Shown one piece after another: positions 1 to 56,429 of a stretch of DNA of 56,429 nucleotides. The notes under the pieces were generated by a model that did no database searches, was not told the DNA's origin, and saw only the letters and a list, made by a program, of their open reading frames with translations. The position numbers and the translations under genes were made by a program. Each line of letters starts with the position of its first letter. The stretch's first letter is position 1. The stretch is taken from positions 744,001 to 800,429 of the forward strand of contig NW_027271814.1 in assembly GCF_040938485.1 (NCBI RefSeq). The letters are read 5' to 3'. The DNA comes from Diadema antillarum (lineage: Eukaryota).

Positions 1-2639
1 AATATAAAACTTGTCGTAAAACCACCCAAAATAAAAAAGAACAAATGTTAACTCTGATATATCTTGGTATGGGAACATGCTTTTACTTGTATTAGTGAAG
101 AATAATAATTTTTCCAAATTTTATATAAACAAACATTTAAAATTGTGAGGGTTTGACGTAACACTCATTTGAACATTCATAAGGACTGGTCAGGAAATGT
201 TTTCTGAATAAATGTGAGATATAAAAATGCCATATCTTCTTTATTTTTTATCTGACTTTTGTCATTTTTGTATCATCCTGTAGGGAATATTTTTCTCTTT
301 CTCTTGAAGTTTATTTGTTTTCTGGAAGGATTTCTTCTTCAGTGTCTGGGTTTGTGATATTAAAGATTGCATTTTATCAATTCTCTGTTTTATGCGGTGG
401 ACAGAAATTGCAAGAATAAAGATTGAAAAAAAAAAAAACCCTGCAGAAACTGCCAGGATTCCATGTGGCCATCTTTCTCAATCACTTCTCAAATATTACA
501 CTGTATCGCTTTATGTCAAATCCTTCTTTTATAGACTTCTAGTGCAGACAAAAATATTGATATAGAGTGCTATTGAAGGTACAGTCTATATGTTTGCATT
601 ATGAACCAAAAAGCAGAGAAAGTATCTGAATTAACCTGTTAGTGGAGAAAAAGTGTCATTGAGGTCAGTTTGATGGGGAATGGTATCAGCGTGTTACATT
701 TTTGGGTTGTTGTTTTTTTGTGTGAGGAAATATGTAGGTTGAAAGTGAAGCTTTTGTCACCACCAGCTCAGCTGTACGCAGATTGTTATTAAAATTTTCC
801 ATTTTCCACTACAACCCGACCCACAGTTTGTATATATTGCCCCCTTCAGACCGTGTCAGTGACCCGCCACCAGAATATCGCCCACACAATATGAGCAGAA
901 GAGTTCCTTTTTCTTGGAAGTGGGAGAGAGATTAATGACTGGATGACCACATTTATTGCATGAAGCTTACATTGTACAGTGATAGTTTGCTCCATCTATC
1001 CTAGTTTTTATAGCCCATGAAAAGTTTTTTATGCATTGACAGTATTAGTAAAAAAAGAAAATGATATATGTCTGGATCACTTTAAATAGTACACATCTGT
1101 ATGACAGTGGCAATTTCTTATCTTTTACGACTGCATTCATACATCACACATTTTTGTTTCATTGGTGATTGCCTTATCATGTTTTTAGCCTAATTATGTA
1201 TTTTCCTGCTGCCTTTCTTGTTTACTTCACCGAAACTTGTGGATTTAAAGTTAAACTCTTCAGCAGTTACAAGGTGACTTTTATAGATAATGTGAAATGA
1301 GACAAAAAATGGAAGATGTTTATCGCAATCAAAAGTCACATTTTTTTTTTTTTTTTAGGAACAGTGAGCAGTGGATGCAAATTGAAGGAAGTGACAATGA
1401 CATTACCTCAGAAGTTTACCTTTTACCTGTAGGCCTTACATAAATCTTCATGAATTTCCTATTTTTACATAAAATCAAAATTAAGAGTATAATAAGTAGG
1501 CCCCTCACATCATAGCTTTGTAGCTGTGTGGTAACCTACAGCAACTTTGAGATGGGGAGGTGTTGTAGTTGCCTAATTATTGACCCCGCAACATTTTTTC
1601 AAATTATTTTTGTTTAATACTTATGATTTTTAAAATTTGTATGTGTTTATATTATATTTATGTGTACAAAGCAATTGAGAGATGTGAGATGCTGACATCA
1701 TTGCCCCTAATTTGCATTATATGCAAATTACAATGATATTTTTATTTGATGAATACACGGGAAATTGATATTCCATCCCCTTTTCACTTTCTGTCCAATC
1801 TTCAGAAAACCTGTATGATTTGATTCATCTGCTTCTACTGTATTTTTATCAAAGTCAGTAATATCGTGGTACAGATTATAGGGCCTACTAGTTTACAGTT
1901 TATTTGTCTTTATCTGCATTGCCATCGTTTCAGGGAGGTTCTTTGTAGTATTTGTGCTCCGTAGCTTCTCAAATCACCGAAAATTTAGGTAGTGAGTGTC
2001 ACCAAAATGATGTAGACACCACTGAACTACAGAATCAAAAGAATTTTCCTTCTTAAGAGCATACAATTTACGTGTTGCATTGTAAAACTTTGCTGTGTAT
2101 TGCGGCATATGAGGGTTTTCAAGTGCTTATGTCATTGCAGAGCAGAATTTCCCGCGAGGAGAAGAAATTCTTTACCCGTTCAAGTGACGTCAGGGATGTG
2201 ATCAACAGCAGAATGAAATTTGTGACCTTTTCCATCCATTTTCCAGCTGGATTAATAATCCCATTCTGACAATTGCTGGCATTCTTTGTGCCCGTGCACA
2301 CCCCTCCCTCCCCCCCCCCCCCCCAACTTCCCTTCCCCATCCACCAAGTTCCACATGGGAAGAAAGACGATATGATATTAATGCCATAGCATTCAACGTA
2401 GTCTCCCTTTCCGTGCCAAAGAAAATTCAATTTAACCAGCAGATTTTAACTTTTTAGACGAGAATCCTTTTGGGGGTCTTTTACTTTTTTTCTCTGAATC
2501 TGTTTGTGATGGGATTGGGAGTGAAGGAAGAGAGTATGTATGCATGTGTTTGTCTGTCTTTCTTTCTGTCTATAACTTTGAGGCCATCACAGCCGCTTTC
2601 ACCATGTCTGCAGCAATTCTTCCCGTCGGTCAGGTGGCA

Positions 2640-2720
2640 TGACGCCTACATCAGTCGTGATGTCATGATTTCGTCACGGCGATTGAGTCAATAGGATGCA
2701 CCCCCGTCTGAAATGCGTCA
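2640..2720. promoter_or_regulatory. Candidate enhancer or promoter: dense bZIP (CRE/AP-1-like) motif cluster in a CpG-rich island
   Basis: tgacgc 2640, tgatgtca 2658, cgtca 2672, tgagtca 2684, tgcgtca 2714. Followed by a CpG-rich then GA-rich tract. Confidence 0.4.
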
Positions 2721-3014
2721 TCCGCCGCAGCCGAGGAAAGGGAGCGAGGATGATAAGGGGTTGAGGGGAAACGGGAAGAGAAACCGAGGGTGGCGCGAAG
2801 AGTGCGCAAAGGAGAGAGAGAGAGAGGGAGGGAGTAAGGGGGAGAGAGCATGCAGACATGTGCAGGAGATGTTGTTAGGGGGACAGTGTCTGGCCTCCCA
2901 AGTTTCCGCCTTGTGCTGAAACTGATAGTATTAGAAGGGTCAATAGTAAGGAATATATTTACAGCATGATTTTACCATATGGCTTGTGGTTTCTCTCACA
3001 CTCTGTTTCACAAT

Positions 3015-3356
3015 AGTTATGTTCAGACGACAAACCCTAACTTCGAGGTTAGGAAACCTCGAGGTTAAGCTCTTGCCCCCTAACTACGACGTGTGGACAA
3101 AACGAATCTTAACCTCGAGGTTACGAAACCTCGAGGTCAAATTCCTGCCCCTTTGAGTGCGTTGATTTTTGTGTCCACACGGTGCTTAACTACGAGTGAG
3201 GACCCCTGCGGCTTGTGGTTAGAGCACTAACCATAAGATTTCTTGTGGCTCTTAACACTGAGTAAACCTCGAGGTTAGCTAACTACGAGTGCGTCTTCAC
3301 GGTCCCTAACTACAAGCTCTAACCTCGAGGTTAAGGCTTGTCGTCTGAACGTAACT
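3015..3356. mobile_element. PIF/Harbinger-like MITE (342 bp) with reiterated palindrome AACCTCGAGGTT
   Basis: TIRs agttatgttcagacgacaa...ttgtcgtctgaacgtaact, 3-bp AAT flanking both ends, six exact or near-exact copies of aacctcgaggtt, four of taactac. Confidence 0.75.
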
Positions 3357-5798
3357 AATCTGTTACCATTTCAGTCCAGATCCAGCCACCCAGGTTAACC
3401 ATCTGATCCCTTCCTCAGAGTCCCCCACCCCCACCCCATTTTTCTAGTATCTCCTACCTCTCCCACTCTTCCCTCTCAGTTCTCCCCGCCCCCTCCCTTG
3501 CATACAGCTTCCCCATCCATTCCCCCATCTGCACCAATTACTGGCTATGTCTCAAAGGTGCTGTGTAGTTGATGGATCTATTGTCTGGTATTAATATATA
3601 GCGAGATCCCAGCTTTCACGCACTTGATTGCCGCCCTCAAAAGCTGCCTGTTTGGCCAGAGATTGCAAATAGTGGTGTTGACAGCGCCCCTCCTTCCCGT
3701 ACCACCACCACCATCACTACCGCTCGTGGCACTTCATCAGGCTCAAGGCTCAAGTCCATATTTGCACTGGGACATCGGGGAATGGCCATACGCATAAATT
3801 GTTTGTTTGATATGAGATTGCACGTGGGTTGATTCCATTCAGACAAAAAGGCCTTAATTGTTGGGAAAGAAATAGCCTGGAGTGTATCGTTGCCTTGGTA
3901 CTGATACTATGACAGGGTAATTGCAGTTAAAATAGCAGCACAAGTAAGAAACACCCACACTTCAAGTTTTCTCCTTTTTTCCTCTAAAATCAGATGAGTG
4001 TGAGGTAAGCAACAAATGTTTCCTCACACAGTCAACTTCTATTTTAAGCTATTCCTATTTCTGACACGGAAGAAGGATTTTTTTTTTCTGTTGCAGATTT
4101 TAAGGAATTATTTCCCTGCAATATGTATTAACATTGTTCCTTTTCCTCTTCCAGGAAGTGTAGCAGCACATTTCTGCTGAACAAATTTGTTACTTTTTTT
4201 TTTTTGATGACACAAAGCCAATATTCCTTTTTGAATGCAGTTTAACACTTTAGGATCAAGTCAAATATTTGTTTGTTGTAAGAGACGTCATGATAAATAA
4301 GAGTTATTTGTATCAAATTTTTAAATGCATAATGATGTATTCACCATTACGTACAACAGTATTCCTTCCCCCTTTGTCCAATCATGGCTCCCAATGTGAT
4401 CTCTTGCAGGGGGGGGGGGGGGGATTCATTTCTACCCATGCATTTAAGAATATGACAATGTGAGGTTAATCATTGATTGGTCTTTAATGGATACCAATGT
4501 ACATTCACATGGAAGATGTAGACAGTCTCATTCAAACATACATGTTTGCCCTCGCTGAAGTGTTTAGAATCTGGCAGGGAAATGAGTGATCATTATTTTC
4601 TTTTTTTTTTCCCCTAAGATGTGCATGGTACAGTGGACATAGCAAGACATCTATTATAAACATCACTGATTTTAATAAGTTATGTCAGTGGTTCACAAAT
4701 TACACTTGGTATAATGTTTTTGGCAGAGTTGACTGTTCTGCTGTACCAGGATGGAAACCAAGTGGGCAATAACAAAATTATTGATTGGTCAATAATGTTG
4801 ATGATCAAAATTGGGCAATAAAGAATACAAATTGCCCTGCTCAGGTATCAGATATAAGCTACAATGTACATAATGCTACATTTACACCACATTATTCCTC
4901 ACAGCCATGGTAGCCCTGTTTGCACAAAATGCAGCGCACCATGGGAAGGTGAGATATTCTCTCTTTTTGTTTCCCTCCGTATTTCAGTTGTTTTCGTTCC
5001 AGTCCTCACTTCAGTATTATGTAGCAATGAGATGCCGTTTTCATGCATGGCATCTGGTCAGGCTAGACTACACATATTTCCTGTTGCATCCCGCTACAGA
5101 TCATGATCTTCAAGTCAAAAGAGACCTGCCTAGGTTGGCTAGGACCCACCTGAAATAGAGTAGCTACTGTAGCCATATATCCATCGTATCCCTGACCAGA
5201 TATATTAAGATTCTATATTACATACTCCTGATAGGTATCGTGGCATATTCCCAAACTTATGCTAGGTGCATAGGAAGGATATGATCCAACGTGACAGCAA
5301 GCAATTATGATATCTTGTCTCAGGAGCCACATCAGCGACAGGAAAGGGGGGATTTTATGGGCTTTCCGGCCGCAACCAAGGGGAGAAAACAGTGTGGGGA
5401 CAGAAGAGAAAGCTTGACATCTAATACCAGAGTGTAATGTGATAAGCTTCATCAGCTTCTGAGTGAGCGAGGATGCGAGGCAGTTTGGTTTAAAAAAGTT
5501 TCATTTTCGGGAAAAATTTGGCTCGTTGACGGAGAGAGAAAAAGATGTCACCAACAGCAGCGGACGACACTTGATGTCTTAATGACAGTGGATCAAATTT
5601 CGGAGGGTTCTCGTGTCTGTGCAATTCAGCCATGAAGTTTCCTGTTATAATATTCTGATTTGTATACCTCTTAATCTGTGAGTCATATGTTTAGTCTCTG
5701 CATGGTAAAGTGCGGGAGCTGTGATCCAGTAAGGTTTTCCTTTTTCAGAAACTGAGTCATCACCTGGTTGGGGTGGGGTGGGGAGAGAAGAATCATAA

Positions 5799-5812
5799 GT
5801 TGCCATAGCAAC
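5799..5812. promoter_or_regulatory. Consensus RFX X-box-type motif GTTGCCATAGCAAC
   Basis: Exact match to the 14-bp GTTRCCATRGYAAC form, outside any repeat I recognise, next to a CpG-rich segment and two TGAGTCA sites (5679, 5753). Confidence 0.5.
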
Positions 5813-6262
5813 CATCTCATATTTGAGATTTGATATATCAGATGACTTTTACTGTAGTACAGCAGTTGAGTTACCCTCTGCTTTATTTGACAAGACTAGA
5901 AAGTGCAAGGACAATTAAAACATCATACCCCTCTTAAATTCTAAAGTAAATTTTGAAACTTTATTTGGACCTCAACTGACTGGTACGATTTCTGCAATTA
6001 CATGCTTTTATTTGAGGCATCTCTAGAATTAATGCAGTTCCTTATCTCACATTTATTATGCACATGTTACATCAGCCATATAACTTTGAAGGGGGCGTGG
6101 TGCAGATACGGAAAGGTGCATTTCAGACCACCATGTGCACTGATACTCCATCAATACGTCTGTGTATGTGTCGTGTTTATATGTACAGTGTACATCTCAG
6201 TGGTCTGTTATGGGAAAAATTCGTGCAAAAAACGAGGGGAATATCACAGAGTTTGAAATCTT

Positions 6263-6355
6263 TTAAACCATCTAAGACAAGTCCAGAGTATACCTGGGCA
6301 GATGTTGGTGGGAAATGCGAGTTACAGCAAAATCAGCCTGTCCTCGATGGGAAAA
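6263..6355 (+). mobile_element. About 93-bp TTAA-flanked piggyBac-like mini-MITE, degenerate copy
   Basis: Similar to copies at 24859, 38180 and 53154 (gagtatac...gggaaatgc...agcaaaatca...tcctc). Confidence 0.6.
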
Positions 6356-7329
6356 TGTTGTTATACCTCAAAGTTGAGAATCCAGGAGAGGGAATTGGTA
6401 TTCGTGCATCCCTTGTCCCTCCTGGCCACTTGGATGGGGCATTACTGAGGGCAGTGGCTGCCCCTCCAAGGAAGCCATTCTTTGAGTCACTCCGACAGAA
6501 ATACAGCTGACCCGCCGCTCAACTCCCCCTGCATGCTGAAGCTAGTCTGGTGACTGCAGACCCTTGATAGTTTCACGTCTCTTATCTGGCAGCGATGCGT
6601 GGAATTTTGAGTACCCCCCTTTTAAGTCTGTGTATTACATTTGTGCAATAGACTGGGTTGCAAACATATTCAAATTCATCTAAGGATGTTTCTTCCATCC
6701 TGACCTAATAATGAGCTACAATTCTATCAACCTGTACATGTACCTCAAAACTCTTGTCAATACATGAAATCCAGTTTGCATACATCACTTGTTGCTATGT
6801 TAGGTAAACCTTGGGCAAGCTTTTCAGGCTGTTAAGAAGAACCATTGTCTGAAAGGCATGCCTACAATTTGAGTATGTTCGTACACTGGTCTTTTGAAGT
6901 GCTGTAGAGATTATACCACCTTGATTAAATGCAAGGGGAGTGGGTGAATTTGGTTTATTGTGAGATGCATGCTGTACAATCCAATCCCTTGGCCATAAAT
7001 CTTGAGAAAGATTTAGAGACGTTGAGTAAATAAAGCTAAAGAACACACCTGGTTATGCATTGGATGCCAAACTTGATACATTGTAGGTAGACTTGACGTT
7101 GAGTAGACAGTCACTGATCCTTTTGATGTTGGCCCAGTGGCGATCTATGCAAGATATGAATGTAATGTCTGGAGTCCTGACTTTCCCAGCCTGGTGTTCA
7201 GACATTGATGTCACTGCCCCCATTCCTGTTTTTATATGCTAACACTTCAGTCATACCTATCAGAATATACCATTTCACTAGTTCTCATGCATCAAGAAAT
7301 GAAGATTAAGTACCTTTGTAAATAAATTT

Positions 7330-7590
7330 TGGTAGACTAGAATTACTTTAAATCTAATTGTTGACTTGCATCTTGAAAAAAAAAAGAGTCATAATCAGTT
7401 TTGATTTAATTCTGAAAGTGGTTTTATTGCAGCTGTTGACTTACAGCATGAAAAGGTGAATTTTGTTGATAATCAGTTTAGAATTCAATTCTGAAAGTGA
7501 TTTTAATGTAAATGTTTACTTGCAGAAAGAAATAGAATTCTTTTCCGTAATCAATTTAGAATTAAATTCTTAAAGTGACTTTAATGCGTA
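7330..7590. repeat. Diverged 78-bp minisatellite, about 3 copies
   Basis: (a/g)taatca(g/a)ttt..a.tt.aattct.aaagtg..tt.a.tg recurs at 7391, 7469 and 7547. Confidence 0.7.
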
Positions 7591-10500
7591 CAATTGTATA
7601 TCTTTGGAACCCTCTGTGTCTTTGTCACATGATTCAGAAATGAAAATAAATAAAGTTTTACTTAAAAAAAGGGGGAAAATGCACGAGATATGAAGGAAAT
7701 TATGGTGAAGAGTCTGCAACTTTCCTTCGTTTGCTATTAGTGTGGGTCTATCAAATAGAGTTGTTTTAGCCATTGGAACAATTTTTATTTTGACTGAATA
7801 AGTGTGAAGAAGTGTGCAGAATATCATCATCTCAAGTTTAAGAGTCAAAACATGGTGTGTTTTGAAACACTGAAGTATCCAAAGCCTCACATTGTCTTAA
7901 AAGAACTTAACACTGATCAATATTAGCTAGTGTTATGACAATCGATGCCGTGGAGCAGGTAGTGCAAATATTAATGTCTAATCTCTCGTTACTTAGCGGC
8001 GGGCTCCTTCCTGAAAACAAAGACGATGGCCGGGTTGTGTTTGTCACAGTAATGGTCTTCACAGTTTGTTGGCCAGGAAATGTCATGTGATGCTCATAGG
8101 CTGTCATTGATTGATGGACGTACCAGTTCAGACGTTGGCACGCTCAAGTTTTTTATGGCGTCTTTGTGCTGTCATTGTATCATTGTCGTCATGTTCAGTC
8201 TGGTCTCCATAGTGCTAACACTCCCACATTGGCCAAATATAAAATTCTGCCATGAAAGTATTTACAATATTTAATGATGTTAGTACTTTTGCAGATGAAC
8301 CCATCCCACCTGTCTTGTTAAGAAAATATCAGACTTAAATTCTATATTTATATATAATATTCAAAGTCAGCTTCTTGTTTTACAAAGAGAAATGAATGGT
8401 TGTGGTGATATCGTGTATGATATTTTGCTTTGGTTTGTTTTATTTCTTGTTAATTTTTGGGGTTTTGCCATTTCAATGTGCACGTCAAGTCGTGTTGCGA
8501 CATTTTCGTTTGCTATGTGCTTCGCTTTGGCATGAATCAATATAGATCAGCCATTCTTTATTAGCACGAGTGTATCATATCAATTTAGCATCTCAGAATG
8601 TCGTGATTGAACCTCGCATAGGATCATGACGCTTTTCATGCTTAGCGTTACACAATGGGAATGAATACATGTATGCTGCAGAGACTGCAGCCACTTCATG
8701 CTCAGCATTTTAACCTTATAGTGTGAGCAGTCAAGCCTCGTAACTATAAAGGGAGGGGGTGGATGGGAATGATATTTGCTGCTTGAGGGAATACACTTCA
8801 AGCAGCAATCGTTGGCCAAGCAGTTTATTTTTAGAGAATTCAGTAATATCATCTCACTCTCTCCCGATGGCTTGGGGCAATTGTTCGTTGAACATTCATT
8901 CATTTCCCACGCAAACATCCGCCTTTTTTCTTTTTCCCCCGGCTGCAAATTGTGAGACAGAGAAACGTGTAAGTACTAAATCAAATTTGCACACTATTGG
9001 CCACTGTAAAGATTGCTAATAGATAACCTTAAAGACAACTCTCCCAACCCACCCCACCCCAGCATATGGATACAAACAGGTTGTTGAGATGAAAGCATGT
9101 GGAAGAAAAGGAAAAACGTTTGAAGGGGAGAAGAGGAATGGGAGAAAGCTGATTAATTACAGGTCTCAAAGCACCTAGATTGTTGCTCTCAAGGTGGAGA
9201 TATTGTAGCCATTATCGTCATCGTGGTTGTTAGGTGAATTACTTTTCGTAGCTGTGGACAGGCTATATTTAACAAAAACTCACAGAATCAAGAGTGAGAT
9301 CTCGACGAGACAATCGAGGTTGCTGCTTAGCAGTAGTTTGAGGTAAAGTGAGACCTATGGGAGTTTAGCATTCAGGAGAGATTTCAGCTAATTGTCTGTA
9401 GTGACTGAAAAGGCAGTCGAGTATTCTTGATATAATATAAGCTTGCGCACTCTTATTTGTGTTCAAAGCAATTTGAAAATGTTTTTGTATATATTTCCAG
9501 TTGCATTATAGTGTTAGGTATCAATTGATAATATTTTGCAAGTTTGAAATTATGTCAAAAGATGCTGCATCTTAAATTGCCATAACTTTCTCATTTAACA
9601 TTCAATTTTTGAGGAAACATCTGTTATTCTATCGGATTTAAATTCACTCCATTCTGCAATGCCAACTGTAAGAACATGGCATGAAATTCTGCTTTTATAT
9701 TTAAAAAAAAGTGAAAGAAAAAAAGCTGTTACACTGGAAGAACATTTTTGTGAGGGGTGAATGTCAGAGAAAGACAAGTATACTTGAGGGACTTTTCTAC
9801 TCTGGGCTTGCCCACTCCATGTCAGTGGTAAGAGGATTGGTGGAGCCAGGGAGGGCAACTGTCGTGTTGGTTGCCTTTTGAGAAGCGACAAGTAGGCGAG
9901 TGAGGAAGTATTTGTAAGTACCTCAATGGGTGGAATACTTCCTATTGGTTGCATTTGTCCTTTGCCAACTATATCTGTGGCATTGGCAGAGATTTGGCTT
10001 GTGCATTTTTTTTTTCTTTTTTTTTTTGATAAATCCATGCTGTTCCTGTATTCATGAAATGTTCACAGATAATCCATTTCATAGGCTTGTATCAGACTTG
10101 TCCTTTCCTAAAAATAAAAAAAGAAGAAGAAGAAAAAAAAAAGATCACCCTGTACTATGCATACAGTATTTCATGTTTGCTGAATGTCATTGACATTGAT
10201 GAGACATCTTCCCCCCGAGAAAACTGTTAACACTGAATTAATGAAGGATGTGAAGTTACGTTCCATCCGCCAACAGAAATAATGCTTTTTGTGCAAAAAC
10301 TATGTTCACACTGTATTCATAAAGTGTCCGAAGCATTTTGTGTGCCCTTGGTATAGATTAGACTTTTTCACCTTGTGAAAGCCCTTATGTAGCTATTTCA
10401 ACTTGGCTGTTATAGGTTGTTCCTCAGCAAAAGTGCTGCATGTGCTTGTGCATCCCCCTTTTTTCTGTGTGGTTTGTTTACATCTGGCACAGAGTGCGAA

Positions 10501-12334
10501 GTTCCAACACTGCAGCAACAATGTAAGACGCCCGAGTGAGTGTACTGACGCAGAAGGTGCACCAGATGTGATGAACAATAGCGATGATATTTCAATGTAC
10601 GATCAGGGTTCAATGTGGAGTTCAAGTCGGCATAGGGCCGCTGCTCACCGAACGACAGCTCAAAGAGGGCGCCGTATAAAGACCCACTCCCCTAACCATG
10701 ACCCTTGTAAAATGCAAACACCTCGTGTCCCTCCCTCACGATGATATCATCTGAAGTGGAAAGCTGCGGACATTGACTCGGACATTTTTGCTTCTGGGAT
10801 AGAACAAACAAGAGGAGAGATCTGCAGCATGATGGGCTTTATTTGGGTCCAGAGGAATGCCAAAGTTGTGAACTGGGTCACAGTCTACTTCCAAGGGCGA
10901 CTTTCATGGGTTGTCATTTCATTCTCACTTCATGCACCGTGCTCCGTTAAAGAGTCCTAGATTTGGTCCATTGATGGGAATGAGTACAGACTATTTTTCG
11001 GAAGCTCTCGGAGTGAAATTTCACATATTTCAGTTCTTTTCTCCTAATGTATGACAGTGTCCATGAATGAAGAAGTTGCAAAAGTGACGTGAAAGGACTT
11101 AATTTTTTACTGACAAAGAAGAGTAGAGAGGGAGAGAGAGAAAAAAAGAGAAGTACAACTGTAGAACACTAAAGATCTGGCAGTCTGTCCACTGGGTTCA
11201 CTCATTGTACAAGCAACAATCATTCAACTTTGTATTTCTTTCAGTCTTTTATTTTTTTTGGAGCCTTCGGCAAATTTCTGGCACTTGTTGCTTTACTTCA
11301 TATCCCTGGTGTGTGTGTGGGGGGGGGGACCACATACACAAACTCACACACAAAAACAAAACAATGGACCATGTTTCACTATGTAAATCATTGTAAAGAA
11401 GAGAGGGTATCAAGTAATCATTGTATAACAATTTTCTTTAGATATGACATCTGTAGATCAATGTTTGACTGTTGAGGGCTTGAAAATATAATGCAAAAAT
11501 TTTTTTAACCTTTTATAGTTTGTTTAGTGTGATACCTGTTTTTCACTTTGTGCAATTTGTTCAGTTTCACAAGACTTCCTCACGACCATTTTGCCCTCAC
11601 TCTTTTTCGCCTAAGAGTTTACATGGATTTTTTTTTTTTGTATCATCAAGTTTTTTTTTCTCTTTTTTTTTTGTTTCGTTGGAATGGACAAAATAATGAG
11701 AAGGCTATTATTTGGTAGATTATTGAGCTGTGGACCAGTTCACATTTCTGTAAATGTAGCCAGCAATCCATCTTGTTTTCCTTTCTGTTCTCTGTGGAAA
11801 ACAATTTACAGAGTATCATTTTACATTTCTGCGCGGAAAGGATGCTTACAAGAGTCTTGTTTGGGACATTTCATGGAGAAAACAGGTCAGAGAAATCAGA
11901 ACAGAAGCCCCAAATTCCATGTCACCTTGATGCTACCTTGAAGATTGAATACCTCAAACGAACAGACTTCATAAACCCACCATATAAACCTAATTTCTAT
12001 CCACCTCAGACGGATGTACAATGTATATTTTGTATGTGGGGCATGGTGCATTTCCATGCTGCATGACCTTGTAATGAACACCCAAAACATTTCAGATGTG
12101 TGCATTCGGATTAGGTTGAGGCTTTTATGGGCATGCAAGTACACAGCAAACAACCTCATGCATGTGTGTTGAAGTTCAAAAGGAAAGCCAATCAATGGAA
12201 TGGATTATATTCTCAGCTGCAGTGTATGGGAAATGAACTGTTTTGGCTGGGGCTTGAGTCTTTATGATGGATCACTGCAGGACTTGCAGACTTGTCTGTT
12301 GACAGTGTGGAAATAAACCTTGCAGATTGGCTGT

Positions 12335-13070
12335 AAGAAAAAAAAAGGAGGGTAGGAAGAAGATAGGGAAAAGAAGAAGAAGAAGAAGAAGCAGATTGAC
12401 GAGGAGGAGGATGAATGGAAGAGGAGGAATAGGAGGAAGAAGATAAAGGAAAGGAGGAGGAGAAGAATGAGGCAGATCGGGAAGAAGGATGATGGTTGGA
12501 AGAGGAGGAGCACAAGGAAGAGAAAGGAGGAGGAGGAGGCAGATTAAAAAGGAGGAGATGGAAGAGGAAGATGAAGAAGAGAAGAAAAAGGAGAAGATAA
12601 GGATTAGGAAGGAGGGTGATTTAAAATGGAAGGGATGGAGCAAGAGGAAAAAGAGGAAAAGAAGGAGGAGGCAGATTGGGAAGGAGGATGATGGTGGAAG
12701 GGGAGGAGCAGGAAGAAGGAGAGTGGTAAAAGAAAGAAAAAAGAGGAGAAGAAGGAGGCAGATTAGAAAGGATGATGATGGAAGAGGAAAATGAAGAAGA
12801 GAAGAAAAAGGAGAAGATGTATATTAGGAAGGAGGGTGATTTAAAGTGGAAGGGATAGAGCAAGAGGAAAAAGAGGAAAAGAAGGAGGAGGCAGATTGGG
12901 AAGGAGGATGATGGGTGGAAGGGGAAGAGCAGGAAAAAGGAGAATGGTAAAAGAAAGAAAAAAGAGAAGAAGGAGGCAGATTGGGAAGGAGGATGATGGT
13001 GGAAGGGGATGAGCAGGAGGATGAAAAGGGATAAGAGGAAGAAGAAAAGAGGCAGGGGAGGAAGAAACAG
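12335..13070 (+). repeat. GA-rich polypurine low-complexity tract with internal 220-bp duplication
   Basis: Almost all A/G. ttaggaaggagggtgatttaaa at 12604 and 12824, ggaggcagat-type motif about seven times. Confidence 0.85.
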
Positions 13071-15081
13071 ATGGTACTTAACCTGGATGGATAGAACATC
13101 CAACATTGCAAGTGGATTCAGTGCAAAGTTGTTGCGAGAGGCAGACATGTCAAAAGCTTCATTCAAGAGATTATCAGACTCCAAGTTCTTGCATAATGGT
13201 GGCCTACAAAGTAGCCATTTTCATACTCATATTTCTGTGTGGAGGAAGTAGCTCCTCTTTGGTTTACGATTCTCATTTCACTGAAATGACGTTATGACGT
13301 ACAGTGTTTGAGACAACTTCTTCGCATATACACTGAAATTCATCTGAGTGATGGTTTGGGCATTGCTGCTGATGCTAAATACACATTCATAATGTCTTCG
13401 TTTGGGCATGAATGGTATTGAATCAATTTGTATTGTAACTTTGCAAGGCTTATTCTTAGCACACTGCAAGCTATTGAGACTGTCAGATGCACAGACCTCA
13501 TCAGCACAGTGCACAGAGCTTTCCCAAAACGTTGATTTTGCTCAAGAGTGAGACTCATGCATTTTTTTCATAATGATCTTCCGCATGATTATCACAAACC
13601 AGGGCCCATAGCCTCAACGTTCTCATTCCAGTGAAATATTTTTAGGTGATCCCTGTGTGGTGTATGGCAATAGGAAAGACGTCTAAGAGTGTCTTACATC
13701 GGAAATTAACTCGGGTAGTACACGATGTAGTTCTCTCAGCTCATTGTCTCATGTACAATGTAACACTTCAGCATGGGCCATTTGCAGATTTGAAAATACA
13801 AAAGTATTATCTTTTCATTCACTTATTTTTGTGGAAGTAATTGTGACAAGTTCTGTTTAGATATTTACATATTTTCATTGGGTGAATATCAAAAGTGCTA
13901 TATTTTTCATAGTTAATTTAATTCAGAACAAGCATTGTAAAAAATTTCCATATGAGACAGTGCTTATAAAATCTGTTTTTTGCTATTCATTCATTTACCA
14001 TGTTTTTGTGTCAGTGTACCTCCCATAAAAGACAGGGATACATTTGAACAAAAGGAAAGTGTAATTTCATAAGTAGGATGTAGTTCAAGCTTTTCTGTAT
14101 ACATGATTCTTTTTTATAGAAATTTCAAGAAATGGGAATAGTGATTCCATTGTACACACAAATGAGCTTTTATCTTGAGTAGGAGTTCAATTTAATACTG
14201 CTCTACCTGGTTTCTTAGTATGGGCAGAATTAAATTTATGTGGCTGCTTTGGATTTCTTTCTCCCTCAAGAAAGGAATATCCCCCTTCTGTGATATTATG
14301 GTGTTAAAATGATGTATGATGTTCTGCCAATTAAGAAGGTGATTTTTTCTGACAATTCCCCTATAACTGTTGGCAGGATGGTTGTTATGTTCTTATTAAA
14401 CCCCAGGTAGTTGTTGTTGTTGGGATGTGTTTTCAATGGAATGTTTCCTGAGATCCTACTTGTGCTTGGTCATGTCAGGAACTGCAAGGAAATCATTTTC
14501 ACCAAATTGCAGGAAATACCCACAGCTCTACAGTTTCTCCTCCACTCTCCAGGTTTGGTCTTTAAAGGTACTGTTAAAAAAAAAGATGTTTGCCGCTTGA
14601 AAAACTTGAGCTGCCCAGTCCCATAGACTTATTCAGTTTTAAAACACTGTAAATTTTGTTGCCTGCGAATGGGGGCTTGCAAAACAAGAAGAAAAGATGA
14701 CTCATAAGATTATGCAATGATTCAGGTGCATTAGTCTAGAGACATTTAAAATCAACTACGTGTATTGTTATGCATACTGACCCCCCTCCCCCCCCCCCCC
14801 CCAAGTTAGGGCTGATTTTAAATAGACATTTACATTTAAAAAAAGGCACCCAAATTGGACAGATCTACATGTTACCAGAGCCCCTGGTGTCATACAGTTT
14901 TTTAGCTGTATAAAATTAGGGTTGAAAATAAATGCTTCAGAAAAAGATCAATATCTTCCAGTGACCAGTGACAGTGTTGGAAGAAATCATGCAGTGAATA
15001 TTAATTGATTGTGATCACATATCTTTTGATATTGACGGCATAATTCTCAAACCTTTTGTATGCTGGAAATGCTTTTTCATG

Positions 15082-15250
15082 TTCTGCATCCAGCAAATAT
15101 TTTGCAAGGTTTTCATTTTTGCAGATTTTGCAAGTCAGGTGCTATTCACAAATTTTTAGACTCACAAAAAATATTGACTCTGATCCCGACATGAATGTGA
15201 TGCCAATTTAACTGCTCGCAAAATCATTAGGAAGTCCCTATTCGTGAAAG
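15082..15250 (+). mobile_element. Degenerate Tc1/mariner-like MITE, same subfamily as 40415-40659
   Basis: Shares ggtgctattc.c.aa.tt...aaaatattgactctgatcc.gac...aatttaac..ctcgcaaaatc with the 40.4-kb copy, with CpG decay. Confidence 0.6.
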
Positions 15251-15474
15251 CCACCATTATGTTAAACAATGTCCTTAAGTCACAATCTAAAAAAAAAAAA
15301 GAATGGGGGAAAATATGTTGAGTGGAGGGAAACCCCAAAGGGTAGCTACATAGGGCCTATATGTAGAATGTATAGACACTTTCAAAAATGTAAATGTTTA
15401 GATTGAGAGTTATTTACTGGTTGAGTGAAACAGAAATTTACTTTTCAAGTTCAGCAGAGATCAGGTTTGTTTGT

Positions 15475-15478
<4 letters not shown>

Positions 15479-15542
<64 letters not shown>
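15479..15542. repeat. (TG)n microsatellite
   Basis: About 32 perfect TG units. Confidence 0.95.
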
Positions 15543-15545
<3 letters not shown>

Positions 15546-15899
15546 ACAATCTAAGACTCAGTTGATGAATCCAGAACACAAGTGTTGTGTTCTGACTGAT
15601 GTTGGAATGCATTGTAAATCATGCTAGCAAATTGAGAAACGGATTTTACGAAACAGAAACACGTTGCAGTTGCCTTTCCCGATATTTTGTTGACCAAGCT
15701 GTGCAGACCTGAAATCTACCAAAATGATGACTCTTGCATTCATGTGCATTTTGAATGATGGAAAGAAAACACTGAGGTGTGTTCTACCAGTCAGACACCC
15801 GTATCAGTGCAAATTATTGCACTTTTTCCCAAGTAATCATAATTCCAAAATGGAGTGTGATGCTGAATGCACTATTTATCGAGATGTTTTGTTGTTGTT

Positions 15900-15995
15900 C
15901 ACACTGGCAAAAATCTTAAGAATTGGTTTGCAGTGCAAATCTCAAGATTTTGTTTTGAATCATGCTAATTTGGATATGTGGGTAGAAAGCCACTG
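15900..15995 (+). repeat. Dispersed repeat fragment starting CACACTGGCAAAAATCTTA (possible DNA transposon end)
   Basis: Similar sequence at 47042-47135. Only one terminus seen. Confidence 0.45.
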
Positions 15996-16243
15996 AGAGC
16001 TGCCACATTGTGGTAGAGGCCCTCATTTAAAAGGTATTGTTTACCATTGGGAGCAGTGATTTAAAAATGTTAGAGTTACACTGTATCACATTTGATGCAT
16101 ATTATGTAGGTCAGTTGTATCACAAAACATTCTACCATACAAATATTTTGCAATAGAATATACAATTTAAAGGAGATATCCCTATTTTTTTCCAATAAAT
16201 CATAACTGTAGATGGTTTAGTTTAGAAAGAATTTTATCATAAC

Positions 16244-16415
16244 NNNNNNNNNNNNNNNNNNNNNNNNNNNNNNNNNNNNNNNNNNNNNNNNNNNNNNNNN
16301 NNNNNNNNNNNNNNNNNNNNNNNNNNNNNNNNNNNNNNNNNNNNNNNNNNNNNNNNNNNNNNNNNNNNNNNNNNNNNNNNNNNNNNNNNNNNNNNNNNNN
16401 NNNNNNNNNNNNNNN
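16244..16415. other. Assembly gap (172 N)
   Basis: Run of n. Confidence 0.99.
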
Positions 16416-19400
16416 GATTATACTGATAAAGTTTTTAATTGGTGTGTTCTTATCCCTAACTTACATTTTAGAACTATCTAAAAGCACTAGAGCTGGGTTT
16501 TTGTTCATCTGTAAATGGTAAAAACTGCCTTTAACCCCCGTCATGGGTGGTCTGATGGTCTGAAATGGAAACAGAAAATAGAAATGGAGAAAAGTTTGCT
16601 CGCTCATTGCACAGAGGCACTGAAAACAGCAGGTTCATGTCAGCTCTGTAACATGCTCCTAAGAAGTGCAGTGTCATTGATTGAGAGGCTAGTGGCAAGT
16701 ATTTTTATTGATTCAAGAAAATGAGAGAATCAGCAGTTAGCAATTTTATTATCATTCAGAAATTTTGCAGTGTCCGTCTTACAAATTTATCCAAGAAGAA
16801 TGCATCCAATTTATAATGTTGCATTATTATTTTTTTTTTAGATTGTCTCATGGCACTTCACTCCTTTAAAAGCTCAGCCATTCTGTTCGCTGCCCTGTTT
16901 TCAGACACACTAAAATTTTTGTCATTCTTTTGATACCTTCTTTATAATGAGTGCATGATTATTGTAACATTGACCTCATAAATTCTCTGTGTTATCTCAA
17001 AAAAGCAACTGTCAGATGTTTCAGTCTTTAAAAAAAAAGACAAAATTCTACAAACATATTTTGATGGGGAGTCCAGGGTAAATCAGTAGGAAATTGGTGA
17101 TTTTAAACGTCACGCAAACACACAACTTTGTTACATTTCTGTCCGCAGGCAAAATTGCTTTGAAATTGAGAAGCTTTGATAAGAATGAAGGCTGTTGCCT
17201 TTGTCGGTTCTCATTATGTAATTGCCAATTTGACCCCGAGGTCATCTGAGATAGGCAGGATGCGAGTGTAGTTTGATTAGCACATATCTCAAACAGTAAG
17301 CTGTTCACTACCTAACAGGTGATTTGATGATCCAGCCATCAATCATGCTAGGGAAAAGAAGGGGCTCCTTGTAAACAAGCTTGGGCTTTCACCCAGGTCT
17401 TTAAACACATCATTAGTGCTTACAGTTTCAGGTTTCAATTAGGATTTTATGATTTGTTGACAGTCATGTGATGTTAATTGATGTTCCTGAAAGACGATGT
17501 GTACATATGCCCTTGATTTTTGGACCATTAGCGAACAAAGTGCATTTTAGTATGATAGAAGAAGTTCAAAGAAGAATCATTTCGTCTTTAATTATTTCAT
17601 GTGATAATCTGTATCTTTCGAATTATTATATTATGGCAGATTGGGCATTGATTTTGAAAAGTATTCCAAGATTACATATCATTCAATTAATACAATTTGT
17701 AATAGTGTTGAGAAATGATTGATCCAATACAGGCATTATAGCAAGTAGTGCCTTGAGAATGAGCAGGAATAGTTGGAACGCCTCCATTTGGCTGGGAGAA
17801 GATAAGCACAAGGGTTGGGGGGGGGGGGGGGGGGGGGGGGGGGGTAAAAGAGAGATTATCCCAGAAATTACCTGTGAAGTATTTAAAGAGATGAAGAGAA
17901 ATTTCAGTTGTCATGGCTACTGATCCCTATAGGTATGGGTTCTAAATTATTCAACATTAGCCGTACACTTATTGCCTAAAGAAGTCTGAGTAAGTTGATT
18001 GTCTGCATTTTTTCTATTCTTTGGTTTTTTTTTTTTGTCCAGTTTGATATTTGATTTATGTCCATTTAGTATGATTATTAAAGAAACTCTGCATTTTGTG
18101 TATCAAACTGTATGCACAGTATAACTGCTCAAACTTTGAAAGCTGAATATTCAGGTAATGGAAATATCCGTAGTGATTCTTTAAGTTAAAAGATACTTGT
18201 GAAATATATATGATCTGTAGGAGATTAGTAAGATGACACAGTGTGTCCAGCGTTATAATACTGTGTGACATCTTATACCCATGGACCCTTCATTAGGGTT
18301 TACAATTATACTCTTCATACTCACAAAGGCTGGTATGAAATAGAAATACCAACACAACAACATTGTAAACAGATAATGTTTGTTTCTCCAATATCTCAAA
18401 TTTTGCTAGTGTCCTTTGGCAGTTTCAGATATTTGATCATTTGTTATTGCCAAGTGCAAATATGCCTTGTTTCATGTGTGATCAGTAATTTGACCTGCCT
18501 TCTTCAAATCACAATTTGAATAAAAAAAGAAATAGAAGAGAGATAATTGGAATGTTGATGAAACTTGATGTACTCGTCTTCATATTTCTCAATCTATGAA
18601 TGTGAGTGAAAGCAGACCAAACAGATAAACATATTGAACTGAAAAGATTTCCTTCATTATCAGTGGGTTTCATAAATGAGAGGACTTTATTGAATGGACT
18701 TTCTCAACCTGTGTCTAAAAAAAGAAGATAGCAACAAAAACATTTCATATAAAGAAATCCTGACAACTGACTTCCTTTTTCCTTATTGTTACAAAGTGTT
18801 TGTGTTAATATTTGAGTAGTACTTATATGAACCGGTGAATTTAAGTCACATTGATCATCTAACTGAATGGAGTGCCACTCATGGGTGTATGGGCAATTTA
18901 AGATGAACACCAATATGTAGGGCAAGAGTTCCTTTTTAGTACAGAGATCTTATAGAGCTGTCAAGTTAGAGTGATGGTATTGGTTGAGGTGAGGATTCTG
19001 CCTTCAACTTTTTGCAAGATACTTAACAACCACTTTATGAAATGTTACACAGCATATAATTCGAGAGGAATTAGTTTCTGGGATTATACTTTTGTGTCAT
19101 GTACCCGGATCTAATCTCATAGGCAGTAAACATTTGTTTGATTGTGAGAAAGTCACCTGGATAGACAGAGTCCACTGCCACTTTGATGACAAGAAAGGTT
19201 TTCCATACCTTACATGGAGACCTCCCGGTGATAATGGATTTGAATCAAGAACCTTCCATACTGTGTGATGGATACACTGACCACAGAGCTACCAAATTCT
19301 GTTCCTTCTCCTGTAGCTCAGGCAGATAGGCTATCAGTAGAAATAATGACCAATGTCAATTTTCTCTCACTTTCTTTCTCTCCCCTCCACCTTTACTATC

Positions 19401-19536
19401 TGCTGTCTATTTCTATCTTCCTTTGTCTATATGCCTGTCACGCTCTTTCTTTCCCTAATTTTATTTTCTTTTAATATCCTGTTTCTGTGTTTCTCTGCCT
19501 ATATATCTCTCTGTTTCATTCTTCTATACCTTGTCA

Positions 19537-20598
19537 TTATACCCCCGCCAAACGAAGTTTGAAGGGGGTATATAGGAATCAGCGGACGGTCGGTCGGGCG
19601 GTCGGTCGGGCGGTCGGGCGGTCGGGCGGTCGGGCGGTCGGGCGGTCGGTCGGGCGGTCGGTCCGTTGCAAATCTTGCGTCGCGAACTACTTCCTCAGTT
19701 TTCAACCGATTCCCATAAAACTTGGCACAGATGTGTGCCTTGGGTTGTAGATGTGCAAGACGTATTTTTTGACAGTACCCAAAAGTACGTTGCCATGGTA
19801 ACGGCATATTATGGGCAAAAATGGGTACAAATCTTGCGTCGCGAACTACTTCCTCAGTTTTCAACCGATTCCCATAAAACTTGGCACAGATGTGTGCCTT
19901 GGGTTGTAGATGTGCAAGACGTATTTTTTGACAGTACCCAAAAGTACGTTGCCATGGTAACGGCATATTATGGGCAAAAATGGGTACAAATCTTGCGTCG
20001 CGAACTCCTCCCACAGTTTTTGATCAATTTTTATGAAATTAGGTACAGATGTTCATCTGAATATGTTAATGTGCAAGACACATATTTCCGCAGTGGCAAA
20101 AAGTGCGTTGCCATGGTAACGGCATGTTATTGGTAAAATATAGGGCAAAATGCTTCATGGCAAAACTGCTTCATCTGTGATCTTCCAATTCTCATGGAAT
20201 TCATATTGAATGTTTGTCTTAGGATATAGGTCAGCATGACACATTTCTTGACAGTGACAAAACGTATGTTGCCATGGTAACAGCTCACATATTATGAGCC
20301 AAAATGATGGAAAATTTTGTGTTGCAAACTACTTCCTCAGTTTTTGCCCAATTTCCATGAAACTTGGTACAGATGTGTGCCTTTGGTTGTAGATGTGCAA
20401 GACGCATTTTTCGACAGTACCCGAAAGTACGTTGCCATGGTAACGGCATATTAATGGCAGAAGATCAAGGAAAGATCTTGCGGATTTAACTACTTCCTCA
20501 GTTTTTTGACCAAAGCTTATCAAATGTTGTTTTGACCAAAGCTTATGAAATGTTGTTTGGCGGGGGTATAACCAGTTGCTGTAGCGACATTTCTAGTT
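19537..20598 (+). mobile_element. Non-autonomous Helentron-associated element (HINE; DINE-1/pearl-like) with 159-bp internal tandem array
   Basis: 13-bp subterminal inverted repeat ttatacccccgcc (19537-19549) / ggcgggggtataa (20559-20571), adjacent partial inverted repeat gggggtata (about 19564), (cggt/cggg) microsatellite 19585-19662, monomers at 19669, 19828, 19987 plus two diverged and one partial, 3' stem-loop gttgctgtagcgac and end atttctagtt. Confidence 0.85.
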
Positions 20599-20636
20599 CT
20601 TTTCATCTTTCCTTTCTTTTTATTTTTGGCCGACAG

Positions 20637-20865
20637 ATCCCCACACCAAAAAGCTGAAGGACCTCTTATCCAGTATCCAGCCACCGGAGGTGGAGCAACC
20701 CTCGGCGCGCTCGGTGACGGTGAGGTGGTCGATACCGGAGCCGTACCACGTGGGCCAGGGTGATGAAGACCTGTACGAGGACCGGGGGATTGATCCTGCA
20801 GCCATCAGTTACGAGCTGACCGTTGTGGACAAGTCCAAGAGCAGCAGTCCGAAAACCATTCAATG
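20637..20865 (+). CDS. FNDC3: Internal coding exon of an FNDC3A/FNDC3B-like gene (linker plus N-terminal part of first FN3 domain)
   Basis: Polypyrimidine tract plus cag acceptor (AG 20635-20636) and ATG|gtaagt donor (20866). GC-rich, 75 open codons: (D)PHTKKLKDLLSSIQPPEVEQPSARSVTVRWSIPEP...ISYELTVVDKSKSSSPKTIQ. Resembles remembered FNDC3A sequence DEETKAFEALLSNIVKPVASDIQARTVVLTWSPP...YGYEVLIS. No in-frame ATG, so absent from the ORF track. Confidence 0.9.
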
Positions 20866-21840
20866 GTAAGTCCGCATCTCCTATTACCCCTTTGGATCCT
20901 GACATGGGTGCTACAAACTTGATTGTTGATCGATTGATTGAGGAGTTCTCTTTGGTGTCACCTCCTGAGACTTACAGGACAGCTCTCTCTCTGAAATAAT
21001 CTGTACTATCATTCATAGGATACATTTATGCTTAACTTCTGGGCCGTAACGAACATTTTGAAACATGATAAGTGTAAAACATGGTTGCATCCTGACTCAC
21101 TTTAATATAAATGCTGTTTCAAAACGCCGGATCATTACGCACAAAAACGTGTGTTTACAATCAGCGAGTCTCTCGAGTCATGTGTACTGGCAATGCCTCA
21201 ATGCAAAAATCATGTACGGTGAACAGCTCGCTACAATAGGGCTTTATAGTTTTCCAACAATGCACAGTTGCATGTTAAAAAAATTGGCCCTTTCTCAAGC
21301 TTCAAAGAAAAATTGAGCATAAACGGTATCTCAGTGAACAACATTTTGGATTGGCATATATCAAAACTGCCAATTGAGCATAAATGCACTTGTAGCAATG
21401 GCCAAAGTTCTTTGGTTGCTGTGTAGCATTTATGGTTGCCGTGCCAGTACTTGCCAGCTGGGGAAGATTAAATCATTATTCCTGTCTTTCTGGAGAAGAT
21501 AAACCAAAATGTTGTAGCATCAGGTATGCAGAAAACTTGAGTTACTGCCAGTAATCTCCTGATCAATGACTGTAGCTTCACTACATTGGGTGGGGTTCGT
21601 TCTTGTAAACGCACTGTTGCATCACCGGCACACGACCAGTCGTCAAGAAATAATGAAACACTGTCCAACTCGTTGTTTGCTTGAATCAATAATCCAGGCC
21701 TGTCCTGATTTAATGATCGATTCATCAAAACATTCCTTGAAGAATCACAACTGAACATAAATACACCAATGTGTATCACGACGTGAACTTAAGATTCGAA
21801 CGTGGGATGAAGTGATGTGATGAAGTATAGTGTCGTAGAG

Positions 21841-21915
21841 AAGTGTCCTGAAAGTGTCTCGAAAGTGTCTCATGGGTGAAGTGTCTCATGGGTGAAGTGT
21901 CTCATGGGTGAAGTG
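21841..21915. repeat. Short tandem repeat (aagtgtc core; 11-, 11-, 16-, 16-, 16-bp spacing)
   Basis: aagtgtctcatgggtg three times, preceded by two shorter variants. Confidence 0.85.
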
Positions 21916-23695
21916 GTTTACTGTAACAAAGGAATACATGTATAATACACTTTAATTATACTGTAAATCCCTACTGCAAATTGTGCATAAGCGTCGTTAT
22001 AGCTCACCTTGTTTATACTTGACTAATATTACTAATAAACAATAATTGATTATAGTACAGTAATCAATGAACATAATACAATTGTACTTGAACTGAATGA
22101 TATTTACAATGTAATCGGACAAAGTCTTATAACTTCATCATTCTGAGGGGTTCACTTCATAACTTTCTACAATCATTATATAAACTACCTGTCTAGGTAA
22201 CACGAACAAAGTGTTTATAATCATTGCATAACACAGTCATAACAATGCATGAAATTATGTGTGTGTGTGTGAATCTCCTTCAAATAACTGAGATTTTGAC
22301 ATACAAATTGCTGTAAAGCTTTACTACTACAACTGTACAACTGTACACACCTTTAGTTATACCAAATGATGATGACAACAAACATTTCTTCTTATATCAC
22401 AATTGAATCGGGACAATCATTGATGTGTGGCTGAAATAACAAGTATTAAGCTTCTATCTCAACTTACCAACTGTTTGAGAACCCCAGTCAAATGTTGCTG
22501 TACAGTCCCATACTGTATTTTGCAGCCTCCACTGCTTCGTTGGTTCTGACTGCCTTCTATCACCGATAGTTGCACAGTGAAGAAGTGTCAGAAGTTTCGC
22601 TTGTTTAAAACCAATTCTCCCTTTTCTCTATACAAATTATATAAAAAACCAGATTTCTAGAAGTGAAACTACTTGAAACAGTGCCGACAGTGGTGCTAAG
22701 TGCACTGGGTCGGGCAGATTCCCCTTAGTGATTCGTCATCTTGACACGGTTAGTCCTCTTTTGACCTCTGTCATAACCCTTATGACCCACGTCTCTCTAT
22801 GAATATATTTGAACTATATACATATCAGATCTCCTCTACTGACATCTCATTATTCTGAATGAGTGTAGGCATTATAAGTCAAATACAGAGGAAAAATCAC
22901 ACTTCTGCCGCTACAATGACATCTCGAAACATGTGGCAGCAGAATGTGACCCGGGGATTGGTCCTCGAAGGGTTTCACACTTCAGAAAAAACTTGCTTGG
23001 AAGTACAGTGTGTGTGTGAAACATGTTTCCAAAATCATTTGTTATCATAGACACAGAAAGGAGTGTACTTGCTGATTCTTTACAACAGTTGTGATGCAGA
23101 TTCCGTGGCTTGTCAGTGAAACAAGCAAATCTCAACATGCCTATTATGGAAGAGTATATGCCGGAATGTGCGTAAACCATGATCGCAGTGAATACAAGAT
23201 GAAGCTTAGCTCTACCTTGTCACTTGTGTTGGTTGAAGGTGTCAAACCATTTGGATTACAAATGCATGTACCCACAAGAGAGCAAAACTAAATTGGTAAA
23301 CTACATAATTCCAGTTTGCTCTGAAACTTCCAAAATGTTACTTTTGTCAGCATTAAATCTACATTTGTATTTCTCAACACCTCTTTACAGCCACATTGTT
23401 AGCCAATCTAAAAGGGCTGCATGCAAGTTTCCAGGCATGATCCCATAGAGAGTTGTTCCCTCCCCCCTAACAAGAAACTCCCATCAAAGCGATTGTTTCA
23501 AGAGAAATCTTGGGGTCTTGAGATTCGGATGTTGCATGTCTCACCTCCCTGTGGAGGCACAGAAAAGGTCGTCATTTGCAAACACTCATAGTGATATAAG
23601 CTGTGATATATATGTATGTAAGAAGCAGTGTGGAGGAAGTGTGTGCCACATGTCTTGGTTGTAGTGTTTCTTTCATCAGCTTGTGAGAAACAACA

Positions 23696-23880
23696 CAGGG
23701 TTCGAAATTGGCGATGGTCCGCTGGCCATTGGCCACCCGAAATCACGTCGGACTAGCTAAGAATCATAAAATTCTGTGGTTACTAGTCCGTCTGTCTAGC
23801 CAAAATATTGCTTCAGTGTCAAAATTAATTCTAAGTAGTCCGCCTGGCTAGTTAAAAAAAAAAGTTAAGTGCGACCCCTG
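23696..23880. mobile_element. hAT-like MITE (185 bp)
   Basis: cagggttcga...tgcgacccctg imperfect TIRs starting CAGGG. No clear 8-bp TSD. Confidence 0.5.
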
Positions 23881-24858
23881 CAACATTACACAAATGAGGG
23901 TGCAGATTACAGAGTCGGTTTTTATTAAACTCATTTTCCCCTTGTAGGTACCATGACCATTTTATTTTCTTATACAAATATTTACCATCACTAGTCTCTA
24001 ATACCTTTGAAAACTTTTCTTCTTTTTTTTTTCAAGCTACATGATCCGAAACTTTCATAACTTGCTTGAGCTAAAATGGTTTATATAATAATTTTATGAG
24101 TGATACCGAGGAAATGAAAGTCATTATCATTTCTCTTGATGCCTCCTGCATCTGGGAGATGTTGCCTCCAATGAATATAAACTGTATTGCTCACTTTTGG
24201 AAATGATTTGTTTTGTGGAATTGCATGGAGAGGGGGAGGGAAATGTGAGGGGGTCGGAGGAGGCGAGAGATGATGGTGGAGGGTGGATGAAATACAATCA
24301 GTTTTGAGTGAAGGCCCTCGCCCCCCTACCCTGGCAGGTGAGGTTCCCACCGAGCCGTCAGAAGCATGTCTGCTCCTCCGCTAATGAGGTCGAAAGAGAA
24401 GGAAGGAGGTCACAGCCACCTCCGCTCCAGTGATGTACAAAAACTGGCCGATAACGCCTCCATGATGTGTGATACGTGATGTGTGTGTCTGCTTGTGTGT
24501 CTGAGTACCATCATTGTCGTTAACGACTGCAACATTTCTGCCCGCCGCCGGGGTTCATCCAGAGGGCAGTTGAGTGGACGGGTAAAAAACAAGATGACTT
24601 GGAGGTCATTGCCACAGATTTCTTCCCTCCAGCTGATATTGGGGGGGGGGGGGTTAGGTAAAACAGTTTCTTTGTCCTGAGGATGACTACAGATAACTAG
24701 AGAGTGGTCATTGCATAGTAAGTCTCCAATATTTTGCAGCATGTTCCCTCAATAGACTCTGTTAGCATGAAACAGGAATGCTTCAACTTGAATCATATTG
24801 TGTTGACATCGTATGTATATCATGTAGAGACTAATTAGTAAACTGTGAGAGGATTGAT

Positions 24859-24952
24859 TTAACCCATTGAAGACGAGTCCCCAGTAAACTCGGGCAAGAG
24901 TTTATGGGAAATGCCTGTTGTAGCAAAATCAAACTGTCATCAATGGGTTTAA
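24859..24952 (+). mobile_element. About 93-bp TTAA-flanked piggyBac-like mini-MITE
   Basis: ttaacccattga...tcaatgggtttaa, CCC-starting TIR inside TTAA. Confidence 0.8.
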
Positions 24953-26289
24953 TTAATGAAGGAGAAGGCTCGACACCCTCATCTATGAAAGTTTGCAAAA
25001 AAATGGTTATGCCCCATACGGATGTAAAGGTAGTGTAGGTGTTTAGATGTTGGGATTTGGGTAGTTTGCGGTTTTGTGATTTTTAGTCGACTGCTTAAAC
25101 CTAAGCCTTCGTGGGATTAATGAATCAGGTGCAACAACTCACTGTCTATTCATACAAAATGCTCCACTGTAATACTGAGTAATAGTATCAACATTTTCTG
25201 TAGTGTTTGACTCCCAAAGGACAAAAAGTAAAATATAAGTTTCTAAATTTCCTCAACATTCTCTTATTTAGTTTATAGTTATGAAAAGAGATCAATAATG
25301 AACAGTATAGTAAAGAATATAGACAGTAATCAGAGATTAAAACATAAAAGATTTATGGAAAAAGAGAGGCAAGAAAAGAGGATCCTTCAATGCAGACAGA
25401 AGGACGTATTGGTACTTGTCCTACTGAAGAGCAGATGGGATGGGATGGGATGTTTTTGAGAGGAGAGATGGAGGGAGGGAGGAAAGGAGAGAGGACTGAT
25501 CGGAGACATGTGGCATGGAGGAGTGCAGGGGCATGCACCCAGTGACATGGTTAGCAGGGATGGAATAGTTGGGAGGGGAGGAATGTTTTCCTGTGTACAT
25601 AGACTGCGTGCCAGAATGGCAGAGAGCCTGCCGAGCAGCCTAGTCTAAGATTTCAGACTCTCACGTTGATGTCGTAGAGAGAGAATTCCTGTATAATAAT
25701 ACCATTCAGCACTGCAAACTGCAATCGTACACTTGCTTATTATTGCCAACAGAGCAAATTGATGCCAACATGCAAGCAAGCAAAGTCTGATATGACATGC
25801 TGTTTGTGAATAACAATCTTCGATTATACATTTACGCTGCACCGTTTGATGAATGGTTGGAGTTCTGAATGTAATGAAAATGGCACTGAGGTTTGGCGTG
25901 TGCCCAGAAGTAGATGGTCCTCAGTTCAAATCTGAATTAGATTTAGAGACTCGGTAGCATTGGGGGCATTGGTGGCCCAATTGAATTGATCATCATTTGC
26001 TGCCAATTGGGGTACAGGCAAAAATCATGAATAGCGCCCATCAGCGAATATGTTCATCAAAGCATACGCTGATTGGTAATGGTCGAACCCCAGTTGAAAT
26101 TCTTTGACCATATGTGTACTTACATACAGATTAGGTGTATCATAAAAAAGCTGTACCTAATTCTTTGCAGGGATTCCAGAATATATCGGAACAGGGCCAG
26201 CCTTCCTACCCCATGGTATCCCCACACTCCTGGGTCTTTTACAATGGCAGTGATGTGTGGGATCCTGCCTTCAAGGCATTGCAGTGCCA

Positions 26290-26291
<2 letters not shown>

Positions 26292-26350
<59 letters not shown>
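26292..26350. repeat. (GT)n microsatellite
   Basis: About 29 units. Confidence 0.95.
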
Positions 26351-26351
<1 letters not shown>

Positions 26352-27873
26352 ATGTGCTCTACTGATGATGCCGAAACCAGGGATAAGCAATTATTGAAGT
26401 TGTTAGGAAAGTAGGGAAATTTCAGTAAGATAGGCAACCCTTATTCATTGTAAAGGATGAAATACATAGAGCCATACACCAGTACTTTCTTCAGGAGAAT
26501 ATTTTGACCCACTTGTCATCAAAACCAAATGAGCCATGAGTGGAATTACCCCATTTCAGGAGTCAATGTGTTATGGGCATGACAGGGCAAACTTCAGCCA
26601 ATGGTGGGCAAGTTCTCAGAAAAAACGTAAGATATTTTGTAATACAAATATCTGAATGCAGTGTATCACTACTATCAGTTTCAGAGTCCCCAGTGATGCA
26701 TTGTCTTTAATAGTCACTGGCTTAATAGACAATTCAATAGTGTATAATAATCATAACCCTTCTCCTCAGTGGGGTGCAGCACATTGTGTTTAACCTGTGA
26801 GCCTGCACAATCTCTGTTGGTTGGCATGACTTTTCGTAGCACTCTATCGACTGACTGCCTGGGAGAGAGCCATACGTCTGTCTGTTCGTGAATTTCCACC
26901 TCTTCCTCTTTTAGCCGGTGGGCCGACTTACGTAGTAACGAGGGATTGTGTGCCATGAACTAATTTCGCAGTCTTATGAAATTACTGGAGTTGCGGAGGG
27001 GGAGGGGGTGTGTTGGATGTGCTAGTCTGCCATCCTCAGACCCTGCCATTGCTGCACTAATGCAAGCGGTTTACCAAGAAGTTAGATTCCGAGTCATGAC
27101 TCTTCATTACCAATCAGAAGTGTCAGGCAGCTGCCACCTATCCATTCTTCAATCCACCCCCCCCCCCCCACCCTTTCCCCTTCTCTTCTGAGAAAGGGAA
27201 CTCCTTGATCCCTCGTTTGCATCGACGGCTTGCCGGGAGTGTGACTTCGAGAGATGCACTGCCAGAGGTTTGCCCACGATCGTCGCTGACTCCAGTAAAC
27301 TTTGCCGCCATGCAGCCTCACGTTCCATCCGTCCATGCCCGGCGACCGATCTCTCCGTCATCCCACATTGCAGGCACTTCCGAGACAGCATCGCTCACCC
27401 CCATTCATGTAACCTCCGTCTTTTCAGCCCCTCCCACCTACTCTCTATTCTGCCCCGCCTCCTTTCTCCTTCCAAAGCCAGTGGCACTGAGTTCATCGCA
27501 GGACACATTATCCAAAATGCTCCATTATCAATAACAATGGTTACCCTTCGTTCTTGTTTTTTTATTATTGCCATATAAAGTGCTATGAAGATGCCAAGTA
27601 GATGCCAAATTTCCACTCAACCTACTGTGTGTATAGGAACTGTGAATATGTCCCGTCACGTCTTTTGCTGTGCACTCTTTCTTTCGTTGTACATGGTAGT
27701 GTATTGCTTATCACATTTACACCAGACAGTGGATTTCTGTGACCAAACCAGTCTCCAGTGACATTGTAAATGTGTTGTAATACTTATACGTTATTATTGT
27801 TGCTTTGTATTAATGGTAATAGTATTATGGTTGTTATTGTTATTATTGTTGTTATTAATCCTGTCATAATTAC

Positions 27874-27874
<1 letters not shown>

Positions 27875-27930
<56 letters not shown>
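27875..27930. repeat. (ATT)n microsatellite
   Basis: About 18 perfect units within a longer degenerate tract from about 27790. Confidence 0.95.
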
Positions 27931-27931
<1 letters not shown>

Positions 27932-27945
27932 ACTGTTATATATTA

Positions 27946-28336
27946 TTAATGGGGTCGTACAGTTTTGGTTGAGACCTAATTTCAGGTTTCTAACATTTTT
28001 TGGTGAAATAATGAGAAACCTCTTATGAAATATGAAAAAGCATGTAATTCTGTGAGGAATTCAACGTTTATTTGATGAAAATTGGTTTTGACATGGCTGA
28101 GATATCCAAAACAGAGCGATTCTAATAAAGTGTGGGACCCACACTTTATTACGATCGCTTTGTTTTACTTTGTTTTTTGGACGTTTCAGTCATTCCAAAC
28201 CCGATTTTCATCAAATAAACTTTGAATTCCTCTTAAAATGGTATGCTGTGTACTATATCATAAGTGTTTTCTTGGTATCCCGCGAAAAAGTTAAAACCCA
28301 ATTCTCATCTCCACCAACACTGTACCATCCCTTTAA
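27946..28336. mobile_element. About 390-bp TTAA-flanked fold-back MITE (Kolobok-like or piggyBac-like)
   Basis: ttaa tggggtcgtacag...ctgtaccatccct ttaa, long imperfect inverted arms, central hairpin taataaagtgtggg-a-cccacactttatta (28123-28151). Confidence 0.75.
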
Positions 28337-30056
28337 TGTTGCTATTGATATTCTGATATCCATCAAGAATGTGATTCTCAAGCAGCAACATGATTTCTTC
28401 TTAGCCTTTAATTAATGTGAATTAACTCAGAGCTCTACATAGTGCAGATGTTAAATGTATGACTTCCAGTGTTCAATCCCTTTATGTATGGGATAATGCA
28501 TTCTTCCTCTTTCCTCTGATGTGCCAAAAAGATTTGAATGCATCCAACATACTAAACCTTGATTCATTCTAACTACACGAACTGTCAGTCAAAACAAACC
28601 ATGAATTTTTCTCTGCAATGGAAAGAAATCAAGCACAAGAGAAAGAAAAAAAAAAGAGAAAAATGTGCTTTTAAATCCATTGTACAAAATAAAAAAAACA
28701 AAACAGAACATGAAATTAATTAAATCAATAGAAAAGTAGTTTCTCTGATTTGATTTAGTGGTATTTGTGTTCCTGTGCATCTGGTCCATGATATATTGCA
28801 TCGTAGCTTTCACTAATAGGGAAACAGTCATGGATGGCCAATACAGTGTGGCGATGAGGTTGTACTTAGAAATGTAACATCCGTACATCAAGGCATAAAT
28901 GTCTGCAGTAAACTTCAGAGTCATTTAAAGAAACGTACTGACATGATACTTCATCAGAACCTGATAATTTTGTATCTAGATTTAACAACAGATGTAACGA
29001 CTTCTCAATAATCTTTACTTGTGCTTGGCCTTCAGAACACCTGGTTGGGAAAACCAACCATGACAATCCCGTACAGAAGTATTTTGTGAGTCCTCCTGCC
29101 CCTGTATACACTGTAAAATTCATTCTGTATTCCAAGAGTGATAAAAAGCTGATGCATTGATTTGATCGAGATTTAATACAAGCCAGATGAGAGATGAAAG
29201 ACATCAGTGTTTCGTACTATCTTTAGAAGGAAACAAAGGTCTCCACCGCATGAGAGATTTTCCAGCACTCAGCCATGATTACATTCTTATAATTCTTTAG
29301 TACATATCTGCTTGTGTATAACTCATCACTAGCTCAAATCAAGCTGACAATATAGAAATGTTTGGTGAAGGAGCATTTGCCCTGAATATTTCACTCTACC
29401 AGTTCCTGTCAGCATGAATCGAAACTATTGTATCGCCCTTTCTCCTGAGATCATCAAACCATCCAACTTCTAGTTCCAAGGGGTTCTTGAAGCACCCCAG
29501 TCCTTTAAAATTTAGTACCCAGTTGTTGAATTGTGCTAATCACAGATTGATCTGATTTTGTTGCTTAAACCATAAACATGCTGGGAAATCCTCATGGCAA
29601 ATGCTATCCCCTGTCCAAATAGGAACCATGACAACAAGAAATACACAATTATGTCCCTTATTATTAATACCCAGAATAACTCTGCAGAGCTGCCAAGCTC
29701 CTTGATTCTGAAGAGGCTCCTTGAAAACTTCAATATCTCTTCATGTCTTAAAAAGCCTCGCTGATTTGGGGGAATCTTTTTTTTTTACACTTTTAAATGC
29801 ATGAAACACACAAGTATCTTCCTGTAGCTGTTTGGAACCTGATTTTTATGTGTGAGTGTTGATAATTTGTTGCCCTAGATTTTGTTCACATTAGTAATTT
29901 GCGTAAACTTCGCATATTGCCTTCTACCATCATATGACTTGAGCGTATTTGAATAAAGATAAGGCTCCTATAGTCAGAATCGTGAGCACACCCATGCTAC
30001 CCTTGCTTGAATGGGGGTGTCACTGTGTAATGCATGCATGTGTGCTCCTTTAAACC

Positions 30057-30447
30057 TTAAAGGGTGTGTACAGTTCTGGTCGAGGTATAGATTTAGCTTT
30101 TAAGATTTTGCAAGATATTCAGAAACCACTCAATGAGATGTCAAAGAGCATGCAGTTCTAAGGGGTATCAAAAGTTTATTCGATGAAAATCGGTTTTGAA
30201 ATGGCTGAGATATCCAAAAACAAGGTGAAACAAAGAGATCCTAATAAAGTTGGGGCATGTCGCCTTTTATTATTAGCACTTTTTTGGATATCTCAGCCAT
30301 TTGAAAACCAATTTTAATCAAATAAACGTTAAATCCTTCTTAAAATTACATGCTCTTTCATATTTCATAAGAGGCTTTTAATTATCTCACTTAGGAATGT
30401 TCAAAACATGAATCCCTACCTCAACCAGTACTATACAGTCCCTTTAA
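30057..30447. mobile_element. About 390-bp TTAA-flanked fold-back MITE, same family
   Basis: ttaaagggtgtgtacagttctggtcgagg...cctcaaccagtactatacagtccctttaa, internal tggctgagatatccaaaa / ttttggatatctcagcca inverted pair. Confidence 0.85.
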
Positions 30448-31965
30448 ATTTGAGACCATATCAGAGGAAATAGTGTAATTCTTGTAATCAACTGACCAGC
30501 TGCATACAACACTGTGTGGTGATTTGTTGCCGTCTCTAACAGCAGGAGCTACGGAAACCGACAAATGCCGCAAAATCAGAAGGACATATCTCACAGAGGC
30601 CGAAAAAGGACCTCAAAGTCACTCCTTGTACCGATTATCAGACCAGAGCGGTGTGCGAGCGCAGGGAATAGCATGCTATCGGGCGCTTAAAGGTCACCAC
30701 TCACCAGTGTGGGCAGCTGTGGGGAGTAATTCTAGCAGGGGGAGCGTGAGATAAAGCCCAGGCATTTTGAAGCGTCATTGTCGATAGCACTCATGTAGTT
30801 ACGCCATGACATGACGGGCAGTTTATGTGTTTGCGTCAGTCGTTTTCTAGAGTAGCGCCTATCTAGAACTATGACGCTTACGTATTATGCAGTCAGTAAT
30901 ATTGGGGCATTCTACAAATATTTGCAGAGTTTGTTCTGCATTTCCAGATTCAGTAATTTGGCCGTAGTGAGATAAAACTGAGTCACGTGTAATGGCATTA
31001 TATTTCTACGATGAAAATTGTGAGGAAACTATGACAGTGTTTGGTAGTAACAATTATGCAGCAAATATGATTTCCTATGTAGTAATTTTATCTATTGGTT
31101 TGTTTGGTAGGTAACAAACAAATACTCCCTGATGGCTGACGTGACTAATTTATGGGATTATGATGGGGCATTTTATATTTTTATGTGGTTTTTTTTTTCT
31201 TTTTTTTTTTTGGGGGGGGATTTCTTATTTCTTTTATGGGGTGTACTGTAACTATACTTCATTTTAGGATCACAAATACAGGTATATTGTAGTGTAATAC
31301 CTTCTACAACACAAACAGTTTAAGGATGGGTTGGGGATTCCCCTGGCTGAACATGAGCTTTAATTCTAAAGATTCATGGTATGCTGTCTTCCACATGTGT
31401 GGTGGCGTACGAAAGGGCCGCTACTGTGTCTTGTTCATCGGGACAGACCGAAACATTGCTCTCAAAATAGTCTGCATACTAATGAGACGACAGCTACCCC
31501 CTGCGTTTGAAGTGGTAGCTCGGAGTGTGGCTACAGCAGACTTTGGAACTAATTAGCGTTTCCTTCGCACCATGCCTGACGTAAAAATGATGGTGGCGCT
31601 GTGTATCTCGTTCCCTCTCTCTGTCTTGGCACATGATCCCTTAATAGCTGGTAAGGCAATATCATAAGCATAGACCAGGGAAGAAGAAAATCAGGCATTG
31701 TCTGAAATGACAAACTGTGGAGTCATCTGTCCAGTAACCGCAGCATCCAAGACATCAAGCAGTAATAGGAGAGCCATTGCGGGCAGTGAAACTGACCTAA
31801 ATTGTCTCCCATGGTCTATGAGAGAGAGAGGGAGATAATACCGGTACACAAATAGACTTGTAGTATACATGTAGGCTTACTTACAGATGGAGCCATTGTA
31901 GTCCGTATGATTTTCATATGATATGTATAGAAAGATAGATAATAGAAAGATAGATAGATTTGACA

Positions 31966-32134
31966 TGCTGTAAAACATGATATATTCGCGGCATGACATT
32001 TTCGCGAATTGCCATTGGCATTCAATGCATACAGTATAGACAAGAACTTTCGTGTGCATTTTAATTTTGCGAATGTTGGCACTCACGAAATTCGCAAAAT
32101 CAAAATGCACGCGAACATTCGTCGTTTTACAGTA
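31966..32134. mobile_element. Tc1/mariner-like MITE
   Basis: tgctgtaaaac...gttttacagta termini, internal ttcgcg/cgcgaa repeats. Confidence 0.7.
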
Positions 32135-32360
32135 GATGCTTCATATGAATTGCCTATGTGCTGGATAAATAGCAAATAGGGTAACTTCAGTTTTTACAGT
32201 CCAAAATTCCAGTATAGTAGACAGAGATGTCTCACCCAAAGAAGGGAGCGCTCTGTACACTAGGCCTACTTCAACCCTTCTGTGCGTTAGTATGTGCTGT
32301 GTACATCAGGTTGATGTACACCCAAGGAATATTATCACAGATGCTAGTCAAAACTCATAC

Positions 32361-32704
32361 TAAAAGTGGAATTCTGGACCAGTTAATAACAGTTATTCTT
32401 ATAAGAAATGGTAGAATTTTATATTAGCATAACAGTGAAAATTTCATAAAAGTTAAATTATAGTAAGGAAATTACAAAATTGTGAATTTTAATAATTTTC
32501 ACAAAATAGCTCTTGAACAGTGAATATTAATTATTTACAGACAAGTGAGTTGAAGATGTCATTACTTCACAACAGGCTATGTAGTTTTTATACACAAAAT
32601 CTTGAAATTTCCCTTTGTTGCTTTGTTCAAATATGATTATGCCCCAGTCTGATATACTTCACTCAACTCACATTATAATGTATTTGGGGGAAATTTCCCT
32701 TTAA
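32361..32704 (+). mobile_element. Degenerate TTAA-flanked MITE (ggaattctggacc family)
   Basis: taaaagtggaattctggacc...gggggaaatttccctttaa. A related 5' part lies at 40881-41150 (ttaaggagaattctggacc...acaatagtgaaaattt-type motif). Confidence 0.55.
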
Positions 32705-33660
32705 AAGAGATTGCCTCCTCTCAATTCTGTCATGTTTGTCCATGAAAACTGGATGAAGAAACGGTTAAGGCCTAGTTGGATAGAGACTAGAGCTCTGTAG
32801 TTCACAAAAATGTTCTACCACGATGACACGTCTTTCCCCTCAATGGAGGACGCAAGGTGAAAGGTCGTCGGTAAAATCACAATAGCTGCTTGTGTACCTG
32901 CTGATGCTAGCATGTTTCCAGAATGTTGGGAGGAGGAGAGAAGTGAGTCGGCCAACCTCCTTGTCTCTCGAGATAATGGTTTATTTCGGATGATATTGCC
33001 ATCGTGCAAACAGCAAACAGGAGTCCTGTTGGCAAAAGTGGTCTGGCTAAACAGTATGCTGCGTGGTAAATAAAGAACTGACTATTGACACTGATGTTGC
33101 TTGAACCAGAATATAAGCAACATACAGTAGGCTAGGCCTACATCATTCGTGATCTCCGACAGTCCAACATGTTGATTAGACTGCAGTAGCAGTATTTGTA
33201 TGTGAGGGACGGCATCTAGACACTTTGATGAGAAAGTTGCAATGGCCGCCTTGTATAATTAGCAGTCATTTTCTTTTTTCTTGAGAGATCCTAGGCTTGC
33301 TTTAGCTGTTGGTTTTTTTTAACTGCCATTCACTATGCAAAATGAAAATTGTCCTATATCAACTTCCTTCCTGTATGCACTCCACTTGCAACTTTCAAAG
33401 GAAAGATATTCAATGAGTAGAAATCTCTTGTTCGTAATTTCATATTAAGGACTGATAGGCAGTATTCTTCTTCTTTTGGGGGTTCAGGGATCTGGGATAG
33501 AATTGGGATGGAGACCAGTCTGTGAAATGCATCATGAATTAGAATCATTAAAAAACACAACCCACATGAATGCAGTCAACATAATATTCAGGAAAAAATC
33601 CGTAACAAAGCATAACGCTGAAGGAGGCCATTACCCAGAGTGTGAGTCAAGTGTCCTCTT

Positions 33661-33762
33661 TTAACCCGTTAAGGACGAGCTGACTTTGCTGTTAACACAT
33701 AATGTATACATTTCCCATAGACTCCTGCTCAAGTATACTTGGGGCTGGTCTTCAAAGGGATA
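33661..33762 (-). mobile_element. Mini-MITE copy, reverse orientation, small insertion
   Basis: ttaacccgttaaggac...catttcccatagac...caagtatacttgggg...tcttcaaaggga is the reverse complement of the family consensus. Confidence 0.65.
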
Positions 33763-35056
33763 GGATGATTGTTTCGCCAACCAGGTTCATCAGCCCGATG
33801 GCAGTCTTTGTGCCGGAGCGGATGCTGGCTGAAACTGATGAAGAATGATGAGATTGGAGCATGAAGATGACTATGTGCCACATGGGCGGAGCCGAGCACA
33901 CATGGAAAAATCATTTACTCATTTCTAGACAGTTTGTATGAAGGGATATCTGTCAGTTAGTAGCTGTTGCAACACACTTGCATACACACAGCACATGCAC
34001 CAAACGCACCGAAAGAAAAACAAAAAGTCATGCACGTGTGTTCTTGAAGGTACGCTTTATGTAGAAGATGTATCTTTCTGGTACTTCAATCTGTTCTGTA
34101 ATTACATGTAGATGGGTGAAACGAATCATTAAACTCTTCAATTAATTGCCTCACCTCACCTCCTAGATCGGCCTTCTGCACCCTCCCACCATTTTCGCAA
34201 TTAATTTACGACTCCTCGGAATTCATTTGCGAAGACAATTGGCTGAATAATCGCTGATAGAGATTTTTGTTTTTTAATGAATGAATGAATGGGAGGATGT
34301 AACCTTCATTATCATCATGTGTCAGGAATGGTCAGTCAAGAGAAGACAGCTATTAAAACCCTTTTCTTCACCAACCCCCCCCCCCCCCCCAACAAGGGAA
34401 AGTATCACAGCTGTCCATCGTTTGGACAAGTTTCATATCAAATTCATTGCTGCCTAATGTGTAGTTCAGAAGATGATGTTGGTTAGCTTCATGTGGAGGA
34501 GATGACAAAATGTTACTACTGTGGAAACCAGAAATTCATGGCATGAAACTTTCATGAATTGGAGCTGACTGCCTTTTTGGCAGCATGAAACTTTCACAAA
34601 CTGCCACTAGCATTCAGTGCATTGTGCAGACAAAAACCTTTGTATGCATTTTCACTTTTTGCAAATGTTGCCTCCTCGCAAATTTGGCAAAAGTTGCATG
34701 CACACGAAAACCTCTGGTTTTACAGGAAGTCGTCGCAGGAAATGCTTTATCTGCAGTTGATAACTCTTTACTGCTTATTTGATATAATAATCTAGCAAGC
34801 TGTAATTCTCTATAGTGGATTTTATGATTTAAGTATTGATGATAACTGTGACATTGTTGTCTCTTTTTCCAGAAAGCAATAATTTGTTTGAAAAAAATTA
34901 GCAGTGACATAGCCTTCAGTCAAATATAGGCAGGAGGTATTTTTTCAGATGTCAAATTTTTGTAGTCGACCATAGCTTTTTGGACAGATAAATGAAATAT
35001 GACCCTCTCCCCCCCCCCCCAAAAAAAAAAAAGGAACAGTGGAAGCTGACATCATA

Positions 35057-35586
35057 AGGGCTTTTTACACTTGTGTTTCTTAACCCCGGACTTTCTCTGA
35101 CCCAGGACTATCGTTAGTCCCGTACCAATTTTTTCAGCTTTTTACACTCGCCAATTAGTCCCGTACTCTCTCTTGTCCGGGGCTAAGGAGAAAACTGACC
35201 TTTTTACACTCGTATTTCTTAGCCCCGGACTTTCCAAACCACATGAATATTCATAATTACGCTGTGTACTGTACACGTACACGCACGCACCGGCAGCACT
35301 TGATTACCTCGTTTCTGATTGGTCAGTGAGGGTCGGACTTCGTCTCCGTCGCTTAGCCCAGGATTATTTTTTCGTTCTGTTTACACTCATTTGCTTGGCA
35401 CCGCAATTGCGGTGCTAGCACCGCAATTGCGGTGCTAACCCCTGCTATTTTGCAGGGCCAGATAGTACCGTACTATCGGTGGGGCTAGCCCACTTTGGCA
35501 AAAACGAGTGTAAACAGAAAGTGGGCTAAGGATAGTCCCGTACCAACGGTGGGGCTAAGCAAAAATTTACAAGTGTAAAAAGCCCT
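35057..35586. mobile_element. PIF/Harbinger-like MITE (530 bp)
   Basis: Perfect 18-bp TIR agggctttttacacttgt / acaagtgtaaaaagccct, ATA 3-bp duplication on both sides, reiterated tttacact, tagtcccgtac and ttagccc motifs. Confidence 0.85.
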
Positions 35587-37041
35587 ATACAGAGTGAAGA
35601 GAAAGTTCTGGAATTTTCTTGAAATGTAGAGTTGGCCATGTGTGTCACTCCAGAATCGTAGAAGGTCATTCTCCATGGTAGCTAAGTTTTTCGCTCAATA
35701 AACAGAGTTTCTGTAAAAAAAGAAAAAAAAAGAAAAAGAAACAACTTACGGTCGCAGTTAACCTACCAATAAACTAAGTTTTTCTGCCATAAACTGAATT
35801 CATTGGTAGGTATAAAACCCAAGTTTTTCGATTTTATGGGACATTTTGAGGAGACCTTAGATCATTGTTTTGAATTGGAGAAGACACACCAAATGAACAG
35901 ATCTTCCAAGATGTGTGTGGCAATGAACAAAGGATCAGATAGTCTTGATAATCCAGTTTGTTCCATGTGAGATCTCTTATGTGCCTTCTATTTTGATAGT
36001 AACCAGAAGATACAAACAGGATTTTCTTGATTTCTTGAGCAGAGTCAGGGAGAAAGTGTTTTTTGTTTACAAACCTTCAAAATAATGGTTTCACTTAAAA
36101 AAAAGGGGGGGAAGACTTTGTAAACATGATGAAGAAACACAGTATGGCAAGTATAAACATGTGTATGCACTTGACCATGATGGCTTCATATTAGCTGCTA
36201 GGAGAATGCAAAAGGTTGTTGACATCTCAAAATACAAAGATCATGATTTTCAGCTTTTACATTGAACATTCATAATGTACAGCTTTTGTGGCTTTGCATG
36301 GAAATTCATAATAAGAATCAGATATATTCTGTCATGTTCTTTCTTATGTGTAAGAGACAAAATGTCCCAGAAAATATGGAAGACATGACCATAGAATTCC
36401 ATGAATGCTAATTAGTATGCATGTCTAAGCATCTTTTATATGTGTTAGTATCTTTAAGTCAGTGCACCATGTTTGTTATAGTTTATAGGAGCAGGCTTGA
36501 TAAGCTGCTAGTTATTGATGAGACAAACATGATGGTGCTTCCATATTACTCTTACTGCCCCATCTCCCTCCCCCCTCCACCTGCCCTGACACTAGGATAC
36601 ACCTCTGTCTATAGTGGATCATGTTTCATGTTGCACAATGTTTTTTCAACCCTCCATTGGCCCCACCGCACTAATTAGTGTCCGGGAGCATTATCTTGTT
36701 TTGAAACACTCATCCAGCCCACCATGTGCCGAAAAGCCCCTGACATTTTGCCGCGGAAACCGGTCTTCCCTCCTACCCTGCTGGCTGTGGCTAGACAATG
36801 GGAGAGTTTCTGCAGGCTAGAGGCACACTGGTCTGCTCAGTGAGTGAGATCTATGCTTGCTCATTTGACGTGCCTCATGGTTCGGAATTAATAGCCAAAT
36901 TCTCATAAGTCATAGCAGTTGTGGGCCAATTGCTATTCAGCCTATGCAAAGTTGTAAGTGAAAGTGAAGGACTGATTTAGGAAGAAAAGGACAATAAGAT
37001 TCTGCTAGAAAAGACATAAGTTGCCTTTGGAGTGTTCTTAC

Positions 37042-37231
37042 TACAGTGCACTCCCGTTATAATGAACACGGATATAACAAAATTATAGTAAAAAAAAAAA
37101 TTAGTAATAATTCAGGCTGTGACATTATCTGCTCTGTTTTTTTATTGTTTATTGGTTGGGTTACAACGAAATGTCGATATAACGAAAGAAAACTGCTGGT
37201 CCTGAGAACTTTGTAATGAAAGTCCACTGTA
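37042..37231. mobile_element. Tigger/pogo-like (Tc1/mariner) MITE
   Basis: TA-cagtgcactc...agtccactg-TA, repeated ataac(g)aa motifs typical of Tigger-derived MITEs. Confidence 0.7.
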
Positions 37232-38179
37232 CCTCTGTTGTGCATGGCACACAAACTTAACTCAAGTAGAAAAGTGAAAGCTTTACCAAAAAAAAAAAAG
37301 ATTATTGATAGGCAAAAAGAAATGAACCATGAGAAGAGAGTGGACAGTGGACAGCTGACCCGCTTGGGGGTTAAGTTCAGTTTTAAAAGTTAAGTTAGGT
37401 TACTGGCTAGTTTGTTTTTGTTTTGCTTTTTAAATATTCACTGGTGAACCAAATCAAAAAGTTGTAGAAAGTTTTACTCTGTACAATTTAGATGGCAGCT
37501 TAGAAACTGTATCTTACATTTGTTTTGTCCCTCAGTCTATTTGTCTTGCTTTCATATACGCAAGTATACACAAACACACATGCAGATGTATACACAGAAA
37601 ACACAAAAAAACTAAAAAGGTCGGAGCGATATTTGTGATTGAGGTCACTATAATACTTGAGAAATGTATTTGTTTTGAAGTAGAAAGATTTTAAGCTGTT
37701 TCATTTTTATGAAACTGTATACTTTGTTTTCATGGTTATCATCCTCTGCGGCATTGGGGGGGGGGGGGGGGGACTGACTTTTTTTCTGGGGCATTTTAGT
37801 GTTTTTTGACACCCTGAAGCCATATGTCTGCATAGCCAAGGTTTCATTGATGCAAAGCAGGGAGAACCCCTGTGAGGATTTTTAATCCCACTCTTTTCCG
37901 TGGTATGCATTTCGTGCTGTTGACAAACAAGACACTTCAGGAAGAAATTTTTCGACCGGCCATTTTCAGTAAACATTTACAGAAAAGATGCCCTCTTCTT
38001 TTGTAGCTTCAGTGGAGAATGTATGATGGATTGTGCTAGATTGGTGTGTTGCTGGATTTATCAACCCCCCTTTCAGATGAGAGAGTTCTTAAGCAATATA
38101 TGACATATTGATATACAACGTGTGAATATAGTCATATGATTAGGTTTGGTCATGTTGCTATTTATGTAGGGCCTATATG

Positions 38180-38272
38180 TTAACCCATTGAAGACAAGTC
38201 CCAAGTATACTCGGGCAGGTGTCTATGGGAAAAACGTGTTGTAGCAAAATCAGTCGGTCCTCAATGGGTTAA
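38180..38272 (+). mobile_element. 93-bp TTAA-flanked piggyBac-like mini-MITE
   Basis: ttaacccattgaagac...gtcctcaatgggttaa, TTAA at both ends. Confidence 0.85.
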
Positions 38273-40414
38273 TGGGAAGGGGGAGGGCAAGGAGATATAA
38301 AAGATGGGACATGTTTAATACACTCAAGATTAAAAGTCATGAAAGTTTTCCCTGACAAATTTGTTCCTATATAACACATCTGAAACAATATTTTTCATAT
38401 GAATGATGGTGCATGCAGTGGAATCACATTGATATATAGTGATATAACTAAGGCACAGGCATGGCGGTCTACTGGGTAGGAGTAGAATTGTCAATTTTGC
38501 AAAGTTTGATTTGAGATCTGTACAAGTATGAGAGACAATCATAAAATAGACTGATCATGGTGTGTTGTAATATGTAATTGCATATATGTCTGGCTTCTTA
38601 AAGGATTAGTTCCATATGTTTCATGATAATTCTTTGCTTGAGGGTATTGGTAGGAGGGTTTTTATGCATATTACTTCGAGTACCACTGTGTATGAATATG
38701 TGGGTGGAGCCGCCCTCTTATCATACGCTCTGGCAGAATCTAGGCCTCGAGATGAAAACAGACTTCTTCGTTTTGGCCCAGGAGTCCTTATCCAGTGGGA
38801 GAAAATATGAGCCCGAAATGTGTGGGCTTAATCTACTGTACACTGTTCTCTGATTTGGAACTTTTGATGACGTAACAAAAGGCTTCTATATATATTGGGA
38901 ATTCGATCGATTTTTAGCATGCATACGTATATTGGGTGGATATCACTGATCTCTATGGAAGAACAAGATCGTTGGTGGAAATTAGCTGCTTGGCGGAGGT
39001 CTGCACTCTGAGAGTGCTTCTCTAGTCTCAGTAATGAGATGTGTAGAGACATGTTCAAAGGAAGGTGCCTTGTGGATCATAAATGTCGAGTAATTCCTCA
39101 TATGACTGCTACATTTACAATCTTGGCAATAGTTACCAGCAGTAACGATTAGTCTTGGGGTGCCAAGTCAATCTTGAGGGTGCATAGCTAGTTTTGCAAG
39201 TCAGTCTCCACTTTAGTCTGGCTTATGTCTTTGACAGTTTATTTCTGTACTGCTGCATTCTTTCTGATGCTCACTTGTGTCTTAGTGAAAACCAGGTATG
39301 ATTTTTGAACAACACCTGTGAATATATGTCCTCTTGACAATTTCTGTGAATTTCACAATGGTCTTGAAGGAGATGTTCAAAAATGTCACAGACAGACATC
39401 ACACAGACATCAGCAATTTTTCCTGTAAATAAACTTTTCCACTGTAAGGACGTCATTTGTCAGAATCATATGCCGTCATACTTGTAGACCATGTTTTGAT
39501 TTTTATGTACATTGAGTATTTACGGTGACCTTTTCTTTAATCTGTTTATGAAGCGGTGGGATTACAACGTATCAGCTGGTGATTGCAGAGTATAAACGGT
39601 CTGATGTTATGCTAGGATTGAACACTAAGGGAATCGGATTTGTCTTTTATTTGTCTTTTTACTATTTGGTCGTGCCATATCATAGCGTGATTTCTGAAAT
39701 GAATTGGGATACACCAGACATCTGTTGTCACTAACAAAGTTTAATCTGAAATGTCACTACCCCTCCCCCTCCCCCGTAATTGTCTGAGGCATTTGAGATG
39801 AGTACTGGACCTCAAGAGATTGAACAAAAGCCAGTCATATCTTCCCACAAGTTGCTGATGAAGCGGGGGTTCACAAGTTTTCCATTATGTAAGATGCAGG
39901 CTGCTCAACTGAATTTCAAGTTAATCAGACAGATCCACCTCCTCAGTTGGGAGAAAAATGAAAGAAAAAAAGAAGAAGAAGAAATTACATTTCTTGTATT
40001 GATAAATAGCTAAATATCTTGATTTGATGTAATGGCTGGTGTTTATGGAAATAGAATACGTGGGCTAAAGGTCAATTATTTATGTAGGCCCCTGACTTGA
40101 ATCTGTGCGTAATTGAATGTGGCACACTGAGCTCAGTATACTTAATCCATAATTCATCAATTCTGTAGCAGAAGTGGATATAAAGAAATTCTTGAAACTC
40201 TGAAAAGAAGAGCAGAATTAAAAACATGGACAACTCTGCTGTGTGGTTTGTTGTAAGTATCGCACTGGATTAGGCAAATTACAAGATGTGACATTGTACA
40301 TTAATTACGTGAATGGGGACTGCACGAATGTAGAAATTTCAAAGCACTGTCATTAGTGGTTCATGCCCATAGACTGCTATGATAACTGACAACACAGTAG
40401 TCATGCATGGCAGA

Positions 40415-40659
40415 TACTGTATACGCCGAATATTTGGCGAGGTATTTATTTTTGCGAATTTCGCGAGTCGGGTGCTATTCGCGAAATTAAAAGACATGCG
40501 AAAATATTGACTCTGATCCTGACGTGGATGTGACGTACGCGTGTACACTTCTCTGTTCAGTACAGGACTCCATGATTGCGAATTTAACCACTCGCAAAAT
40601 CGTCGGGAATTCCTGATTCGCGAAAATTTAGACTCGTGAAATATATGGCGAATACAATA
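40415..40659 (+). mobile_element. Tc1/mariner-like MITE, CpG-rich (relatively young)
   Basis: tactgtatacgccgaatatt...atatatggcgaatacaata TIRs, gcgaatttcgcg / ttcgcgaaa repeats. Confidence 0.8.
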
Positions 40660-42333
40660 CAGGGAACCATATAAAGAATATAACCAAGTGTCCTTTTTTA
40701 TCATTATCATTCATAAATAAAATAAATTTACCCACGTGAAATCTGGAAAATCCTAATTTCCTTGTATTTTTTGTATGAACTATCGGGTGTCCTGTTGCTG
40801 AATGTTGCAGGATGTTATTGTTAAAATGAGGGAAATGTTGAGTAATAACCATGAAATTAATGCTGATAGGTATGTACAGTTTAAGGAGAATTCTGGACCA
40901 GATAAAAATTAGTCTGAGGTGAAAGAGCACAATTTAACAAGTGCAATAGTGAAAATTTGATCAAAATCGGACAAGAAATGATTAAGTTGTGAAAATTAAA
41001 AGATTCCTTAATGCTTACAAAAACAGATCTTGAACGATTGATATGATTTCATGTATGCAATTGAATAAGCTCATGATATCATTGCCTTACTATTTTCCAT
41101 TGATTATGTGAAAAAAAGAGTTCAAAATTAAGATTTTGTAAGTGAAAAACAAAATGCTTTATCTGTATGTATTAATATTATAATGATTAGTATTTGTTTT
41201 CAATGTTATTTTCAGTTATTATCAGTGTCATGATTATTATTTATCATTATGATCGTTCATATTGTCATTTAGCTCTTGTTTGCAGTGGGTCATTGTAATC
41301 ATTAAAATATTACTCCTACTGTGTGAGTTTTATGACCACATACACACACACATGCACACACCCACACATACTCACACTTACTCACAGACACTAATGCGCA
41401 CACACATATTGTATATGTATACACATGTCTACACACTTCATCTCGTATGAGTATAGATCTGCCTGTAAGTGTGCAAATCTAGTGTACTGGTTAGAAACCA
41501 CCCACATGCCTCTCCGATAAGTAAATATTGGAATGATATCTTTGTTATTATTGGCTGGGGATGGCTGCAAATACAGATTGTTTATCTGAATTGGCCATGG
41601 ACCAATATTACTGGAGGCACAGAATTTGATTTAGATTACTTTTTTTTTTAATGTAAGTATTAATAGATTTGGATGGGGGAGAAAGAAAATGAAAATGTTA
41701 AGCCACAGATACACATTTGGGGGAATTAATTGAATAATGGCACATCTGAACAACTTTGACAGGAGTACATAAATAGAGATAATTTTTGTGTTTTATTGGG
41801 ATGGCTTCATGAGATCAGATTTTTTATCGATTCACAAGATGTTTCACATCTTGCCTGGTTAGCTGTGAGGGAAAACTCTTATCTATCATTGGTTGATTTC
41901 TTGGCAAACGTGATTTCTGTTTGCACTAGATATAAATACAGAGCTGTATTACAGGTGGATTATCTCAACCTGTTTGACAAGGGCAGGAAATGGAGACATT
42001 GAGAAGCAACATTTGTCTGAAGTTGAATATCAAAGACAAGAAAGCAGAATGATGATAAATGCTTATAAATGGAATTTGTCAATATCATGACTGAAAAGCA
42101 TTTTAATGCAGAATTCATCGCCTCATCTACAACTTACATAAGTATTTCACCACTATTGAAGTCTCATGAAAACATATCAAGCTTGTGAAAACTGTTTTTT
42201 TTTTTTTTTTTTTGGGGGGGGGTCTAATTTCTATGGAACCTGAACTTTCATGTTTGTTTCATTTTAGCCATTTTTAAATCATAGTTAACTTGAGTTTTTT
42301 TCCCCTTTAATAATCAATAAGTACAAGAATTTT

Positions 42334-42546
42334 TTATGCCTTTGCCACAAAGTGGTGCCGGACGCATTATGTTTTCGGGTTGTCCGTCCATCTGTCAGCA
42401 CACTTGTGACAAATTTGTCATTTTAATATTTTGCCAATTATGTGAAACTGTCATCACACCATGTCAAGACATTGTACTACAGACCTATTAGGATAACCAT
42501 GCATTATGGCAGAGGCATACCAGTCGCCATCGTGACATTTCTAGTT
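42334..42546 (+). mobile_element. Short (about 210 bp) HINE-like element
   Basis: subTIR ttatgcctttgcc / ggcagaggcata, gtccgtccatctgtc microsatellite remnant, same 3' end as the 19.5-kb element (ccagt.gc...g.gacatttctagtt). Confidence 0.75.
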
Positions 42547-42847
42547 ATGACATATTTTTAGGAATAAAACCTGCTTCTTGTCCAGTGTAAACTGAACCAA
42601 GTATAGAAATATACAAGGTATTTTAACAGGTGCTTGTGAATACATGATTTGTTTGTAAATGGAATAAAAGATGCTTCAAAAGTTTTTGCAATATACAATG
42701 TATTATCAACAGATTTGATAAATGAACCATACAAATTTGAAAACAAAGCAAGTTAAATATATGCAATGGAAACAAAATTTGTTGGATGGTAAAATGCACA
42801 TCTGTGCAAGTTTAAATGTACAAGTAAATCACAAACTCACACACTTA

Positions 42848-42853
<6 letters not shown>

Positions 42854-42885
<32 letters not shown>
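42854..42885. repeat. (CA)n microsatellite
   Basis: About 16 units. Confidence 0.9.
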
Positions 42886-42887
<2 letters not shown>

Positions 42888-43698
42888 TACATAGGTATTC
42901 GATAGAGAAAATGGTGAGTTCAAGTTTTAAGCAGTTTGTTCAAAAGGTACCTTTCAAAATGTCAAAACTGTGACTGTAAGGTGAGCCAGGAGTTCATGGC
43001 TGAAGTTTATGTGTAAAATTATTATGGAACAAGGGAAGATTGGAAGAAAAACAAGAAATGTGGTTATGTAAATTTATATTGTTTTGATACACGCATAGGA
43101 CTTTGTGATCTTTGGCTCTGAGCAGTTTGTTATGAATACACACTTATGCCTTGGGTGACCGTGAACTAAAAGTTTTCCAATGTCAGTAGAACAGGCGCCC
43201 TTAGGAGGTCAGTGGTATGCTTGTCATACAAATAAAGGGCAGATGATCAAAAATGAACATCCATAATGTTAGATAAGAGCACTGTATGTGTGTTGAAGTA
43301 AGCTGGCATTTAATGTCCCAGTTAAGGGTTGCGTGTCTGGAAGTATTTCATGGAAACCCTTCATTCAAGTCCCAGGCTTTCCTGAGAATGCTGGAAGAGC
43401 CACTTGGGTGCGCTTTATCAACTCTCTTCTGCCTCAGAATTAAGGTTTCCAAAGAACTTTCAGGGAGATTGGAGCAGTTAATAAATGCAAAGTTGTTTTA
43501 ATTATGGGGTTAAAAAGCATTATTCTGAAACGGAAAAAAAAAAGTGTGATTGCAAACATGTTTGAGCTAGAAACACATTTCTGTGGAGATGAGAAACGCA
43601 AAGTTGTTGTGAAATATAATGTTTATAGCTGGGACCTGGCCACACTAACCACTGCTATCTCTGCTTCTGGGATCAAACTGCGCAGTAGAGCTGTGCAG

Positions 43699-43791
43699 TT
43701 AACCGGTTGAGGATGGTTTCATTTTGCTACAACATGCATTTCCCTTAGACGGTTGCCCGAGTATACCTGGGACTCATCCTCAACGAGTTTT
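43699..43791 (-). mobile_element. Mini-MITE copy, reverse orientation
   Basis: ttaaccggttgaggatggtttcattttgctac...gcatttccc...cgagtatacc...tcctcaacgagtt. Confidence 0.75.
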
Positions 43792-45954
43792 AAAGTCCTC
43801 CCCCTCAACTCACGTAATAGAGAGGATAAATGCAACAACTTGAGAAACACGATTTGAAAGGTCTTTGCAAAACGCATTTTGATATTGGGTATTGAAATAT
43901 GTTTCAAATATATGGAAAGTTGATACACGTAACCATGGACTCTCATTAGAAATGTAAGCAGTGAGGTAGAAACTACATATTATCAGCGGCAGATTTCATG
44001 AATTCAGTTGATATGAAAGGTCGCAGGCAGTCTTTTTATGGGAAGTTTTGCCCACTCTAAAGGGAGCAGGTCATATGACACAGAGTTGTCATGTCATTTC
44101 AAAACTTGCTCATCATTGAGACCTTATACACTCAGCGAAAGCCTTTTATAATTTGTGAAAATGCATTAAAACATGTATCAAAATGTGTAGGCCTATTATA
44201 TGCTGATGAGCATTGTCAAAGAGTAATTAAAGATGCAGTGATGCTTGCTGAAAGTCCAGTCTGAAGGCAGGGTATGGGATGCCCATGATTACAGAAAGAG
44301 GTGTGTCCTAACCAAGAAAATGTAAATAGATTATGGCTAATGACCATTTTCTCTTTTTTTTGGGGGGGGGGGAGCGAGGGGGGACAGTGGTGAAATGAAA
44401 AATAGATCCCAAGGTAGATTTTTTTTAGAGAAGAATCTTAATTAAACCTGACTCAAGCCGGGAGTTCTTGTCTGTCCTCTCTGCTGTCGCATGGTAGCAG
44501 AGTTCATTAGCAAAGTTATCACCTTGGACACTCGCTACGAGTACAAATAGCTTCACGCAGACGTGGCATAGCAGCCTCGTTTGGCATTATTTGTCGGGTA
44601 GGGTTTAATTTCTGTGCCCACTCTCTCCGGGGGATCATCATTAATCAGTCGGTGAGTGACTGAACGTAAGAGACGAACAATACTTCTGTCCATTTTTATC
44701 GTGTCTGTTTCTTGCTTCTATTTATTCCCTCTTTCTTTTTCATTTCTTACGCCTTTTATGACGCTTAATCAGAGAGACAAATGCGGCACAAATGGCTCAT
44801 CGAGATGATCATCGATCAATTTTTTTTCCATACTCTATACCAGACAGAACACCTGGTTTTGCTTGTAGGCTATCACAATCATTTTCGATAAGTTCGCAAT
44901 TGATTTATTGAAGTTCAGTTATTCTTGAGAACCCAGCCTGCTGAGTAGACTTTTGTGAGATGGCGTACTGTCGTCGTCATCGACAACTCTCCTTCAAATG
45001 CCCTTCTTTCATTATAGATGCTCATTGCACTCTAGATATGTCAAGTATGAATGCAAGTTTAGACTTAGGGTAGGTACAAGTATATCTCCATAGGGAAGGG
45101 CATATCGCTGGCTGTCCAACAATTGTAACAGATATGACCTTTGCGTGACCCAGGGGAAGTTTCACTTCTCCTCTCAGATGGGTATGTTTAGAACCCTCCC
45201 CCTCCCCCCCCCCCCCCCCCCATTACCTTCCCCACTGGGATGCGTGATAAGAAGGGTGGGGGTGATGGTATTTTGACTATTTCTGGACTGCAGAGGGCAG
45301 CCTTAAAGGCAATGTGATTGAATGCTGTGGAGAGCTGGCAGAGTGATATTCCGTCTGTGGGGTTTCTATCTCACAGCATGTTTGTTGTGGCAACCGTGGA
45401 GTCCAGACTAATGCCCTGACAGTGCCACAGACAGCCGGTGTGATGCCAGCAGCTGATGCTGAGAATCAGCTGGCCGATAGTCTCACAATTCAGACCTTGA
45501 CTTTGCTGATTTTTTTTTTCTGATAACATCTTGTGGTTACAATGAGTTGATTAATTGCAATAGTGATGATGATAGCATGATAGTTATACAGTAGTAATTA
45601 TGATTATAATAATGATGATAATGCTGGTAATTCTAATGATAATGATGGTGATAATGGTGATGATAGTTCTATTAATCATAATGATAATGATTATGATAGT
45701 GATAGAAATGATTATTACAAGATAGTTATTGTTATTTTAGTGAAGTTAGTTTACAACTATATGTAGTAGGCCTGATGACCATGCTGATGTTGACAGTACG
45801 TAATAAGAACAATAGAAATGAAATGAGAATTGATATACACATGTACATGTATGTCAATTCTACTTGCATGCCAATGTTGAACTCTCTACCATATATATAG
45901 TCCTAATTCATACAGCTACAGTAAGAGAACAAGAAAAAAAATATCTTACTTAAA

Positions 45955-46032
45955 GTGGACTAGTGCCTTGGTGGGTCTTGAACCAAGGATCTTTCATTGT
46001 ACAGTTACCAAGACCACTAATTCTCTCACAGA
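45955..46032 (-). mobile_element. Possible decayed tRNA-derived SINE head
   Basis: Reverse complement has an A-box-like tagtggt and a B-box ggttcaagaccc at tRNA-like spacing. No intact cloverleaf. Confidence 0.3.
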
Positions 46033-46459
46033 TAAAAAGGGTTGATCCCTCTCATCAAGTGAATGTTTCCCTCTGAATGGAGCAGTAGATACAGTTCCCA
46101 TGTCAGCTGCTGATTTGAAGCAGCAGTGATTTCTGCTTTTGTCGGTGTATAATCAACAATAGGTACATTCACATAGACAAGATAACCGGATGTCTAAATA
46201 CCGAGATTTTTAGTACCGGTTCAGATGGACAAAAATAGATGATCGTGATAATTTGTCAACCAAACTGCACATGCCCGAAATCTCCCCAAATGGTGACCTT
46301 TGCCCTTGTGTTCGTGTGCTGCTGTGATGTGTGTTTTGAATGATGGGATTTAAAAAAAAAAAAAAAAATTAGGGATTATCTGTTCTAGCCTTCGCACACT
46401 CCCAGCAGTACAAATTATTGTGATAATTCTGAAATAATCAGAAGATTTCTTGGGACTAT

Positions 46460-46996
46460 GGCCGTGTTTATGCTTCCCTTTTTCGGGCCAGAATCAGCGT
46501 TTTGAAACGTGATTAGTGCAAAACGCTGTTGCGTTCATGCTCACTTCGACAGAAACGCTGATTCAAAACGCCGATCCAAAATGCACAAAAAGGTGCGTTT
46601 ACGATCGGCGTTTCTGACTAATCACGTTTGACGGGGAAGCATAAACGCAACAGCGTTTCTAAACGCGTTTAGAGTGACGTCATCTAAACGCCTTTCCGGT
46701 TCACGTGAAAAAGCGCGCACCTGGGCAGCCAGCTACCCTGGCCTGTGCAGTTTTCCCATGTACTGTGAACGCATGTCTTTCCCAGCTGCTCTCCCAGGCC
46801 AGGCCACCGATCGCAGCGCGCGCCCCAATTTGACCTGCCTCTGCTGAGGTCAGCGAAGCAATCGCAAACGCTCTTTCCAAGGCTCGAAGAAAGTGAGCAT
46901 AAACAGTGCTCCCGTGAACGGCGTTTTGAATCAGCGTTTTGAATCAGCGTTTCAAAACGCTGATTCTGCCTTCGCAAATTGAGCATAAACACACCC
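46460..46996. mobile_element. PIF/Harbinger-like MITE (about 537 bp) with internal TIR copy
   Basis: ggccgtgtttatgct...agcataaacacaccc termini, inner gggaagcataaacgc at about 46634-46648, many gaatcagcgtttt / aaaacgctgattc motifs. TSD unclear. Confidence 0.75.
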
Positions 46997-47414
46997 TTGG
47001 ATCGCAGTGGCACTTGTGCTATTCAGTGAGATTTTTATGTCCACACTGGCAAAAATCTTATAATGTGGGTCGCAATGCAGATCTGGAGATTTTTATCCTG
47101 CTCATTCACGTTAGTGTGAATCCCACAAATACCTGACAAATAGAGAAAGGGCACTCACTGCCTAGGAAGTGCTACCCACCAGTCACCTACTGACATCATT
47201 TCTTGTGCCAATGACTTCTTGTTCAAGTTTTGTCATGTGTGCATGTTTGTTTGTTTGTATGTTTTGATTTATTACTGTCTACCTGACAGTGTGGGGGAAG
47301 GTTTAGGGGGTACAGAACATGAACATTGCACAGCTACATTTATGCAGGTGGCTGTGAGTGTGAACCCAAAGAAAGACTTGTCTATGCAGTGCCCACAGCT
47401 GCTGTCTTGCTGTC

Positions 47415-47915
47415 ACTTTTCTGTATTGTCTTCAGACAAATTTTTGAGTTCAGATGCAGGTCAACACTGAAGTCATGGATCAAAGTTGCAGGTACATGAC
47501 TCAATTATCACAATCCTCCAGTGATTCCTTTTTTTTTTTTTTTGAGGGGTGCAATAAAATTGTGAATCTTACCCATGTCACTTTATTTGATCGTAGAAAG
47601 AAGGAAAACAAATGAAATTAAGGATACGTGTATCAATTTGAAAGAATATTAGGGGTCAATTTTCTTCATTGTCTGAAAAGACAAGTTCTTACGTTCAGAT
47701 GCAAGTCAACTCTGAAGTTATGGATCAATAATGAAAATCCTCCAGTATTTTTTTTTTTTTTTTTTTTTTGGAGGGGGAGGGGGTTGCAGTAAAATGTTTG
47801 TCTTACCCATCTTACTCTATGTGATTGTAAAAAGAGGGAAAACCAAAACTAGATTATTTAAGGATTTATACGTATATTATGTATTTATATTATATCAGTT
47901 TGAAAGTATACCAGG
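47415..47915. repeat. Old tandem duplication, about 245-bp period, 2 copies
   Basis: gttcagatgca.gtcaac.ctgaagt.atggatcaa...aatcctccagt...(T)n...tcttacccat occurs in both units, which start near 47436 and 47681. Confidence 0.75.
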
Positions 47916-49552
47916 GTCGTTATCAAGGAACAGAATGTCATATGCGCATTTGCACATAGGCCTACTTCTCTATATTAGCTGAAGATGACCTTGTGTGCAG
48001 TTCTAGTCACATATAAAGTCTCTTTTGATGGATGCTCTGTCATAGGTTGCTTTGGAGCTTTGAATATGTCACCTGTCAGTTTTCTGTAATCTGATCGCCT
48101 CATTTGCATCAAAGTTTCAAAGTGGGTGTCGCAGGTGCGAACTCCGTGGACAGATAGCTATCTCCGCTCACCACGGCGCACATATTGGGTCACGGTCCAT
48201 TTGCCGAAAGTATGTTAATGGGATTCATCTTTTGACGCCACGGATGGGCGAACTGCTGGGGCGAAAGTGATTATTTTGCCATCGCCGATGCATAAATCTT
48301 TCCCTCCCGTGGGCTCACGGATGATCTCTTTCCAGCATGCTCCGCCTATCGTCGCCTTTCAGGAGGCGGTTGGTCAAGATTCCTGACCGGATGCAGATGT
48401 CGGTCCACTCTTCCAGATTTTTCCATTATGTCATAAAAGTCTTGTGAACATCCAACCCAACCCCCATCCCCTTCCCCCCCCCCCCCCACAGAGCACACAG
48501 AACCTGCGATTGAGGATTCAGAATGTATAGATATGTGCATGTGTGTGTGTTTGTGTGTTGGTTTTTGTGGGGGGGGGGGACTCGGCAGATAATAAATGTT
48601 CATTATTAAACATAGTTTAAGAGTTAGGAAATGCTTCAAAACGAAGATTATTGTACTTGAAATGAGCAAGATGCATATCAATTCAGAACCAGACCAAATG
48701 TTTGTCTGTCATGTTAAAATGTTGCTTTTTTTTGGGGGGGGGGGGGAAAGGACTCTTCCATATGTTACTTCTGCCTAACCCTCCTTTGATCAGATCTTGT
48801 TTGCATGGGTGTGTTTGTCTGTGTGACTGTGCCTTTCTGTGATTGTTTAAGAAAAATTTACTTTTTGAAAAGATTTGTGAACTCTACTTGGATTTAAATG
48901 TCACAAGTGTTTGGATTAGACTCGTTTTATGTGTTGATAAGATTGTCTCTTGTAAAACAGGCCAGAGATGGAAAATAATGTGAGCAGCATGGGTGAGCAA
49001 CCCACGCTGGCTTTCCATGCAGATAATAGAAATGCAGCAGTAATCATAGAGTTATCATAGTCCCACGAGATCTAATCCAACCACAATATGTCTGTTATGA
49101 GTCCTAAGAGCAATTTCAGCCGTTGCTGATGATATTTTGAAGAAGAAAAGCAGATGAGATGCAGCACATTTCACAAGATAATGGTCATGGACTTCTTGTG
49201 CCTACTCTTTGGAACGACATGACAGCCATATTTTAGATCATTTGTATGCATTTACTGTTTCTCATTAGTGTAATCACCGATGAATAGCAACAGTGATTGC
49301 TGGTATTAAAGACTGACTCATATCTGCAAGTGCACACGCATACTATGTTGTTTTCTTTTGCTGCCTTTTAGTGATATACATGTATGCACCAATAAACATA
49401 ATGAGCATTACACAGATTCTGATCTTTAATTGCACCCATTGAAAATGCTAAACATCTTTCACCAGCCCATCCATTTGTCTCTGAGCTATGACCATTTTTG
49501 TTATTTTGTTTTCTGTGCAGTAAGTGGCATATAGGCATGACTCAACATAAAT

Positions 49553-49759
49553 AATGGCCTGGTGGCCCAGTGGCCAAGGGCCATTTAGAATTTATGTCGG
49601 GCCACCAAACTCCCAAAATGGTTATTGATGGCCTGATCAGGCAACTAAGATTCAGAATGTATTATTATTTCTTCCCTTATTTTTTGGCCACCAAAATTTC
49701 AAATGATTTTAGTGGCCGAAATGGGCCACCAGCCAAACAAATTAAAGTGTCGAGCCCTG
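49553..49759. mobile_element. hAT-like MITE fragment related to 23696-23880
   Basis: Ends gtgtcgagccctg, repeated ggcca(c) subterminal motifs, left TIR missing. Confidence 0.45.
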
Positions 49760-51699
49760 GCATACGGCAAGAAGTGTTAAGGTGTAGAAGACAATGCAAA
49801 CCAGAGTGGTAGTGCTGAAGTGTACTGTTCTGTGGTTCCTTTATTTTCTATATTTTATTGCCTGAATTGTCTGACATTAGGGCGTGAGAGTAAGTGGTAT
49901 GGAAGGATGGAATCAAACAACATAAAAATTGATCAAAACCTTCTGAAAAGAATTGAATGAATTGAATGAGCAGTAAGTCAATATTTAATCATATCATTCT
50001 GTCAGATCGGACAAATAACTTTAAGAGAACAGCATCCATTCATGTTTTCATCCAATTTGGATGATTATACGAATGGGAAAGATGACCGCGCTAACACCTT
50101 TGATGTGGTAAAATATCATATTTTGATTCGTAGGGTCATACATGTGTATGTGTACTCAAAGTCTGTCTTGTGTACATCTTATTAACAACCAGCCGCTCTC
50201 ATTTTCAAATTATCGTCTCCCCAGTGTAAGGGAGTTAATAGAGAGAGAGAAAAAAAAAATGTGCTTTGGACGTGTTGATGAGATTTACTTCCAAGCCCAC
50301 AGAAAACATATTTTAAGTAATGCTGTCATTCGCCAGCAGATTGCAATCCCAGGAGAGGCAGCCTCCCAATTTTCGGTCAACAAAAGCGGTGCAGTGTGGC
50401 GCTGTGAAAATCGTGTCTCAAGTGTCATTAGTGGTGGCCGGCGGCTACAACAGGCCGGGCCAGATCCGACGGTGATTGCTTCTCCCCGTTATCCCCCCCT
50501 GCCGGCGAATGATAATGATAATGTTTATATGATGCTGATAAAAAAAGTAGTCGAAGCCAAAGTAGGGAAGCATAAGGTACAGGTGTATGGATGGTGTAAT
50601 GAGGTGGAAGATTATCAGCTTTCATTTTGCCATTACCAAGGCAGGCTTTGATGTTGGGGTTAGGTCTCCTTGAGGAAAGTATCACACAAGGTCTGTTCAC
50701 TTGTACACAATTCAAAGCAGTCCTGTGAAGCCTCGGTAATTAGTGAGTTTTGTTCCTCAGATGATCAAGGATTTCAGTGAGCACTGAATTGATTAAAGAC
50801 AGTGCAGCATGGTATGTAGGCCTATGTAGTAATGTGTTTCTCCCATCCATGCATCATCATACCACATACAATTGTACCACGCTCCACAGGCTTGCTTTTT
50901 AGTAGGTTCCTTCATATTTCTTTAGCATTCATTCCCATATTCCAACTTTTAAAGATCGACCACTATGTTTTATACGTTTGCAGTATTCTATGTATGTCTC
51001 CTAGCTGGATATTATGTATAAGCCCTATTTCATTTTGTAATTTTTTGCCTCCTAGCTGGATATCATGTATTATTCAATTTTGTTACATTTGATGTATTTT
51101 TTATTATTCATTGAGAAATATGAATATAAATAAATGAAATGAAATGAAATGAAATCATACCATATTGTGCTTATTAATGAAACGTGCGCAATTATAACCA
51201 ATCAGAAGCAGCTACAGTGGCGGTGGTGGTGGTGGTGGGGGGATGGGGCTGCTCAGGTTAGTGAACCTGTGCTCTGTTGATAGCCGGCACATTCACCTCA
51301 CAAGAAGTGAGATTTCGGCTGATCAGAATGCATGCACAAAAATTGATGTTTAGACCGTGTCAAGTATCCACTCTTCAGGTTTTCTCACTCTGTTTGAATG
51401 CAAGTCCAGCCTTCTGTGTATTTGGAGTGCTGTCCAAAACCTGACTTTCTGGCATACGCAGGGCATACGTGTGAACGGGCCGGGAGGTACCATTGTCACC
51501 TGACTGAAAAATTCATTCACCCGTGGGAGGTTATTGCTGTCAGGGATTGTGAGATTTTTCTTGCCATTCTCATTTGCGAGAGTGGCTCAAGGGTACAAGC
51601 GGGATGTGAGATGGGTTCAGCTTTACTTCAGAGCCTTCTGTAAAACAATGTGCCTCGCTTTACATCCAAGGTGGGCGGCTTCGTTAGCTGATTCGGTAT

Positions 51700-51891
51700 T
51701 ACTGTAAAAGTGGATATTTTCGCGCGACTGATTTTTCGCACTCGGCCGATTAAGAAGAGTTTCACGTGTTTTCAATTCCACGGAATCAAGACATCAACTA
51801 CTGGAACTAATGGCAAGCAAAAATATCCGCGTGCTTTTATTTTTGCGCTATCTTCTGTTTTAGCACCGCGAAAATTTCCACTTTTACAGTG
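51700..51891. mobile_element. Tc1/mariner-like MITE
   Basis: tactgtaaaagtggatattttcgcg...cgcgaaaatttccacttttacagtg near-perfect 25-bp TIR. Confidence 0.8.
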
Positions 51892-52634
51892 TCCTGTAGA
51901 ACCGGGCATTGCAGGTTGTACCTGTTCAGTTTTTGTCCCACACTTACGTCTTTCTGACAGGCAGTTTATATACAAATCACTTCTAGATGTGGCAAAATAA
52001 GAAAAAAAATCACTTAAAAAACCACAACAAAAACAAACAAAGATTCTTGATTTTTTCCCCTTTGTTAACCAAATCTTCCAATCTTACATGGATATTATCT
52101 GTGAAAATAACACGTTGCATCCTGTTTTCTAAATTTACATATTATTCATCCGTTCATGGAGAATGATATTTAGAGTGCACTCTGTATCATGCAATGTAGG
52201 TAAAGGTATTACTTTAGGGCCAAGAACACCTTTCCCACTCCTATTCCACAAAGAAAAACAAACAAACAAAACAACATAAAAAAGATGAAATGGAACAGAA
52301 AAATAATCAGCTTTCACAAAACAATCAAGATTTGATGAGTAAAAATGTCACAGATGGATGATATCCTCTTAAGGCCTTTGTTTCCCAAATGCCTTTGATA
52401 TAATAATATAAACAAATCATCATTGGTAAAGACAGAGGCACTAGTATAGGTGAGCATGTCAGCTTACCCCAAAATCCTATTGACATTGTTAGTAAATCTG
52501 TTGCTGATGCAACTGAAGGAGTTAACAATGGCTGGGAGTCAAGACAGTGCCATCGGCATCAGTCCACATCTTTGAAAGAGATGATCATTTGGGAATTCAT
52601 CGGGATGAGACTGTTGTAGTGCAAATATAACACG

Positions 52635-53100
52635 AGTTACACGTAGGTTCACACGCTGTTCGTAAACTTTAAGTTTAGGTCGAAAATTCTCAATGATTAG
52701 TTCGTAGTTTAGCACCGTGTGGACGCACTCGAAAGTTAGCAATCTTAAAGTTTAGTCGATGATTAGAACCACAAGACATCTTAGGGTTTACGCTCTCTCC
52801 ATGAGCCACGGGGGTCCCCACTCGTAGTCTCACTCCGTGTGGACACAATAATCAACGAGCTTGTGAGTTGGCGTGAACTTCGTGTCTCATTCGTTGCAAT
52901 AATTTGTATGGGCATGAGGTCATCTAGCAAAGACTCTGCACTTCCGTTGTAATCATCGAGTGGGACTCGCTCATAAGTTGAAACGTAAAATTTATGCGCG
53001 CGTGTGAACCCGCGTCGTGAATTCACGAGTGGAGCTAATCATCAACAGTTACGTTTTTTGACCTAAACTTCAAGTTTGGCAACTGCGTGTGAACGTAACT
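52635..53100 (-). mobile_element. Longer, diverged relative of the 3015-3356 MITE in opposite orientation
   Basis: Right end gcgtgtgaacgtaact, left end agttac(acgtag)gttcacacgc. Reverse complement of 52803-52857 aligns with about 3160-3214. Confidence 0.7.
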
Positions 53101-53153
53101 ATAGTCTGACAGAGATAAGTGGATGAAATCACAGTAGAAATACAGATGTGGTA

Positions 53154-53246
53154 TTAACCCGTTGAGGACGAGTCGCGAGTATACTCAGGCAAACGTCCAC
53201 GGGAAATGCGTGTTATAGCAAAATCAAACCATCCTCAACGGGTTAA
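53154..53246 (+). mobile_element. 93-bp TTAA-flanked piggyBac-like mini-MITE
   Basis: ttaacccgttgaggacgag...catcctcaacgggttaa, perfect 12-bp TIR (cccgttgaggac/atcctcaacggg differ only at the inner base) inside TTAA. Confidence 0.85.
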
Positions 53247-54261
53247 TGGTGACAGAAGTTTTGAAATCACAAACTTTGCACAACTTCTTTGTTACATCAG
53301 TGCTTAGGAAGGCCTACATCACATTCAGTTTCTGTGGTTTTCAGCCACATAGGAGGAGATAGTGAAATAGGCGCCCCGAGAAAGACTCATGAAAACAATT
53401 GTATTGGACGAGGACACAAGAACAAGAAGTGGTTGGTTTCTTGTGGTTGGTTTCTTGTGGTTGGTTTCCAGTACATGAGGATAGTGCATATGGGGGGGGG
53501 GGGGGGGGGGGCAAAAGAGATTCCAGACACTAAACTCTGGAGAAAGGCTCATGAAATGTGATGCGGGAGATGGGATGGGTAGGGGAGGGGTTGGAGCTTC
53601 AGGGAGAGCAGGGAGGTGAGGAGGCAGTGGAGCTCCCAACAAACCAGCAAGCCAATGGGGGCGGTGGACAGGAAAAGAATGGGGGGGGGGAGAAAATAAG
53701 TATAGGGAATACTCTAACATTCAATGAGAAAAATGAACATTAGGAGGACAGGAGGAGAAAGAGGAAGAGGAGGAGGAGGAGGAGGAATTGAGATGGGAGG
53801 ATGAAAACATTTTGATGGCATCAAGAATAGTTTCTGTTTAGTTTGTCTGCCTGTCCAATGTCATGGGGTCGAGACTGGAGCTTTCAGCCTTGACTCTGAG
53901 TGAAGGGTGAAGTTTGACCTTTCAACCCAGTTGACTCGTCACAAATTCCCACCGGCTTGCTTCGATTATACTGGGAACATTTATTGGAGCTGGAGAAGTC
54001 GGTGGGAGAGAAGAAAGAAGACATAGTGAAGGCTGTTATCGAGGGCAGCAAATGAAATGAGGAAAGTGTAAACAGTTGTGAAATGTTCTTGAGGGTCCCA
54101 GTAACTCCCTGCGGAAATCACACAATTCTGAAGAAGAAGAAAAAGAATCTACCTCTTAAAGACATATTATGCCAAGTTTATATACATGATTCAACTCTTG
54201 ATATCATGTGTCTGGTGAAAAGGAGGACTAGCGAGTCTTGTCTCATTATTTTCCACTCTCC

Positions 54262-54292
<31 letters not shown>

Positions 54293-55144
54293 GTGAAGAA
54301 AGAGTTAATTCTATATGTCAGTTGATCCTACATGGTAATCTTCAGACTTCACTGAGAGTGTTTTTGTGTGTCTGTATGTGTGTTTTCTTTTTGTCTCTTC
54401 TTTCAGTCAATTTTTGCCTTTTTCAGAGCAATAATTCCTGTTCCCTGTGAGCTTTTCAAAGTAGAAAATGTTATTTCCGTTCTTTTTGTCATAGCGTGCT
54501 CTTTTCATTTCTGAGTTATAACTTGATGACTTAGAGTTGACGCATTATGAAAACAATCTAATGACATCCCTTCCTAGTTCCTTCCTGCACTCTGCATGTC
54601 TTCCGTAAATCTTGAAACCCGAATCGTATTTTCTTGTTCTTTCCTGACGGATTCATTTAATGAGAAAGACAGAACAGCGAAAAACCAGCCGTGAACGAGG
54701 GACATCTTTTCTGATCATGTGATATTTTTTTTTTTTCTTCTTCTGTGCATTGATAACACTGCAGTCGGGATAACATCAAATTAGCAAGGTCTTTGGCAGG
54801 ATGTTTTCATTATTAAGCTCATAGTGTTGTTGGGTCCAAATTATGTCAGATGATTACATAGGCAATGAAGTGGTTCAGCAAAATAAAATGAGCCATTCAA
54901 ATATATTTACACACATCTCTTCATTTTGCCCAAGCATTGAAATGAAAGGAAGTCTATTCTTTTCTGTATGCACAGTTGCCTGTGAGTTGACTGAATCAGA
55001 CGTGTACACATCATTTTATGGTACTAGTTGCAATGAGCAAAGTCTTGATGCTGCATGTAAGATGATTTATATCTTGGCCAGATATTAATTTCCTTTTTCA
55101 TCTTTCTCTTCTGTGTTTCCCTTTTTTTTTCTCTCTCTCTGCAG

Positions 55145-55201
55145 TAACAGTCTCCATCATACAATATCAGATCTAAAACCAGCCACAGAGTACCAACTAT
55201 G
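55145..55201 (+). CDS. FNDC3: Next coding exon (57 nt, symmetric phase 2-2) of the FNDC3-like gene, FN3 strands E-F
   Basis: Long pyrimidine tract 55090-55140 plus gcag acceptor and ATG|gtaagt donor at 55202. In frame with the upstream exon (TG|T = Cys): NSLHHTISDLKPATEYQL, containing the FN3 L-x-P-x-T-x-Y signature (compare FNDC3A TLNDLKPAMDYH). Confidence 0.87.
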
Positions 55202-56146
55202 GTAAGTCACACCAGATGCAACAGGAGATAGAGGAGAGAAGCTGACATCGAGATGTAAATGAAACTAGCCTTTTAGTCAGCCTTTAGATTGATGATAGGA
55301 GAAGATGATATTATCAAACTATGTAATGAATGAGGCTGTCACAAGATGATGAAAAGCAAGAACTCTTTGTAGTTTCAGTAACCAAAAGGAGCAGTTATTA
55401 CTGTTAGTTATTGAACCAGTTAGCCGTCACAAACGTTTAACAGGACATGTATATGTCACTGCTTCCCTGATCATCAGTCACTGTAGAAATGTTATGATCA
55501 CATACCGGTACATTTCACGGAAAATACTATCACCAGTCTGTTGTCCCTGTCTTTGCTTTGAAGCCATGAATTTGTAGGAAGAAAGAATACATTGTAATTG
55601 ATGTCAGAATTACAATTGAAGATTCTTGAGAAAGCTAAAATGTCCCTTTGAGGAATAATGCAGCCATTCAGAACAAATTCTAACTTTAGTAGGATATTTT
55701 GTAGAATAAATCATGCAGTGCTCAGCGTAGAATTGAAGTTCTTTGGGAGATCACATTTCTATTGTTTGGCCCGTAGTATTGTAATAGAAATTTTTGTCCA
55801 ACGAAAACAACTATTGAAAGCCTGTGTTGGCAAAACAAAGAGAACGCTCACATGCCATGACAGGATTTGATAGACCAAACTGTGAAGACCCTCATAGGAT
55901 TGTGCATACATCACTTTTTTTTTTACAAAGAGTTTTCTACCATGATGGTAAATGTGTAACCTTCCTCCAACCAATTTCCAAATGATACTTTTCTTTCCGT
56001 AGTTTGAGGAAATGTGACGAGATGCCAGGTTTTCTTCTGCTTTTGTGTCGCTTAAAGGCAGTGCAGCACTGTAGAAGGATAACATTGCATTTGCCATGTT
56101 GGGGTCTGTGGGAAATGCTCAACCCATACACACTCCACTTGAGGGC

Positions 56147-56429
56147 TTAAAGGGATGGTATAGTATTGGTTGAGGTGATTAAGCATTTTGCAACTTAGAA
56201 ACCACTTTATGAAATGTTAAAGAGCATACAATTCTAAGAGAATTCAAAGTTTATTTGATGAAAAATAATTCTTGATATGGCTGAGATGTCCAAAAACAAA
56301 GTAAAACAAAGCAATCCTAATAAAAGGTAGGTCCCAACCTTATATTTGGATAGCTCTGTTTTGGATATCTCGGCCATTTCAAAACCAATTTTCATCAAAT
56401 AAACTTTGAATTCCTCTAGAATTGTTTGC
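56147..56429. mobile_element. Same fold-back MITE family, truncated by window end
   Basis: ttaaagggatggtatagtattggttgagg...tggctgagatgtccaaaa...ttttggatatctcggcca. A further fragment lies at about 18970-19075. Confidence 0.8.

What the first reader, a model, noticed from the sequence alone, without database searches (positions are those of the whole stretch)
19669..20490. Transposon-borne array of five perfect RFX X-box motifs next to an FNDC3 exon
Every 159-bp-type monomer of the HINE carries GTTGCCATGGTAAC (19789, 19948, 20107, 20268, 20431), matching the canonical X-box GTTRCCATRGYAAC. The 14-mer is unchanged even in monomers 3 and 4, which are heavily diverged elsewhere, suggesting constraint. 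A Helentron-derived satellite-carrying element could seed RFX (cilia/sperm) enhancers genome-wide or use a germline factor for its own mobilisation. An independent X-box at 5799 points to RFX input on this gene. This is the best candidate for an undescribed system here, but the function is inferred.
Basis: partly seen in the sequence, partly recalled or inferred. Interest (0 to 1): 0.72.

Follow-up and report, generated by a model that had tools for sequence, protein, structure and literature searches.

The report
Rolling-circle transposon carrying RFX-site repeats
A young, very abundant non-autonomous rolling-circle transposon (probably in an echinoderm genome) keeps a perfect match to the RFX "X-box" in each of its 160-bp internal repeats; the motif is preserved in the lineages that keep transposing, but inserted copies, this polymorphic one included, lose it as fast as neighbouring sequence.

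Summary
GTTGCCATGGTAAC occurs five times, once per ~160-bp monomer. The array sits in a 1,058-bp Helentron-associated element (HINE, window 19539-20596) with the expected terminal structures, inserted into a TT.

The assembly holds about 2,500-2,700 such elements and 22,640 exact copies of the motif.

The monomers are seven fixed subtypes in a fixed order, 55-93% identical to each other. The only long invariant stretch among them is exactly this 14-mer. An older sister family with 16 monomers also keeps it. So the motif is constrained, but the constraint acts on the transposing (master) lineages.

Inserted copies are not protected. The motif is intact in 94.3% of type-C monomers, against 92.9% and 95.1% for the two neighbouring 14-mers.

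The window copy is absent from the second copy of this locus in the assembly. It is therefore a recent, polymorphic insertion, not a fixed enhancer of the adjacent FN3-domain gene.

RFX is the best candidate binder: the motif matches the consensus, variants equal validated C. elegans X-boxes, and RFX genes are present. Binding itself is untested.

Verdict: a known kind of element with a new, testable feature.

The parts
19539..20596 (+). Whole non-autonomous Helentron (HINE), 1,058 bp. TT flanks it on both sides (19537-19538 and 20597-20598).
   Evidence: Boundaries come from comparison with other copies and from flank logos of 64-70 copies. The empty site on C1155:25479-25508 reads ..GTCA-TT-CTTTT... 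Contigs from other runs break at 19533-19537.
19538..19572 (+). 5' subterminal inverted repeat (TATACCCCCGCCAAAC) and its nearby complementary inverted repeat (19557-19572), which form a terminal hairpin.
   Evidence: pairs I1 and I3. The 27-nt core of this left flank occurs 1309+1427 times in the assembly at up to 2 mismatches.
19583..19663 (+). Microsatellite (CGGGCGGT / GGTC-type) between the left flank and the array; its length varies between copies.
19669..19986 (+). Two identical type-A monomers (19669-19827 and 19828-19986).
   Evidence: The number of type-A monomers varies from 1 to 3 between copies.
19987..20147 (+). Type-B monomer.
20148..20311 (+). Type-C monomer, the most diverged type. 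There is no CpG in or beside its motif in the family consensus. The window copy carries a shared A-to-C variant just upstream of the motif.
20312..20471 (+). Type-D monomer.
20472..20558 (+). Truncated start of an E-like monomer, followed by a 26-bp tandem duplication (20504-20558).
   Evidence: nhmmer matches 20473-20529 to model positions 2-57. Tandem repeat finder, period 26. Comparison with the long 7-monomer variant.
19789..19802 (.). X-box-like 14-mer GTTGCCATGGTAAC, copy 1.
19948..19961 (.). X-box-like 14-mer, copy 2.
20107..20120 (.). X-box-like 14-mer, copy 3.
20268..20281 (.). X-box-like 14-mer, copy 4.
20431..20444 (.). X-box-like 14-mer, copy 5.
20559..20571 (+). 3' subterminal inverted repeat GGCGGGGGTATAA.
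   Evidence: pair I1.
20575..20596 (+). 3' hairpin (GTTGCTGTAGCGAC; the family consensus is GTCGC..GCGAC) followed by ATTTCTAG, the 3' terminus.
   Evidence: CTAG and the following TT are invariant in 62-64 of 64 copies.
20637..20865 (+). Exon encoding part of a fibronectin type III domain. Its 3' splice site lies 40 bp downstream of the element.
   Evidence: Reading (cag|AT... and ..ATG|gtaagt). Protein-atlas nearest clusters are fn3 (score 0.92). Weak hit to PDB 1WK0, named KIAA0970 (E 0.19). No Pfam hit.
5799..5812 (.). Separate X-box match GTTGCCATAGCAAC, outside any repeat.

Best explanation
Window 19539-20596 is a recently inserted, still polymorphic copy of a non-autonomous Helentron (HINE, the same kind as sea-urchin Tsp and Drosophila DINE-1). 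It moves as a unit by rolling-circle transposition into TT dinucleotides.

Its cargo is a short array of about 160-bp monomers that exist as fixed, old subtypes: A, B, C, D in the short form and A to G in the long form. Every subtype keeps the near-palindrome GTTGCCATGGTAAC.

Shown here: the motif is under strong purifying selection among the lineages that go on transposing, and under no detectable selection once a copy has landed.

Inferred: the motif is a cis-acting requirement or advantage for the element's own spread. Its most likely ligand is a host RFX transcription factor binding as a dimer. The array of sites would then keep the element in accessible or transcribed chromatin in cells where RFX is active, such as sperm-forming cells and the ciliated cells of the early embryo. 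That would expose it to the single-strand-specific Rep nuclease of an autonomous partner.

My probabilities: HINE identity and selection at the level of transposing lineages, about 0.9. RFX binds the motif in vitro, about 0.85. RFX binding is what selection maintains, about 0.45.

A by-product is more than 20,000 perfect RFX sites scattered through the assembly. These are raw material for new enhancers and a possible sink for RFX, but they decay neutrally.
For: Anatomy:
- 5' subTIR plus inverted repeat, microsatellite, tandem repeats, 3' subTIR, 3' hairpin and CTAG terminus.
- TT on both sides in 62-69 of 64-70 copies.
- An empty site holding a single TT in the duplicate contig C1155 (collinear with the window).

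Abundance and youth:
- 2,736 left flanks and 22,640 exact motifs, against 3 for the reversed control.
- Copies differ from their consensus by about 1%.
- 146 Helitron-type Rep matches, most of them in open frames of 3,381-3,464 aa.

Constraint between monomer types:
- The subtype order is the same in all copies.
- Seven types are 55-93% identical, with 60 of 166 columns invariant. The longest invariant run is the 14-mer and the next longest is 4. None of 100,000 column shuffles reaches 14.
- Across 23 types, including a 16-monomer older family, the majority-base frequency is 0.966 in the motif, 0.688 elsewhere and 0.848 in the next-best window.
- No shared (subfamily) variant occurs at non-CpG motif sites, against 33 such events elsewhere.

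No constraint after insertion:
- Whole-assembly counts give 94.3% intact for the motif, against 92.9% and 95.1% for its two neighbouring 14-mers. Motif versus pooled neighbours: odds ratio 1.07, p 0.57.
- Losses hit all motif positions.

RFX likeness:
- The motif fits GTTRCCATRGYAAC.
- Variants in old monomers (GTTTCCATGGTAAC, GTTACTATGGCAAC) are identical to the validated xbx-1 and osm-5 X-boxes. bbs-7 is one base away from the HINE motif (PMC3245922 Table 1).
- RFX DNA-binding domains are encoded at several loci.
Against: - No binding, accessibility or expression data exist. RNA-library contigs hold monomers, but transcription is not shown.
- A non-autonomous rolling-circle element has no known need for a host transcription factor.
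- The central repeats of oyster HINEs lack X-box words, so this is not a general HINE property.
- The autonomous partner was not identified, so it is unknown whether it carries the same repeats.
- A 65-copy sample suggested a slight deficit of private mutations in the motif (odds ratio 0.68, p 0.046). The genome-wide counts did not bear this out. With copies only about 1% diverged, weak selection on a minority of copies cannot be excluded.
Confidence: 0.6

Rival explanations
1. The motif is a repeated binding site for a protein encoded by the autonomous Helentron, or for some other host protein that is not RFX. It would work like the iterons of rolling-circle replicons or the subterminal repeats of hAT elements. 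The match to the X-box would then be coincidental.
For: The constraint acts on transposing lineages and not on inserted copies. That is what a cis-acting transposition signal predicts. Many intact Rep-encoding elements are present. A palindrome suits any dimeric DNA binder.
Against: The motif matches a roughly 19-bit host consensus in both half-sites and in spacing. Its natural variants coincide with validated X-boxes. Related HINE flanks in oysters carry unrelated repeats without this motif (PMC7492417), which argues that central repeats are not the Rep recognition site. Known Helitron transposases recognise the element ends (general knowledge).
Confidence: 0.2
2. One reading: the array is a host-exapted RFX enhancer acting on the adjacent FN3 (FNDC3-like) gene, and the family has been co-opted widely as cilia or sperm enhancers.
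For: There are five perfect X-boxes 200-800 bp upstream of an exon. A separate single-copy X-box lies at 5799 in the same locus. More than 20,000 sites are available genome-wide.
Against: The insertion is absent from the second copy of the locus in the same assembly. Inserted copies lose the motif at the neutral rate. The element lies in an intron, whereas validated C. elegans X-boxes mostly lie within about 300 bp upstream of the start codon (PMC3245922 Table 1).
Confidence: 0.07
3. The 14-mer is kept for a DNA-level reason unrelated to protein recognition. Either it is a hotspot for unequal exchange or conversion that builds and homogenises the arrays, or it forms a hairpin in the single-stranded transposition intermediate.
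For: The motif is a near-palindrome that extends to 16 nt (C...G) in most types. alifold finds only this small self-hairpin in the monomer. Conserved boxes in satellite monomers have been proposed as recombination sites (discussion in PMC7492417).
Against: Conversion would also homogenise the flanks, yet the sequence diverges sharply right at the motif edges. The hairpin has 6 pairs including a G-T pair and a 4-nt loop, and the consensus fold is weak at -6.8. The deletion that produced the short variant does not break at the motif.
Confidence: 0.08
4. There is no constraint at all: the monomers share the motif because they arose recently from one another, or by chance.
For: Copies of the element are very young.
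Against: The monomer types are 55-93% identical, with an invariant run of 14 that none of 100,000 shuffles reaches. An older family about 50-60% identical keeps the motif in 16 monomers.
Confidence: 0.01

Closest known systems
HINE / DINE-1-like non-autonomous Helentrons (Thomas et al. 2014, PMC4067079), including sea-urchin Tsp (Cohen et al. 1985, listed there) and oyster Cg_HINE (PMC7492417)
   Same: Same modular build: 5' subTIR plus nearby inverted repeat, microsatellite, short array of 140-180-bp satellite-like repeats, 3' subTIR, 3' hairpin. Same insertion into TT, lack of coding capacity and high copy number.
   Different: Each monomer here carries an invariant match to a host transcription-factor consensus. 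I found no report of this for Tsp, DINE-1 or Cg_HINE. Oyster CL1 monomers lack the motif. The Tsp paper is not in the library, so its monomer sequence could not be compared.
RFX X-box promoter motif of ciliary genes (DAF-19 targets in C. elegans, PMC3245922; RFX1-3 in vertebrates)
   Same: Same 14-bp imperfect palindrome with two 6-bp half-sites and an AT spacer. Both half-sites of the HINE motif occur in validated X-boxes.
   Different: Validated X-boxes are mostly single or double sites within about 300 bp of a start codon. Here there are 4-16 sites at 160-bp spacing inside a mobile element, about 22,600 in the assembly, and function is not shown.
Transposon families that spread transcription-factor sites (for example the RFX motifs reported as amplified in pig SINEs, PMC10471783)
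   Same: A repeat family multiplies ready-made binding sites across a genome.
   Different: Those cases are retrotransposons, noted by motif enrichment. Here the site is shown to be the most constrained part of a DNA (rolling-circle) element's internal repeat, while inserted copies decay neutrally.
Conserved boxes in satellite DNA monomers (CENP-B-box-like motifs; two conserved segments in oyster Cg170-related monomers, PMC7492417)
   Same: A short island of low variability inside otherwise fast-evolving tandem monomers.
   Different: The sequence is different. It matches the RFX consensus, not the CENP-B consensus. The arrays are short and dispersed, not centromeric as far as tested.

Membership tests
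HINE (non-autonomous Helentron) | 11-15 bp subterminal inverted repeats, the 5' one a few nt from the end and the 3' one about 38-60 bp from the 3' end | tested here: met
   Arms 19537-19560 and 20548-20571. The 5' subTIR starts at the element's first bases. The 3' subTIR starts 38 nt before the terminus.
HINE (non-autonomous Helentron) | Short inverted repeat complementary to the 5' subTIR, 3-22 bp downstream (DINE-1 type) | tested here: met
   19538-19553 pairs with 19557-19572, 3 nt apart (pair I3).
HINE (non-autonomous Helentron) | Short palindrome or stem-loop 8-35 bp from the 3' terminus | tested here: met
   The palindrome at 20575-20588 ends 8 nt before the CTAG terminus. The stem is perfect in other copies.
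HINE (non-autonomous Helentron) | Microsatellite and/or central tandem repeats between the two flank modules | tested here: met
   Tandem repeat finder rows at 19583-19663 and 19669-20453.
HINE (non-autonomous Helentron) | Insertion into a TT dinucleotide without any other target duplication | tested here: met
   The empty site on C1155:25479-25508 has one TT where the filled site has TT-element-TT. Flank logos of 64-70 copies agree.
HINE (non-autonomous Helentron) | An autonomous Helentron partner (Rep-helicase-endonuclease) sharing the termini | not tested
   Rep domains are abundant, most of them in open frames of 3,381-3,464 aa.
RFX X-box | 14-bp imperfect palindrome GTNRCC-NN-RGYAAC (broader form RYYNYY-WW-RRNRAC) | tested here: met
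   Compared with 31 validated motifs in PMC3245922 Table 1.
RFX X-box | An RFX-family protein encoded by the organism | tested here: met
   PF02257 gives 19 exon matches over the cut-off at several loci.
RFX X-box | Bound by RFX, with expression depending on the motif or on RFX | not testable with these tools
   Needs EMSA or DAP-seq, CUT&Tag and reporter assays.
RFX X-box | Promoter-proximal position upstream of a ciliary gene | tested here: not met
   The sites are intronic, inside a mobile element, 200-800 bp upstream of an internal exon. The insertion is polymorphic.

The most novel reading that the evidence does not exclude
A host transcription factor (RFX) serves as an obligatory cofactor of rolling-circle transposition. 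The enigmatic central repeats of this HINE family would be arrays of RFX sites that license mobilisation in RFX-active germline or early embryonic cells. The resulting tens of thousands of perfect sites would measurably titrate RFX or rewire ciliary and sperm gene regulation in this echinoderm.
Probability: 0.2. Interest if true: 0.8.

Novelty: new variant of a known kind. Interest (0 to 1): 0.52.

Why it matters
It has never been explained why HINEs and other Helentron derivatives carry satellite-like internal repeats. In this family the most constrained part of the repeat is a recognisable host-factor site, which turns that question into simple experiments: RFX binding, chromatin accessibility of copies with and without the motif, and transposition of mutated donors.

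The case also separates two things that are often conflated. One is selection on a binding site for the transposon's own benefit, which is seen here. The other is co-option of inserted copies by the host, which is not seen here.

If RFX does bind, more than 20,000 perfect sites would outnumber the usual few hundred functional X-boxes. The family would then be a natural system for studying transcription-factor titration and the birth of enhancers.

Tried and rejected
- A BLAST-type search of the own genome with a monomer found nothing, because very common words are skipped.
For that reason the autonomous partner and older copies were not read, and I did not try to get them by another route.
- Rfam found no RNA family in 19400-20700.
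- A consensus fold of 22 monomer types showed only the palindrome's own small hairpin.
- Reverse-strand ORFs starting at the ATG inside the motif are not conserved in the old family (my reading), so a coding explanation was dropped.
- Oyster Cg_HINE supplementary sequences lack the motif.
- The Tsp paper is not held.
- The search of earlier findings returned nothing.
- Reads: the four runs laid are contigs that cover only the repeat and not the unique flanks, so they show neither expression nor the allele state.
- Pfam gives no hit on the exon. FNDC3 identity rests on one weak PDB hit.
- The copy with the same left flank but SAP/SWIM-like ORFs (L064) is not adjacent to any Rep match, so it is not evidence for the autonomous partner.

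Full report
**Observation.** They lie in a tandem array of period about 159-163 bp at 19669-20453. The motif fits GTTRCCATRGYAAC, and a sixth, different match (GTTGCCATAGCAAC) lies at 5799.

**What carries the array.** The array is the middle of a 1,058-bp element at 19539-20596. The element has these parts:
- a 5' subterminal inverted repeat with a complementary inverted repeat 3 nt downstream;
- a GGTC/GGGC-type microsatellite;
- the monomers;
- a 3' subterminal inverted repeat;
- a short hairpin, then ATTTCTAG.

Other copies share exactly these ends and then diverge into unrelated flanks. In 64-70 copies the element is preceded and followed by TT, with a further preferred T three bases upstream. 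This is the published anatomy of Helentron-associated interspersed elements (PMC4067079; PMC7492417). The supplement of PMC4067079 lists the sea-urchin Tsp family among them.

Runs labelled "echinoderm metagenome" hold the stretch, so the host is probably an echinoderm.

**This copy is polymorphic.** A pattern made of the two unique flanks finds one empty site, C1155:25479-25508. It reads ..GTCA-TT-CTTTT... C1155 is collinear with the window: the unique sequence around 5799 recurs 13.7 kb upstream of the empty site on that contig, as it does in the window. RFX-domain hits also come in pairs of equal score on different contigs. The assembly therefore holds many loci twice, and C1155 is most simply the other haplotype.

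The insertion is thus recent and not fixed. It went into a single TT, 40 bp upstream of the 3' splice site of an exon (20637-20865). That exon encodes part of an fn3 domain. A weak hit to 1WK0, named KIAA0970, has E 0.19. From memory KIAA0970 is FNDC3A, so the FNDC3 label is plausible but barely tested.

**Abundance.**
- The exact 14-mer occurs 11,107 + 11,533 times in the 1.75-Gb assembly, against 0 + 3 for the reversed control.
- The left-flank core occurs 2,736 times at up to 2 mismatches.
- Type-C monomer contexts occur about 2,450-2,500 times.
- More than 90 of the first 100 motif places lie in arrays with about 160-bp spacing.

All counts are per assembly and may be up to twice the haploid number.

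**Structure of the family.** I took 70 copies ascertained by the left flank and not by the motif, plus the window copy. Of these, 65 had both ends. They fall into two forms:
- a short form with monomers A (1-3 copies), B, C, D;
- a long form with A to G and a different right flank.

The "heavily diverged" monomers 3 and 4 of the window are types B and C. They are present with the same sequence in all copies. Their divergence is old and inherited from the master element; it is not local decay.

**Is the 14-mer more conserved than the rest? Between monomer types, yes, overwhelmingly.**
- The seven types are 55-93% identical, and 60 of 166 columns are invariant. The longest invariant run is exactly the 14-mer and the next longest is 4. 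None of 100,000 column shuffles gives a run of 14.
- A second, older HINE has 16 monomers and a related right end. It is present in two copies on contig C1, and its monomers are about 50-60% identical to A-G. It keeps the motif or close variants in every monomer.
- Across all 23 types the majority-base frequency is 0.966 in the motif, 0.688 elsewhere and 0.848 for the next-best window, the block GAAATTTGGCACA.
- Sequence diverges sharply right at the motif edges, which argues against gene conversion as the cause.
- Among copies of the young family, no shared (subfamily-level) variant occurs at non-CpG motif positions, against 33 such events elsewhere in the monomers.

**Within inserted copies, no.** In the 65-copy sample, 328 of 355 monomers have the exact motif. 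The losses are spread over all 14 positions and are most frequent at the two CpG edges. Private substitutions were slightly fewer in the motif (0.56% against 0.83% per site, p 0.046).

I therefore made a whole-assembly test in the type-C monomer, whose consensus has no CpG in or beside the motif. Each 14-mer was counted as intact given that 10 nt were intact on both sides:

| 14-mer | Intact / total | Percent intact |
|---|---|---|
| X-box motif | 2,313 / 2,452 | 94.3% |
| Left neighbour | 2,329 / 2,507 | 92.9% |
| Right neighbour | 2,363 / 2,486 | 95.1% |

Motif against pooled neighbours gives odds ratio 1.07, p 0.57. Inserted copies lose the motif as fast as any other sequence. The copies are only about 1% diverged, so weak selection on a small subset cannot be excluded. 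There is no sign of family-wide exaptation.

**What binds it?** This is inference. The motif has both half-sites and the AT spacer of the X-box. In the table of 31 validated C. elegans X-boxes (PMC3245922):
- GTTGCC is the left half of xbx-2, xbx-4 and bbs-7;
- GGTAAC is the right half of xbx-1 and odr-4;
- bbs-7 differs from the HINE motif by one base;
- two variants found in old HINE monomers (GTTTCCATGGTAAC and GTTACTATGGCAAC) are identical to the xbx-1 and osm-5 sites.

The genome encodes RFX DNA-binding domains at several loci. By my own estimate the degenerate consensus carries about 19 bits, so a conserved transposon motif would seldom match it by accident.

Several other explanations found no support:
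- no RNA family matches the element;
- the monomers have no conserved fold beyond the palindrome itself;
- the reverse-strand ATG inside the motif does not open a conserved frame;
- oyster HINE repeats do not contain X-box words, so the motif is a property of this lineage and not of Helentron repeats in general. That makes a universal Rep-binding role unlikely.

**Mechanism proposed.** Selection that acts only on lineages that continue to transpose points to a cis-acting advantage in mobilisation. The most economical version is that RFX dimers occupy the array in cells where RFX is active. From general knowledge these include spermatogenic cells and ciliated cells; in echinoderm blastulae nearly all cells are ciliated. 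Occupancy would keep the element open or transcribed and so accessible to a Rep nuclease that acts on single strands.

A source of that enzyme is plausible. There are 146 Helitron-type Rep matches, most of them inside uninterrupted frames of 3,381-3,464 aa. I could not read their ends, so the partner is not identified.

The rival with real weight is that the motif is bound by an element-encoded protein or another host protein.

**Expression.** Contigs from two environmental RNA libraries and from two runs of the same or a related organism cover only the repeat, with loose ends at 19533-19537. They do not cover the unique flanks. This confirms the 5' boundary and the dispersal of the family, but it does not show transcription.

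**The site at 5799.** It is outside any HINE monomer and occurs only in the window and its duplicate contig. It may be a real host X-box, but nothing here links it to the transposon or shows function.

**Verdict.** The carrier is a known kind of element. The new feature is an invariant, master-level-constrained RFX-type site in every monomer of two related families, and I found no report of it in the searchable literature. The reading that this copy feeds RFX input into the neighbouring gene, or that the family has been widely co-opted, is not supported.

Noticed in passing
L064 (G000:C7:2226774-2229404), minus strand: The same left flank as the HINE is followed not by monomers but by ORFs with a SAP domain (E 3.8e-08) and a SWIM-like CxC...CxH motif. 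About 17 copies at 98-100% protein identity exist in the assembly, and none lies next to a Rep match. This looks like a cargo-carrying relative using the same 5' end.
   Followed up: partly
G000, e.g. C138:1575008-1575598, C160:97959-98549, C53:426431-427021: There are 146 Helitron_like_N (Rep) matches, most with identical scores and inside open frames of 3,381-3,464 aa without stops. This indicates a large, apparently intact and very recent family of autonomous rolling-circle elements. Their termini and any endonuclease domain were not read.
   Followed up: partly
G000:C1:486516-490819 and C1:782580-787042 (L006-L013, L018-L026): Two copies, in opposite orientation on one contig, of an older HINE. 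It has 16 monomers in two blocks (GGCAAC-type and GGTAAC-type X-boxes) and a right end like that of the long young variant.
   Followed up: yes
G000:C1155 versus the window (C926); RFX hits on C11/C388, C494/C877, C1294/C1358, C100/C748, C52/C134, C665/C900: Many loci appear twice with equal scores on different contigs, so the 1.75-Gb assembly probably contains both haplotypes for much of the genome. Copy counts per assembly overstate haploid numbers.
   Followed up: partly
window 5799-5812: A single-copy X-box match, GTTGCCATAGCAAC, lies outside any repeat. It is one base away from the validated che-13, bbs-7 and bbs-1 X-boxes of C. elegans. Its function is unknown.
   Followed up: partly
flanks of 70 HINE copies (L031-L100): Besides the TT target, 68 of 70 insertion sites have a T three bases upstream of the TT (T-N-N-T-T), and the downstream flank is T-rich. 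This is a target preference beyond the dinucleotide.
   Followed up: partly
L027 (G000:C1:861435-864448), minus strand around 1500: An isolated exact 14-mer sits in a different sequence context, which shares with the monomers a TTCAACC..AAATTTGG-like block upstream. It may be a solitary relative of the monomer.
   Followed up: no
window 21863-21915: A perfect 16-bp tandem repeat (AAGTGTCTCATGGGTG, 3.3 copies) lies about 1 kb downstream of the exon.
   Followed up: no
runs X9, X10 (seawater and marine metatranscriptome libraries) on window 19534-20540: Environmental RNA-library contigs contain HINE monomers at 90-100% identity, including a 182-nt piece identical to 19952-20133. These may be transcripts or carried-over DNA of larvae or gametes.
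   Followed up: no
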